A DNA stretch of 59,856 nt, filler included, from Circinaria calcarea (GCA_051942165.1; 13 parts of 13 records of this genome joined end to end with filler, not necessarily neighbours in it); one strand, 5' to 3'. Positions 1 through 59,856 are shown, counted from the whole stretch's first letter. Numbers and translations: made by a program. Notes: generated from the sequence alone by a model not told the origin.

Positions 1-313
1 TATGAACCCTACAGGTAAACTAGATACCGTAGTCACGAGGTATTAGCTTAGCGAGAAAGGTTTTCCTCGCGAAGTGTTACAGGAGAATTCTTTAGCAATA
101 ATTTATACGCTATGCGAACCAATTGAGCTCATTATCACACAGTTTACCGACCCTTATTCGTAAAATCATCATACTATTCGTAGAGGATCCTTACATCTGG
201 TTTAATACCTTATTAGTTTAAATAAGTAGAATAATTATAGCAGTATAATCGTTTAGGCGAACTCCACCCTTGGGCACCTTATTATTTAAAAAAAATTTCC
301 GCAACGAAAACGT

Positions 314-2110
314 TTATGAAGAGGGTATATCCGTTGAACTGTGCGAATGTTTTAAATTTCCTCTTGATTGGTTCGCCTGTGTTCTCTGCAGCTGGGTCGT
401 ACCTCGTATATTAATCTGTCTTATAGGCAAGGTATACCGTGGTTGACTTGCGTGGGTTCCCCACCTTCCGGGCTTTCTTGGAAGGCGAATCAGTAGCTGT
501 GGAATCCTTCGTGTCATCGCTAATCCGTTTCTTTCTTTTTTTGATAACCTTTTTCGCTGATTCTTGACAGCCAGTTTAGCTGCCCCCTTCAATTTCCGGC
601 CCGACTGTTGCTAAACAAGACTGTAAATATATAACAGGCGCCATGGTAGGGAAACATACAGCGACAGCTTGAACGCTCTTAAATATGCGGTTTTCCCGGC
701 GGTGGTCGTGATTATCTTCCTGTTTTTTAAGATTTTTCTCGGTGCCAGGTCATTGATCACCCCGATCGGGGTGGCAGATATATCGGGGTTCGTTGTGGGT
801 ATCGGTGGTAGTCCTTTTCGAGGGGGTGCGGTCATAATTATAGTAATAGTCTCTGCTGCGAACTTGCACTCTTTGCGTAAAACGTCACAATCCTACCTCT
901 TTTAACCCCTTCCTCGTCGACTGGTGCTTCTCCACCTTCCGGGCGGTTTTTATAACAGAACGGGTTTTTGAGGATTCTAGAGATTGACATATGAGTTATT
1001 ACTTATCTCGCTGAATATGAAAACAGCCATAAGATATGACGAATTAGTAAAGTGTATTTCGATATCTTGATTGTCAGGCCATCTTTCTTCCAACCGAGCT
1101 CTTGGTAATAATTATTTGGGGACGTTTTTTGATCTCAATTACCATGAGGATGGTTGCGGCCTCCGTCCTCGTCTCCCCCCCCCCCACATCCACACTCTTA
1201 AAGCTGATTGATACTGCTCCTCCTGCCTTTCTGCCTCCCTAATAAACTCTCCAGGTTCTACTTCTACTGCCTCCCATCAGGTATTGGTGACTAGATTTGT
1301 TTCCTTCTCCACCTTCGAGGAGATGTTTTGGTCCGAAGCAATTTCCCGCGGCTTCCGAGTTATTAACATCGTTGTAATTTCACGCCATAGGCCAACCAAT
1401 TTTCCGGAAACACGCAGGTAAAACCGAAGTTTTCCACTCCTTAGATGCATAAAAGCTGCCTTAGCAAAGCTGTGGTAATAGAACCAAAAAGTCAACTTGG
1501 ATATGGCGAAGGTAGAGCTTGCCGTAGTCTCCGATCCGGGCAGGGAAGTCGGTCAGCGAGGAAATGTTGCCGAACTCAAATTCGGGTTGGGGAAAAGAAC
1601 AAATAGCTGGTGATTCGTTTCCTACTCCAGAAGCCTGCTGGGTAACAGGTAAAATAGATAACCCGCATTAACAATCTTCCCGATCAACCGGCCGAGATGA
1701 TTGCTTTTCAGGGACACGCACTTCCCTCTCTTGTGTTGAGGTTTTGCTGTTCCATAAGCCATCCTGTTACCAGCACCCTCCACACCCTTTCGTAGCGTCA
1801 TACCGTTTGTAGTCTTGTGAAAAAAGATTTCAACACAGCATTCCTGCGTTGGCTGGCCCACAAGGTGATTGGGGGAAGGCGTGTTATAACAAAAAAAGGC
1901 TGTATTAACCAATCTGTATACAGCGGTGGAACCGATACCCATCTGCATGCTAGTTTCGTTTCTGCGCTCTTCCGAAGAAAAAGGGGTGTTTTTCTAAACT
2001 GTATATTTCAATACCGACTAGGGTGGCCTAGGATGAGCGGATGTAGACTCCTGTCTAGCCGCCAACGCTTTATCCTCCCATCACTATACCCCGAAGGTTC
2101 TCTGCAACCT
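314..2110 (-). pseudogene. Degraded long ORF of unknown identity (RIP-like relic)
   Basis: Four minus-strand ORF fragments (314-592, 611-835, 1277-1495, 1622-1948) share one frame. The gaps at 593-610 and 1496-1621 read through apart from TAG/TGA stops explainable by CAG/CGA>TAG/TGA. No family recognised; the upstream limit is approximate. Confidence 0.4.
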
Positions 2111-3088
2111 AAGGATAGTTCAGGTTCCGTGGGTTTTAGCACATGGAAACTCAAAATCCGGCCGTGTGACACGGCCGGCCATAGGATTGGCAGGGGTCGT
2201 TGGACTTGACCTTGTCGTTAATAAAGGCTTTCACCAGATCATCCACAGCCGTTTTGTTGAAAGAGTTGATTCTCCCGTGCAAGCTCACCCTAACCTGCCG
2301 TCACCTTATCCACATAAGCGAGGGCTTTGAATAGGAGGTGTTGAGAATCTTTTTGCTGCTACTCCTCATTGTGTGATGATGCGGCCTTGGGTAGGCTCTG
2401 CAGTCGCTTCCTCTTGATTTGCGGTAGGTGACAGATATTTCATTCTTTATGTGACGGTGGTTCTCTACTATCAAGTTCCCAGCTTCAGAAATCAGAATCC
2501 CGGAATAAAGAGACTACCACGCAGCTTGGCTTCCCTGACGTAATGGATTGGAGAGGCGTCCATTCTCAACCTCCAGTACCATTCCCTAAGAAATCGATTT
2601 ATGAATAAGTACCAAAAGAAAGGTTGGTGACTGTCGCAATTATACTAGCAATGACTGCGAAGCTCACCGTAACTGTAGTTAGAAAAGGGAAAGCTATGGG
2701 GATAAATAACTATCAGTAGCAACAACGACCTCATATATATAACAAAAATGGTAGTTCTAAACCATCATCTTGAGACACCTTAACACTGTACTTACAACAC
2801 CGTAAATAAATATACAAAAGAACGTTATAGACGGCAAATAAGTAACGAGTTACTCAGCCTCCGTCGCATCGCAACGGAGGACAATGGGTACCAAGCACAA
2901 TGTTGCTGGCAGAACCCGAACTGACTACGTCTAGATCCACAAGAGATATAAAGGTTTGCAGAATTGTGTGAAGAACGGGAGAACTTCCAAATTGATTCTT
3001 GGAAGGAAACCCAGTAGACTCGGGGGTATCTAACTTATCTATATCATAAACATGCAAACCGCTATGTATCTGATCCAAACTTTCAGGA

Positions 3089-4530
3089 TCATATGTAGAA
3101 GACAAACAATGTCATCATCAAGAAACCAAAGATAACCGTTGCCTTCTCAATCGGTGAGGCCTTTAGATCCGAAGTAGCTCCTGAAGTATTTGCCCCGGCT
3201 GGTTGAGATGCACCTGAACCGGTAGATCCGGTAGCTGTAGCAGTTTGACTTCCACCAAGATCGAACAGTCCACTCTTCTGGGTAATCTGAGCCCCCACAC
3301 CTGTGGCAGATATGGTCGCAGCTTGTGTTTGAAGGGGTATTCCAGTTGCAGTTTGAGTGACGCTGACGCCTGCGCCTGCTGCACTGGCTCCGGGGAGGGA
3401 GTTTCCAGAAATCTCTTGGATATTGGAGGAAGTGGCGTTGAATGTCGTCTACCCATATTCGTTAGCGTCGTACTTTGATACCATAAAATTATTCACTAAC
3501 TTGTGCAAGACCGATTTGACCGTTCTCAAGATCATAAACGACATAGGCAGAGCGAAGGAAGGTATCTCCAAAAAGATTGGGATCTTCGCCGGCAGGTTGG
3601 ATACCAAACGTGCATGCGGCAGTTCCGTCGTCGAATGTAGGTGATAGGCCACTTCTCAGGAAGATGGGGAGTACAAATTGATTTAATTCAACTCTGAGGG
3701 TGGCACCGTCCGATCCGCCGAAGCCGAAGGTGAACGTAGCTGGCGAGTCAGCTAGTGTACACGGAACAACATAGCCATAAGTTGACGATGAGACGGCTCC
3801 AACTCCTTCGATAATGGTGTTCGCGATATCGTCTGGAAGGTACGTCAGGGTTGCGCCGCTGTCAAGGATGACTGGTATAGCAAGGTTGTTTTGCGAGAAT
3901 TGACTGCCCCCTGAGCCGTCCTCTAAAGAGACCGAGGTCAATGCCAGTGTGAAGGAGGTGATGGCCTCCGATCGAGCGTCGGGCTGTATTGGGAGAGTAA
4001 CGAGGTTTCCTTCATAGCGATCTTCATCCACCCCGCCAAACAAGATAGATCCGGTGTTGGATTCTTTGGAAGGTTAGGTTAGGATCTCCTACATATATTC
4101 CACCCGGGAGGCACTCACCAAGGTCATTAAGCCAAAGGCTGTACGCCAAGGTGTTGATAAAGCCTTGATTTTTCAAAGTATTGATGATATTCGGATATAT
4201 TGCCTCCGGGTTAGTAAATGCAATGGATTCGCCGGCCGCGAACCCGATACCGGCTATCCCGAGTGCTCGAGTGGCATTTGTGGCCAATGCCATTGTCTGA
4301 TTTTGTAGCGTGACCGGACCGATCGTGAGGCTGTCGGCAAAGTAGTCGCCTCTGACGCTACTGCCATCGACGTAAGAGATTCGGAAGATGTTTTGAGCTA
4401 TATCAATAAAGGAGGAAGACGCGGACGCGTCGAACTGGCCGGACAGGCTACAGTTTCTAATCTGACAAACGTCACTGGTGATAGAAGGGACCCATATGTC
4501 GCTACTGCCGGTATCGAGTTGGAGGGCAAA
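3089..4530 (-). CDS. GPI-anchored aspartic protease (yapsin/OpsB-like, pepsin family A1), 5' truncated
   Basis: Catalytic motifs LQLDTGSSDIWV and VILDSGATLTYLP; also YSLWLNDL, GSILFGGVD and FGDTFLRSAYVVYDL. Ser/Thr-rich tail ending in a hydrophobic C-terminus. Introns at 4064-4118 and 3449-3500 restore the frame. Confidence 0.93.
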
Positions 4531-4630
4531 NNNNNNNNNNNNNNNNNNNNNNNNNNNNNNNNNNNNNNNNNNNNTTAATTAATTAANNNNNNNNNNNNNN
4601 NNNNNNNNNNNNNNNNNNNNNNNNNNNNNN
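4531..4630. other. Artificial contig linker N44-TTAATTAATTAA-N44
   Basis: Identical 100-bp spacer with stops in all six frames. Confidence 0.99.
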
Positions 4631-4632
4631 CC

Positions 4633-5818
4633 TCCGTACGCCCCGCGCCTGGGGACACTCTTTTAGGCAGCCTCTCGTCAAACCCATCTTCCTCTCCCTC
4701 CTCTTACTTCCAACGCCCTTCGCTCCCTGCAAACACCATCATCCGCTTTGTGCCGCAGCAGACAGCATGGATCGTGGAGCGTATGGGAAAGTACAATCGG
4801 ATCCTTGAGCCCGGCGTTGCCTTCCTCATTCCTTTTCTCGATCGAATAGCCTACGTGAAGAGTTTGAAGGAAACGGCAATAGAAATACCGAGTCAGAGTG
4901 CCATCACGGCAGACAACGTTACCCTCGAGCTTGACGGAGTGCTATACACTAGGGTGACGGATGCATACAAGGCTAGGTAGGATGTCATGGACCAAGAGAA
5001 TATTTCAAAATTGCTGAGCATACTGCAGCTACGGTGTCGAAGACGCGGAGTACGCCATATCCCAACTAGCCCAGACGACAATGCGGTCAGAAATAGGTCA
5101 GCTTTCGTTAGATCATGTATTGAAGGAAAGGACCGCCTTGAATCACAACATAACGCAAGCTATCAACGAGGCGGCTCAAGTCTGGGGAGTCGTCTGCCTC
5201 CGATACGAAATCAGGGACATCCACGCCCCTAAAGATGTGGTAGCAGCGATGCACAGACAAGTCACTGCGGAGCGTACAAAGCGAGCTGAAATATTAGACA
5301 GCGAGGCACAGAGGCAAAGTGCAATCAATATTGCTGAAGGACGGAAACAAAGCGTTATTCTCGCTAGTGAAGCTCTAAAGGCAGAGCAAATCAACATGGC
5401 AAGTGGAGAGGCTGAAGCGATCCTAGTCAAGGCCAAAGCGACGGCCAGAGGAATTGACGCGGTGGCTGGAAGTATCAGGGAAGGGAGAGAGAGTGCCCAA
5501 GGAGCGGTCAGTCTAAGTGTCGCGGAGAAGTACGTTGAAGCATTTGGGAGAATGGCGAAAGAAGGGACAATTGTGGTGGTTCCTGGTAACATGGGGGATA
5601 TGGGTGGTATGATTGCAAGCGCAATGGCGGTTTACGCCAAGGTCAATGAAGGACAAATAAGAGCTATGGAGCCTCAGCGGTTAGTAGGGTCAGGTGCTCA
5701 CGACTCGGGACTCGGGACATCTCAAGCAGACTTGAATGGTACCGACCTCGTGGGGAGGACGGACAAGGTTGCGAAAGGCGTCCTGCAGGGTTTTGAGGAA
5801 ACAAGAAGCAAACGATGA
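4633..5818 (+). CDS. Stomatin-like SPFH/Band-7 protein (mitochondrial SLP-2 type), 5' truncated
   Basis: FVPQQTAWIVERMGKY, SAITADNVTLELDGVLY, AQTTMRSEIGQL, CLRYEIRDI, QVTAERTKRAEIL; intron 4977-5028 joins the two ORFs. Confidence 0.95.
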
Positions 5819-6105
5819 TAGCTTTGGTGTTATTGTACAGTAGGTCTGTAAAGGGTACCTCTCTCAACTTCTGATCCGAAGTTCAAATTCAAAATCGATA
5901 TGATCTCGGCTCTATCTACACATGCTTATATACTTTGTGCAGCTTGTGTGGTTTCATATCTAGGAATTACCTACGAAGCAGATGGCTAGACTACAGGGCC
6001 TCTGAGCTATCTATGCTATAGTCACTGTCGAAATAAAAATGACACACTGTGTCCTAACAGTTCCTTGACTCCATGACAAACTCGATTTCCCGACTCGTAT
6101 CAGAC

Positions 6106-7020
6106 CTATAAGTGCCTACTGGCTTTGTACTGTGTCACCGGCTCCCGCTTCACAACAGGAACCGAGGAATAGTCATCTTTCCAAGACAAGTACAGGTTCC
6201 CTGCGATGACCATTTTCCCACATTCTCACCATCACTCCAGGGCGCAAAGAACGCCATAAGCCGTCATGGCCAATTCGCGCAGGGGGCGATGGTCATTCTG
6301 CCTCATCCCCAAATTGACTTGGGCCAGCGCGTTCAGGCTCTCGCTCTCAAAGACATCGATCAGGGTGCCTATCTCCACGCCATAACCTACCGGGAACGGC
6401 AACTTCTCCAGAAGCCAGCGCCGAGCTGCAAACTCTCCCGCCAATGGCTGCGTAAAGCCCGCTAGTTCCGGATAGTGAAGATTGAGGAGTGGTCTCGCGA
6501 GTATCTCAGTGACGTGCCCGCCTTTGTGAGGTACCGTATTGCCATTCCCGTCTGTGAATGGTCTGTCGGAGCACCCCGGACCATGTGGATCCCCTCGTCC
6601 ATAATCAGCGGTCCAAGGATCCCTGCAAGGTGCGCAGTCGACGAGTCGCCAGTAACGCGCGCCACACGCCGTCTCTTTTCCCTTGGGAGCGTCCTATGTC
6701 GACGGCGATTGCGTTCCGCTGCAGGACGCGTGCTCCGTGGGCTTCTGCAATAGCAGCGATACCGTCGGTCGAGTCGGCATCGATGACAGCAAATTCCGAG
6801 ACTATTTTAGCAGCGACAAGTGGTAGCACGGCATCTTGCAAGACATTAGCAATAGTTTTCACGTCTTCTTTAGCGAGAATAAGGACGGTGATCTTGATAT
6901 CTTTCTCTCCGACCACATCAAATAATTCCAGAATACTATACTTCAAGTAATCATATCATCGCTTATCCACCACTCATTAAAGGTGATCTCTTTCTTGGAT
7001 TGTCTCATATTCTGTTCCAT
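6106..7020 (-). pseudogene. Glucosyl-3-phosphoglycerate synthase (GpgS)-like glycosyltransferase pseudogene
   Basis: Ordered GpgS-type motifs spread over several frames: ITVLILAKED, VIDADSTD, GARV, GKRDGVWRALLAT, LGPLIMDEGIHMV, GGHVTEILARPLL, ELAGFTQPLAGEFAA, LPFPVGYGVEIGTLID, LAQVNLGMRQN. Frameshifts near 6645 and 6570; the DxD segment is missing; no introns evident. End coordinates are approximate. Confidence 0.85.
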
Positions 7021-8216
7021 TTTCGCAATAACAATAATGATATAATGTGCTTTTGGAATTCTCTTCGGCCGTCTCGACGGAGGGCGGCGCTACGTTATAT
7101 GCATGACTGGACCGTTATGATTGGGGTGCTAATACTAACGTAATGCCACCAATAACCTGCCTAACTAGAATTTAGATAACAAACAAGACCCTTTATACAG
7201 GGAATGGGCCTACAGGAGTTGTCTGCAGCAATCTTTAGAACCCCAGATATCACGCAAACATGCCAACGTTGGAGAGTAAGTATGGTCGAGTGCGACGCAG
7301 CTAGATAGCTGTGGTTGAAGCTCGAGAGGAGGGAAATATGTGGCCCTACCACGCCTGCAGGATTCAAGGACTTGTAAATGCAAACATCACAACTGGTTCA
7401 TTTGCTGATTGCTAGAACACTCCTTACTCTTTCGCGTCATGTGCACAACACTGCCCAAGAACCGCCATCATACTCCCCATTCTGTTGCAACTAGAGGATC
7501 TCACTAATCCCAAGTCCAATGCTTCCACTAACGTATTACACGTTCCCTTCAAGTGTACCTATTTTCACTGTCTACTGTATCCTGACGTAGGAAATAATGG
7601 CAATGCATCTGGATACCCTCTCTGTCATTTTCTTGAGAGTCATAAAAAAGCATTGGATCCTTATAGGGAGTCGAGCATCAGCAGCATAATACGTGCTGCG
7701 TATTTGCTACCGGTGAAAGGTTGCCAAGGTAATCTCTCCGCTGGAGTGGAGTTTAAATCCTACAAACCTCTCGGGTACATATCTCGCTGAGGCAGGCAAC
7801 GGCGAGTGTATCTTTTTCCATAATGAACTGATGAAATATATTCCTTTGCCGGTCCTTGAATTCCCAGACTTTCATATCCAGTGTGCAAATCTATTGGCTT
7901 TCTTCAACCGCCGCTTATGGAGGCACCCAGGTCAGTTATTGGGGATTTTTTTGTTCGAAGCGGTTGGGCATCCGCTTTCGTAATTGAGGCAGCGTTGTGG
8001 ACGAAGAGATCTTGTTCGCGTCGATAAAGAAAAGCGTATATAAACTATACGCTTTCCAGACTTCCTTCATGGTTACAAAGGATGGTGTTGGAATAAATAA
8101 AGTCGCCGTTCGCAGCCTTTACGAGCACAAATGTTTCTTTGTCCGGACTCGTTATAAGTCACGGCCTGAATCGTGTGCAGGCCCACTTTCTTCAATCAGC
8201 TATCCATCTAACTTCT

Positions 8217-8473
8217 CTCTACCCAAGATGTCAACGGAAAACATTCCGTCGATTGGCGATATAAATGACGTATCATTCCCTACCATAGAGGAAATCGAGG
8301 CAAAGGCCCAACGTCTTCAAGACCCAAGCGGGACCCCAAATATCCCTCTACCCAAGATGTCGACGGAAAACCTTCCGTCAGTGGGCGATATAAATGACAT
8401 GCCAATCCCTACCATAGAGGAAATCGAGACAAAGGCCCAACGTCATCAACACCCAAGCGGGACCCCAAACATC
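8217..8473 (+). repeat. 129-bp tandem duplication spanning the APH start codon
   Basis: Copies at 8217-8344 and 8346-8473, about 13 mismatches by eye, in frame (43 codons). Confidence 0.95.
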
Positions 8474-9159
8474 ACCATCTACAAGCTTAAGTACCTTATC
8501 AAGAAGTCACAGGAGGGCCGCCATGATCGTTTGTTAAGAGAGATTGAGAACATGGAATACGTGAGGAAACATACCACCATACCAATTCCAAAAGTGCTCG
8601 CAGTACTGAAAGCCGATGACGGCATCACGACTTATCTTGTGATGAATTACATCAATGCCCCGACAGTCCAGGAGGCTTGGTTAACACTCAGTGACGCCGA
8701 AAAAGAAGAAGTTGCCCTCCAGTTGGGAAAGCACCTACGGCAACTACATAGCTTACGGCCGGCATCACCAGCCATGCTCAGCGGATGTCATGGAGGTCTT
8801 CTCCCGGTCGATCTCTATTGCCTCCCCATTGGAGGCCGGTTTTTTAAACAGGAGAAATCGGAGGGATATGACCTCGACACGTGGGACGCAAGCTGCAGAT
8901 ACCGGCTGTATGGAAAGAGCGTCGTCCACCACGAATATAACGGCCCTTTCTATAGCGAATCAGATTGGGTGACGACCTTATGGGCGCGGTGTTTTGCATG
9001 GAACCCCCAGACCCGTCACGCTTTTAAAAAAATAATCGAACCCGTATTCCGTGATCACGCGGCGCAATTCTGTCATGGAGACTTACAATTGAAGAATATC
9101 CTCCTCGAGAGGGTACCGGTCGAGGAGCGCGAAAACGAGTTCGCTAGTCAGTTTAGGGT
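8228..9159 (+). CDS. APH/choline-kinase-like phosphotransferase, 3' truncated
   Basis: REIENMEYVRKHTTIPIPKV, YLVMNYI, LRQLHSL, GPF and Brenner motif FCHGDLQLKNILL; likely ATG at 8228 or 8357. Confidence 0.88.
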
Positions 9160-9259
9160 NNNNNNNNNNNNNNNNNNNNNNNNNNNNNNNNNNNNNNNNN
9201 NNNTTAATTAATTAANNNNNNNNNNNNNNNNNNNNNNNNNNNNNNNNNNNNNNNNNNNN
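9160..9259. other. Artificial contig linker
   Basis: N44-TTAATTAATTAA-N44. Confidence 0.99.
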
Positions 9260-9267
9260 TGACTTGC

Positions 9268-9372
9268 CTGGATGAAAGAGATTCCGACCATGACAGCTGC
9301 GAAGAAAAAGCCAATGCCCACTACGACACCGTATCCAATTCCCACAGGTAACACCGTTGTTGCAGAAGACAT
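9268..9372 (-). CDS. First exon of a DUR3-like urea/solute:sodium symporter family transporter
   Basis: MSSATTVLPVGIGYGVVVGIGFFFAAVMVGISFIQ resembles the N-terminus of fungal DUR3-family transporters. It is followed by a GCAAGT donor-like site and then the contig end. Confidence 0.75.
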
Positions 9373-9453
9373 TTCAATGGCGATCCCACTGTACTGGGTG
9401 CTCCGATTAGAAATAGAGAAGTACCGGTCCTCAAACACGGGTCATAAACAAGA

Positions 9454-10062
9454 AGATAATGTAAGAATACGCCGAAAGCACTACTTATTCATATAGATAA
9501 AGTCAATCTCCCGATCTGGTCTCCGACAGCCATTTGGCGATGCTGTTGAGATAGCGAATATCTTAGATGCCTGAAATCTAGATAAGGTAGTTTGGGCAGG
9601 TATGGTAGCGGGGGCCAGAGGGTTCTTGCTATTAGGACGCACCAATCAGATTTAAACTAGAAATCATGTTGTAAGAGAATAAAAGAAAAGAAATATCGGA
9701 ATAGGTGGAGCTGATTGGTGCATCCTCACAAAAGTTCATGCACGAGTCGACCACTCAGGTTAATATGACCTCATAGATAGAGTGGATATGTATGCGATAA
9801 GAAACGAGATAGCAGAGATTCAGATCCTTGCGTATCATCTGAGAGATGGAACTGTATTACTATTAAGCCTGTTACCCCAAAGGCGGCAAGGCGAAGCTTT
9901 CATGATAATTTACCTAATGTTGATGCGGAAAGTGAGAAGCAGACGCCGCCTATAAGAAGTTGAAATTAGCAAAGCGCCTTAGAATACGATTAAGAACCAG
10001 CCGGCCAACTCCGTTCAACTAAACTTCCCTACCGTCAAAGCCTTTACGACGTCAGATGATAG
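9454..10062. promoter_or_regulatory. HGATAR cluster (candidate AreA/Nit2 sites) upstream of the DUR3-like gene
   Basis: HGATAR at 9454, 9495, 9549, 9580, 9775, 9795, 9807, 9903 and 10057. Confidence 0.55.
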
Positions 10063-13000
10063 TTCCATCTGATTTTCGGCATGAGAGGTTCCTCCATGCA
10101 ACAACGACTACTTTCAGCCACTTCAGACGAAGGTTCCGCTTCTGACGGTTATGGTCGATTGAAATCATATTCCTATTTTGTAGCTAGACGAAGTGCTTAC
10201 AGGCGGCAGACTCTGCTAGGTAGAATATATGTAAAACCGTGACTGTTCTTGGAGTCCCGTATACTCGATATCTGTGGCAAAGCAACCAATGACCGGCCTG
10301 GCACTATCTAGCAGGCGGTGTCTGCCATGTATTTATCTTTCTGCGTGTCAGCTTTGATTACCCATTCAGCTTCGGTTCTCTAGTCAGCTTTGGTTCTTTA
10401 TCCAGCGTCGATTGCCAATTCAGTTCTAGTTCCCTCCTCATTCTACGCAGAATTGCCACCGGCACGCACGAGAAGAACCATTGGGGTGTGGAGTGTTCGC
10501 AACCTAAAGTCTTCCTCCTCAACGTCATTGATCATGGGATAGCTATCTCAAGGCGTCGATTAAGTCCGGCTACCAGCGTCTCATGGAGTTGGAGAACGGT
10601 AAGTAGTCGGAGTCCAACACTGAAATGGTTTTTCCGGCTGCTCGGATAAAAATACCAACGAAAGGATTCAGCCATACTGAACTCCAGGATTGGAGATCCA
10701 GCCGCGACCGTTGGTGGCATTCTTACCTCTGATGGGTTGAGCCGTTCTTACACAGAGTGGTTCGGCGCCAAGCATTCATGCCCTCCGCTGGTGGTTGGTA
10801 ATGTTCGTGCCTCGCCGCAGCATCAACGGTGTTTGGCTGTTCTGCACTAGACATTATGCTTCGTGTCGACGGTGGCTGACACTGGGTTCCCGATATTCCT
10901 TTCGCTCACCTCAAGCAAAGAAAGCATCGCGGACGTTGGATTCATCCAGACGCTCTTGTGGAGACCTACTTGGCCACATGTTGAATGGTTGGATGTTGTG
11001 CCTCATGGATTTGTAAGATGTATTCAATCATTGACATTGTTTTAGCTCTGAACATTGCCATACGCACTTCGTAATCGAGATGCAGATTATGAATGCGATG
11101 TCGATCAGAGTAACATACAGGATCCCAGTACCATGCCGATGGTAAAAGTGAGTAGCACTCTGTGCAGGACGCAACGTTGTGGGCGACATGCGGCTGATCG
11201 AGACGACGTGGTTTGTTCAAGAGTGGGATCGAGTTCAGAATTGTCACATTCAATAAACCTAGCTAATTACGCATATCGGAGGTATGATGGATGGGCTGAA
11301 GCCTCTGTAGGTTCCAGCTGGGTGGCAGCGCAAGCCATGAGAATCGACACAGGTTACCACACCAAGTTGGACTTGAGAGGCAAAGTTTCGACCGTGCCGC
11401 ATTCTAATGGTAACTGACTGCCAGCCAACTATTCGAATTCGCCAGCCTTTCGTATCTGATCATAACAGACAATGACCTATTCACCAAAGAAAATTGGTGC
11501 GTAGATCGCGTCAAACCTAACATGTGTCCTATGCCCTAGTCTCTAGTCGAGAAATCATTAGATTGATATCTTGCGCAACAAAGTCGTGTTCCCCCCCTAT
11601 CGATTTAGGGTTACCGGGAAAAGCGCCCAAATCGTCATGCACCCGCAAAAGGGATTCCCGGAGCCCCTGCATGGCAGCACATGGCACAATCCCTTCGAGA
11701 CGAGGCTAATCATGCATGCGCCGTACCAGGATTGAGACCCGACCCGGCGATTTACGGTGCAAAGTGCTGTAGGCCCGTTGTTGCGAAAAGGACGGAAAGC
11801 GCCCGAGTGATACCCTCAGGCCTGAAGACGTTGCGGAGTTCTCTCCTTTGGTTTCCGTACGAAAAATCGGTAATGCACACGCCGACCTCGCTGCAGAGGT
11901 CAAATTCAAGCACACCTACTTAACATATGTCTGAACGGCGCTGAAGGCGGCGGGCTGGGGTTTTGAGCAAAGGGTAGGTATGTCGTATTGTGGCAGGCAG
12001 CGAGTTTAGCTCTACTGTGGTCACAGGCATAACAGATGTTAGCGTGGTCGTCATGCAATAATCATAGAAGGCCCAAACGACAGTTTGATTCCATACAGAA
12101 AGACGGAATATACACCCGAGGATGCCCTCCATATTACGCCTCATTTTTAAGGAATTCATCCAGCCTTTGCTGAGTATACCGGAGTTGGTCGAAACCCGCG
12201 CCAACATCTGTTATGCCTGCGACCAGAGTATTCTCGATAATATGGAGCAAATCTGCACTCCCCAGCAATCTCGACTCAGCCATCAAGCAAGACGCGCCAT
12301 CAGGCGTTCGTGCTGAACCGAGTCATCCACATGATCCAATATCGATTCGATAGTGGCCGTGCAGGGGATGCGGGCAAAAGAAGTGTGTGCCTGATTGTTG
12401 TGATCTCATGGTGTGTTTCAATACAAGTCCTGTCCGAAACAGGCGCCTTAGTAGACGATTCAAGCTACGGGGAGCATCGAGTTCGTTGAATGTGGGCGTT
12501 GTCTGGTAGTGTAGGTAGCAAAAGGTTGGCGCCAATTATCGCTGACGAAGGCGGGAGGGGCGCATGATTCACGTAGGCACTGCCTGTCTTCCGCGCAATC
12601 CCACATTCGGGAGCTGAGATGACAGGTAGGCTTGGATGCGAAGACATCAGCATTGATAGATGGAGCGAATGTATCGCTCACCAGCCCAGTCTGATCCGAT
12701 TACGTGACATGGCGATTCGAGCCCAATGAATGAGCACGTCGAGGGAAGAAGGCCGCCAGAAGGATGGGGAACACCACTCAGAATCCGTCTGTCCCTTTTC
12801 CCTTTTCCCCCTAATGCCGACTGCAGGGTTGATCGTGTCAAGCCATGACCTCGGGCCCGTCTAGCTGGGCCCCTAGAAACGCTGTACAGGCGACGGGGGA
12901 TTTCAAAACGTCAAGAATAATATGGTACCCAAAGACGACCGATGGATCTCCAACAACCTTCCTTGCGGCGTCACAGCAATCCGACAAGACACATCCTCTG

Positions 13001-13615
13001 CATCTAATCCTCAGCCTCTCCAGGCTGAACCATCATCTCGACGTCGAAAGCTGTCCCTCAGGTCCGGAGCATGCTGGCTATTCCGCCAAATCGGCATCCG
13101 TCCCCCTCATCAGCCCCCTTCGGCTAAGCGTTCCTTTGAGAGCCTTCGTTAGCTGCTGGGGCTGTTTCATGTTTTGGCACCGCTCAACTGAGGAATCTTC
13201 TATCGAACGCCCGTATATTCCACCTCACCCACTTTCCGCCAATAGCCATTGCAGCCGATCGTGTACGAATCTACCGACTCCTAGATCTCGATATCGCATC
13301 ACTGACGATACGGCCTCGCAGTGCAAACAATTGGAAAGACATCCGCAGGGCTGGGAAACATTAGAAGGGTCTCACAAGCAAACAGCGAGAAGAGCCCTGA
13401 GACTGCAGGGGAACACTCGTGGGAGGGGGCAAACAGGACGCTGTCGCCGCGTACTCGGACAACCATCGCACAATGGCATAGTGATATGCCAGTCAACTCT
13501 CTGGCCTCGACTCGTATCTGGTCTTGGACACCGAGTCATTGGCCGACGATTGGCGCTCACACGGATGCGCAAGAGCAGAGTGGTAGCAGCTCGGCCGCCT
13601 AGGGCATGATTCAGC

Positions 13616-13786
13616 ATGTCCCTTCCGACTCCATCCTTCCCTCTAAAGAATCACTGTTCGGTGGTGTACAATGACACCCTCTACGCCTATCAGTCAGACT
13701 CATTCCAGTCACTTCCACTCCGGAACGGATCTCAATGGTCGGTGCTGCCCATGGGAGTCTCTGCAGACGGCGCCAGGTGTGTTCAG
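13616..13786 (+). CDS. N-terminus of a conserved fungal kelch/galactose-oxidase-like beta-propeller protein, 3' truncated
   Basis: MSLPTPSFPLKNHCSVVYNDTLYAYQSDSFQSLPL...WSVLPMGVS..GARCV resembles a conserved Pezizomycotina family (from recall). Confidence 0.65.
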
Positions 13787-13886
13787 NNNNNNNNNNNNNN
13801 NNNNNNNNNNNNNNNNNNNNNNNNNNNNNNTTAATTAATTAANNNNNNNNNNNNNNNNNNNNNNNNNNNNNNNNNNNNNNNNNNNN
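13787..13886. other. Artificial contig linker
   Basis: N44-TTAATTAATTAA-N44. Confidence 0.99.
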
Positions 13887-15080
13887 GAGGAGGATTGAGG
13901 GGAGAAGGTGGTGATAGGAAGGTAAGGGGGTGGGTTGTCCAATGGGAAGGATCGCATCCTCAAGGCCCCAGAGTGGTATTCGTGACCCGACTCCCTTTCA
14001 TTACAAGCTTCGAGTTGAAAGCGCGCAGAGAGCCGCGAGAGGTTAGACGTTTACTCTTACGAGGATCAAAGGTTGCGTATGGAATCCAAGACCCGAAACT
14101 CTAGGGGCGGTTTAGATGTAGATGGAGATGTACATGCCACCGATGGTGTTCTCGAGAGTGCTGGTTCATACTCTTTTCGCCTATCAAATCCTGACCGTGA
14201 CCCCGACAGAGGACTGATCGGATAAGAGGAGGCTCGAAAGGATTAGGAGCTTATGTTTCGCACAGAAGATGATCATGTTATTTGCTTGTCCGAGGTTATT
14301 GGAGGTCTTAAGTAGGAAGAATAGGCCGTCAATTCTAGTACAGATATCACCAATCCCCAGACTAAACTAACTCAGATCACAAGATGGGAAGAGGGGAGAG
14401 AAGCATTGGGGGATACGGTAGCCTTGAATGGAATAAACTGGGCATTGGTGGTTGCTATTAGTGGGATTTAAAGGACTTGTGTCGGCCTGCGCATAGCTGG
14501 TGCACTCTTCTTGCGTGATACTGTTTCCCTTCCTAGCTTGTTAGGCCGACACTCGGACGATCCTTGATAGAAGTTGATACGCTGCCTGGAGGGCAAGTCC
14601 TCCAGGGTTGCTATTCTCAATCGAGATTGCGAACGCTCAATCAGGGTATTCGCCAGCGGGTGCTCTTACTCCTCCACTATGGTAGTCTTACTCATAAAGC
14701 GTATTCGGTCCTAATCCAGCAATTGACTTACCGTTTTCTGCCTTCAAGCTAGATGTAAGTTGACCTGCACGACTGTCTTCTGCACACACTGAGATCACGG
14801 ACCGTGTGCCAAGGTATGGTTTGGAGGGTCGCCACCAACTCAGACGGGGTGTACTACAAGCGACAACTGAGGTGTCTGAAATTCGAAAAGTTGAATGCAC
14901 GTGAGCAACGATGCTTGAAGGGCGATTCGTGAATAATCAGTGGCAGTGGTCGAAATGGTCGTCGCCCTACTAAGATGTAAATTGTGCAAGCCGCTGCGCA
15001 GTTTTGGTCGTGGTTGTCTCTGTAAAGATATCGGAGAAGCTCTTCCTAACAGCCAGTCTGGAAAGCCTGCGAGAGGTATC

Positions 15081-15434
15081 TCAGTCAACCTCCATGGCAA
15101 CCTCTTCGCCCTTTGCATCTCCACTTCCCCCTTTATCAATATCGGCGTCTCTCATCTCTACCTCTTTCCCTGCCCTCTTCTTCCTCTCCTCCTCCTCCCT
15201 CCTCACCCGATCAAAGCCCAGTTTCTTCTCCAACTTCTTCTTCTTCTTCCCACTGAGTGGTGCGGCCTGTCTCAAGGCTTGACTTGTTCGGGGAAGTTTG
15301 ATAACACCTCCGCTACTGGAGAGACGACGTGAAGAAGTAACGAGACGTTGCGTGTGTTTTCGCTTGGATTTGATGTTGTGGGCTGTTTTCCGCCGCTGGG
15401 AGGAGGGAGTGTTCGGGTTAGAGCGAGAGGGCAT
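15081..15434 (-). CDS. ALB1: Ribosome biogenesis protein Alb1-like
   Basis: 117-aa basic protein starting MPSRSNPN, with LSGKKKKKLEKKLGF and acidic EVEMRD/AMEVD. Resembles yeast Alb1 (MPSKNSINRP...LSKKRAKKIERNLKYA). Confidence 0.65.
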   Translation of the reverse strand: MPSRSNPNTPSSQRRKTAHNIKSKRKHTQRLVTSSRRLSSSGGVIKLPRTSQALRQAAPLSGKKKKKLEKKLGFDRVRREEEERKKRAGKEVEMRDADIDKGGSGDAKGEEVAMEVD

Positions 15435-15939
15435 TTTGTACCCTGTTGACCTTGTCGCTGAATAAAGTCTCGCGTTGCTGATGTCGGTCGACTTGCAAGT
15501 TGTACTTGTACTTGTACTCAGGTAGAGAGGCGCTCGGGTGGGTATGAGAAGCGGCGCACTCTGCGTGTGGTAGCATGACCTGGGGGGTCGTCTGATGGCC
15601 AAGAGGATCGTCACGTCATCATGGGCCCTAAGCGATAATTGGTCAATGCGTACATTATAGTTTCCTCCATATTCCAACGTCTACCAATGGGAATTCGCTT
15701 CTGCCCTCCCCCCCGTATCGTACATACATCCCATGCCCTTTCCAATCACGACCATACTCCTGCATCCTTCCCATCCACACATTCTCATCAAAATAATCTA
15801 TGTATATCATGTCGTCCGTTCCATAGACCGTTGTTCCATTTAAGTCGTCGGTGCACTCACCCCCCCATACCGCCAGGTCGTGAGTTACTACCAAGATACC
15901 GTGGAGGCCTCTTTTCGACCCACGGAGGTTCTTACGCGT

Positions 15940-18271
15940 ATGGACTCGTCACGTCCGACTGGCGGCATCGTCGCAAGGCGCCCTGCGATCCTTTCAATCG
16001 CCAAGCTGTTACTTTGTGGAATCGCCAATATACCTCTGCTGCGAGCGGCGCCGACGCGATTTCCACCCTTTACCACTTTTGCAGGCGGAGACCCAGATCC
16101 ATTGCCTGCGAAGAGTCCAACGCTATGGATTTATCTTTCCGTAGCCGTGGCCCTCGTCCTCCTTGGTGGAGCCTTTGCCGGATTGACCATTGCCTTGATG
16201 GGCCAGGTAAGATGCCACCAGCCGGTTATGAAACCAATGCTGACCTATGTAGGACGAAATCTACCTACAGGTTATTAAGACGTCTGGAGAAGGTTCCGAG
16301 AAGAAGAATGCCGCCAAGGTCCTGAGGTTATTGGATAGAGGGAAACATTGGGTTCTCGTCACGTTGCTCCTCGGAAATGTCATTACCAACGAGACTCTGC
16401 CCATCGTACTCGATCGATCTCTCGGTGGCGGGTGGCCAGCTGTCCTCGGCAGTACTGTACTCATTGGTATGCCTTCCAGAAGCGCCTCAGCATACGACAA
16501 GAGACTAACCGCGACTTAGTCATATTTGGTGAAATCATACCTCAGTCTATTTGCGTCCGTTATGGACTACCGATCGGTGCCTGGATGTCTCCTCTCGTCT
16601 TGGTCTTGATGTACATACTTGGCCCTGTGGCTTGGCCTACGGCAAAACTTCTGGACTGGCTCCTAGGTGAAGAACATGGCACAACGTATAAGAAAGCCGG
16701 CCTCAAGACTCTCGTGACTCTCCATAAGACTTTGGGTGATGCTGGAGAACAGCTGAACGCAGATGAGGTCACCATCATCAGCGCGGTTCTAGACCTCAAG
16801 GACAAACCCATTGGGAGCATAATGACTCCGATAGATGACGTTTTTACAATGTCGGCAGACACAATCCTGGACGAGAAGACCATGGATGTCATTCTCTCAG
16901 CTGGTTATTCTCGGATCCCTATTCACGCGCCAAACGAAGAATTTAACTTTGTGGGCATGCTGCTGGTCAAAATACTGATCACCTATGACCCTGAAGACTG
17001 TAAAGCAGTCCGAGATTTTGCGTTGGCCACTTTGCCAGAAACGTGGGCAGACACTAGTTGCTTGGACATTGTCAACTTCTTCCAAGAGGGAAAGTCTCAC
17101 ATGGTTCTCGTTTCCGAGAACCCTGGCACCAACAGCGGAGCATTAGGAGTGGTGACTCTGGAAGATGTTATCGAGGAGCTTATTGGCGAGTGAGTGTTTC
17201 GAAGCCTCTTGATATTGCTTGAAAACTTGCTGATATGTTGACAGGGAAATCATTGACGAGTCGGATGTCTTTGTTGACGTGCATCAAGCTATTCGACGGA
17301 ATCGACCAGCCCCAAAATCGCGAATGCCTAAAAACCACGTCGTCACCAATACAAAAGACAACGCTGGCGAAGGAGAAGAAAACCTCATCGATATACATGA
17401 AGAGCAGACACCTTCTGTTGAGGCTAAGCGCCGGCTGGCTTCACTCGACGGTACAACCGACGGTAAAACAACAGCGACTGGAGATCGAACTTCATCTCCA
17501 AAGACCAAATCATTTGTACGACGGACGTCTAGTTTGGCCGGCGTTTCGGATAAGGAAAGCATAACCAGGCGAAATGATAGAGAACACTTGAAGCATCTTG
17601 GGCCGTCTAACTTGGCCAGCAGACCCCGCCAAACGCGGTGGAACACGGTAAAGATTAAGCCTGGACTAGGCGCTGCCGCAGAAGGCTTAACCAAGAATTC
17701 CGAGCCAACAGGCACGTCTCGACATGGATCAGTCTCTGCACCCAATGTCCCCCAAGGAGGTGTAGGAGATGGCCTCCTCAGCTCGGCGGGGAAGGACGCC
17801 AGTGATGGCGTTCTCGCCGTGCAAGCTGGCTACGGTACCATCGGATTGGCGTCCGCCAAATCTCCGAAATCACCTGAGAAAAGCAAGACACCGCACACAA
17901 ATGGGAGTCCTGTCGACGGGGACTCTCAGCCCACCAAGCTCTCGCAATCCAGCCGCACCAGCAGCACTACCTCCAAAAGTACCGTCGCCTCCCTCCCCAA
18001 CCAACTAACGCGCTCATCCACAACGCGAAGAGGCGGTGTCCGCTCAGGAAGTATCACTGAGAACATCGTCGAGGCGGGCGGCATCCGCAAGGTCGTCCTC
18101 GATACGACGAGTAGCAGTTCCGAGGACGCGGACGACGGCGCCAACGGGAATGGGGTGGGCTTGAGCGATAATACAAAGGAGAATGAGAAGCCGGAGGCGG
18201 AGGCGGAAGGGAATCCGGAGCCGGGGAAAGGAGGGAAGAAGAAGAGGCGGAGGAGTTCTGGACCGGTTTAA
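15940..18271 (+). CDS. MAM3: Mam3/CNNM metal-transport protein (DUF21 + CBS pair)
   Basis: [79 protein letters not shown]; introns 16207-16252, 16467-16519 and 17190-17244. Confidence 0.93.
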
Positions 18272-18410
18272 CGACGATGGTGATATCTGGGCCGACGATG
18301 CCGCGCCAGAGCGTGGCCATCCATTGCCAGTGATCGATGGGGGCGTAGGCGTCTGCGATGGGGATGGAGGAGGTGGCGGCGTCGGTGAGGGAGAGTTGGT
18401 AGTGGGGGAG
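18054..18410 (-). CDS. 3' fragment of a conserved fungal hypothetical protein, convergent with and overlapping MAM3
   Basis: Open frame from the contig edge: [47 protein letters not shown]. The HWQWxATLWRGxxGPD motif is recalled from a conserved ascomycete family. Confidence 0.6.
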   Translation of the reverse strand, partial: LPHYQLSLTDAATSSIPIADAYAPIDHWQWMATLWRGIVGPDITIVVKPVQNSSASSSSLLSPAPDSLPPPPPASHSPLYYRSSPPHSRWRRRPRPRNCYSSYRGRPCGCRPPRRCSQ

Positions 18411-18411
18411 G

Positions 18412-18511
18412 NNNNNNNNNNNNNNNNNNNNNNNNNNNNNNNNNNNNNNNNNNNNTTAATTAATTAANNNNNNNNNNNNNNNNNNNNNNNNNNNNNNNNN
18501 NNNNNNNNNNN
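18412..18511. other. Artificial contig linker
   Basis: N44-TTAATTAATTAA-N44. Confidence 0.99.
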
Positions 18512-18724
18512 GAGAGGGGTGGGAAGATCTTGGCACTCCGCAAACTGAAGAACCTCCCGATGAGCCTTTGGTTGAAATACCTGATCTGGGAGACCATCTG
18601 CCGTCGAGATGGCCGGGTTACGATGATGAATGGGTTTATGAATGATTGAAGCAGGCCGAGGATAGGTGGTGCGAGAGGAGGGAAGACGCTGAGCTAGCCG
18701 CCTCAAGTTGGATGTAGAGGACAT
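18512..18724 (-). CDS. N-terminal fragment of a probable mitochondrially targeted protein
   Basis: ATG-initiated, Arg/Ser-rich and acid-free first ~40 aa (MSSTSNLRRLAQRLPSSRTT...), open to the contig end. Confidence 0.4.
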
Positions 18725-19478
18725 GCAGAAGTCGTTGGGATTTCAAATGCGGAAAACGATAATGAGCAATGATTTTGTAGGACTGTCGCTTCCGATGACC
18801 TACATGCCAGATCTATGATCGAGGCCTAACATATCTGTCAGGGAGGCTGCTCGGGTATGGGCAATAGTTGAAACTCGAGATTAAATTTCCTTTCGATATC
18901 ATAATATCCTATCATTCTCCTACCCGCAAAGCATTCGTACCGCGAAGATTGTGGAACAAGTTGCGCCCGCCCAGCTATTAGGGTTCCAGTGCTCTGGACC
19001 CGATCAGTGTGTCGCTTTGGGGGAAGTTAAGTTAACCTGGCTCCTTTTTCAGAGGGGAGGCTTCTAGTCACATGACTTGTCGCCTGTACCGAAGTACCTA
19101 AGCCGGGCCTTGATACGCACGCGCTTGAACAAAAAACATTGCAACCCTGAACTACCCCCAGCCGTAGTTACTGACCCTTCCCGCCTAGGATTCGGGTACG
19201 GAATCACCAACATTGGAGGAGTTCCCACAAATCTCGAGGTGGAAAATTTAGGCGAGTCATTACTATCGGGGTTGCAATGTTTTTTTGGTCAAGCGCGTGC
19301 GTACGCTAATAAGATCATGAAGCTTATTTAGTCGGGCACCTCGGCCATTGTTCGTTTTTTTTGTCACTCCAAACCGGGTGGGGTTTTGAAGGGTTATCAT
19401 GAGACCTTGCTAATCTCGTACGAAGCTTTATTTCCAAAATAGAAAAATGATCCTTTTCCTCTTCTGTGATACCATATA

Positions 19479-19508
19479 AGCCTAGCCTAGCCTAGCCTAG
19501 CTTAGCCT
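19479..19508 (+). repeat. (AGCCT)n pentanucleotide repeat
   Basis: agcctagcctagcctagcctagcttagcct. Confidence 0.85.
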
Positions 19509-20032
19509 GTTTTGAGCTGAGCTGTCAGCTAAAAGATGGGCGCAGAACCGATCCTACCTAACTTTCTCCACATCCACACGTTTACGTTTTTGGCCGCTCA
19601 GATATTTGAGTCTCAGTACAGTAGCTTTTTTTCCCTCGGGATTTTGCAGTGACAAATGATCCCCAGAAGGGGTAGATGGCATTCAAATTAATTGTCACCG
19701 TGTTTGGGGCGTTCTGAAAACGTTTTGCCTGTTTTTTTTTTCCCCCTGGGCTTTGCGGGGGGGGAAGTGGGGGATTGTGGCAATCCATGTTTGGGAAATT
19801 TCACTGCCTGCGGTCGGATTTTTGGAGTCCGGAACGTGCCACCCCCCATTTCTGAGGTGGCTGGCTTTTTTCTTGCATAATTCGCATAAAAAATAAGCGA
19901 ACGTCAGCTACCCCAAAATAAAGCTAATATAAATTCGATTTTAACGTGGCTTAGTGCCATCAGTTTATCTATCTATTATTTTATATATCAATTTAGGTAT
20001 TATTTAATATATTATTTTAAATATCATTTTGG

Positions 20033-20386
20033 TGTAATGGCGCAACCCACAGGGCTATGCCAAGAGGTCTGAGTAATACGCGGGTTAGGCGTATTAGTGG
20101 TACTGGACGTACTGGATGTACCGGACGTGGCTACGTCCACGACGTCCACTACGTCCACCCCTTTTGGGACGTTTCGTGTAACCTCAGAGGACCTATATAG
20201 TCTCAGTCCTTTCCGTAGCATTTGACCTGTGTGGTCAAGACCTTACAGTACTTTACATTGGAGAATTGTATTGTCACTCATTACTTTGCCAAGTGATTGG
20301 TATAGAACCCTCGTGCATATTACAGAGCCCCTGCCTTATACCAGTGACTAGCATTGCCTTTGCCTAAGGAGCTTAGGGACGTAACA
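20033..20386. mobile_element. Solo LTR (Ty3/gypsy-like)
   Basis: 354 bp bounded by TGTAATG...CGTAACA, with an internal TATA-like CCTATATAG and short internal repeats. Flanks TTGG/TTAG could be a 4-bp TSD with one RIP-type change. Sits in AT-rich DNA. Confidence 0.6.
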
Positions 20387-21029
20387 TTAGATAAAGAGAA
20401 TATATGCCTGCTAATACTGCAGTGGATTTCGCGAGCATATATTACCACCATATACACTATAGTATTCGCAGTTGAATATTATTTTTTCTATACTACTGAT
20501 TTGAGCAAGTGAAATAGCATTCGAATTCGCTGAATGAGCGTATTTAAATGCCGTTTTACTTGCTTGAATTAATAATATAGAAAAAATCATATTTAACTGC
20601 GAAAGTTATAGTGCGCGTGGTGATAATGCGCGATCGCAATATTTTTGGTTTCTATAGTTACGCTCTTTATTTATTAGTTTTACATTATAAATAAGGCTTC
20701 GCAATCTACTATGAATCTACGAGTGAATGACTGCAGCACAAGTGGCAGAGATTTACTGTCGCAATAGTATTATCTCAAGCTACCTATCTAATTACATGCG
20801 CTGTCGCTGCTGCCATAGTAATTACTATGGTAGGAACGACAGAAGCTGGGGTGCGCGAAGTCGAAAAGCGATTTTCCGAAAACAAAAGTTCAAAAAAAAA
20901 TTTCAAAAATTTATTATTGCCGTAAGGTCCATTCATGCCACCGTACGCAACACGAAACGACTGACCCGGAAGAGCTGTATGCTATTATTCCATCAACATG
21001 AAAAGAGAATCACACTAACATATTTGCAG

Positions 21030-22894
21030 AATGCAAACACTTCTGCAAGGTTCGAGGTGTGAGCAATGCGACAGGTCCCAATGGCCTGAAACCGTTAGGT
21101 TCTTTGGATGGAATGACCAAATGGCTCTGAATATGCAGAAAAGTCCAGATACATCTTTCCCGATCCCCGGCATGTCAACGCCGTTACGAGGGCCTCAGCT
21201 GCATGCTATTGTATGGATGTTACAAGGGGACGTCGGCCTGGCACACGGGGGGGTTTTAGCCGACAGGATGGGGTTTGGAAAGGTAAGAAAATGTTTTCAA
21301 GACCATTGTTTCAGCACTAAGCCCTTATTCAGACCATTACCGTCCTCGGTAAAATTATGGTAAACTGGTTGCTCGCGAAAATGTGGATGCACTCACTCAA
21401 AAATCGAGATCGATCAGACTTCGGCGGGCATACCAATCCAGAGATACAGCTGACCGAAAATGAAGAAAATGCAGCTGCCAAATGCCGACATTACCGAAGA
21501 TTTACAGTCCCTTGTCCATGCATGAAATCGTTGCCGGGGAGAAAGATGTTAGGAACTCCAGGTGCCGTGGTTATTTTTGCATCGCTGAATTTACTTGATG
21601 TTTGGGTAAAAAATTGGAAGGCGCATTGCTCAGATTGGAATGACGATATGATCCTGCTGATAGGCCATAGTAAGAAAGTCGAAGGATTTGAGAATTTTCA
21701 AGTCAAACACGCCAAACAATTAGTAACTGGCGATTACGGTGTTTCGTCCTGGACGGATAATAAATACGTTATACTCACAACACATGAGAGTTATGACAGC
21801 CAGGTCGTTGTACGTTTCGCGGGTTTAAAGAAAGAAGAAAATATCAAGATCAATCCCCGAAGCTCTCAATCGTTGTTCAGAAAGGAAGTACTGGAACTCC
21901 GGCAGAATGCTATGATACCGTTTAAACCTTCCGCGGTGTATGTTGACGAGTTCCATAAATAATATACCGGAAGCAGGGGGTTACCAGGTCGACTAGGAAA
22001 GATGTATGCCGCTAGCTGGATACCTCGAATCTGGGCAATTTCCGGAAGACCTTTCGCGGATGGGCCGGCCGGGTTAAGGGGATACCTAAGCGTAATGTAG
22101 ACTTCAACTTGGGCCGACCATCCTGATTTTAAGAATCTTATACCATCGAAAATCGATTCCCTTCAAAAGGCTATCGATAACGCGATCGCGGCCAGAAATT
22201 CGGAAGATATAGTCAGAATGGGAGGGGTGTTCGAGAAGCAAGTATTGCAGCCGGTTATGATTCGAAGAAATGAAGAATTATTGTGGTTTGGGAAACCCGC
22301 ATTAATCCTACCAGCCAAACATGTTATCGATGTTGTGACACTTTATTCAAACACGTTTAAAGCAGAGATCGAGGCACTAAATAAAGAACGACTGGCCGGT
22401 CTCAAAAAATCCCTGGAGGCGTTTAATAAAAGACTTGAACCCGGTGAGACGGCCAGGAAATTGCCTACGCTGTCGAATTTCATTGAAAATTCCAGGCCGT
22501 TGAGGCACATAGCCGTCTAGCCATTTGTGGCTGTGATGTTGAAAGAGGGGAAGATTAAACTAACCCTGGAGGACTTTAAGAAACCGAGAGGAGCCGCAGA
22601 AGATTGGAGGAACTCATACGCCGAGAATATCCAAATGCTGATGAAAACGTCACCGAGATAGAAAAAACTGATAGAATTGATTAAAGCTTTGCCGCTAGAT
22701 AAAAAAGGAAAACCAAAAAAAATCCTTCTATATTTAGACCACTCAGTTATAGTTGGGATTACGTACGAGGTGAGCAATTTACAGTCTGGATAGCATTAAA
22801 ATATTTAAACTCTAATAGAAAATAGGCATTTGAATAATATTGGCCGGAATCGACGGCTTTTTTCATAAATAGGGCAACGCCAAAGGAAAGAAAA
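21030..22894 (+). pseudogene. SNF2-family helicase/ATPase pseudogene, RIP-damaged and interrupted by an LTR
   Basis: Q motif LRGPQLHAIVWM, motif I GGVLADRMGFGKT (intron 21283-21332), motif II YVDEFH, motif III WAISGRP, then VMIRR, LPAK and KILLY. In-frame stops at 21960, 22098, 22518, 22659 and 22835 are all TAA/TAG. Confidence 0.85.
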
Positions 22895-23033
22895 TGTTAG
22901 GGTGAAGCCAATTCACAAAGATAGCAGGCCTAGAACCAAAGCAATTTGTGGGCTCTATAAACCTAGAATAACATAAGGATTGAAGGTGTCTGGGACACGC
23001 GAATATAAGCAACCCGCCAAGGCTCGCTAACGC
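22895..23033 (+). mobile_element. End of a repeated element (probable LTR), copy 1
   Basis: Starts TGTTAGGGTGAAGCC; 135/139 identical to the reverse complement of 32479-32617; flanks differ between copies. Confidence 0.8.
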
Positions 23034-23133
23034 NNNNNNNNNNNNNNNNNNNNNNNNNNNNNNNNNNNNNNNNNNNNTTAATTAATTAANNNNNNNNNNN
23101 NNNNNNNNNNNNNNNNNNNNNNNNNNNNNNNNN
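23034..23133. other. Artificial contig linker
   Basis: N44-TTAATTAATTAA-N44. Confidence 0.99.
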
Positions 23134-25663
23134 TTCTGGGGGTTGTGGTGATGCTAAAGGAATTGGAAATTCTTGGGGAGTTGAGAAAACGTGAATTGCG
23201 TAAAAGGATCGTAGATTGTCTGCGAAGAGGGGAGAGCATGAAGGGTTATATGTGAGTCAATGGAAGGAGTGCGATTGGTTTCGACAAGTCAAAGACAGTA
23301 GCTATGTCGTAGACGGTGACGTAGTGGATTCCCCAGAATCTTTGGGGTAATGACCGCATGAGGCATGATATATATACTATCCCGCCTTACCTTCTGGACG
23401 ATCAGCCAGACTTATGGTTCCCCAGGGGTGTTGGATACGGAGGACGGGGAGGTGTCGCATCCGAGCCTCAGATCAAAGTATGGTGCATGGTTGATGGTTG
23501 TATCCCTCATGCATCTTCGCGTGGGAATCTGAGATCACCATGGGGAAGGGATCTCGGACCTTCGGCTTCCCCTTTTCCCGGACCCGGTTTGCGCTTGCTA
23601 GCCCTGATCTTTAAATTATCCGCGTAGAAAGCGCCTATCGAAGCATGGCTCTGTATCGAGTGATGTCGCACTCCACCCTGTGTTTGTGACGGTTCCAAGG
23701 GCAGCAAGGTCCACTTTAACGAGCTCATTCTCTCCGTTCTACTACGCTGGGCGGCTTCCCCTCGGCTGCGAAGCCGGCATCGACTTGCGGAGTCCTGATC
23801 CGAATACTTCTACACTTGAGGATCTAATAAGTGTATCTTCAAGAATACTACCGTGAGAGTAAAACATCCTATTCGCAACATCTACATAATGCTTACCTGC
23901 AAATCACTCCACGGCTGGTGCCACTTATATCTTAGTGTCTTGATGGCTAAGCTACTTAGGCTCTGCCCCAGCCAATTTCTCTTGCTCCATGGTGAATGTT
24001 CTATTTGGGATTTCTCCCTTATTGGGGGCAGAAGCCCTGATATTAGTTCTCGCGCAAGGCTCCGAGACTCAAGCATGGCATTTTCAAGTGGTTCATCTCT
24101 TTTCCAAACATTAGAGACTCTTGCTTTTACTCCAAGGGTCCGCCGACTGCGTTCTTGTCTTCAAAAAACGCAACGTGGTTACTGCCACTTTAGCCATACA
24201 ATCACGATCATATCTTGAATTTGCTATTTACACCGTTTTAAATGTGTGCATATCTGATCATTTTCTCCTTCGTAAACATCTCCATATCCAACTGAGGGAT
24301 CCTCTCCGGAAGGGACCTCTCCTACCCTTAGATCACGCTCACGACTTTAAATCCCTAGTTCATCCACCGTAACCGTATATTCTAGCCACCGACGCCATGG
24401 GGCAATCTCGCCCATATTACCTCCCCAGTACCGGTGTCTCAATCAAAGAGATTGACGTTATAACGAACGACCTTTCGATGACAGTAACACCACGGCAATG
24501 ACAAGTTTGCGCCAGCCTCCCCTCCACGGACAGTGAGCCTTTCTCCGACACTGAAACCGAGCCACTGACCCTGGGTTATTCTAATGACATCGCAGGCCGG
24601 AGTACTGAATCCTTGAGGCCCCCAGCGGAGTAGTTAGTGCAATGTCGTCGCTTGGTTCAAGTTGGGCACTTCTCTCCCCCCCACCTCCATACTTCTCTAT
24701 ATGTAAGTTAAGCGAATTTCCTCCATGAATCTGAGGCTGGGACGAAGGAAAAAGGGGAGACTTTTAGAAGCAGACGGGTGAGCAGGAGCACCCTTTTCTT
24801 CCCCCCCCAAAGAAAAGAACCCAAGTTCCCCGCAAACCAGTACTCCTAACTCCCAACCCCACTCCCAGTCTCCAATTCCATAGTTTCCAGCTCCCTCTAA
24901 ACAGAAAGACTATTTGATTCTGCGGTATCTTCTTGATGACAGAGAATCCCGGAGGGGCCGTTAGGACCGAAGTTGTACTTCCCTGCACTAAATCTAGCAA
25001 GCAAGCCAAAAAATCAAAATGTATAAATTTATTCGACAAGACGGAAAAACTGTAAAGTGAGATGGGAGCTGTCCTTGCAGCTTGTCGGAATATCAAAAAT
25101 TATCAGGGTTGGGCTAGGGGTAAAAGGGGGCGAATGGGAAAGGGGTTAAAGGGTTACATACAGGATGTTGAGAAGAGTTTATCGAGTACCTGTCTTCGCA
25201 AGAGCTAAAGAAAAAAGAGACGCTTACCTTGAGTTTCCCGATAAGCAGGATTGTTCCGTCTGTTCCAGCGACGCTAGATACGTATTTTTTCACGTTGGAT
25301 ACAAAAATTGGCAATTTATTATTTTCCCATCTTATTGGTTTAGTCTAGATTTGGTTGGAGTTATGATTCGACTTGGGAAACATGGCTGCAAGAGCAACGA
25401 AGCATTTTCAGTCATCTGCAAAAATGCTACCGGTTCTTTCCCCGAGATTTTAAAAGGATCAAATCGTCATCTGTTCAATGTATCCATCAATACCTAGCAG
25501 GTATGCTGCTCCTTTCCTTTCCTTTCTTTTCCTTTCCCAGTCAAAATCAGAATTTCGCCATGGCAACGATAAGTATTACAATACAGAAGATTCCTCTACG
25601 CATTTTCTCCATCCTCGTCGCTGAAATTACTAGTAGCGTGTCTTCAAATGTGCAAAAAGGTAA

Positions 25664-27650
25664 CTAGATCACATCGTTTGCACCAATCTGGCTCGGCATC
25701 ACTCCCCAGTGTTTCTGATCCTCTTTGACCAGTTCCTCGTCTTGGCGATTCTCGTGGTTGGAGAACATGTTCCAGACTCTGTGCTCAGTTTTCTCTTCCG
25801 ACTCATGCGTACCGTTGACTGCTTCCGGTGATATCGGTTTCTTCTGGTCCTCCTCTTCGATGACATGAGTGGTACTAGGGTACTGATAGGGAGTATAGTG
25901 CGTTGACTTCCGATCCGATGATGTATGGTTAACTGCCTCGAATGCGTTCGTGTGGTGGTTTGGAGTGCGCTCGTGTATTTGCTCATGGAGGTCCGCTGGA
26001 GCCGATGAGGTACCTACTGTGGTTCTACCTTTGGCTGCGGTGTCGCTGGTTGGTAGAACCTGTTGCGGCTCTGGGTTATCTGATACGTAGGTGCTTGATA
26101 TTGGGGTGATTGTAGCGTCAACGTTTCGCGATTCCTCGGGGCTTTGGTGAATGGAGACGTTTTCGTGTGACTGGTGAGTTGGAGTAGATTGGTCAGGTAC
26201 CACTCGCTCTCGCACCCGCCGATTTGGAGACAAGGGCATACTTTCGTCAGAACCATCTTCACCCAGCAACTCTTCATCACGAACTCCTTGCACCGACTCG
26301 TCGAGTATCATTGCCGATGTTGTACTGCCCTCGGCACCGATTTCACCTTCCACAGGCTCTTCTTTCTCGGCGCGTGCAACATACGGATTATCTCTCAACT
26401 CCTGATCTGTTACGTCTTTCCAAGAACACTTGGCGTGTTTTTTCGTGCATCCCTGGCAAGCGGTCAAATTCTTTAGGCAATCCATATGCAGCCTTCTACA
26501 TCGGTCGCAAGGCGGTAGTACCCGGTCGCCACGTTGTAGCTGATCCATCCTAGCTAGCATCTCGGCTTTGTACGGCCCGCTGTCATCGAAGCGATCCGCA
26601 GGTGAAGGTCGGTTGAAATTGAGGAGCGATGACGGAGTGTTCGGAATAGGTACTGGGGACGCGGAGTTCATTAATAAAGAAAAATCAACGAGTTCAGAGG
26701 AGGACTTTGGCTTTGATTTAGTCGAATGATGGGATCGAGAAGCGGAAGCTGGTGGCTTGCTAGACTGGTCGTAATCACTCGCTGATGTGTGTGCACCAGG
26801 GCTTGTGAAACAGTTCAGCAGCTCGGCACGTGTAGCAGGCGATGCAGTATGCAGATTTCTGCCGTTCCCTACATTCGGAGCGGGCACTTTCACACGATCT
26901 GAGGCTGCTGGCCCATAACCATTTTGGCTATGCCCACTTTCATTTGTTGTTGAAGGGCGGGAGTTAACGGCCACGAAGCCAGAAGTAGGAGATTGAGATG
27001 TCCGTTGGTCCCCGTTGGCTTGATTGCCTGATGAACCTCTGTCATTGGCCTGAAGAGAGGGTGTCGCGGAAGGGCTGGGATGGGATGGTTCACCACTGCA
27101 GGTTACTTCTGTCTCTCTTCTACTTATGATGGCATTCTTGCGGTTCTTCAGTCGGTGATTCAATTGCCGCGCTCGAGCTGAGACTATTAAATTATTAGCA
27201 AGCAGTGGATATATTTGTCAGTTGCGATGCCATCCTGACCTTGATCTGCAAGCTGAACGACATGCCCTATGTTCCTTTCCAATATCTCCAAAGTGCCCAA
27301 CTCCTTCTCCTCGTCCTCTGCAATGGGCTGTGGAGGTATGAGCTTCTGTGGCATGCCTGAAGCGATCAAAACGTAGTCTTCCTCGGAAATTTCAACCCGA
27401 CTCTGCTTTGTATAGAATTGGCAGACCCGTATGCCGTCTCGCGTCTTCTCTAGGTTGAACTGTTCCGGTTTGTGCCGGGCAAATTCAACAACATCCAACC
27501 ATGTAACCGATGTACCCTCTTTGCCATGGGTTTTGAGCACCTTTGGCGGTCCATCAAACAGCCTCTCAAACCTCTTTATAAGAATCGGCCCAAGAGGTCT
27601 TGCACCGAGATTTCCGGCCATGCTTTCATGCCTCTGCAATACGCCGTCGT
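25664..27650 (-). CDS. Conserved fungal protein with a Zn(II)2Cys6-like cluster, 5' truncated
   Basis: PPCDRCRRLHMDCLKNLTACQGCTKKHAKC; upstream exon LGARPLGPILIKRFERLFDGPP; intron 27184-27239 joins the frames. Confidence 0.85.
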
Positions 27651-27750
27651 NNNNNNNNNNNNNNNNNNNNNNNNNNNNNNNNNNNNNNNNNNNNTTAATT
27701 AATTAANNNNNNNNNNNNNNNNNNNNNNNNNNNNNNNNNNNNNNNNNNNN
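27651..27750. other. Artificial contig linker
   Basis: N44-TTAATTAATTAA-N44. Confidence 0.99.
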
Positions 27751-30207
27751 ATGAGAGGACGGGGGGAGTCGTGCTGGACGACATCTAAGATTGCACACGC
27801 GTTGAGTCGTATGCGGTTTTTGCTTGTGAGAAGGACCTTGCTAGGGTCGACCACTCTGGCAGCGAGCGCCAACGCATGAATGGCTTTGAGAGCATTGGCA
27901 ATTTGGACCATATAGCTCCATAGCACTTGCTCTGTGACATGAACAGTATTTTGGTTTCGAGTAGAGTAACGAGGGGCAAAATGTGTTTCTGCAAGAGTCT
28001 TGGACAAAGGGTGATACTCTGTCACAAACATCAAGGAACTATCGCCAAAACTGCGATTGGTAAAGGCATCGATGAAAGTTACGACGTTGCCGTTGTTCAG
28101 ACGCTTCCAAGCCTGAACTGATCGGATAGCTTTTTCATTGGTCAACCGGTAGCCTGCAAATGCAGTTAGCAGATTTCAGGAAAGATACTGTTCTAAAAGG
28201 ATTTACCCTCAAGTCGCCGAAGAGCATATGTATTCCCGTCTTTGCTTGATACAGCCTTGTAAATCCAACTTGGATATCCAAAAAGCGCTGCATTCTTTTG
28301 ATTGGTGGTATCAAGCGGGACGAGTGAGTGAAAATGGTCGATCTGTGGAGGAAGTGTAGAGTCTAGGAGGTATTAGCTGTAGCCTACCGGGTTATTGGCG
28401 CTCTGGCAAACGGCTCTCTCTAGTTTACGCACTTGGTAAGGTCTGTAGTGTAGCGGCAGATTTCCGTTGTAGATCTTCTCGAAGACTATCAGGTATGAAG
28501 AAATCATAAGCAGATCTCTGATAAGGATGGACAGCCTCTCGATGTGGCCCTAGTGATGTGTAAAGATGATATTGAACGGGTTGAGCATATGCCGAGTTAT
28601 GATAGTATGAGGCACCTCCTGAAGTACTTGCATCAGATGAGTAAGGGTTGAGTTGAGGCTGGCTAGAACCATTCGAGGCCACCGCGAGTGGGTTCGGAGG
28701 AGAGACATAAGGATCGTAAAGTCCTTGGCCGAGACCGCCGTTATGGTCGTTCTGGTTTATCTGATGAAACTGAGCCACTGCCGACTTAGGAAAAGAATGA
28801 GAGGGAATAAACGACATAGGAGAGTGGCGGGGATGATATCTAGGGGGTGTACGGATAGGTGTGGTATGGTAGGATCTATGGTAAGGGGGATGCCTTGGAG
28901 GGGGGGTCGTCATTGATGGATTAAAGGATTGGGCGTTTGCACTCAGAGTATTGGGATGGTTTTGAGATCCGGACGGAACAAAGATTCTTGCATCCATCCT
29001 TAAGGTGTCCTGCCTAGGGAATGAGGTGGATGGATGTCCTAGTGAATTGTTTGACGGTTCCATATGGAAAGGTGCAGGCGGTCCTCCTTGTGTACGCGGT
29101 TGCTCTGGTGCAACTCGATTCTCTCGCCTAATTTGCTTATCTCGTGCATTTTGCCTCGCTTGTTCCTTAGTCCATTTCGCACCAATCCTGTACTTATACG
29201 ATGGTGATGGTTGTGAGGGTGACGAAGATATGTAACGACCATCACTGAAAGGTGGTGTACGCATCGGTGCGGGACATCTTGGGAGCTCTGTAACCGGCAA
29301 ACCCACTGGAAGATGTGTGTAGCCGGTCACGAGCGATCTTTTGTCCATGGACGAATGCTTCCTCGGGGCGAAAATACTGAAAGAGTGCAGACTGAGATGA
29401 TGTGGAAGAATATGCAGCACTTACCAGAGATGACGAGAGATTCTGCGATTGAGGTTGGGGAAGGAACTCTGGAACCTCTGCGGAAGGTCCCAGCGCCCAA
29501 TCTGGAGCTGTTGGGTTGTACTGCTTCTTTGGCAATCCGCCAACGTCCGTACCTATGTGTCAATACTCATCAGCTTAACAGTTGATCTTGGCTAGCCATG
29601 GAGAGTGCCATACTCAAACCTAGCCCCTTGGGCTTGAAAGGGGCGGCACTTGCCGCTTTCGGAGAAAGTCCAAGGGATTTTGCGGCTGTGCCATTTACAG
29701 CGAGAGATGAAGTTGAAGCAGGCGTAAAACTCGGCGAGTCAACATTCAGCCGTTTCTTGAGACTGGAAAGGCCGGCAGGGAATGGTGAGCATTGTTACAA
29801 CTTCAACGAGTCTCTATTTGCCATGTACCTATCTGACTGGGTTGAAATTGCGGGCATTTTGACAGGTTCATGATTGAAGGCGCAGCCTACACATGCAATT
29901 GAGTTCCAGCCGACTTGTCTGTGGCTATATAATATACCTTTATCTTCGTATCGGCAATGACCATAAATTGTCACGTTCCGACATAGCGTATCTTTTGCAT
30001 TCTCTATTCGTCATCTTCGTCAGCTATCTTTTTTTTCTTTCCTCTCTTGCTCTCTTCCCCTCGGAACAAATTTCCATTTATCAGATGTAGTCCTCCTTCT
30101 ACTCTCAGACTGCACGGATATGGCCCAGGCTTACCACGCCCCTTCGACCGTGGAGACAGAGTGGCCCGCCGCACATCCTCTGAGATACCTCGCGTGACAG
30201 CCGCCAT
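27751..30207 (-). CDS. PAN3: PAN2-PAN3 deadenylase subunit PAN3, multi-exon, 3' truncated
   Basis: CCCH finger KDTLCRNVTIYGHCRYEDKGCAFNH, PAM2-like KRLNVDSPSFTP, QYHLY, LREDLQRKS, and pseudokinase segments FHSLVPLD, YALRRLEG, DAFTNRSFGDSSL, RIRLNACAILDVV. Introns include 28761-29424. Confidence 0.95.
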
Positions 30208-30625
30208 TTCAGGACCCACATCTCATCTGATAGACATCTTGTGTTGTGGAGTTGATCGCCCTGATGTAGGTAGTCAGCAGCATATAATATTTCAGCTTGA
30301 ACGTGCTTGGTCTTACCAAGACTCGTCGCTACGTCAGATCATGGTGTGAACACTCATCCCTCGTCGATAGCCGAATTGTAGTACTAAATGCAAGATAGCC
30401 AAGTAATTATGTGTAGTAGAGTGTGTTTAAACGAATGGTCCGGAGAGACCTCGAGCTATGGAGGGGGGAGGGGGGTTCCGCTCGCCGCATTGCGCTTTGC
30501 CGCGCTGCGCATAGACACAAATTATTTCTACGGCTACTCCGTAGGTAGACTTGATCAGACGCGACACCTTCCACTAGACCTTGGGTCTCCGATACTTCTC
30601 ATATACTAGAAGTACTTCGAGTTCA

Positions 30626-32218
30626 ATGGCAGAACCAAATCTCGATGTAGGGCAGCTCAGTGAGAACCAGCAAATCGCTTTGCAGACGTACACATCCGTC
30701 ACAAACCAGGAGCTTCCTGCAGCTATCCCGGTACTGCAAAGGTCTCAGTGGAATGTTCAGGTCGGTAGAGTCGTTCAGAAGCAACCATCGATCATCAGTT
30801 ACTCCTATTCTAACCCGAGAATCCAGATTGCTATTGCCAAGTTCTTCGATGGCGACGCACCAGATCTTGTCGAAGAAGCCCGCGCAGCACTCGCAGCCCC
30901 TCCCCAGCGTTCTACTCGTCAAGAAACATTGCTGAATGAGCTAAACACGATACCTCGATCATCCTCGTCTTCTCAGAGAGATGCCGCTCCACGAATCGTA
31001 CCTCAACCAGATAATCGAAACGTCTACAAACCCCCCTTTATATTCTCCATACTATTTACACCCTTCAACATCATCTATCGACTTTTTGTCGGCTCGCTGG
31101 GTCTATTTGTCCATCTCTTCCCCTTTCTACCTCGAGTGTTGACTAGGTTGTCCCCCAGAAATCCATCAAGAGGTCCACGAAGGAATACAACCGGTAGACG
31201 TCCGCTAAATCCGCGGGACACTGCGGCTAGATTCATTAGGGAGTTTGAAGAAGAGTACGGCAGTCATTCTCTACAGATGTTTGAGAATGGATATGCGCAA
31301 GCGTATGATCTTGCAAAAAAGGAGTTGAAATACTTACTGGTTGTTATTCTATCTCCCGAGCACGACGATACGGCGCCCTTTGTTCGAGAGACTTTACTTT
31401 CAACAGAGGTAGTGGACTTTATCAACGACCCTCAAAACAACATCATACTTTGGGCAGGAAGTGTTCAAGATTCAGAAGCCTATCAAGTTTCAAGTGCTTT
31501 AAACTGTACCAAACTCCCATTTGCTGCCCTGATTGTACACACTCCTCAAGATTCGTCTACATCAATGTCAACTATCGCCCGGGTTGCAGGAGTACTGCCT
31601 CCATCGGCGTTCGTAGCGAAGTTACAAACTGCCATCACTCAGCAATCAGGAGATTTGAATCGTATTCGTGCTACAAGAGCCGCGCAACAGGCGTCACGTA
31701 ATTTAAGACAGGAACAGAACTCGGCATATGAGCGATCCTTAGCCCAAGACCGAGAGCGGATGAGGCAGCGTCGTGAAGCCGAGGCTGCAAAGTTACAGGC
31801 TGAACGGGAGGCAAATTTAAAAATCGAAGCTTCTAAGCGACTAGCGCACCAAAGAGATCAGTGGAAGAGGTGGAGATCAAAACAGGTAGCGTCTGAACCA
31901 GAGGCAGATATCAAAGAGGTCACACGCATCAGTGTTCGGATGCCCTCGGGGGAGAGGGTCATTCGCCGGTTTCCGCCAGATGCTGGTATAGAGGAGCTAT
32001 ATGCCTTCGTTGAGTGTCATGACTTATTGCAAGATGAGGAGTCTGTACTAGAGGCATCTCAACCGCAGGACTATAAACATGTTTACAGCTTCAATCTTGT
32101 ATCGCCTGTGCCACGAATAGTCTATGACCTGGGCAGTGGTGGCACACTCGGCGACAGGATCGGGCGGAGTGCTAACCTCATTGTGGAGCCGATTCAAGAC
32201 GACGAAGATGAAGAGTAA
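30626..32218 (+). CDS. UBX domain protein (Ubx2/FAF2-like: UBA-like, hairpin, UAS, coiled coil, UBX)
   Basis: LQRSQWNVQIAIAKFFD, ARFIREFEEEYG, LRQEQNSAYERSLAQD, RISVRMPSGERVIRRF, LVSPVPR; in-frame 66-bp intron 30761-30826. Confidence 0.92.
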   Translation: MAEPNLDVGQLSENQQIALQTYTSVTNQELPAAIPVLQRSQWNVQVGRVVQKQPSIISYSYSNPRIQIAIAKFFDGDAPDLVEEARAALAAPPQRSTRQETLLNELNTIPRSSSSSQRDAAPRIVPQPDNRNVYKPPFIFSILFTPFNIIYRLFVGSLGLFVHLFPFLPRVLTRLSPRNPSRGPRRNTTGRRPLNPRDTAARFIREFEEEYGSHSLQMFENGYAQAYDLAKKELKYLLVVILSPEHDDTAPFVRETLLSTEVVDFINDPQNNIILWAGSVQDSEAYQVSSALNCTKLPFAALIVHTPQDSSTSMSTIARVAGVLPPSAFVAKLQTAITQQSGDLNRIRATRAAQQASRNLRQEQNSAYERSLAQDRERMRQRREAEAAKLQAEREANLKIEASKRLAHQRDQWKRWRSKQVASEPEADIKEVTRISVRMPSGERVIRRFPPDAGIEELYAFVECHDLLQDEESVLEASQPQDYKHVYSFNLVSPVPRIVYDLGSGGTLGDRIGRSANLIVEPIQDDEDEE

Positions 32219-32267
32219 ACGATAGCAACTGATAAACCTTCCAACATGAGAAGATAGATATTGGCTA

Positions 32268-32367
32268 NNNNNNNNNNNNNNNNNNNNNNNNNNNNNNNNN
32301 NNNNNNNNNNNTTAATTAATTAANNNNNNNNNNNNNNNNNNNNNNNNNNNNNNNNNNNNNNNNNNNN
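32268..32367. other. Artificial contig linker
   Basis: N44-TTAATTAATTAA-N44. Confidence 0.99.
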
Positions 32368-32617
32368 ATAATTAATTACCGAATTCTTATTATTTTTAAA
32401 CGCCGTTATTATTATGGCTATAATATACGAGTGCAACACCGTGGTGATAAGGTGACGGATTAGGTCTAGCGTGGTTTAGCGTTAACGAGCCTTGGCGGGT
32501 TGCTTATATTCGCGTGTCCCAGGCACCTTTAATCCTTATGTTATTCTAGGTTTATATAGCCCACAAATTGCTTTGGTTCTAGGCCTGCTATCTTTGTGAA
32601 TTGGCTTCACCCTAACA
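32368..32617 (-). mobile_element. End of a repeated element (probable LTR), copy 2
   Basis: Minus strand begins TGTTAGGGTGAAGCC at 32617, matches 22895-23033, and becomes TpA-rich toward the contig edge. Confidence 0.8.
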
Positions 32618-32726
32618 GTTACTCGTGTTATGATTTAGTCACACGGTGTATTTTGGGTCTGCCTTTCCATTTCCGTGTTTATCCCGCTCTATGCCTATCC
32701 ACGTACAGATTCAAGTGTTTTTGTTC

Positions 32727-35539
32727 TCATTGCAACTCAAAAACTATACATTTTCTTTTCGTCTCCTCGTCGCTAAACTCCCGGAAAAGCTCACCACGCA
32801 TCAATCCGTGTGCATAAGCCTCCCCGATGAACTCCAGCCGTCCGATTTTGTTCCTGTCCTCTTCCTTGCTCCGTAAGATGTACGCCATGTCTCCGCCCAA
32901 CAGTATAACCATTATATCGCCATGACGCGCCTCACCAGAGGTAAGCCCCATGTGACCTGCTTCCGTGATAAAGAACCGCCGGTCCATCATGCTCTGCTGC
33001 ATCTGCGCGATGAGCGGCCTAGTATATTCTGCCCTTCGCTCCCCTGCTTGCAAGGCTGGCTGGAAGCCTGCTGGAACCTCGGATTGAATGGTTGTGCGCA
33101 AGCGCGGTGCCTGGATTTGGACGCTCTTGAGTACCTGGCTGAGCCGACGGCGAGGAGCCTGGGGGTTCGCATTGCTCTCGTCTGGGTCAGTGCCATAGCG
33201 GAGCAGCTCAAACAGCTCGGCCCAGTGTGCGGGTGCTCGGGACTGGGCCGTCATCGTGAGACGATGGGAATCGCACACGAGAGTCCGCCAGAAAGCGTCA
33301 GAATTACGTGGATCGGGATCAAGAGCTAAGAAGCGCCACCACTTGCCCAGATCGCGAGTGAGGCCGTTAGGGGTTATATTGGACTGACAATGATCCCGAA
33401 GGGCACGGAAGACAAGGTCCTCCAAGGTCGCAAGAGTTGCCAGGAGACCTGTTGGTGAAGGAGATTTCCATGTGTCATCAATTCGAATGGGCTCACTAAG
33501 GTATGCTACACGGGAGACAGCATGCCCGCGTATAGCAAGAACGTTTGGTGTAGCGGAGCGCAAAATCTCCACCAGGCGGCCTCCGGCAGCATCATATAGT
33601 CCGTCGCCCCAGATTGGACAAGGTCTTTTAGATCCGAGTGACCAGTCGGATACCCATGAAGGAAAAATGTTAGGGTCCGAAGCAGTTTGGAAGCTAAGCA
33701 TGTCCAGCTTTCTACTCGTCAAAATAAGGTGCAACATTGTGTTTGTATACACCGTCGTGAGAGGAAGTGAGTAGTCAGGCTTACAGCCAAGCCGATCGAT
33801 GGGATGAGCAAGGCTTAAAAGGGCAAAGACCTTATCACGGGCGTCGCTGCATTCAAGGGTGAGAGTGGTCCTGAGCAAGCGCCCAAGATTTAACGTGGAA
33901 TTCCTCTGGATATCTTCACGCATAGTAATATATGTTAGGGTACAGAAACAAAAGTGTGTTAATGCAGAACCCGGCAGAGCAGCTTCAAAGTCGCTGTTGG
34001 TGACAAGAGCGAAGTGACAAATTTTGCTCCAAGTTGTTGTTTTTTGTCCGCACATGATAAGAGGTTCTACTTTGTTCATGGCGACCTCTTGCATAACCCA
34101 GACTCGCCGCCACCAAAGCCGTCCGGCCAATTTAAGGAGTGCGAGCCACGCTCTTTTTGTTTCTCTCGGATATCCTTTTCCATTAAGCTTCTCCTCGCCC
34201 TTGGCAGTACAACCTTTGTTATCCAAGTCTACTAGTGCTGTAAGAAAATTTTGGATCTCCATCTTGCTTTCCAACGGTTCGTCTGGTTCCGATTGTAGCT
34301 TTTGCGATTCGTAAAGCGAGCAGAACCCGGCAGCCTTACCACCGTTCATAAGGCAGCGAACACATTGTCCTTCGCCATTCCACCAACAGATGTTGCCCTT
34401 GAGCTCACACTGTAGGCATCCACCTCCGGTAGGTAGTTGAATAGTATCAGGATCGATGAACATCTGTTGTCCACTTTGTCGATGGACTGAGTTACCCGCG
34501 AGCCACCATGAAACTTCACCTCTCTCGTGCAGAACTCCCTCGCTCTCTCCGTCAACTGTCGAACATGTCGAGACTAAGCCTTGGGTAATGATATTGCGTA
34601 ACCCCTTCTCTTTCTTATTATAGTCAATAAATTGGACATCAGAGCTACGCTCCAACACATCCGCCTCTTGGTTGCTAGTGCCGCCGGATGCATTCAAGAA
34701 ATCCAAAGCCAAATCACTATCCTCGTACCCTTGTCCTAGCCAGACAATGACTCTGGAAGCATGTTTATAGATATCTCCCATAAGCCGCACTTGATGACTC
34801 TTTTCCTCGTCGTTAATCTGGTCTATACATAGAGCATCAATCCAGACATACCGTGGCGTCTCGCTAGGTCGCAACTGCTGCAAGGCAAAGTACAGATTTG
34901 ACGTTATAGGGAAGGGTCTGTCTTCAAAAGTGATAAACTCTGTTGTCCGTGTGTCGCCCCATGTATAAGAGAGAGCCTCATATGCCACATCATCGCCGAG
35001 GGAGATTTTGACCTGTTTGCAACTTATTATTGCATCCCTCGTTCCAGGCATAAGAGCGAGAAGCCGTATCTCATTGCTCTCGGTATTCAAAGGAGCGTAC
35101 TGCCCGAGGAACTGCTGTCCCTGCTGAAGTCCTAATTTGACCATACGACGTAGAAGCTGCGCAAAGTCTATCCTATTAGGATCAATATACAATCTCTTGA
35201 CTTGGCTCGCATTCTCCGATGGAAGCATCCATGAAGGGGGTGAAATGGGACCGTCATGGGCACTAAATTGGTGCATAGGATGCGTCCTGCCAGCATCCAG
35301 CACGCAAGTTGAGCAGTAATCCCAATTAGGGCAGACCGGGCACTTGTAATGGACCTCATAGATAGCCTGGTCGGCTTAGGACTCGAGAAGGCAGGAGATG
35401 AGGAGTGACTACTTACCTGGCCACAGCCATCGCATTGAGCATGATGATCTACAACTTCTTTATCTTGTTCAGTAAAGTCAGAAGTTTCAGCCTCATTCGA
35501 ACTTTCGAAGTGTAGATCTTCAGCATCAGGACGATCCAT
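32727..35539 (-). CDS. ZZ zinc finger + HET (PF06985, HET-6-like) heterokaryon-incompatibility protein
   Basis: HET motifs YEALSYTWG, VWIDALCIDQ, QVRLMGDIY, WWRRVWVMQEV, DARDKVFALL, PSWVSDWS, IGEAYAHGLM. Intron 35367-35416 assembles the ZZ finger HAQCDGC..IYEVHYKCPVCPNWDYCSTC....THPMHQF. Confidence 0.92.
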
Positions 35540-35866
35540 CCTCGACGCTAATTAAGTGAGAAACGGCCATCCGCCAGCCTCTCAAGTATGCAGGATAATA
35601 TCTGGTGAGAAAGAAAACCTGGGCGTGGACAAGGCTGCTGTCAAGCGAGGCTCGGTGCACGTGCCACCATAGTACTAGTACTTAGTCCTCGCACAATTCA
35701 CCTGCAACCTGCAGACCTTCACAACCACTGGTTTTGCCACGTACCTTATAGGTTGATAGCTGCACTATGGCCACTGCCACAGTCTCAACCCCAGCTACGA
35801 TCTCGAATAGATACGCATATTCGCTGGATGATCGAATCCTATAGAAAACAAGGCGGGGGTCCCAAC

Positions 35867-35940
35867 TACAGGGACACCTTTTTGGCTATTAGGACACCCT
35901 TAGGCTAATAGGACACTTCATCCGACTATTCGGACACCCC
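35867..35940 (+). mobile_element. Probable DNA-transposon terminus (Tc1/mariner/pogo-like)
   Basis: TA followed by CAGGGACACC, then three imperfect direct repeats (GGCTATTAGGACAC, GGCTAATAGGACAC, GACTATTCGGACAC) and TpA-rich DNA. No partner end seen. Confidence 0.45.
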
Positions 35941-36509
35941 ATGAAAATTGTGCCTATAAGGTTATCTAATCCCAGAGGGTATTTGCCATTGAAGGCCCTC
36001 GAGATTATAATATACAAGAATCACCTCTTCCTTTCAAACGTACTCTGCGACAGGAAAATGCTGGCTAGTCCAGAGATAAATCTCATTATATGTAATATAA
36101 TCCGGTTTTTATTTTCCAAGTAGGCTTTTATATCCTATGCATCTTTATTCTAGAAACCTTTATTATTCGCACTGGTCGAAGTATTTGTACCATTATACAG
36201 ACATCTTCATCTTCTTTCCGGGCAATCAGCAGCCAAGCTTCTTTGAACCCTATACAAAAGTATATGATATGCACCGGAGAAGCGCTCGATTTCATGAGAT
36301 TGCCCCGTGATGATCAAGGCTTCGGGTCGCTCACTTGACTGTTCAGAAGCTGAGGGTCAAGACTATCCGGACTCTGAAACGACGTTTGACCCCCTGTAGG
36401 CGGTCGTATCGAAGGTGATATAGAAAACCGGCTGGTGAATGGAGATGTCGGTCTGAAATCACCACTTCGAACCAATTGAGTAATACTGGCTACGTTCAGC
36501 TAGATATTA

Positions 36510-36881
36510 GGGCCTGTTCGGCAACCACTGATTATTGGAATCGATTTCCAAAAATCGATTTTTCGCGATTTTGAAGGGGTGTTCGTTTGCGCGATTCTAG
36601 ACCGATTATGGAAGCTGCGATTCCCGTTTATAAAAATTAAATAATAGGCTAAATTACTAGTAAACTTTACTATCTTATATTAGGAAAATCATGAATTCGT
36701 AATAAAATATATCAAACTATAGTGATTTCCACCTTTATAACCCCTTCCACTCCCGGTGTCTATTTTAGGTCTTTCTCCCCTAAGAATCCCCCTGTGGATA
36801 AGCTCAGTTGGACTCCGGTTATAAAATAAATTTTATTGGAAAACCTTATTAAATAGGTTTAAATCGGTAAATAAACTAAAT
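36510..36881 (+). mobile_element. Probable PIF/Harbinger (Tourist-like) element end, RIP-degraded
   Basis: TTA immediately followed by GGGCCTGTTCGG, like PIF/Tourist TIRs with a TTA/TAA target; strongly AT/TpA-rich to the contig end. Confidence 0.5.
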
Positions 36882-36981
36882 NNNNNNNNNNNNNNNNNNN
36901 NNNNNNNNNNNNNNNNNNNNNNNNNTTAATTAATTAANNNNNNNNNNNNNNNNNNNNNNNNNNNNNNNNNNNNNNNNNNNN
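36882..36981. other. Artificial contig linker
   Basis: N44-TTAATTAATTAA-N44. Confidence 0.99.
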
Positions 36982-37839
36982 GGATTGGATTGCCCCTTAT
37001 ATCCCCCATCCCCATTCCCATCCCATTCCTCCAATATCCAATAACCCAATAACCCAATACCCCAATAACTCCCCCCCGCCGCTCATAACCTCTCATCATC
37101 CTCGTCCGTATTTTCTCAAAACTCGTAACTCCCCAAAGTTCTCCATTCACGATTTTTGTCCCCGTTTGGAAATTTCGGACATGTTTTTGGGTGTCTTTTG
37201 TGGCTTTTGTTTGTTTATACGTGTCTGTGTCTGTGTGTGCGGAAGTCATGTACACTGGACGGGGGTTTACAAATCGCATCATCACTCGGTCGGTACCTTG
37301 GGTGATCATAGCTTTACAAGTACCGGTGTTAGATCCCTCCGGGGGTGCGGGACGTTCGGTTATGTTGGTAAGGGTGAGGGTCAGTGCCCCAATCGTCATT
37401 TCGGAGGATGGGTTGTGCGAGGGTTTGGGCATGTAAGCATGGATGTGGGATAGTGGGGTTGCAATGAAGATAAGGAACGAGTTGGCAGATGACGAGGAAG
37501 AGAGGGGATGAGGTAGAATGGAATCCTAGGAGTCGATTACGGGACTAGGGGGTAGGGGGGTAGTATTGTGGGGGAGTGAGGACCAAGGGACGGTTGAGAG
37601 GATAGAATGGAATGATACCTCGTCACGAGGGACGCGGGGAGAGGGTTGCATTCGTTTCGGGGGCTGGTTCCAGCTGGAGGTTGTCGGTACTGTGGTTTCT
37701 CGCTTGGCGGCTTATTGTCGGGGAATAGTTGGCGGTTGGGTGGTGAATATGATATACACGGTTCTCTCTCTTCTTCTTGCTGGCTGAGTAAGGAATGATA
37801 TTGGCAAGTGGTGAACGAGGAGGTGATGAGTGTCAACAA
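36982..37839 (-). CDS. Possible lineage-specific spliced gene
   Basis: Two minus-strand ORFs (37537-37839, and 37432 to the contig edge) with a GTATCA donor-like site in the first; no recognised domain. Confidence 0.25.
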
Positions 37840-37968
37840 AGAAGTTTGCTAAATGATTGTACAAAGGGTAAGAGAGTCACATGATCTTGTTAAGAGGCAA
37901 GGGGTTGGAGAATAAAATAAGGAGATGGTGTGAATCTGAGTTCGAAGCCACCCAGCGAATAAGAAACA

Positions 37969-38978
37969 TCAAGATGGAGCAACAGAAGCAAGATACAGCA
38001 ACCCTACCGCACTGGCAGCTTTTAACACAGCATCCACCTTAACCCTCTGCGTCCCAATAGGAAGTGGCCCAAGCGCAAGGCTCGAACAGTTTGTGCACTG
38101 AGTCATCCCACGGTCCAGCATCCGCCACACCAGCCTATTCTTATCCACGTCAAGCGTCTGCGCCTGCATTTTCAGGCTGTGCATGAACAAGCTCGTCTTG
38201 TGATCCAGTCCCGTCATTACCGCTTCCATTGCATAGCCAGTTGAGGCCATGCCAGGACTAACTCCCGAAGTAACCTCCACGGCCGAAGTGTCCTTTGTCG
38301 TCCTAGTCTTTTCTAGTGCAATCTTGACAAAGTTACTTATACTCACGCAATAAGCGGTATCCGGTATTGGGTGATGGTGGAAGTCGTGGTTATGCGAATT
38401 TATGCCATCAATGCAAATCTCCGAGTCTTCGCACTCGCCGGGAGTGTGGGTAAACAACCCCATTTGGTGATTGATGCAGCTGATTGAATAGGCTTGGGCA
38501 TTGGCGAGACGTAAGCAACGAGATGCCATGAAGGAGGGGAGTGCGGGATTGGGGCACGATCTCAAGGGTCGTGAACCGCGTTTGGTGAGGCGTTCCGAGT
38601 GAGAGGGCGGCGCCAAGTGTTGGTTATGGTGGAATGAGAAACGATCGGAGATATCGTTGCCATCGGTATCAGATATTGAAATGTTGAACATGCTCTCTGG
38701 GATGGGCCTTCGGCTGATTAGCTAGGACTAGCTAGTCAAATATATTCTGGTTACATTCGCTGGGTGGAAAAGGTGATTAGAGACGTAATATACAGAGGTG
38801 CCACTATCTCAGCTTTTGGAATACTAGGGGCTTGGGATCTCGATGGAGAGGATGGTAAAATGGGGTCTAACATGGATCCTTGCGAGATTCTGCCATGATC
38901 GGCGACCAATGCTGTGACTCGGACGATAGGAGTGCAGCTCAAAAACACCACCAGATTCCAACAAGTCTTCCAAAGCAT
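37969..38978 (-). CDS. Putative secreted cysteine-rich protein (effector-like)
   Basis: Signal-like N-terminus MLWKTCWNLVVFLSCTPIVRVTA. The 240-aa terminal ORF has a Kex2-type LTKR site followed by 8 Cys and is preceded by a GCTAAT branch site and CAG acceptor. Exact introns uncertain. Confidence 0.65.
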
Positions 38979-40741
38979 CGCGAACGAAAGGAGAAAGAAG
39001 ATACTGATCAAACAGATTAGGATGCACGTAGGAAATAGTCAAGTGAATACAGGCTGGTTGAATTTGCACGGCCATGGAATATCTCGGGTGTTCAAACTGC
39101 TACTAGAAGCGCTCTCGTTATTTGCGATCGCTCCATTCCCTAATCCGTACAATTTTTCACTTGGTGGTCAAGGTTTGAAAACATTCCCCCTTATAAATGT
39201 TCTTAAGCGGACAAAGAGTTGCGAGTCGGCTAGAGTGAAGCGTTGCGCCAATCGCGAACCTCATACGAGTTACCCACCCTTTTCTCAACCTCCCTACCTT
39301 GGGATTTATTTATGTGTAGACTGATTGTCAAAAAGAGCTCAAAGCCGAGCGAGTATTCAGGGTTGGGCTCTAAATTTCCGGATCAGACTTTGACGCTCCA
39401 TCGTCGAAAGTCGCAAATCTACCATGGGGTATCGAAAGGCCGAGTTAAGGCCAGTCCAGTTTCGGAGCTTCATCGTCAAAGGAGGCAAGTCAACCACGAA
39501 GATGGAAAGGAAACGAGTTAGCAGCAACTGGCATAGTTAGATCATGGTTCCGTGATTGCAAGTTTCCCGACTGCATAGAGGATACCTTAGTCAACACCTG
39601 CAGTGAGCTGTATGCCTCTCGTATTCGATCGTCTCCATAAGTGACAACATGGGTGTCACAGGATCAACCGACGGTACCTAGACCCGGCTAGGACTTCGAC
39701 CAAGAGAAAGGGAATGGTAGCTCCCGAACTGTCTATCTCTGATTATTTGAATCGCCTTAGTTGAGCGGTTGAACCACAGAGCAGAGGTAGGTTGATTTGG
39801 CATTGGCAAAGCAGAGCATTGTACCAAAGACACGGTCACGGCCAAGGCATTATTGAACGCAGTGAATATGATACAGTATTCGAAAAAGGTGTCTGCGGAG
39901 TACGCATAGATGCAGTGGATCGGAGGGTGGTATCGCCTTATGTCGTCGCGAAGGAGGTCTTATCAGTCGGTAAAGCTTGCCGTCCTCTCTCATCATCATT
40001 CAGCTGATGATCCCAGAGAGAATCTCGCCAAAAATACCAATGACTGTTGATGACTCGAAACACGAACCCAGCTGCAACGTCGTGTCGATGATCCCAATCG
40101 TTCAGGTCGATGACAGAAGTCGGGAGGATGAGTATGGGCGAGGTTGTATTTGTCGCTTGGAATGAAACCCCGCTAGACTCTAGTCAGCTTGGCTCCTCTC
40201 CAATCAGCCTTGTCAAGGTGACTAACCATGCAAGGTACCATCGCGGCTCTTCCCCGACAGACAATTATAATTCCAAAGCTCGTAACCAACACCTCCAGTG
40301 CCACGAGGCTATCTCATCCTCACCATATATGCCCGAGCTTGGGAACGAAGGTGAATGCAATGTACCATGGCCAGCCACGAGCTTGATGGTATTTGTGGCT
40401 TCGGTGAAACAGCCGCTCCTGACGTGTGATATCTTCTATACTCATAGTGCTTATACTGAATGTGACGGTGACGACCGATTGACCTTCAAGGTAGCATGTG
40501 TCATTTCAGTGAGGGAGGTGTACATAAGCCATGTGCTGTACAACCCAGCATAGATTCCTTTTTCTATCCCACTGCAACTGACTCTCGTTTTCTCCTCGGA
40601 TGTCCATCTCATCCCATATCGTCATAGAAAGACAAGCCCACAAATACCCTCCTCCTGCAGATCCCATCCTCTGTTTCACCCCTACGAGCAATCGCCTCCG
40701 GCCTGGATTGTCGTTCAATACATAATACCTCCCCATCAGCA

Positions 40742-41484
40742 ATGTCCTCGGCCTCTCCTATCTGCAACCGCGCCTGTGCCATCGCCCTTCCAATCGTCAT
40801 CTCCGTCGTCGGTACCTCCCTCGTTTTCGTAACAGCCTTCGCCATCTATCTTCGGCGCAAGTTGTCCCGTGTTCAACGCCAGACCGGCCAGCCAGCTCAA
40901 GATAACGAGAAAGCACACACTACTCCCATGCCTGCTTCAGCCATGTCTCGGCCGCCTGTGATATCCATGCCCATGCCTATCCCCGGCTCGGGCCCGGATG
41001 CTCGAGGGCTTGTCCCCATCTCCCCTTCTGCACGCACCCGGCAGCAAAGTGTTGCCGGTATGCCGATCGCGGGCACGATGAAGACATCGCAATCGGAAAT
41101 GCCATTACCTCCCATCAGCTCCGGCTGCGAAGCCATGAGTCTGAGAGACCGCATCCGCGTAATGGTTGGCTTAAAGCCTCGATGCCCGTGCCCAAAGTGC
41201 AAGGACAACCCTCGATTCCGACCAGGACGACCTGTCCATCAGAATATTACCTACAACACCTCGAGGGGGATTGACTGGGTCGTTCCGCCACCACAGCAAC
41301 GACCTGCAGTAAGCGCGAACGGGAACGGGACAAGAAGAGTCGAGGAGGAGGTGCTTCCAATCTACATCCAGAATGCCAAGGAAAACCTTCCTGGCCACCC
41401 AAACTACGCCTCCAGTCCCAGTGCCGCCTCTGGAAGCGAGTATAGTGTTAGCCAAAATCCATCGCGCAGTCACACTCCCCCTCA
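40742..41484 (+). CDS. Single-pass membrane protein with Pro/Ser-rich cytoplasmic tail, 3' truncated
   Basis: TM segment AIALPIVISVVGTSLVFVTAFAIYL followed by RRK; open frame to the contig end. Confidence 0.6.
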
Positions 41485-41584
41485 NNNNNNNNNNNNNNNN
41501 NNNNNNNNNNNNNNNNNNNNNNNNNNNNTTAATTAATTAANNNNNNNNNNNNNNNNNNNNNNNNNNNNNNNNNNNNNNNNNNNN
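41485..41584. other. Artificial contig linker
   Basis: N44-TTAATTAATTAA-N44. Confidence 0.99.
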
Positions 41585-41585
41585 G

Positions 41586-44201
41586 GTGGAAGACCTTAGC
41601 GAATATCAAGATCAATCCCAGATTACGACTTTGTTGACGTCTGCGATCGATATCATTGATCGATTGTATAAGACAGCAACTAAGATTCGAAATCCGGCGA
41701 TTCGACTTGTGAGCTCGAAGGCCGCCGCCTTCACGCACATTGACGGAGAGACAGGGATAGATCTTATACAGAGTTATCTAGACATTGATTACCGTCACGT
41801 CACCGAGCTATTCTGGGAATATCGATCCGTCAAGCTGAAGGATCCTGAAAATGCCCCCGAAGAGCAGCGCGACCTTGACCACAAGCCCAGGTTCCTCACG
41901 GAAGAGGAACAACAGCTTTTATCGAGACTTGCCAAAGCTAACACCTATCGCCGAAAGCAGTTTGGATATTGGGCCAGACACAGAGCAAAGAATGCCAAAG
42001 AAACAGCCAAGGCCCTTGAAGAGAGGATCGATACTGGTGCTACTGCACGACCTGAACGTGAAGGCGTTTCTAAAAGCAGTAAGCTGAGCATTATACCATC
42101 CTCAAAGGCTTTTTCCAAGCCATCTACTGCTTCATTTCTGCAGAACCCTGAAAATATAAGATTCGATGACACTGCCTCTACAATATCAAGGCAGTCTGGA
42201 CGGTCTGTTGCCCCCCAGGCACAAAGTGTCAATGACGAACGTGTCGAAATCCCTGAGCCTCCCTCAGCACTTAAGGATGCGAAACACTTTTCGTGTCCAT
42301 ACTGCTTCGTGCTATGCTCCCGGTCAGTTTTAGAAAAGAATGCTTGGAGGTAAGGTCATTATGATCTACAAGACCCCAGTTACTATATACTCACTCCTAA
42401 ATCGAACAGGGAGCATGTGCTTCGTGATCTGCGGCCCTATACTTGTACATACGTTGATTGTAGAGTTGGCGATCAAATGTATGACAACTGGAGAGACTGG
42501 GCCACACACGAGCAGTGGATACACAACAGGGCATGGCGCTGCGTCCAACATCCTACGGAGACCTATTTGACTGCCTTGGACTTTAGGACTCATTTAGCGC
42601 AGCAACATGAACAAGAACCCTCCTTGGATTTGGATGATGCTGTGGCTGCAGGTGCAACTGTATCGGGTGTACAAGACCGCCCTTGCCCTTTGTGCCTATA
42701 TATTCCTGAGACTGGGGATGCGATGCAGATGCAGATCCATATTGCAAGCCACCTACAAAGGGTTGCACTTTTTGCTCTTCCCAATTCAACAGGTTTGGAA
42801 GACAGTTCAGATGCCGGCCAGGGCTCATCAAAATCTGCAAATGCTGAGGTTCAGGATTTACGCCGGGACGATTTTGAACAGGTTGCGTGGAATGACGAAA
42901 AGGAAGACGGATTGATCCAAGAAGCCTCTTCTAACCCTCTCACGACTGAAGCTCTAGAGAACATTCCTGGCCTTAGTGAAGCTTCCGAAAACTCTACAAT
43001 GTTGAGAGAGTCTATCTCCCGATTGCTTAATCCCATTGATATCACAGCTGCATCTGTATTGAGTAAATCTGTTGATAAGATTACAACAGAGGTTAATGCG
43101 GCTGAATTTGATCACCCACTTAGAAAGGAAGCAAAACTAAACAGGTTGAAGAAAAGCCCTGATAGAGATACTAATGCTCATGGAGGCGAACATACTAGCG
43201 CATTAATAACAGCTTCATATTCAGGGAAGAAAGAAATAGTGCAGCTGCTATTAGATAACGGAGCAGATATTAACGCTCAGAGAGGCCATCGTGGCAGCGC
43301 ATTAATAGAAGCTTCACGTTCAGGGAAGAAAGAAATAGTGCAGCTGCTATTAGATAACGGAGCAGATATTAACGCTCAGGGAGGCCATCGTGGCAGCGCA
43401 TTGATAGAAGCTTCACGTTCAAGGCAGAAAGAAATAGTGCAGCTGCTATTGGACAAGGGAGCAGACATTAATGCTCAGGGAGGCTATTATGGCAGTGCAT
43501 TAATAGAAGCTTCACGTTCAGGGGAGAAAGAAATAGTGCAGCTGCTATTGGACAAGGGAGCAGATATTAATTCTCAGGGAAACTTTTATAGTAACGCATT
43601 AATAGCAGCTTCACGTTTAGGGAATAAAGAAATAGTGCAGCTGCTATTGAATAACGGAGCAGACATTAACGCTCAGGGAGGCGAATTTGGCAGCGCATTA
43701 ATAGCAGCTTTATATTCAGGGCAGAAAGAAATAATGCAGCTGCTATTGGACAACGGAGCAGACGTCAACGCTCAGGGAGGCCATTATGGCAGCGCATTAA
43801 TAGCAGCTTCACGTTTAGGGGAGAAAGAAATAGTGCAGCTGCTATTGGACAAGGGAGCAGACATTAATGCTCAAGGAGGTAGATATGGCAGTGCATTAAC
43901 AGCAGCTTCACAGTCAGGGAAGAAAGAAATAGTGCAGCTGCTATTAAACAACGGAGCAGAAATCAACGCCCAGGGAGGCAAATTTGGCAGCGCATTAATG
44001 GCAGCTTCACAGTCAGGGAAGAAAGAAATAGTGCAGCTGCTATTAAACAACGGAGCAGAAATCAACGCCCAGGGAGGTGAATTTGGCAGCGCATTAATGG
44101 CAGCTTCACAGTCAGAGGAGAAAGAAATAGTGCAGCTACTCTTGGATAATGGAGCAGGTGGTGGATCATCGGAAAACCCGATTACCCCATCCAAAGCTTA
44201 G
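41586..44201 (+). CDS. C2H2 zinc-finger + ankyrin-repeat protein, 5' truncated
   Basis: FSCPYC...WREHVLRDLRPYTCTYVDC...WATHEQWIH...CPLC...HIASHLQRVALFALP (intron 42350-42409), followed by 10 ankyrin repeats. Confidence 0.92.
43167..44156 (+). repeat. 10 x 99-bp tandem ankyrin-coding repeats with high internal conservation
   Basis: Near-invariant AAAGAAATAGTGCAGCTGCTATT core every 99 bp. Confidence 0.97.
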
Positions 44202-45650
44202 GAAAAGGCGATACGGGTACCGCCATCCCATTACCATCAACCTCGCATCCTACAAGGGATATCTTAAATACTTATTGGCTTTTAATGTCTTCAATCAAAG
44301 CTGACCAATAACCTTATTTGGAAACACGGGTCAAGTATCTGCTTGATTTGGACCCGATATGCCAGGTGCGAGTAGCAACCTTGGTCTGGAGTATGATATA
44401 ATCCTCGAATTGTAAGTTACTCTAAGGGCCGTGTTATCATAGGTATCTCAACTTACCTCAAAAGGCCTTCCGAGACAGGTGAAATTAGTCGTTCAGTTCT
44501 ATATCCGATCGCCCGATCTTCATGCAAGGATTTATTATAATACCTGGCTTAATAGTCGATTTTCTTCACAAAGTCTTCTACTTATAACAAGTTTACGCAT
44601 ACTCCGAGCAGCTTCATGCCTACAGTTAATGCAACCCCTGCCAGATGAGCCAATGAAGCTACGGGCAAACTTAAGATTTTTGAGCTATGAACGTCAGTCT
44701 TCTTCTCATTACACCTTATGGTAACTAATATAGTTCTTAAGGGATGATACTGTTTCACAACGCCTTCCTCGCGCTTAAGACGCAAGATGAGTGCGACCCG
44801 ATTCAAGATCATATACTTGCTGGAGGGAAGAACTTATTTTCAGACGGCAGGTTTAGATCCCGTTACAGGAAACATAAAAGCTAATAACTATCAGGGTGAT
44901 TGTGTTGGAACATGATGGAAGGTGTGAATATCCGTGCAGAATTTCTGCACACCCGCGCATTCCATGCAGAATGCTCCTGGAGGTTCATTGAACCCTTTGT
45001 TTTACATGTTTGCTGCTCCGCATCAAGCGGGTAAGTTGCAGGGTCATGACTATCATCAATACTACCACAATTTCATAGTAATTCGATAGCTTCCACCCAT
45101 TCAATTTCTCTTCCAAATGCTTCGTGCACCACGTGACCGTAGGCATTTCATCAGAAAGATGGGTGGAAGAACGGGAAGCGGATATCGCTCGGGCGAGAAG
45201 TTTCTTGGGATTACTAGGAGTTTATATTGGAGGAGGTATTCAGATTGTGATCTATACTTCGGATTTTCATCACTCGGGGAAATTCCCTTTGAAGTGACTT
45301 TTTCCCCGCAACTTGAATATTGAATAAATTGACTGTGAACTCTGCATAATCAGTTTTCAACCTTAAAATTAAAGGCATAGGGCTTCCCGAGTCCCGTGTC
45401 ACGGGGTCCCCCTGCGACTTCCACGGAAGGTCCGAGGTCCGGGTTGTCGGGGGGATATGTATATAAAAGGTAGTGCTTTGAGTATAGAAGAGAACCAAGC
45501 AAGTTTGACCACATAACAATCCCGTGTAATTTACGGATTACACGAGGGTCTACGCTCAACATTTCTCGTACGATATAAAAGCTTTGCACTGTATGCTAGT
45601 GTAAACTGTAAGAATACATAGCAATACATGCACGTCACCATATATGCTGC

Positions 45651-46079
45651 TCAACACTTGATTGCTCCTACTTGTCTATCACGGATCAGATAGAAGATTA
45701 TCATTGAATCCCCAAACTTCGTTGAATAGCGAGCCATAGGTATTTCATCCTCTAGTGTCACATCAGAAATAGCGACCACCTTATCCCTACATAACCCAAA
45801 GTGCCAGTACAACTGCCAGAAATCCACAGTAGAGATCCTAGAAGCTTGCCGTATCTTTTCACAGTCCCCCTCGTCAAGCCCGTAGGCTAACTGAGCTGTC
45901 ATGAGGTTGGCCCATCGTAGCGTTGGAGGCTGACATTCTACGTTGACTTCGCCTAGGTAAGCATTCTTTGACCAGGACTTCCAAGGACGAGATTCGTAAT
46001 TATCAAGGATTTGCTCCAGTTGATCTATGAACTCCCCTTCTTCCTCATGGATGTCGTCAACGTCTTCCTTGGGCATCAA
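45651..46079 (-). CDS. Hypothetical protein, fragment open at the contig edge
   Basis: 142-codon frame with globular-like composition; no family recognised. Confidence 0.45.
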   Translation of the reverse strand: MMPKEDVDDIHEEEGEFIDQLEQILDNYESRPWKSWSKNAYLGEVNVECQPPTLRWANLMTAQLAYGLDEGDCEKIRQASRISTVDFWQLYWHFGLCRDKVVAISDVTLEDEIPMARYSTKFGDSMIIFYLIRDRQVGAIKC

Positions 46080-46080
46080 T

Positions 46081-46180
46081 NNNNNNNNNNNNNNNNNNNN
46101 NNNNNNNNNNNNNNNNNNNNNNNNTTAATTAATTAANNNNNNNNNNNNNNNNNNNNNNNNNNNNNNNNNNNNNNNNNNNN
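46081..46180. other. Artificial contig linker
   Basis: N44-TTAATTAATTAA-N44. Confidence 0.99.
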
Positions 46181-46446
46181 TTGCCGAGCCCAGCGTGCAT
46201 TTCTTTAAGCCATCTATGCCGGAGAAGGAAAAGGGGAACCTGCCGACAGAGCATTGCTCTGTACTGCAAGCAGCCAGGGTTTCCTGCAGGGTAGACAATA
46301 ATGCGAGGTGCTCGATGTGAAGAGCCGCATGGGCTATAAAATACCATGAATGAAGACGGCTGCCTCTGAGCTGGCCATGGTGTCCAAGATCCCTTTGGTT
46401 GGTAGCTCCATATATTGGAACCTGGTGATGCTTTACGTAGGCAATC

Positions 46447-47994
46447 ATGGCCGGGCAAACTAACAATCCATGGACATGGAGTGAACCGCACAATGACTAC
46501 TACCGAACAGAGCCCCAATCCAACGGTACGCTTCAGGGAAGCTGCATACGCAGGGGTTCCAACGAGGCTGACCGCACTAGGCACTTGGAAGTACATTTTC
46601 TCCAAGTCCGAAAAGTAAGCATTGCCGCTAAATTCAACGTTAGCTAGGCTTACAGATTTGCTGATATATGAAAGCAATGACTATACTTCTGCTGAAGAAT
46701 CGAGTTCGCAAATCGTTTCACGAGATTATCGAGGCGGAGGCGACAATGAAGAAGAGGAAGAACAGCCTTTGGAGCCCGGTCGACAATCCAGCTACTATAC
46801 TTCAACATCAGGGGCTATCGCTGATGCTATTTCCGGCATGGGAAATTTGTCTGTCTCAGAATCGAGACAGGGTGGCAGACGACAGACAGCCGGCCGAGAC
46901 ACAAGAATCAGGGATAATGGGGTAGTCGCATCCTCCGGTCGAGGAATCGGATATCCCTCAAGTAATGCGTCTTGGTATGCTGGAGGCACTGGTCATCCTA
47001 CGCACCAAATTCAGGGTCTACATCAGCACAGTACGGTGCAACAGAGCATTGGTTATTCCATAAAACCAGTACCACAGTTCTCTGCATCTCCCTATACATC
47101 TCAGCCGGCAGGATTTAGTGACAAACAAATGGGGAAACAAGCCATGCAAGGTTTGACGCTTCGCAATTGCATTATAGAAATGCACTCATACCAGCCGTAG
47201 GTTATGAACCACAAGCGGGAGCTCTAGCGATATCCCAGACTTTGCAGCCGTACGGTAATTCAGCCACAGGAGGTCCAGAGCCTGTGCTACCCGTGGCTGA
47301 CGAAATCTCGACGGTTGACGGCCGCCAGGCCATGGGAATGTTGCGAGGTACGGAGGGTACCTTCGAGAAGTTAGATCCTGCCTTCAAGATTGAAAAGGAT
47401 CATTGGAATTTTTATGTACCTGGCCGGGTAAGCTCAAGCCAACTAAGCTGCCGAGGTTGACTGACAACCAAGGTCTTTAAAACACTATGGTGGGAACCCA
47501 TGGGAGAGCACAACCTTGAGCAAGGTTACCATGGCCCTAGTGTGGTGAAATACGGAGAGCAAGCGTATGCGAAAGTTCGCCGATTCATTGTCATTCGTGC
47601 TAAGCCTAAGGAGTACTACTCGAATTGCATGTCAGTCTGCTCACGTTTTAAAGATGACCATGCTGCAAGAAGCTGACGTGATCTTAGTCAAATCTCCACC
47701 CACGGAGGCCGTGGGGTAGCCCGAAAAGGCCTCAATCAAGAGGAACATTGCATAGTTTACACCAGTAGCAAACCCCCCAAGAAGCTTGAGGGCGAAACGA
47801 AGATGCGGAAAGATCCAATCCACGTAAGAGCTATTAGCTCATCGGAGAAACTGGATCCACTCTCGCGTGTCAATTTCTCCAAGGTATATCCGGTTGAACA
47901 TAACATCAAGATTAAGGAGATAGGCCTGATATCCGGCACAGACCTCAAGAGGCTAATAGGCTACTGGAAAAATGCAACGCAACCTTATCCGTAA
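46447..47994 (+). CDS. DUF6590-like domain protein, six exons
   Basis: N-terminus WTWSEPHNDYY. C-terminal domain LDPAF..FYVPGRVFKTLWWEP..YAKVRRFIVI..CIQISTHGGRG..HCIVY..LDPLSRVNFSKVYPVEHNIKIKEIG. Introns 46526-46580, 46615-46674, 47151-47194 (or 47200), 47428-47472 and 47631-47687. Confidence 0.85.
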
Positions 47995-48175
47995 AGCGAA
48001 AAAACCCTTTGTCAAGCAAGGCAAATCATTGCAGCTTATATTGACCAGCACCGGCCTTGCATAAATATACGTGCCGCTGTCTAGAACTTGATAGCGGTCG
48101 GAATCATACGCATAACATATGATTCCGGACTTACCTGAGCGATCCCCCGGCTTGGGACAGTCAGCAGTCGTAGGG

Positions 48176-48847
48176 ATGGGGATTCCTTTGCGTTGCCTGA
48201 TTAACTTTCTCGCTCGGCGGACTTATTATTGCATGACACTTTATTCGTGCTTTTTGACTTTCGACCAAGCAACAGCTCTTGACTTTTTGTACCTCATTTT
48301 TCCTCGATTTTGGTAACGATGTTACGATGTTCTGCAACGGCAAGAAATGATACACACTTTGGAGAGAGGAATAGCAGGAGAGAGATGGTGGCATGTGTGC
48401 TCGCTTAAAAAAATCGGTCATGTGACAGGAACTGCGCCACTTTGCTACGCAATCAAACCCCTCAATAGGATTTCTGTTCGCACTGATGTTTTATATTTCC
48501 GATTCGTGAACAATACAATAGCTTTATACGATCGCACAACAACGACAAACATAATGAGAATCAAGAGAATAATACCTGCGCCACAAACTTTGAATACAGA
48601 TATTCGGTGATCGATACTCCATCTCATGCCGGTACATTGTGGGTAGAGTATGAGATGTGCACGGACAACAGCCCCGATGTCTGTACCTGGAGCGCCATCA
48701 CCAAAAACGTAAAGCCCATCTACTGTCCTACCCTTTATCCTGTCGTCCTCAATAACCAGAGCCTCATGTTAGATGTTTGGGTCCGTACAGCTCAGATCCC
48801 AGTCCCGAACACCACTCGAACCCGGACATGGATATCTGAAGGCCTAA
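48176..48847 (+). other. Possible small spliced Cys-containing gene or pseudogene
   Basis: Donor/acceptor-like sites link short frames, including TCATNFEYRYSVIDTPSHAGTLWVEYEMCTDNSPDVCTW. One putative exon has an in-frame TAG. Confidence 0.25.
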
Positions 48848-49471
48848 TTCAAATGCTCTCCCTTCCTTCACTCCCTTCACTCCCTTACCCTTACGTCCGC
48901 TCCGTCTTCCGTATTATACGAAAGAAAAAAAGAAAGCCTTTGCCCCATCCCATCCCATTCTATCCCATCCCATGTCAATACAATGTAGTACTCCTTGCCT
49001 TACTATCAACATAGGGGATCCCCATCCCCCGCTGCTTCCTTATTCCCGGACTTTCTTTGCCCTTTCCCCGAACTCTCGGAAAAGAAACGAAACGTCCTCG
49101 GTGGGAAAATGAACTGTTTCCTTTTTCTCTTTTTCTCTCGAAAAGGGGGAGGGGGAGGGGGAGGGAAGGAAGGTGGGTTGTGGAGAAGGAAAGGAAGGTA
49201 TTTTGTGGAGAGGAGGTTCTATTTTGCTATCCGAGGGAAATGGAATGGTGGGCGGTGAGATGTTGATAATTCTCTAGGGGATTAACAAAGGGAGGGAGGG
49301 ACCCTTGTGCTAAGACTCCAACCGTTAGTGGCATCTCGGTGTGATCCTTTTATATCCATGGTACCGGTTCCAAGAGTAACTTGCTCGTTCAGTTCATACA
49401 TTCTCTGCTTTTGTGCTCCCAGTCAATTTTGTTCATGCTTGAAATTCGGAGCGCTATGCCATGTCTTGCAA

Positions 49472-50636
49472 TCATGCACCTGAGCGCCTCCCTTTAGCAC
49501 TGAACGTCTTCAAAGGATCTCCCTTTCTCGCCGCTAGCTTCCGCCCCTTTCCTCCAGCTCTTTTCTGCGCTCGTGCCTTCCTGATGCGATTTTCGCTTAC
49601 CTTGCCCATCCCAACAAATCCGACATCTTTTCCCCCGATCCCCTGGTTCCCATTACTCGGCATCAGGTAGTCCGGTACATGTTTCAAATGCGGCTGCACC
49701 CTCGCAGCCCTCAACTCTCCGTCGTGCCTGAGATGACGAAGATCGTCGGGATTTTCTTCAAAGTGTCGTTTTAGCTTTTCGGATTTGACGAGTTCTTGCC
49801 TAAGCTCGCGCGTGCGGGCTTCGCGGATGGCGAGGCGGGTAACGGCGCGTAAGGCATCGGTCATGCGGTAACGAAAAGCACCGACTTGTTTCATGTCAAA
49901 GTGATAAGGTTTGACTTCTTTGCCGGATTGGGCTTGCTGTTTCATGATTCTGGCCAAGACCTTTTCATCGTGTTGGGCGGTGGGAAAGGAGGTAGGCTTA
50001 TGTTTGTGATAAAGATCGGCAGGAATCACAAAAGAGAGGGCCATTCCTGTTTTTCCTGCGCGGGCGGTACGTCCAATACGGTGAGTGTAAGCTTTTGATG
50101 TGGTAGGTAAGTCGAAATTTAAGATGCAGGCAACATTTTGGAAGTCGATACCACGGGAGATTCCGTATTCTCTATCTTTCTTGGCAATGCGGCGCTTCTT
50201 CTTGATGGGTTCATTTGATTGACTCTCTGCTTCGAGCTGCGACTTGCCAACTTTGTCATCCACTTCCTCCGTAGGTAGCCCACTGATGGTAACACCATCT
50301 TCGACAACGGCATTCTCACCATTGAGTGATTTAAAATCCGCCTTTCTGACCTTAGTTTTCTTAGAGCTACTGCTCTCAGCAGTTCCTGATATCTCTTGTC
50401 CGTCCGTAGCTATGATAATATCGTAGACGTTCTTATTGAACTCCTCGACCACATGGATTCGCGAATTCACAGGTAGCTCAGAATTTAGTACACAACTTTT
50501 CGTACCAAATTGCTCAAGGAACAGCTTCAGTCTGTAGCACCTATCGATATCGCCGACAAAGACAATACACTTCCCCTTGATGAGCTTCAACTTGAATATC
50601 ACATAGACTAACAGGAATTTCTCGTCCTCCGCGCAT
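49472..50636 (-). CDS. DBP9: ATP-dependent RNA helicase DBP9 (DDX56), last exon
   Basis: [79 protein letters not shown]. Confidence 0.96.
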
Positions 50637-50674
50637 CTAAGTTTGCCATGAGATCAGCATTTACACGACGACTC

Positions 50675-50774
50675 NNNNNNNNNNNNNNNNNNNNNNNNNN
50701 NNNNNNNNNNNNNNNNNNTTAATTAATTAANNNNNNNNNNNNNNNNNNNNNNNNNNNNNNNNNNNNNNNNNNNN
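50675..50774. other. Artificial contig linker
   Basis: N44-TTAATTAATTAA-N44. Confidence 0.99.
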
Positions 50775-51589
50775 AGATCAGCTGCAGCCGTTCAGAAGAT
50801 CACCAACGCTGGTGGTAAAGTCATGACTCTTGACCTAGAAGAGCCGCAGGAGAGCATTTTTACAAAAGTTCGAGATGCTGAGAAAATTTACGGACACATT
50901 GATTACCTGGTTAATAATGCTGCTTACTCTCTTCTCGGACCTCTTGAGCATTTCACGTAGGCCTCACATATATATATTCTCCTAATACGAAATTAGAATA
51001 CTGACTTTTTACTCCAAGCGAGGCAGAAATTGAGAAGCAGTACCGAGCCAATGTCTTTGGGCTTCTTTTCGTTATTCAGGCTGCTCTTCCCACCATGCGC
51101 CAGCGTCGAGCCGGCCTCATTGTCAACTTCTCCTCCGTCGCAGGTCAGGATACCAATCCGGGAATCGGTGCCTATGGATCTACCAAGGCGGCCGTCGAAG
51201 CCATATCCGAGGCATTATCTAAAGAGCTCTCTGAGTTTGGCATCTCTGTGCTCATCATCGAACCAGGCGCCTTCAGGACGAACTTCCTCGGTGCACTTCA
51301 GACAACTGCAGACGGGATACCGGAGCATTACCATGGCACAGCAGCTGAGAAAGCGACGAATGCGATGAAAGCTGCGAATGGCAAACAGCCTGGAGATCCA
51401 GAAAAGGCGACTGATAAGATTTACGAGATTATCAGTGGGGAGGGAGAGACGGGCGAGTTGAAGGGCAAGGTATTGAGATTCCCAATCGGGCAGGATGCCC
51501 TAGCAAGAATCGATAAGAAGATGAAGAAGTTCTCGGAGGACATGGCTGCTGGGAAGGAATCAGAGGATAGTTTTAGCACTGCCTTTTAA
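50775..51589 (+). CDS. Short-chain dehydrogenase/reductase, 5' truncated
   Basis: GHIDYLVNNAA, IVNFSS, catalytic YGSTK, IEPGAFRT, QPGDPEK; intron 50957-51018. Confidence 0.93.
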
Positions 51590-52905
51590 GCTATTACAAT
51601 CTGACTAAAACCTCTTCTATAATGACTTTTACATGGACATAGGACCTTGTATCCTTTAAACTATTGCTCCGGCGGAATAAACCGTGCACTCGTGCTCACT
51701 CCAGCCCCTGGTCCATGCCAGGCCTGGCTTGACCAATCCGTACCTTATATATATTGAGTAGCGAAATATATGGTGGCATTCATGCTATTTATGAGTGTGT
51801 AACTAAGTAACTACCTATGCTACGAAAAAGTGCTTTTATAGTGTGTGTGGAAGTGTTGAGCATGGACCTCCTATGCAACACATGCCTCGGTAAGCCCTAT
51901 GACTTCCAACACCTAATAGCTAACTGTTATAATTATAGTTATTAGCACTCAAAATGGGGCTCAGCGTCATAGTGGCAGAGTATATCTCTGCCAGCAGAGC
52001 GTTAGCTAGTTAGATAACCTTCAATGCAAAAGTGGTTCCAACCAACAGGACGTATAGTGTACAACTTGCCAATAACATTCAAATAAAGGCAGAATTTTCG
52101 TTGATTACCCGTTTCGTTACCGTGAGATCTTAAATAAACGGCTCGCATCATAATATCGAAACTTGCGTGTAATCAATTCAAGATTCGTGTCAAAGGTTTG
52201 CTCGCTTGACTGGCCTGCTCTCCGCTCTCAAGGTTCAAAATTTCAGCAACGGACCAGGTCTCATTCCGATTTGTGGATTTTTGCTTGCTCTCCACAGCCT
52301 ACTGGTACAGGCTTCGGCTTTGGCTTCGGGCTGGAGCGGCATTTGTAGAACTTGGCTTGCTGGAAGGAGATGGATTCGGCGAGCAGGGAAGGGTAATTCT
52401 GATGCTGGCGGGGGAGTTAGGAGCGAAGGGATGGTGTTGCGGGAGCTGTAGGACCGGGCGGTAGTGGTGGGAAAGGAGAGGGGGAAGCGGTACGAGGTGC
52501 GTGGATGTTTGTGCAAGGTTGGGGAGTGTAAATTTGCGGTGGAAGAAGCCCCCGGGGGGTGGAGGATTTTCTGCATCTGGCATTCTGGACGTAAAACGTC
52601 CTTTCTTTCACCGGTAGTTGCGGGGATTGGTTGAATAAACGACGCAGGTTATAATGAGTTCTTCAGGCTCCCCTTTGAAAAGATAGCAATTAGAATAGGG
52701 GCTGATATGGTGAGGAAAATTCGGGCTTTTGCCATTTTTATACGCGTATTTGCTGCTGACTTTAGTGGAGGGATCTGAACCCGGAATGCTCGGTTTCTCC
52801 AGAAAGCTTTTAATATATCACAATATATCATGAAATGTACAAATCCGAGAACTAAATGGTTAAGTAGATAGTAAATATAAGTACGTAGAGTCGGTACTCC
52901 ATTCC

Positions 52906-55263
52906 TTAATCAACGCACCATCTCTGCGTGCTAGGGAATTTCTCAGCAACAAAGCCATGATAGCCTAGGAAAAAGTCCGTGAGAAGCCTTTGAAAAGCTA
53001 TGTTCGCCTTCTCCGGACCGTTAATATTACTAACTGTTTTCATCAAATCGGCGTCCTCGAGTGCTTCTGTTGCCAAGTCTCGAGTTTTCCGTCGGAGCTT
53101 ATCTAATTCCTTATTGTATGCGGAGACGTTTATCCCGGTTTTTTCGTTATTCATTTCTGCCAGCCGCTGGGTAGATTCATCGTCCCGGAGAAGATTCCCA
53201 CATTGATACGCAGCTTCCAACATCTCGCTCATTGATTTTCCAAAAAGATAGAGAATCGCACGTGATTTAGATTCAACGTATGTGACTCCGTCTTCGTCGC
53301 GTATTCGCTCCACCAGTAAAGCGGCTCGTACTGGTGTTGGATCATCAGCGGTAGCCCGAAAGCGCTTTTCTATTAGGAGAATGTGCTCATTGGCCTTTTC
53401 CCGAATGAGGTCACGTATTGAGCGTTGGGTAGCTTGCATTTGTTTGTCCGTTACGAAGGGTTGCCCAGAGACGAGATGTTCGGGAGAAGGCGGGTCATTT
53501 TTGTCGGTCAGGACCCTATACCAGGCACTGCTATCATCTCTCACGTAAGGCGATTTATTCTCAGACTTAGGGGTCATACCCCAGATATTTTGAAGTACAA
53601 ATTTCGGGGCCATCGAGAATGATAAAAGGAAGCCGGGAAGACTAATTAAAAGACCATGTGCAGTGGGTACACCAATAAAATCCACCGTTTTCCCTCCTAT
53701 GATATCTTTCCTTCCATGCCTATCAGGTGTCAAAAGAGTTGCTGGTGCCCATCTGTAGCCCTTTTCTCTCAACTTTGGCCCAGCATGGAAAATGATGGAC
53801 CTTGGGATACCTCGAAGATCTAACGGCATAAGCGACCACACTTCTTGTATCCTCCGGCCTTCAGGGACTGCAAGGACTTTCGCTAGGTCGAGATTCATAA
53901 GAGTAGCAATGCACAAAGGTTCATCTGACGGAACGCTGACTGATCGATGCTTAAGAGCACTAGCGATATTGGGGAGATCGCTAAATGAATTGTCGGAACT
54001 ACCAAAAAAGGTACTCCTTAAACCGGCATATGTATATATCATGTCATCAACTAGACCCTCCAGCTGCGAATGATCATCGGATGGGATCTGTAGCCATAGT
54101 TGATGGAGATCTATTGGTACGTCATGGAATTGGAACCAGAGTCTCGTAGCCAATGCTCCTTCTTGCAAAGTCCATAGTCTCTGCATCCACCCTGAGGTAA
54201 AGATTCTAGCACAAGCTTCCACAGCATCTAGGTCCTGACTGCGATACTGTTGTAGCGACGCGTCTAAGACGAGGACATGAGTGGCTTGTTGATAGGTTCT
54301 CCTCATCTCTGCTAATGCCTTTGCCTTAGCTTCCGCCGGTTCCACTGGACAGCAGAGAGTATCTATCCATAAGAGCAATTCTCCATCCTCTTCAGCCGAC
54401 TCTGCAGCATCATTCAGCGCGGTAAGAAGGCTATGCAAATGTGATAACTGACATCGTGGGAGCGCATTTGCTCTCGGATTTCCAAGACCATCCGCCCAAA
54501 CGTGGGAGAGGGCAACGTAGCGAGAGTTCGAGTTTGATTCCAAGACACTAATGGAGAGATTATTTATCGGTTCATCACAATGATTAATTCGCAACAGCGG
54601 CAGTTGGCCATTCTCTAAAATCCGAATCACTTCTTTCCCGTCTATCACAATCTCATGGCAAGCGCAACCAGCGGCGTAATGTCGGGTCTGATAATTATTC
54701 AACTCTATTTGATAGGCTGTGCATTTATGATCCGTACAAGCTTGATGGCGATTGCCGGATTCACGTTTTTGGATCTTGCTTAGATAATATACCGTTTGTA
54801 CGGAGTTGGAGACCTCGAGACATCTGCGTACTTCGCTCGGACACCACCCATTTCCCTGCATTGAATCGGATACATCAGGAAAGAACATAGACCATATTTT
54901 AGGGCATTTGTCATCCTTGGGCTCCACAGAGAAGGCTTTATTCGCGGCATGTCCTAGGAATTCCCCTATCGCCGCAATGGAACACTTTATTCTTCGGTCA
55001 ACCCCTGCCGAAGCTTGCACCAGGTTGTACAGCGTGATATCAAGACATTTGATAATATGCTCATAATGAGTCTGTCTTTTATTTGCACCGTTTTTTACCT
55101 CGGCTATCCAGGTGTCAGCCAGTGAGGGAAGCTTTGATGTTGAGAGAATCCTCTCATCTCCAGTCTCCGTCTCCACGGTGTATACAAATTCCGCAGGGTT
55201 GAACAAATTTCCAAAGATCTCCGTTAGTAGTCCGAAAAAGAGCCATGTTTGAAGATACGCTTC
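52906..55263 (-). CDS. HET-domain protein, 5' truncated
   Basis: YLQTWLFFGLL, GWCPSE, YVALSHVWADGLGN, LLWIDTLCCP, MRRTY, WMQRLWTLQEG, DEPLCIATL, GYRWAP. Confidence 0.93.
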   Translation of the reverse strand, partial: EAYLQTWLFFGLLTEIFGNLFNPAEFVYTVETETGDERILSTSKLPSLADTWIAEVKNGANKRQTHYEHIIKCLDITLYNLVQASAGVDRRIKCSIAAIGEFLGHAANKAFSVEPKDDKCPKIWSMFFPDVSDSMQGNGWCPSEVRRCLEVSNSVQTVYYLSKIQKRESGNRHQACTDHKCTAYQIELNNYQTRHYAAGCACHEIVIDGKEVIRILENGQLPLLRINHCDEPINNLSISVLESNSNSRYVALSHVWADGLGNPRANALPRCQLSHLHSLLTALNDAAESAEEDGELLLWIDTLCCPVEPAEAKAKALAEMRRTYQQATHVLVLDASLQQYRSQDLDAVEACARIFTSGWMQRLWTLQEGALATRLWFQFHDVPIDLHQLWLQIPSDDHSQLEGLVDDMIYTYAGLRSTFFGSSDNSFSDLPNIASALKHRSVSVPSDEPLCIATLMNLDLAKVLAVPEGRRIQEVWSLMPLDLRGIPRSIIFHAGPKLREKGYRWAPATLLTPDRHGRKDIIGGKTVDFIGVPTAHGLLISLPGFLLSFSMAPKFVLQNIWGMTPKSENKSPYVRDDSSAWYRVLTDKNDPPSPEHLVSGQPFVTDKQMQATQRSIRDLIREKANEHILLIEKRFRATADDPTPVRAALLVERIRDEDGVTYVESKSRAILYLFGKSMSEMLEAAYQCGNLLRDDESTQRLAEMNNEKTGINVSAYNKELDKLRRKTRDLATEALEDADLMKTVSNINGPEKANIAFQRLLTDFFLGYHGFVAEKFPSTQRWCVD

Positions 55264-55265
55264 AA

Positions 55266-55365
55266 NNNNNNNNNNNNNNNNNNNNNNNNNNNNNNNNNNN
55301 NNNNNNNNNTTAATTAATTAANNNNNNNNNNNNNNNNNNNNNNNNNNNNNNNNNNNNNNNNNNNN
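55266..55365. other. Artificial contig linker
   Basis: N44-TTAATTAATTAA-N44. Confidence 0.99.
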
Positions 55366-55369
55366 GGGG

Positions 55370-55371
<2 letters not shown>

Positions 55372-55424
<53 letters not shown>

Positions 55425-55437
55425 TGTGTGTGTGTGT
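55372..55437 (+). repeat. Compound microsatellite, about (GA)25(GT)8
   Basis: Directly visible. Confidence 0.97.
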
Positions 55438-56446
55438 AATGGAAGTAAGAAAGGGTGAGTAATAAAGGTAAAAAAGGGGTTGAGTGCAGAAAAGGAGGAT
55501 AGATAAAAGGGAGATTGCGAAAAGGAGATGAAGGAAGGCAGAGGGAGATGAGGTAGATGAGGGAGGAAAATTCCGGATAGAAGCCAGTCACAGAGCAATT
55601 CGGAGCATTTCAAGGGTTGAGAAAAGTTACGTGGAGCAAAAAACATAAAAAAAAAGGGGCACCGTCAAGTTTTAACCAGAAGAAACTTTTTATCTCTTTT
55701 GGAGATGGTCTTGCGAACCAACGGGCCACGACCGGCGCGCATTAAAGTTCCATCATCTACTGGAATAAGGCGAAAGATCCTTAAATTAAAATCCCCGGCA
55801 ACAGAAGAAAGGAAAAAGCTCTCGGCGGAATCGGTCATACTCCACCACACGCCTCCCCCACCCCCAGCTGTAACGTTAAGCATCTCAATCGTCCAATAAG
55901 CACCCCGTCTCCCATCACACGCTCCCCTGACCTTGGGTTCATCAAAAGGCCGTTTTTGGTTTTGGAAAAGCAAAAAGCAAGAAATATAATATACTTGGTG
56001 GGTCCTCCCAACACACATTTCCCTCATACAAAGTTCTCCTAACAGCATCGTAATCATCACACCTGAATGCATCACCTTAGGAGGAGATCATGGGTGGAGT
56101 CGTGGGTAGAATGGAACGTTGGTGTCGTTAGGGTCGTCAATGCAACATGGAAAAGCATGGAACACCATCAGATGGTTCGTAATGGTGCAAATGAGAATCT
56201 CTATAGATGGAAGGATGAATTGGGAAAAATGAGAGGATACCATCCCGTCCGTTGGTGAAACCCAAGACCAAGGCAAGATGGAGTTTCTCGGGTAAATCAA
56301 GACGAAAACAATGTAGAGGTTCGGTGGACTCGCTGCGTTAAATCGTCATAATATCGCGTGCCCCGTGCAAGCAGTTCGTATCCGGTCGAATTTCAGTGAC
56401 CATGTCGTGTCAGATAAAGGCGATACCCAATTCGTCCATTCGTGTA

Positions 56447-58640
56447 TCATCGGCGTCGTTGCATTATTGTGCTTTTTGTTCGGCCAATGGTCCGTCCATC
56501 CCGGTCAAACGGACCGCTGATAGGAGTACTGACACTTCCTTCTCGCATCGTCTTACGGCGTTTAAGAGCCTCGATATCATCTCCACGACTCGTCGGGCGA
56601 GAATGATCCTGATCGTCCTCGTCACGTACACGCTTGTTCGACGGGGCCGATCCGTTGACCATCGAAGACGCATAGGCCGATTGCAAAGGGGTCGAAGTAT
56701 AAGGGTCCGTTCCCCCACTGCCGTTGGCTGTCGGTCCTCGAGCGTCGCTCATGACACTATAAAGGCTGCTCGAAGGCGGTATTCGAGGTGGTGTGTTGTA
56801 TCCGGGCGCCGGCCATGGCGCTTGAGAAACAGCGGTACTCCGTGGTGTCACTCGGCCGGTACCGTTTTGGTGCGACGGCGATCCGGACACTTGTTCGGGG
56901 GAGAGGTGAGGATGCTCTCCGTGCAAGGACCCTATGCTTGGACCCGTATTGTAATATGATGGACCACGATTGGCGTTGTAGGCAGTGCTATTGTCATGAG
57001 CATATTCCGTATCATGTTCATGCTCTGCTTCTTCCTCACCCGTTGCATGGCCCACCTGCTCGTTTCCCTGGCTGTGAGCATAGGGGTCATTTTTATGATC
57101 GCCATGATCAGCCTCCGACACAGAACCTGTTGCTCGGGATGTCGGTGGTCCCATGTCGCTCTTCATGTATGGGTTTGCTTGCATCGCCTGACCGAACCTC
57201 GCCATATTGTGTTGAGCCACGTTTTGCTGCTGGGGAGGATATTGGCCTTGCTGGGCTGGTGCCGCCGAATACATGGATCGGGGGTTGTCATAGGACTGTT
57301 GGTTCTGGTACGGTTGCATATTTTGCATCATGCTGCCCGGAGGCGTTGTGGCCGGAGTAGATGGCATGGATCGCGTGTTGCTTAGGCTGGTGTCAATCGT
57401 AAGGGGCGGAGCGCCTTGCACGCCACTATTCATATTTGGTGCGACCCATTCGCTGATACTGCCTTGATTGCTCATTCCCATCGTACTCGAAGCACTTGTG
57501 GGAGGCGTCGGAAACGTATGTGCTCGATCGAGACTTGGTCTGCCAACACCCGGATATGGCGCTATCGAGTGGGGGGGTTGGGAAACGTGAGACCCAACGG
57601 AACTGTTCATCGAGTGGTGATGATGCAAGGCCGGTGGCTGGGAACCTGGACCGATCATTGAGTTGTGCTGCTGCTGTTTCTCCTGCTGTTTCCGGCGCTC
57701 AGCTGCCTGCATCACCATATTGGTGCGAGACGAGTTGGTGGGATGGTACAGTAGCTGTCCAATATTATGGACAAAGAGTGGGTACAGAAGCTCCGTGATC
57801 TTTTCTCTGTTCGCAAAGTCCAAGGCTCGCTCAAACGGGATCCTGTTACAATCGGTCAGTAGGGAAATCAACCTCTTAGTGGCGTAGACTACCATACCAG
57901 ACACCTTTGAGATGCATAGGTCCAATCTTGACAACATGACGTGTTTTCTCACTCTTCAAGATGCCATCCCGACGACCTCGAGTCATACCGGCAACATTGA
58001 GAAGCTTGGTACCATTGATCATGTGGTTGTCTACCGTCATTGTTAATCGTTGGACCTACGCACAATGCCAAGTGCGGCCGCTGGAAATCGTGCATATGCA
58101 TCAATGCAAGGGCGGGTCCTTACCTTCTCGACGTGCCACACATACACCCTTGGCTTCAACTTGAAAACAGAGACTACCTTCATCTTCCCACAACGTTGCC
58201 GTAACACGCGGCTTCATCCCCGGGGGGGCAATCTGACCGGTTGTATCAAAAGACTGCGGAGTATATCCCTGAGAAGGGCCTCCTGGGCCATAGCCGTGCT
58301 GTGGTGGTCCAGGCCCCATTGCTGCAAGATATCAGCAATGACATTACGGCGCTCGGATTTTTCGTTTACCTGGTAGGGGGAGTAGCTGTGTATTCATCTG
58401 GGGAGCAGACACCGGGTGACCGACGCCCTGTGGCGAGGTAACTCCATTGGTGTATGTATATTGACCGTAGGAACTTGGTGATGGCGCATAACTGCCCGGG
58501 CCGGGTTGCAAAGCTGGCTGCTGTTGTTGATATTGGGCGTATTGTGAAATGCCACTAGAAGCTTGCGGTTGTGGTGCATAGGATGAACCTCCTGACATAT
58601 GGGACTGCTGCGACTCCAAGTACTGATGGGGTTGGTTCAT
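56447..58640 (-). CDS. stuA: APSES transcription factor StuA
   Basis: [97 protein letters not shown]. Introns 58322-58369, 58031-58123 and 57843-57897. First in-frame ATG at 58640. Confidence 0.97.
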
Positions 58641-59856
58641 TGTACCCTGATATGACTCCGTTTCCTGGCTATAGACCTGAGTGTGGTGATTATGACCCGA
58701 GTATTGTTGCGAGGACTCTTCAGAATGCCCGCTGGGTATGTTGGCCACGTGGTGCGATGACGCCGGAGAGGGCGAAGGCGTTTTCAAGCCAATTGCTGGG
58801 TTGGAATTGGGATACGAAGACACGCTTGTCAAAGATGAAGGGTACTGACTTGCGCTATAATTCGAGGATGAGTCCAGTGACCCAATTCGAGATGAAGAGG
58901 TCCCGGAAGAGCTGCTTGCAGGGTATGTTTGTGGTAGATGCAGATTCGGCAATCGATCACTAGACAGCAGGGAACGCTGAGCAGAATGATGATTGTACCA
59001 CGGGACGTCGACAGGACCTCGGGTATGAACCTGGGATATCGATGGGAGCTCCAGCTTTTCGGTATTGTACGAATATGGCCGTGAATGACCTTTTAGCGGG
59101 TTCCGTGCGGGACCAGTCAAGCCTCGACTCGTACAAATTCAGATATGAGGCGGTAGACGTCGGGATCTTGGAGGTTGGAAAAAAATATCGCGTCCAAAAA
59201 AAACAACCAATCACCTCCCCTCGCACAGGATCTTCTTGGGTTCGGTTTGCTATAACGCTCAATGTATGGTTGTATGTATACTAAACGCCACTTGAAGAGA
59301 ATCGTGTACGCCGTGTGCTGGAACTGGCTTGGCCAACTCGGAAAGCTGATGGACGACGGACGTAGGGGGGGGGGAACTGAACTGCAATTGGCTGAAGGGA
59401 GGGAACCGCCTTGCGGTGGTTCCTTCGCAAAGGAGAAGGATCGAGGACGGCTAGAGGCGCAAAGTGGCGTGGCTGATGTACAGGTATTCGGAAGCAGGTC
59501 GTGACGGGCAATGCGACGCTCAGACTGAGTGGTGGGAGTGAGAATGCGTAAGATGGTCGATCAGGAAGCGCAGTATCGTATGTTCGTTTCAGGTCATTAA
59601 AGGGGAAAGGCCCAAGGCAGTTTGCTCGTTTCGATGCACGTCAATTGCGAACGGATGTATGTCTTTCGGAGGTGCTTTAACGGGATAGGCGAAGGCGCGG
59701 ACGTCAAAGACAAGAAACGCTTGGTGCTGCGCGTCTAGCGGGTAGTAACGTTGGATGAAAGAAGAAAGAGAGCGTGAAGGAAGACCGTTAGAATCGTTGC
59801 GTTGCGTCGCCTTTGATGGGAGATTGTTGTTTGTGGAGAGGGTTTTTGGGGGGGGG

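What the first reader, a model, noticed from the sequence alone, without database searches (positions are those of the whole stretch)
28761..29424. PAN3 long intron hides an in-frame ORF with two extra PAM2-like motifs: candidate alternative Pan3 isoform
Seen: this 664-bp intron (GTAAGT...CATCAG, phase 0) is far longer than the ~45-130-bp introns elsewhere in the window. It is stop-free for ~220 codons in the frame of the DOWNSTREAM exon and encodes TLRMDARIFVPS (~29006-28971) and TLSANAQSFNPS (~28949-28914), both fitting the PAM2 pattern LxxxAxxFxP. Known: Pan3 binds the PABP MLLE domain through PAM2 motifs, so this is exactly the motif Pan3 uses. Inference: simple retention would frameshift (664 mod 3 = 1). 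The segment would instead be used through an internal start (ATG 29348), giving a Pan3 without the CCCH finger, or through an alternative in-frame acceptor (e.g. CAG at 29012-29010), adding two PAM2 motifs. Either would tune deadenylase recruitment. I know of no description of this in filamentous fungi.
Basis: partly seen in the sequence, partly recalled or inferred. Interest (0 to 1): 0.72.

Follow-up and report, generated by a model that had tools for sequence, protein, structure and literature searches.

The report
Hidden PAM2 exon in fungal PAN3
A long intron in a fungal gene that helps trim mRNA tails also encodes a conserved docking motif for poly(A)-binding protein, so the gene probably makes a second, unrecognised form of the protein, although no transcript of that form has yet been seen.

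Summary
Confirmed and conserved; transcript not shown. The 664-nt PAN3 intron (29424-28761, minus strand) is open for 220 codons in the downstream exon's frame (0 of 20,000 shuffles) and encodes two PAM2-like motifs. Related fungi carry fast-diverging open frames at the same place: 28 of 35 such sequences (window included) hold [LF]xxxAxxFxP, against 0.22 in shuffles. They group with named lichen fungi. Six Aspergillus, Penicillium and Talaromyces gene models capture the same hidden motif. The frame stays open at least 74 codons upstream of the motif in 26 of 28, and start methionines align among kin. The best reading is therefore an internal first exon giving Pan3 without its zinc finger and with a replacement PAM2 (about 0.6). 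One motif is conserved, not two. Three RNA runs of a close relative confirm the donor and other introns and show one exon-skipping joint, but do not cover the segment. One locus has a 735-nt intron without the frame. A zinc-finger-less Pan3 cDNA is on record for Chaetomium. The scan found the same feature before in another genome (e1-7679943).

The parts
30135..30207 (-). PAN3 exon 1 (ATG at 30207)
   Evidence: Spliced model open for 451 codons; RNA joint 30135-30003 in 2 of 3 runs
29829..30003 (-). PAN3 exons 2-3, encoding the CCCH zinc finger (residues 32-52); 51-nt intron at 29887-29937
   Evidence: RNA joint 29937-29885 in 2 of 3 runs
29620..29762 (-). PAN3 exon 4 with the normal PAM2 (LNVDSPSFTP, about 29720-29749; Ser where the consensus has Ala)
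   Evidence: aligned position in other fungal Pan3 proteins
29425..29552 (-). PAN3 exon 5; its donor (GTAAGT at 29424) is used in RNA
   Evidence: Likeness to Ptychographa P0003; RNA contig leaves the exon at 29425
28761..29424 (-). 664-nt intron of the normal isoform, which also reads as coding sequence
28761..29420 (-). Hidden open frame, 220 codons, continuous with exon 6; rich in Ser/Pro/Arg/His, probably disordered (inferred from composition)
   Evidence: codon-model score -0.06 bits/codon against background -0.33 (SD 0.12) and true exons 0.09-0.23
29346..29348 (-). Candidate internal start ATG (196 codons to the acceptor; 115 to motif 1)
   Evidence: use is inferred
29262..29264 (-). Second candidate start ATG (87 codons to motif 1, nearest the median of 89.5 in relatives)
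   Evidence: use is inferred
28974..29003 (-). Hidden PAM2-like motif 1, LRMDARIFVP
   Evidence: aligns with Xylographa LSMEAKPFIP in BLASTP
28917..28946 (-). Hidden PAM2-like motif 2, LSANAQSFNP (better fit to the consensus)
   Evidence: Pfam PAM2 9.7 bits, below the cut-off of 20; aligns with relatives' motif in MAFFT
29242..29244 (-). TGA that ends the upstream-exon frame if the intron is retained (216-aa product)
28770..28775 (-). Non-canonical branch-site candidate GCTCAG
   Evidence: matching dipeptide class in 31 of 35 related sequences against 22% background; role inferred
28752..28763 (-). Two in-frame acceptor candidates (CAG ending 28761 and CAG ending 28752)
28433..28760 (-). PAN3 exon 6 (328 nt), shared by both proposed isoforms; skipped in one RNA contig
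27751..28362 (-). PAN3 exons 7-8, start of the pseudokinase; cut by an assembly gap at 27750
   Evidence: Pkinase 32.7 bits; RNA joints 28433-28362 and 28209-28155; N run

Best explanation
The intron holds an alternative first coding exon of PAN3. Shown: an open frame continuous with exon 6, conserved as open and PAM2-bearing across lichen fungi and in some Eurotiales while the rest of its sequence diverges. Inferred: a second promoter in or just before the intron starts a transcript read from an internal ATG (29348 or 29264) through the intron's 3' part into exon 6. [quoted passage not shown] It lacks the poly(A)-binding CCCH finger and the normal PAM2, and has a disordered tail with a PAM2 that keeps the consensus Ala. 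That form would reach mRNA mainly through the MLLE domain of Pab1, and basic-x-x-Ser sites near the motif may make the contact phosphorylation-sensitive. Because two Pan3 chains serve one Pan2, mixed dimers could tune deadenylation.
For: Frame open beyond chance. 28 of 35 related in-frame segments hold [LF]xxxAxxFxP; shuffle mean 0.22, maximum 3 in 2,000 rounds. 11 of 12 hits whose aligned stretch began after the query's motifs still carry one, so the search did not select for it. Met-to-motif distance has median 89.5 aa (IQR 79.5-107) and is 74 or more in 26 of 28, against about 0.05 per sequence for neutral DNA. Start Met columns align in six Xylographa/Ptychographa-like sequences. A Met lies 9-15 residues before the motif in 6 of 7 Eurotiales-type sequences, and the two Aspergillus models align from 'MG'. 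Two Xylographa, one Aspergillus, one Talaromyces and one Penicillium NCBI model already start in this segment and lack the finger. P0025 (alternative N-terminus) and P0003 (normal N-terminus) share an identical exon 6. Basic-x-x-Ser within 30 aa before the motif: 24 of 29 against shuffle mean 9.9 (pattern chosen after seeing the data). Biochemical roles of the finger and of PAM2: PMC4158885, PMC9249222.
Against: No transcript covers the segment: three RNA runs have no cover at 28635-29394, and none of 10 Logan-derived long Pan3 entries carries it. No DNA of a positive relative was obtained, so starts, promoters, frame relation to exon 5 and dN/dS are untested. The Mets are gene-caller choices, and database models are predictions. 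The start differs between groups (about 90 aa before the motif in lichen fungi, 9-15 in Eurotiales). 7 of 35 lack the core motif, at least three at key residues (P0025, P0029, P0047). L025 has a 735-nt intron at this site with stops and no motif. The codon score is below true exons, and over the first 160 nt the upstream-exon frame scores higher (short, noisy stretches). No motif reaches Pfam's cut-off. Binding was not tested.
Confidence: 0.6

Rival explanations
1. Alternative 3' splice site: the exon-5 donor is joined to an in-frame AG inside the intron, giving a longer Pan3 that keeps the finger and the normal PAM2 and gains one or two more motifs.
For: The join to CAG 29010 is open. Some Penicillium and Aspergillus models are built this way (P0194, P0199, P0244). 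The normal acceptor has a weak branch site, conserved in class, and is bypassed in one RNA contig.
Against: An acceptor next to the motif leaves the 74 or more open codons upstream unexplained. In-frame AGs near the intron's 5' end (29358, 29286, 29193) have poor context, and the pyrimidine-rich ones (29392, 29377, 29245) are out of frame. The Eurotiales models pick different AGs, one apparently inside the motif (P0056), as predictions would.
Confidence: 0.2
2. The intron is retained in a main-promoter mRNA and the hidden frame is reached by re-initiation, leaky scanning or a frameshift in the 60-codon overlap; or the assembly has a one-base error and retention is in frame.
For: Both frames are open over the first 180 nt. 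The upstream-exon frame has the better codon score over 29420-29265. ATG 29264 lies 20 nt before the TGA at 29244. The weak branch site would favour retention.
Against: A 60-codon open stretch arises by chance about 9% of the time (from the stop rate). None of the motif-bearing Eurotiales models reads through from the donor; the one that seems to (P0171, P. salamii) has no motif. No known frameshift signal was recognised (from recall).
Confidence: 0.1
3. The open frame and motifs are chance or a non-functional relic, for example of a duplicated copy of exons 4-5.
For: Sequence outside the motif is poorly conserved (alignment A2). Some relatives lack it (L025, L024, P. salamii). No RNA cover.
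Against: Motif enrichment 28 against 0.22, in sequences from different 50%-identity clusters. A profile of 83 normal exon 4-5 segments scores the masked alternative segments like shuffles (median -0.2 bits), so no duplication is detectable. No Rfam match, no meaningful repeats and no antisense frame explain the openness.
Confidence: 0.06
4. The segment is translated mainly as a short PAM2 decoy, from internal transcripts that stop early or retain the next intron, and competes for Pab1 without carrying Pan2.
For: The genomic frame ends at a stop just inside intron 6 (28425), as in most related ORFs.
Against: That stop is what any spliced intron gives. Intron 6 is spliced in RNA and has a canonical branch site.
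Confidence: 0.04

Closest known systems
Chaetomium thermophilum Pan3 splice variant without the N-terminal zinc finger (GenBank KJ657771, named in PMC4158885)
   Same: A cDNA-cloned Pan3 form of a filamentous fungus that lacks the CCCH finger (passage read).
   Different: The passages read give only the accession, with no mechanism or function; 12 of 13 supplements searched held nothing on it. Its sequence could not be fetched, so it is unknown whether it swaps its PAM2. Sordariomycete-like loci seen here have no long intron at this site.
Human Pan3L / Pan3S isoforms (PMC5558910)
   Same: Two Pan3 isoforms that differ in the N-terminal region near PAM2 and in PABP binding, with opposite effects on Pan2 (abstract and section 5 read; a corrigendum exists and was not read).
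   Different: There a 55-aa segment is included or left out just before one shared PAM2. Here a separate 160-450 aa segment (shorter in Eurotiales) carries its own PAM2 and, in the favoured model, replaces both the finger and the normal motif.
PAM2 motif (consensus xxLNxxAxEFxP; Pfam PF07145) binding the MLLE domain of PABP/Pab1
   Same: Leu/Phe, Ala, Phe and Pro at the consensus spacing, within low-complexity sequence (consensus from PMC9249222).
   Different: Positions 4 and 9 usually differ (Ser or Asn; Pro, Ser or Asp). Scores are below Pfam's cut-off. Binding is untested.
Fungal Pan3 (PAN2-PAN3 deadenylase subunit; PF25586 finger, PF18101)
   Same: The host gene is an ordinary PAN3.
   Different: Databases annotate one form per genome, sometimes the normal one and sometimes the hidden one. 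A. clavatus NRRL 1 has a model with (P0244) and one without (P0233) the segment.

Membership tests
Pan3 | N-terminal CCCH zinc finger | tested here: met
   CCCH pattern at residues 32-52 of the spliced model; absent from the proposed internal isoform by construction
Pan3 | PAM2 motif in the N-terminal region | tested here: met
   LNVDSPSFTP in exon 4, aligned with other fungal Pan3 proteins
Pan3 | Pseudokinase domain | tested here: met
   Pkinase 32.7 bits on 27792-28151; best hits are named Pan3
Pan3 | Coiled coil and C-terminal domain (PF18101) | not testable with these tools
   Gene is cut by the N gap at 27750 and no genome is held; present in relatives
PAM2 motif | Leu/Phe3, Ala7, Phe10, Pro12 spacing | tested here: met
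   Both window motifs; 28 of 35 related segments
PAM2 motif | Asn4 and Glu9 of the textbook consensus | tested here: not met
   Window motifs have Arg4/Ile9 and Ser4/Ser9; many relatives have Asn4, few Glu9
PAM2 motif | Pfam PF07145 gathering score (20 bits) | tested here: not met
   9.7 bits for the window, best 11.8 among 30 proteins; the normal Pan3 motif of P0003 is not listed either
PAM2 motif | Binds the MLLE domain of Pab1 | not testable with these tools
   No Pab1 sequence was in hand and no binding job was run
Alternative first exon | Transcription start inside the gene | not testable with these tools
   Only contigs of RNA runs were available; they cannot show starts
Alternative first exon | Spliced transcript joining the segment to downstream exons | tested here: inconclusive
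   No cover at 28635-29394 in 3 low-depth runs; 0 of 10 Logan-derived long entries
Alternative first exon | Conserved in-frame start codon | tested here: inconclusive
   Aligned Met within subgroups, protein level only; not alignable between groups
Duplicated mutually exclusive exon | Homology to the normal exons 4-5 | tested here: not met
   Masked segments score like shuffles against a profile of 83 normal segments
Human Pan3L/Pan3S-type splicing | Optional insert directly upstream of one shared PAM2 | tested here: not met
   The segment lies downstream of the normal PAM2 and has its own motif

The most novel reading that the evidence does not exclude
Lichen-forming fungi and part of the Eurotiomycetes keep a hidden internal first exon in PAN3 that switches the deadenylase adaptor from a zinc-finger form, which reads poly(A) directly, to a finger-less form with a stronger, phosphorylation-gated PAM2. 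A conserved weak branch site at the same intron also lowers output of the normal form through exon skipping. Together these would be an unrecognised switch of global poly(A) shortening, testable in Aspergillus.
Probability: 0.3. Interest if true: 0.8.

Novelty: new variant of a known kind. Interest (0 to 1): 0.62.

Why it matters
Pan2-Pan3 carries out the first step of mRNA tail shortening, and Pan3 reaches its substrate through three weak contacts: finger, PAM2 and pseudokinase surface (PMC4158885). A conserved form that drops one contact and rebuilds another would be a natural experiment on how much each matters, and a fungal parallel to the opposing human isoforms. It also explains why database models of Pan3 in these fungi disagree at the N-terminus. 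Because the motif appears in Aspergillus, Penicillium and Talaromyces models, existing RNA-seq, 5'-end and ribosome-profiling data can test it without culturing a lichen.

Tried and rejected
Own genome: none is held, so the 3' half of PAN3, paralogues and Pab1 could not be examined. Cluster members of the Xylographa proteins could not be listed. RNA: three biocrust runs of one study, shares 0.05-0.08, contigs only; lack of cover over the segment and over the exon 5-6 junction is no evidence either way. DNA of relatives: 53 metagenome loci; 37 could be measured, 35 have 402-634 nt between the normal PAM2 and the exon-6 anchor, and none shows an extra in-frame motif; genome contigs and viral contigs gave nothing. 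So no dN/dS. The first tree had four mis-cut rows and was replaced, which dropped five rows that lacked the end pattern (P0211, P0250, P0245, P0072, P0100). Exon duplication was rejected. Structured RNA: 0 Rfam matches at E up to 1. Repeats: only short two-copy matches. Antisense gene: 9-13 stops per frame. Pfam does not call any of the motifs. The Atlas gave no answer. The count of 120 normal motifs with Ser/Thr is true by construction and is not used. No fold or complex was predicted: the segment looks disordered, and a PAM2-MLLE pair would pass by likeness to solved structures. Papers: searches found no description of this exon; the library lacks most subscription journals and bioRxiv supplements were not seen. 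PMC12393371 (passages) is unrelated.

Full report
Observation. PAN3 lies on the minus strand from ATG 30207. Eight exons splice into an open frame of 451 codons up to an assembly gap at 27750. The fifth intron, 29424-28761, is 664 nt; the other six are 51-131 nt. In the frame of exon 6 it has only the stop inside the donor and then 220 open codons. None of 20,000 base shuffles was open, and none of 20,000 residue shuffles gave two LxxxAxxFxP motifs. The motifs lie at 29003-28974 and 28946-28917. Retention would stop at TGA 29244 and give 216 residues. No antisense frame, Rfam match or notable repeat explains the openness. A codon model trained on the window scores the segment at -0.06 bits per codon, between background (-0.33, SD 0.12) and true exons (0.09-0.23).

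RNA. Three biocrust RNA runs of one study hold contigs mostly 95-99% like this gene. They confirm four introns and the exon-5 donor. They do not cover 28635-29394, so they say nothing on the segment. One contig in run X2 joins exon 5 directly to exon 7 (depth 6.15, against 4.31 for the exon 6-7 joint; 30 letters on the short side). That skips 328 coding bases and gives a stop at codon 212. It is one contig from a relative, but both ends are at real splice sites.

Conservation in lichen fungi. The best database hits are Pan3 models of Xylographa and Ptychographa, Lecanoromycetes (for Xylographa). Two Xylographa models have no finger and no normal PAM2; they start in a segment whose motif aligns with window motif 1. 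A phmmer search of 1.84 billion representatives gave 138 hits. Of proteins P0001-P0158, 55 could be classed by two anchor patterns: 34 with a long non-canonical N-terminus in frame with exon 6, 11 normal and 10 short; the other 103 were not classed. I added P0024 (80 aa upstream) to make 35: the window, two Xylographa models and 32 unnamed ORFs. 28 of 35 hold [LF]xxxAxxFxP; shuffles give a mean of 0.22 and at most 3. Five of the 28 have two motifs. Of the seven without, four differ mildly (P0004, P0053, P0060, P0070) and three lose a key residue (P0025, P0029, P0047). Four short-upstream entries have no motif. Selection by the query is not the cause: 11 of 12 hits aligned only downstream of the query's motifs carry one. 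On a tree of exon 6 (110 columns, FastTree, 60 rows, five dropped) all 31 unnamed ORFs included fall with the window, Xylographa, Ptychographa, Lambiella and Loxospora in one group of 37, support 96. Because short ORFs collapse into few clusters and long divergent ones do not, these counts do not give the share of species that have the feature. P0022 is identical to the window and is not independent.

Beyond lichens. Among 106 further Pan3 proteins (P0159-P0264), six carry the core motif upstream of exon 6, all Eurotiales and all within this intron: Aspergillus viridinutans, A. clavatus, Talaromyces atroroseus and three Penicillium species. The normal motif has Ser at the Ala position and fails this pattern. 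Unnamed P0157, P0072 and P0100 show a similar motif; P0157 resembles Eurotiales, and the other two recall Chaetothyriales (from memory, not tested). The feature is patchy: P. salamii and P. brevicompactum models show intron sequence without the motif. Of 53 metagenome loci, 37 could be measured; 35 have no room for a long intron, L024 has about 240 nt and L025 has 735 nt with stops and no motif. L025 falls outside the lichen group. No locus with the feature was among them, so all positive evidence from relatives is at protein level.

How it is used. The distance from the called Met to the first motif has median 89.5 aa and is at least 74 in 26 of 28, whereas neutral DNA stays open that far about 5% of the time. 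The coding constraint therefore runs well upstream of the motif, which an acceptor at 29010 would not need. Start Mets align in six Xylographa/Ptychographa-like sequences. In Eurotiales-type sequences a Met lies 9-15 residues before the motif in 6 of 7, and two Aspergillus models align from 'MG'; three of these Mets are model starts or gene-caller choices. Good-looking acceptors near the intron's 5' end are out of frame. I put an internal first exon at 0.6, an alternative acceptor at 0.2, retention with re-initiation, frameshift or an assembly slip at 0.1, chance or relic at 0.06, and a short decoy at 0.04. Together, the probability that the segment is selected coding sequence is about 0.9. 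The segment is not a detectable duplicate of exons 4-5. Two further patterns were chosen after seeing the data: basic-x-x-Ser sites within 30 aa before the motif (24 of 29, shuffle mean 9.9) and an [APST][QHY] dipeptide just before the acceptor (31 of 35, background 22%). In the window and in L025 the latter is GCTCAG or GCTCAT, a non-canonical branch site; two ordinary introns of this gene also use such sites, so its weight is modest.

Mechanism. Known: the Pan3 finger binds poly(A) (Kd about 60-100 uM), PAM2 binds PABP (40-150 uM), one Pan2 binds a Pan3 dimer, and loss of the finger removes poly(A) preference and slightly slows deadenylation (PMC4158885, passages). Leu and Phe of xxLNxxAxEFxP make the MLLE contacts (PMC9249222, passages; bioRxiv 2025.09.27.678968, passages, places PAM2 in the disordered N-terminus). 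Phosphorylation of disordered sequence near PAM2 can weaken PABP binding in Tob2 (PMC7430666, passages). Inferred: the internal form binds Pan2 normally, relies on Pab1 for recruitment, and may bind it more tightly because it keeps the consensus Ala. None of this was tested here.

Comparison with what is known. Human Pan3L and Pan3S differ by 55 aa before one shared PAM2 and act oppositely (PMC5558910, abstract and section 5). A finger-less splice variant of C. thermophilum Pan3 was cloned and deposited (PMC4158885, accession section); its structure is not given in the passages read or in 12 of 13 supplements searched. Seven paper searches found no account of a hidden PAM2 exon at this intron; the library is incomplete. 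The scan's own notes had nothing by sequence and one finding by words, e1-7679943, on another lichen-type genome. It agrees, but it is an AI note, and I had reached this reading before seeing it.

Verdict. A real, conserved, dual-use intron; most likely an unannotated alternative first exon. New variant of a known kind. Interest 0.62: strong comparative support and a clear test in Aspergillus, held back by the lack of any transcript or binding data.

Noticed in passing
window 29425 to 28362 (run X2, record 7): An RNA contig of a close relative joins PAN3 exon 5 to exon 7, skipping exon 6. This shifts the frame and would give a short finger-plus-PAM2 product or an NMD target. One contig only.
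   Followed up: partly
window 27651-27750: Assembly gap of Ns with a TTAATTAATTAA linker cuts off the 3' half of PAN3. The DNA beyond belongs to another gene, so adjacency across the gap is uncertain.
   Followed up: no
window 30578-32218 (+): Gene with UBA-like and UBX domains lies head to head with PAN3, about 400 nt away; they may share a promoter.
   Followed up: partly
window 25664-27217 (-): Long exon with a weak Zn(2)-Cys(6) match (18.2 bits, below cut-off), beyond the gap.
   Followed up: partly
window 30261-30318: RNA contigs of the relative lack about 55 nt upstream of the PAN3 start, without GT-AG ends; probably a strain deletion in the 5' UTR.
   Followed up: no
L025 3284-4018: 735-nt intron at the same PAN3 position with the same weak branch-site type but with stops and no PAM2: a possible ancestral or decayed state.
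   Followed up: partly
P0087, P0109, P0123: Models from other fungal groups have long extra sequence just upstream of the normal PAM2, two of them without a finger. This may be a separate finger-less first exon, perhaps like the Chaetomium variant.
   Followed up: no
window 29424-29242: The upstream-exon frame stays open for 60 codons into the intron and has the better codon score over about the first 160 nt; unexplained, possibly chance.
   Followed up: partly
P0034, P0039, P0040, P0041, P0043, P0044, P0048, P0050, P0052: A second short motif of the type RRAVS(F/L/Y)ESG lies upstream of the hidden PAM2 in one subgroup; it looks like a kinase site (from recall).
   Followed up: partly
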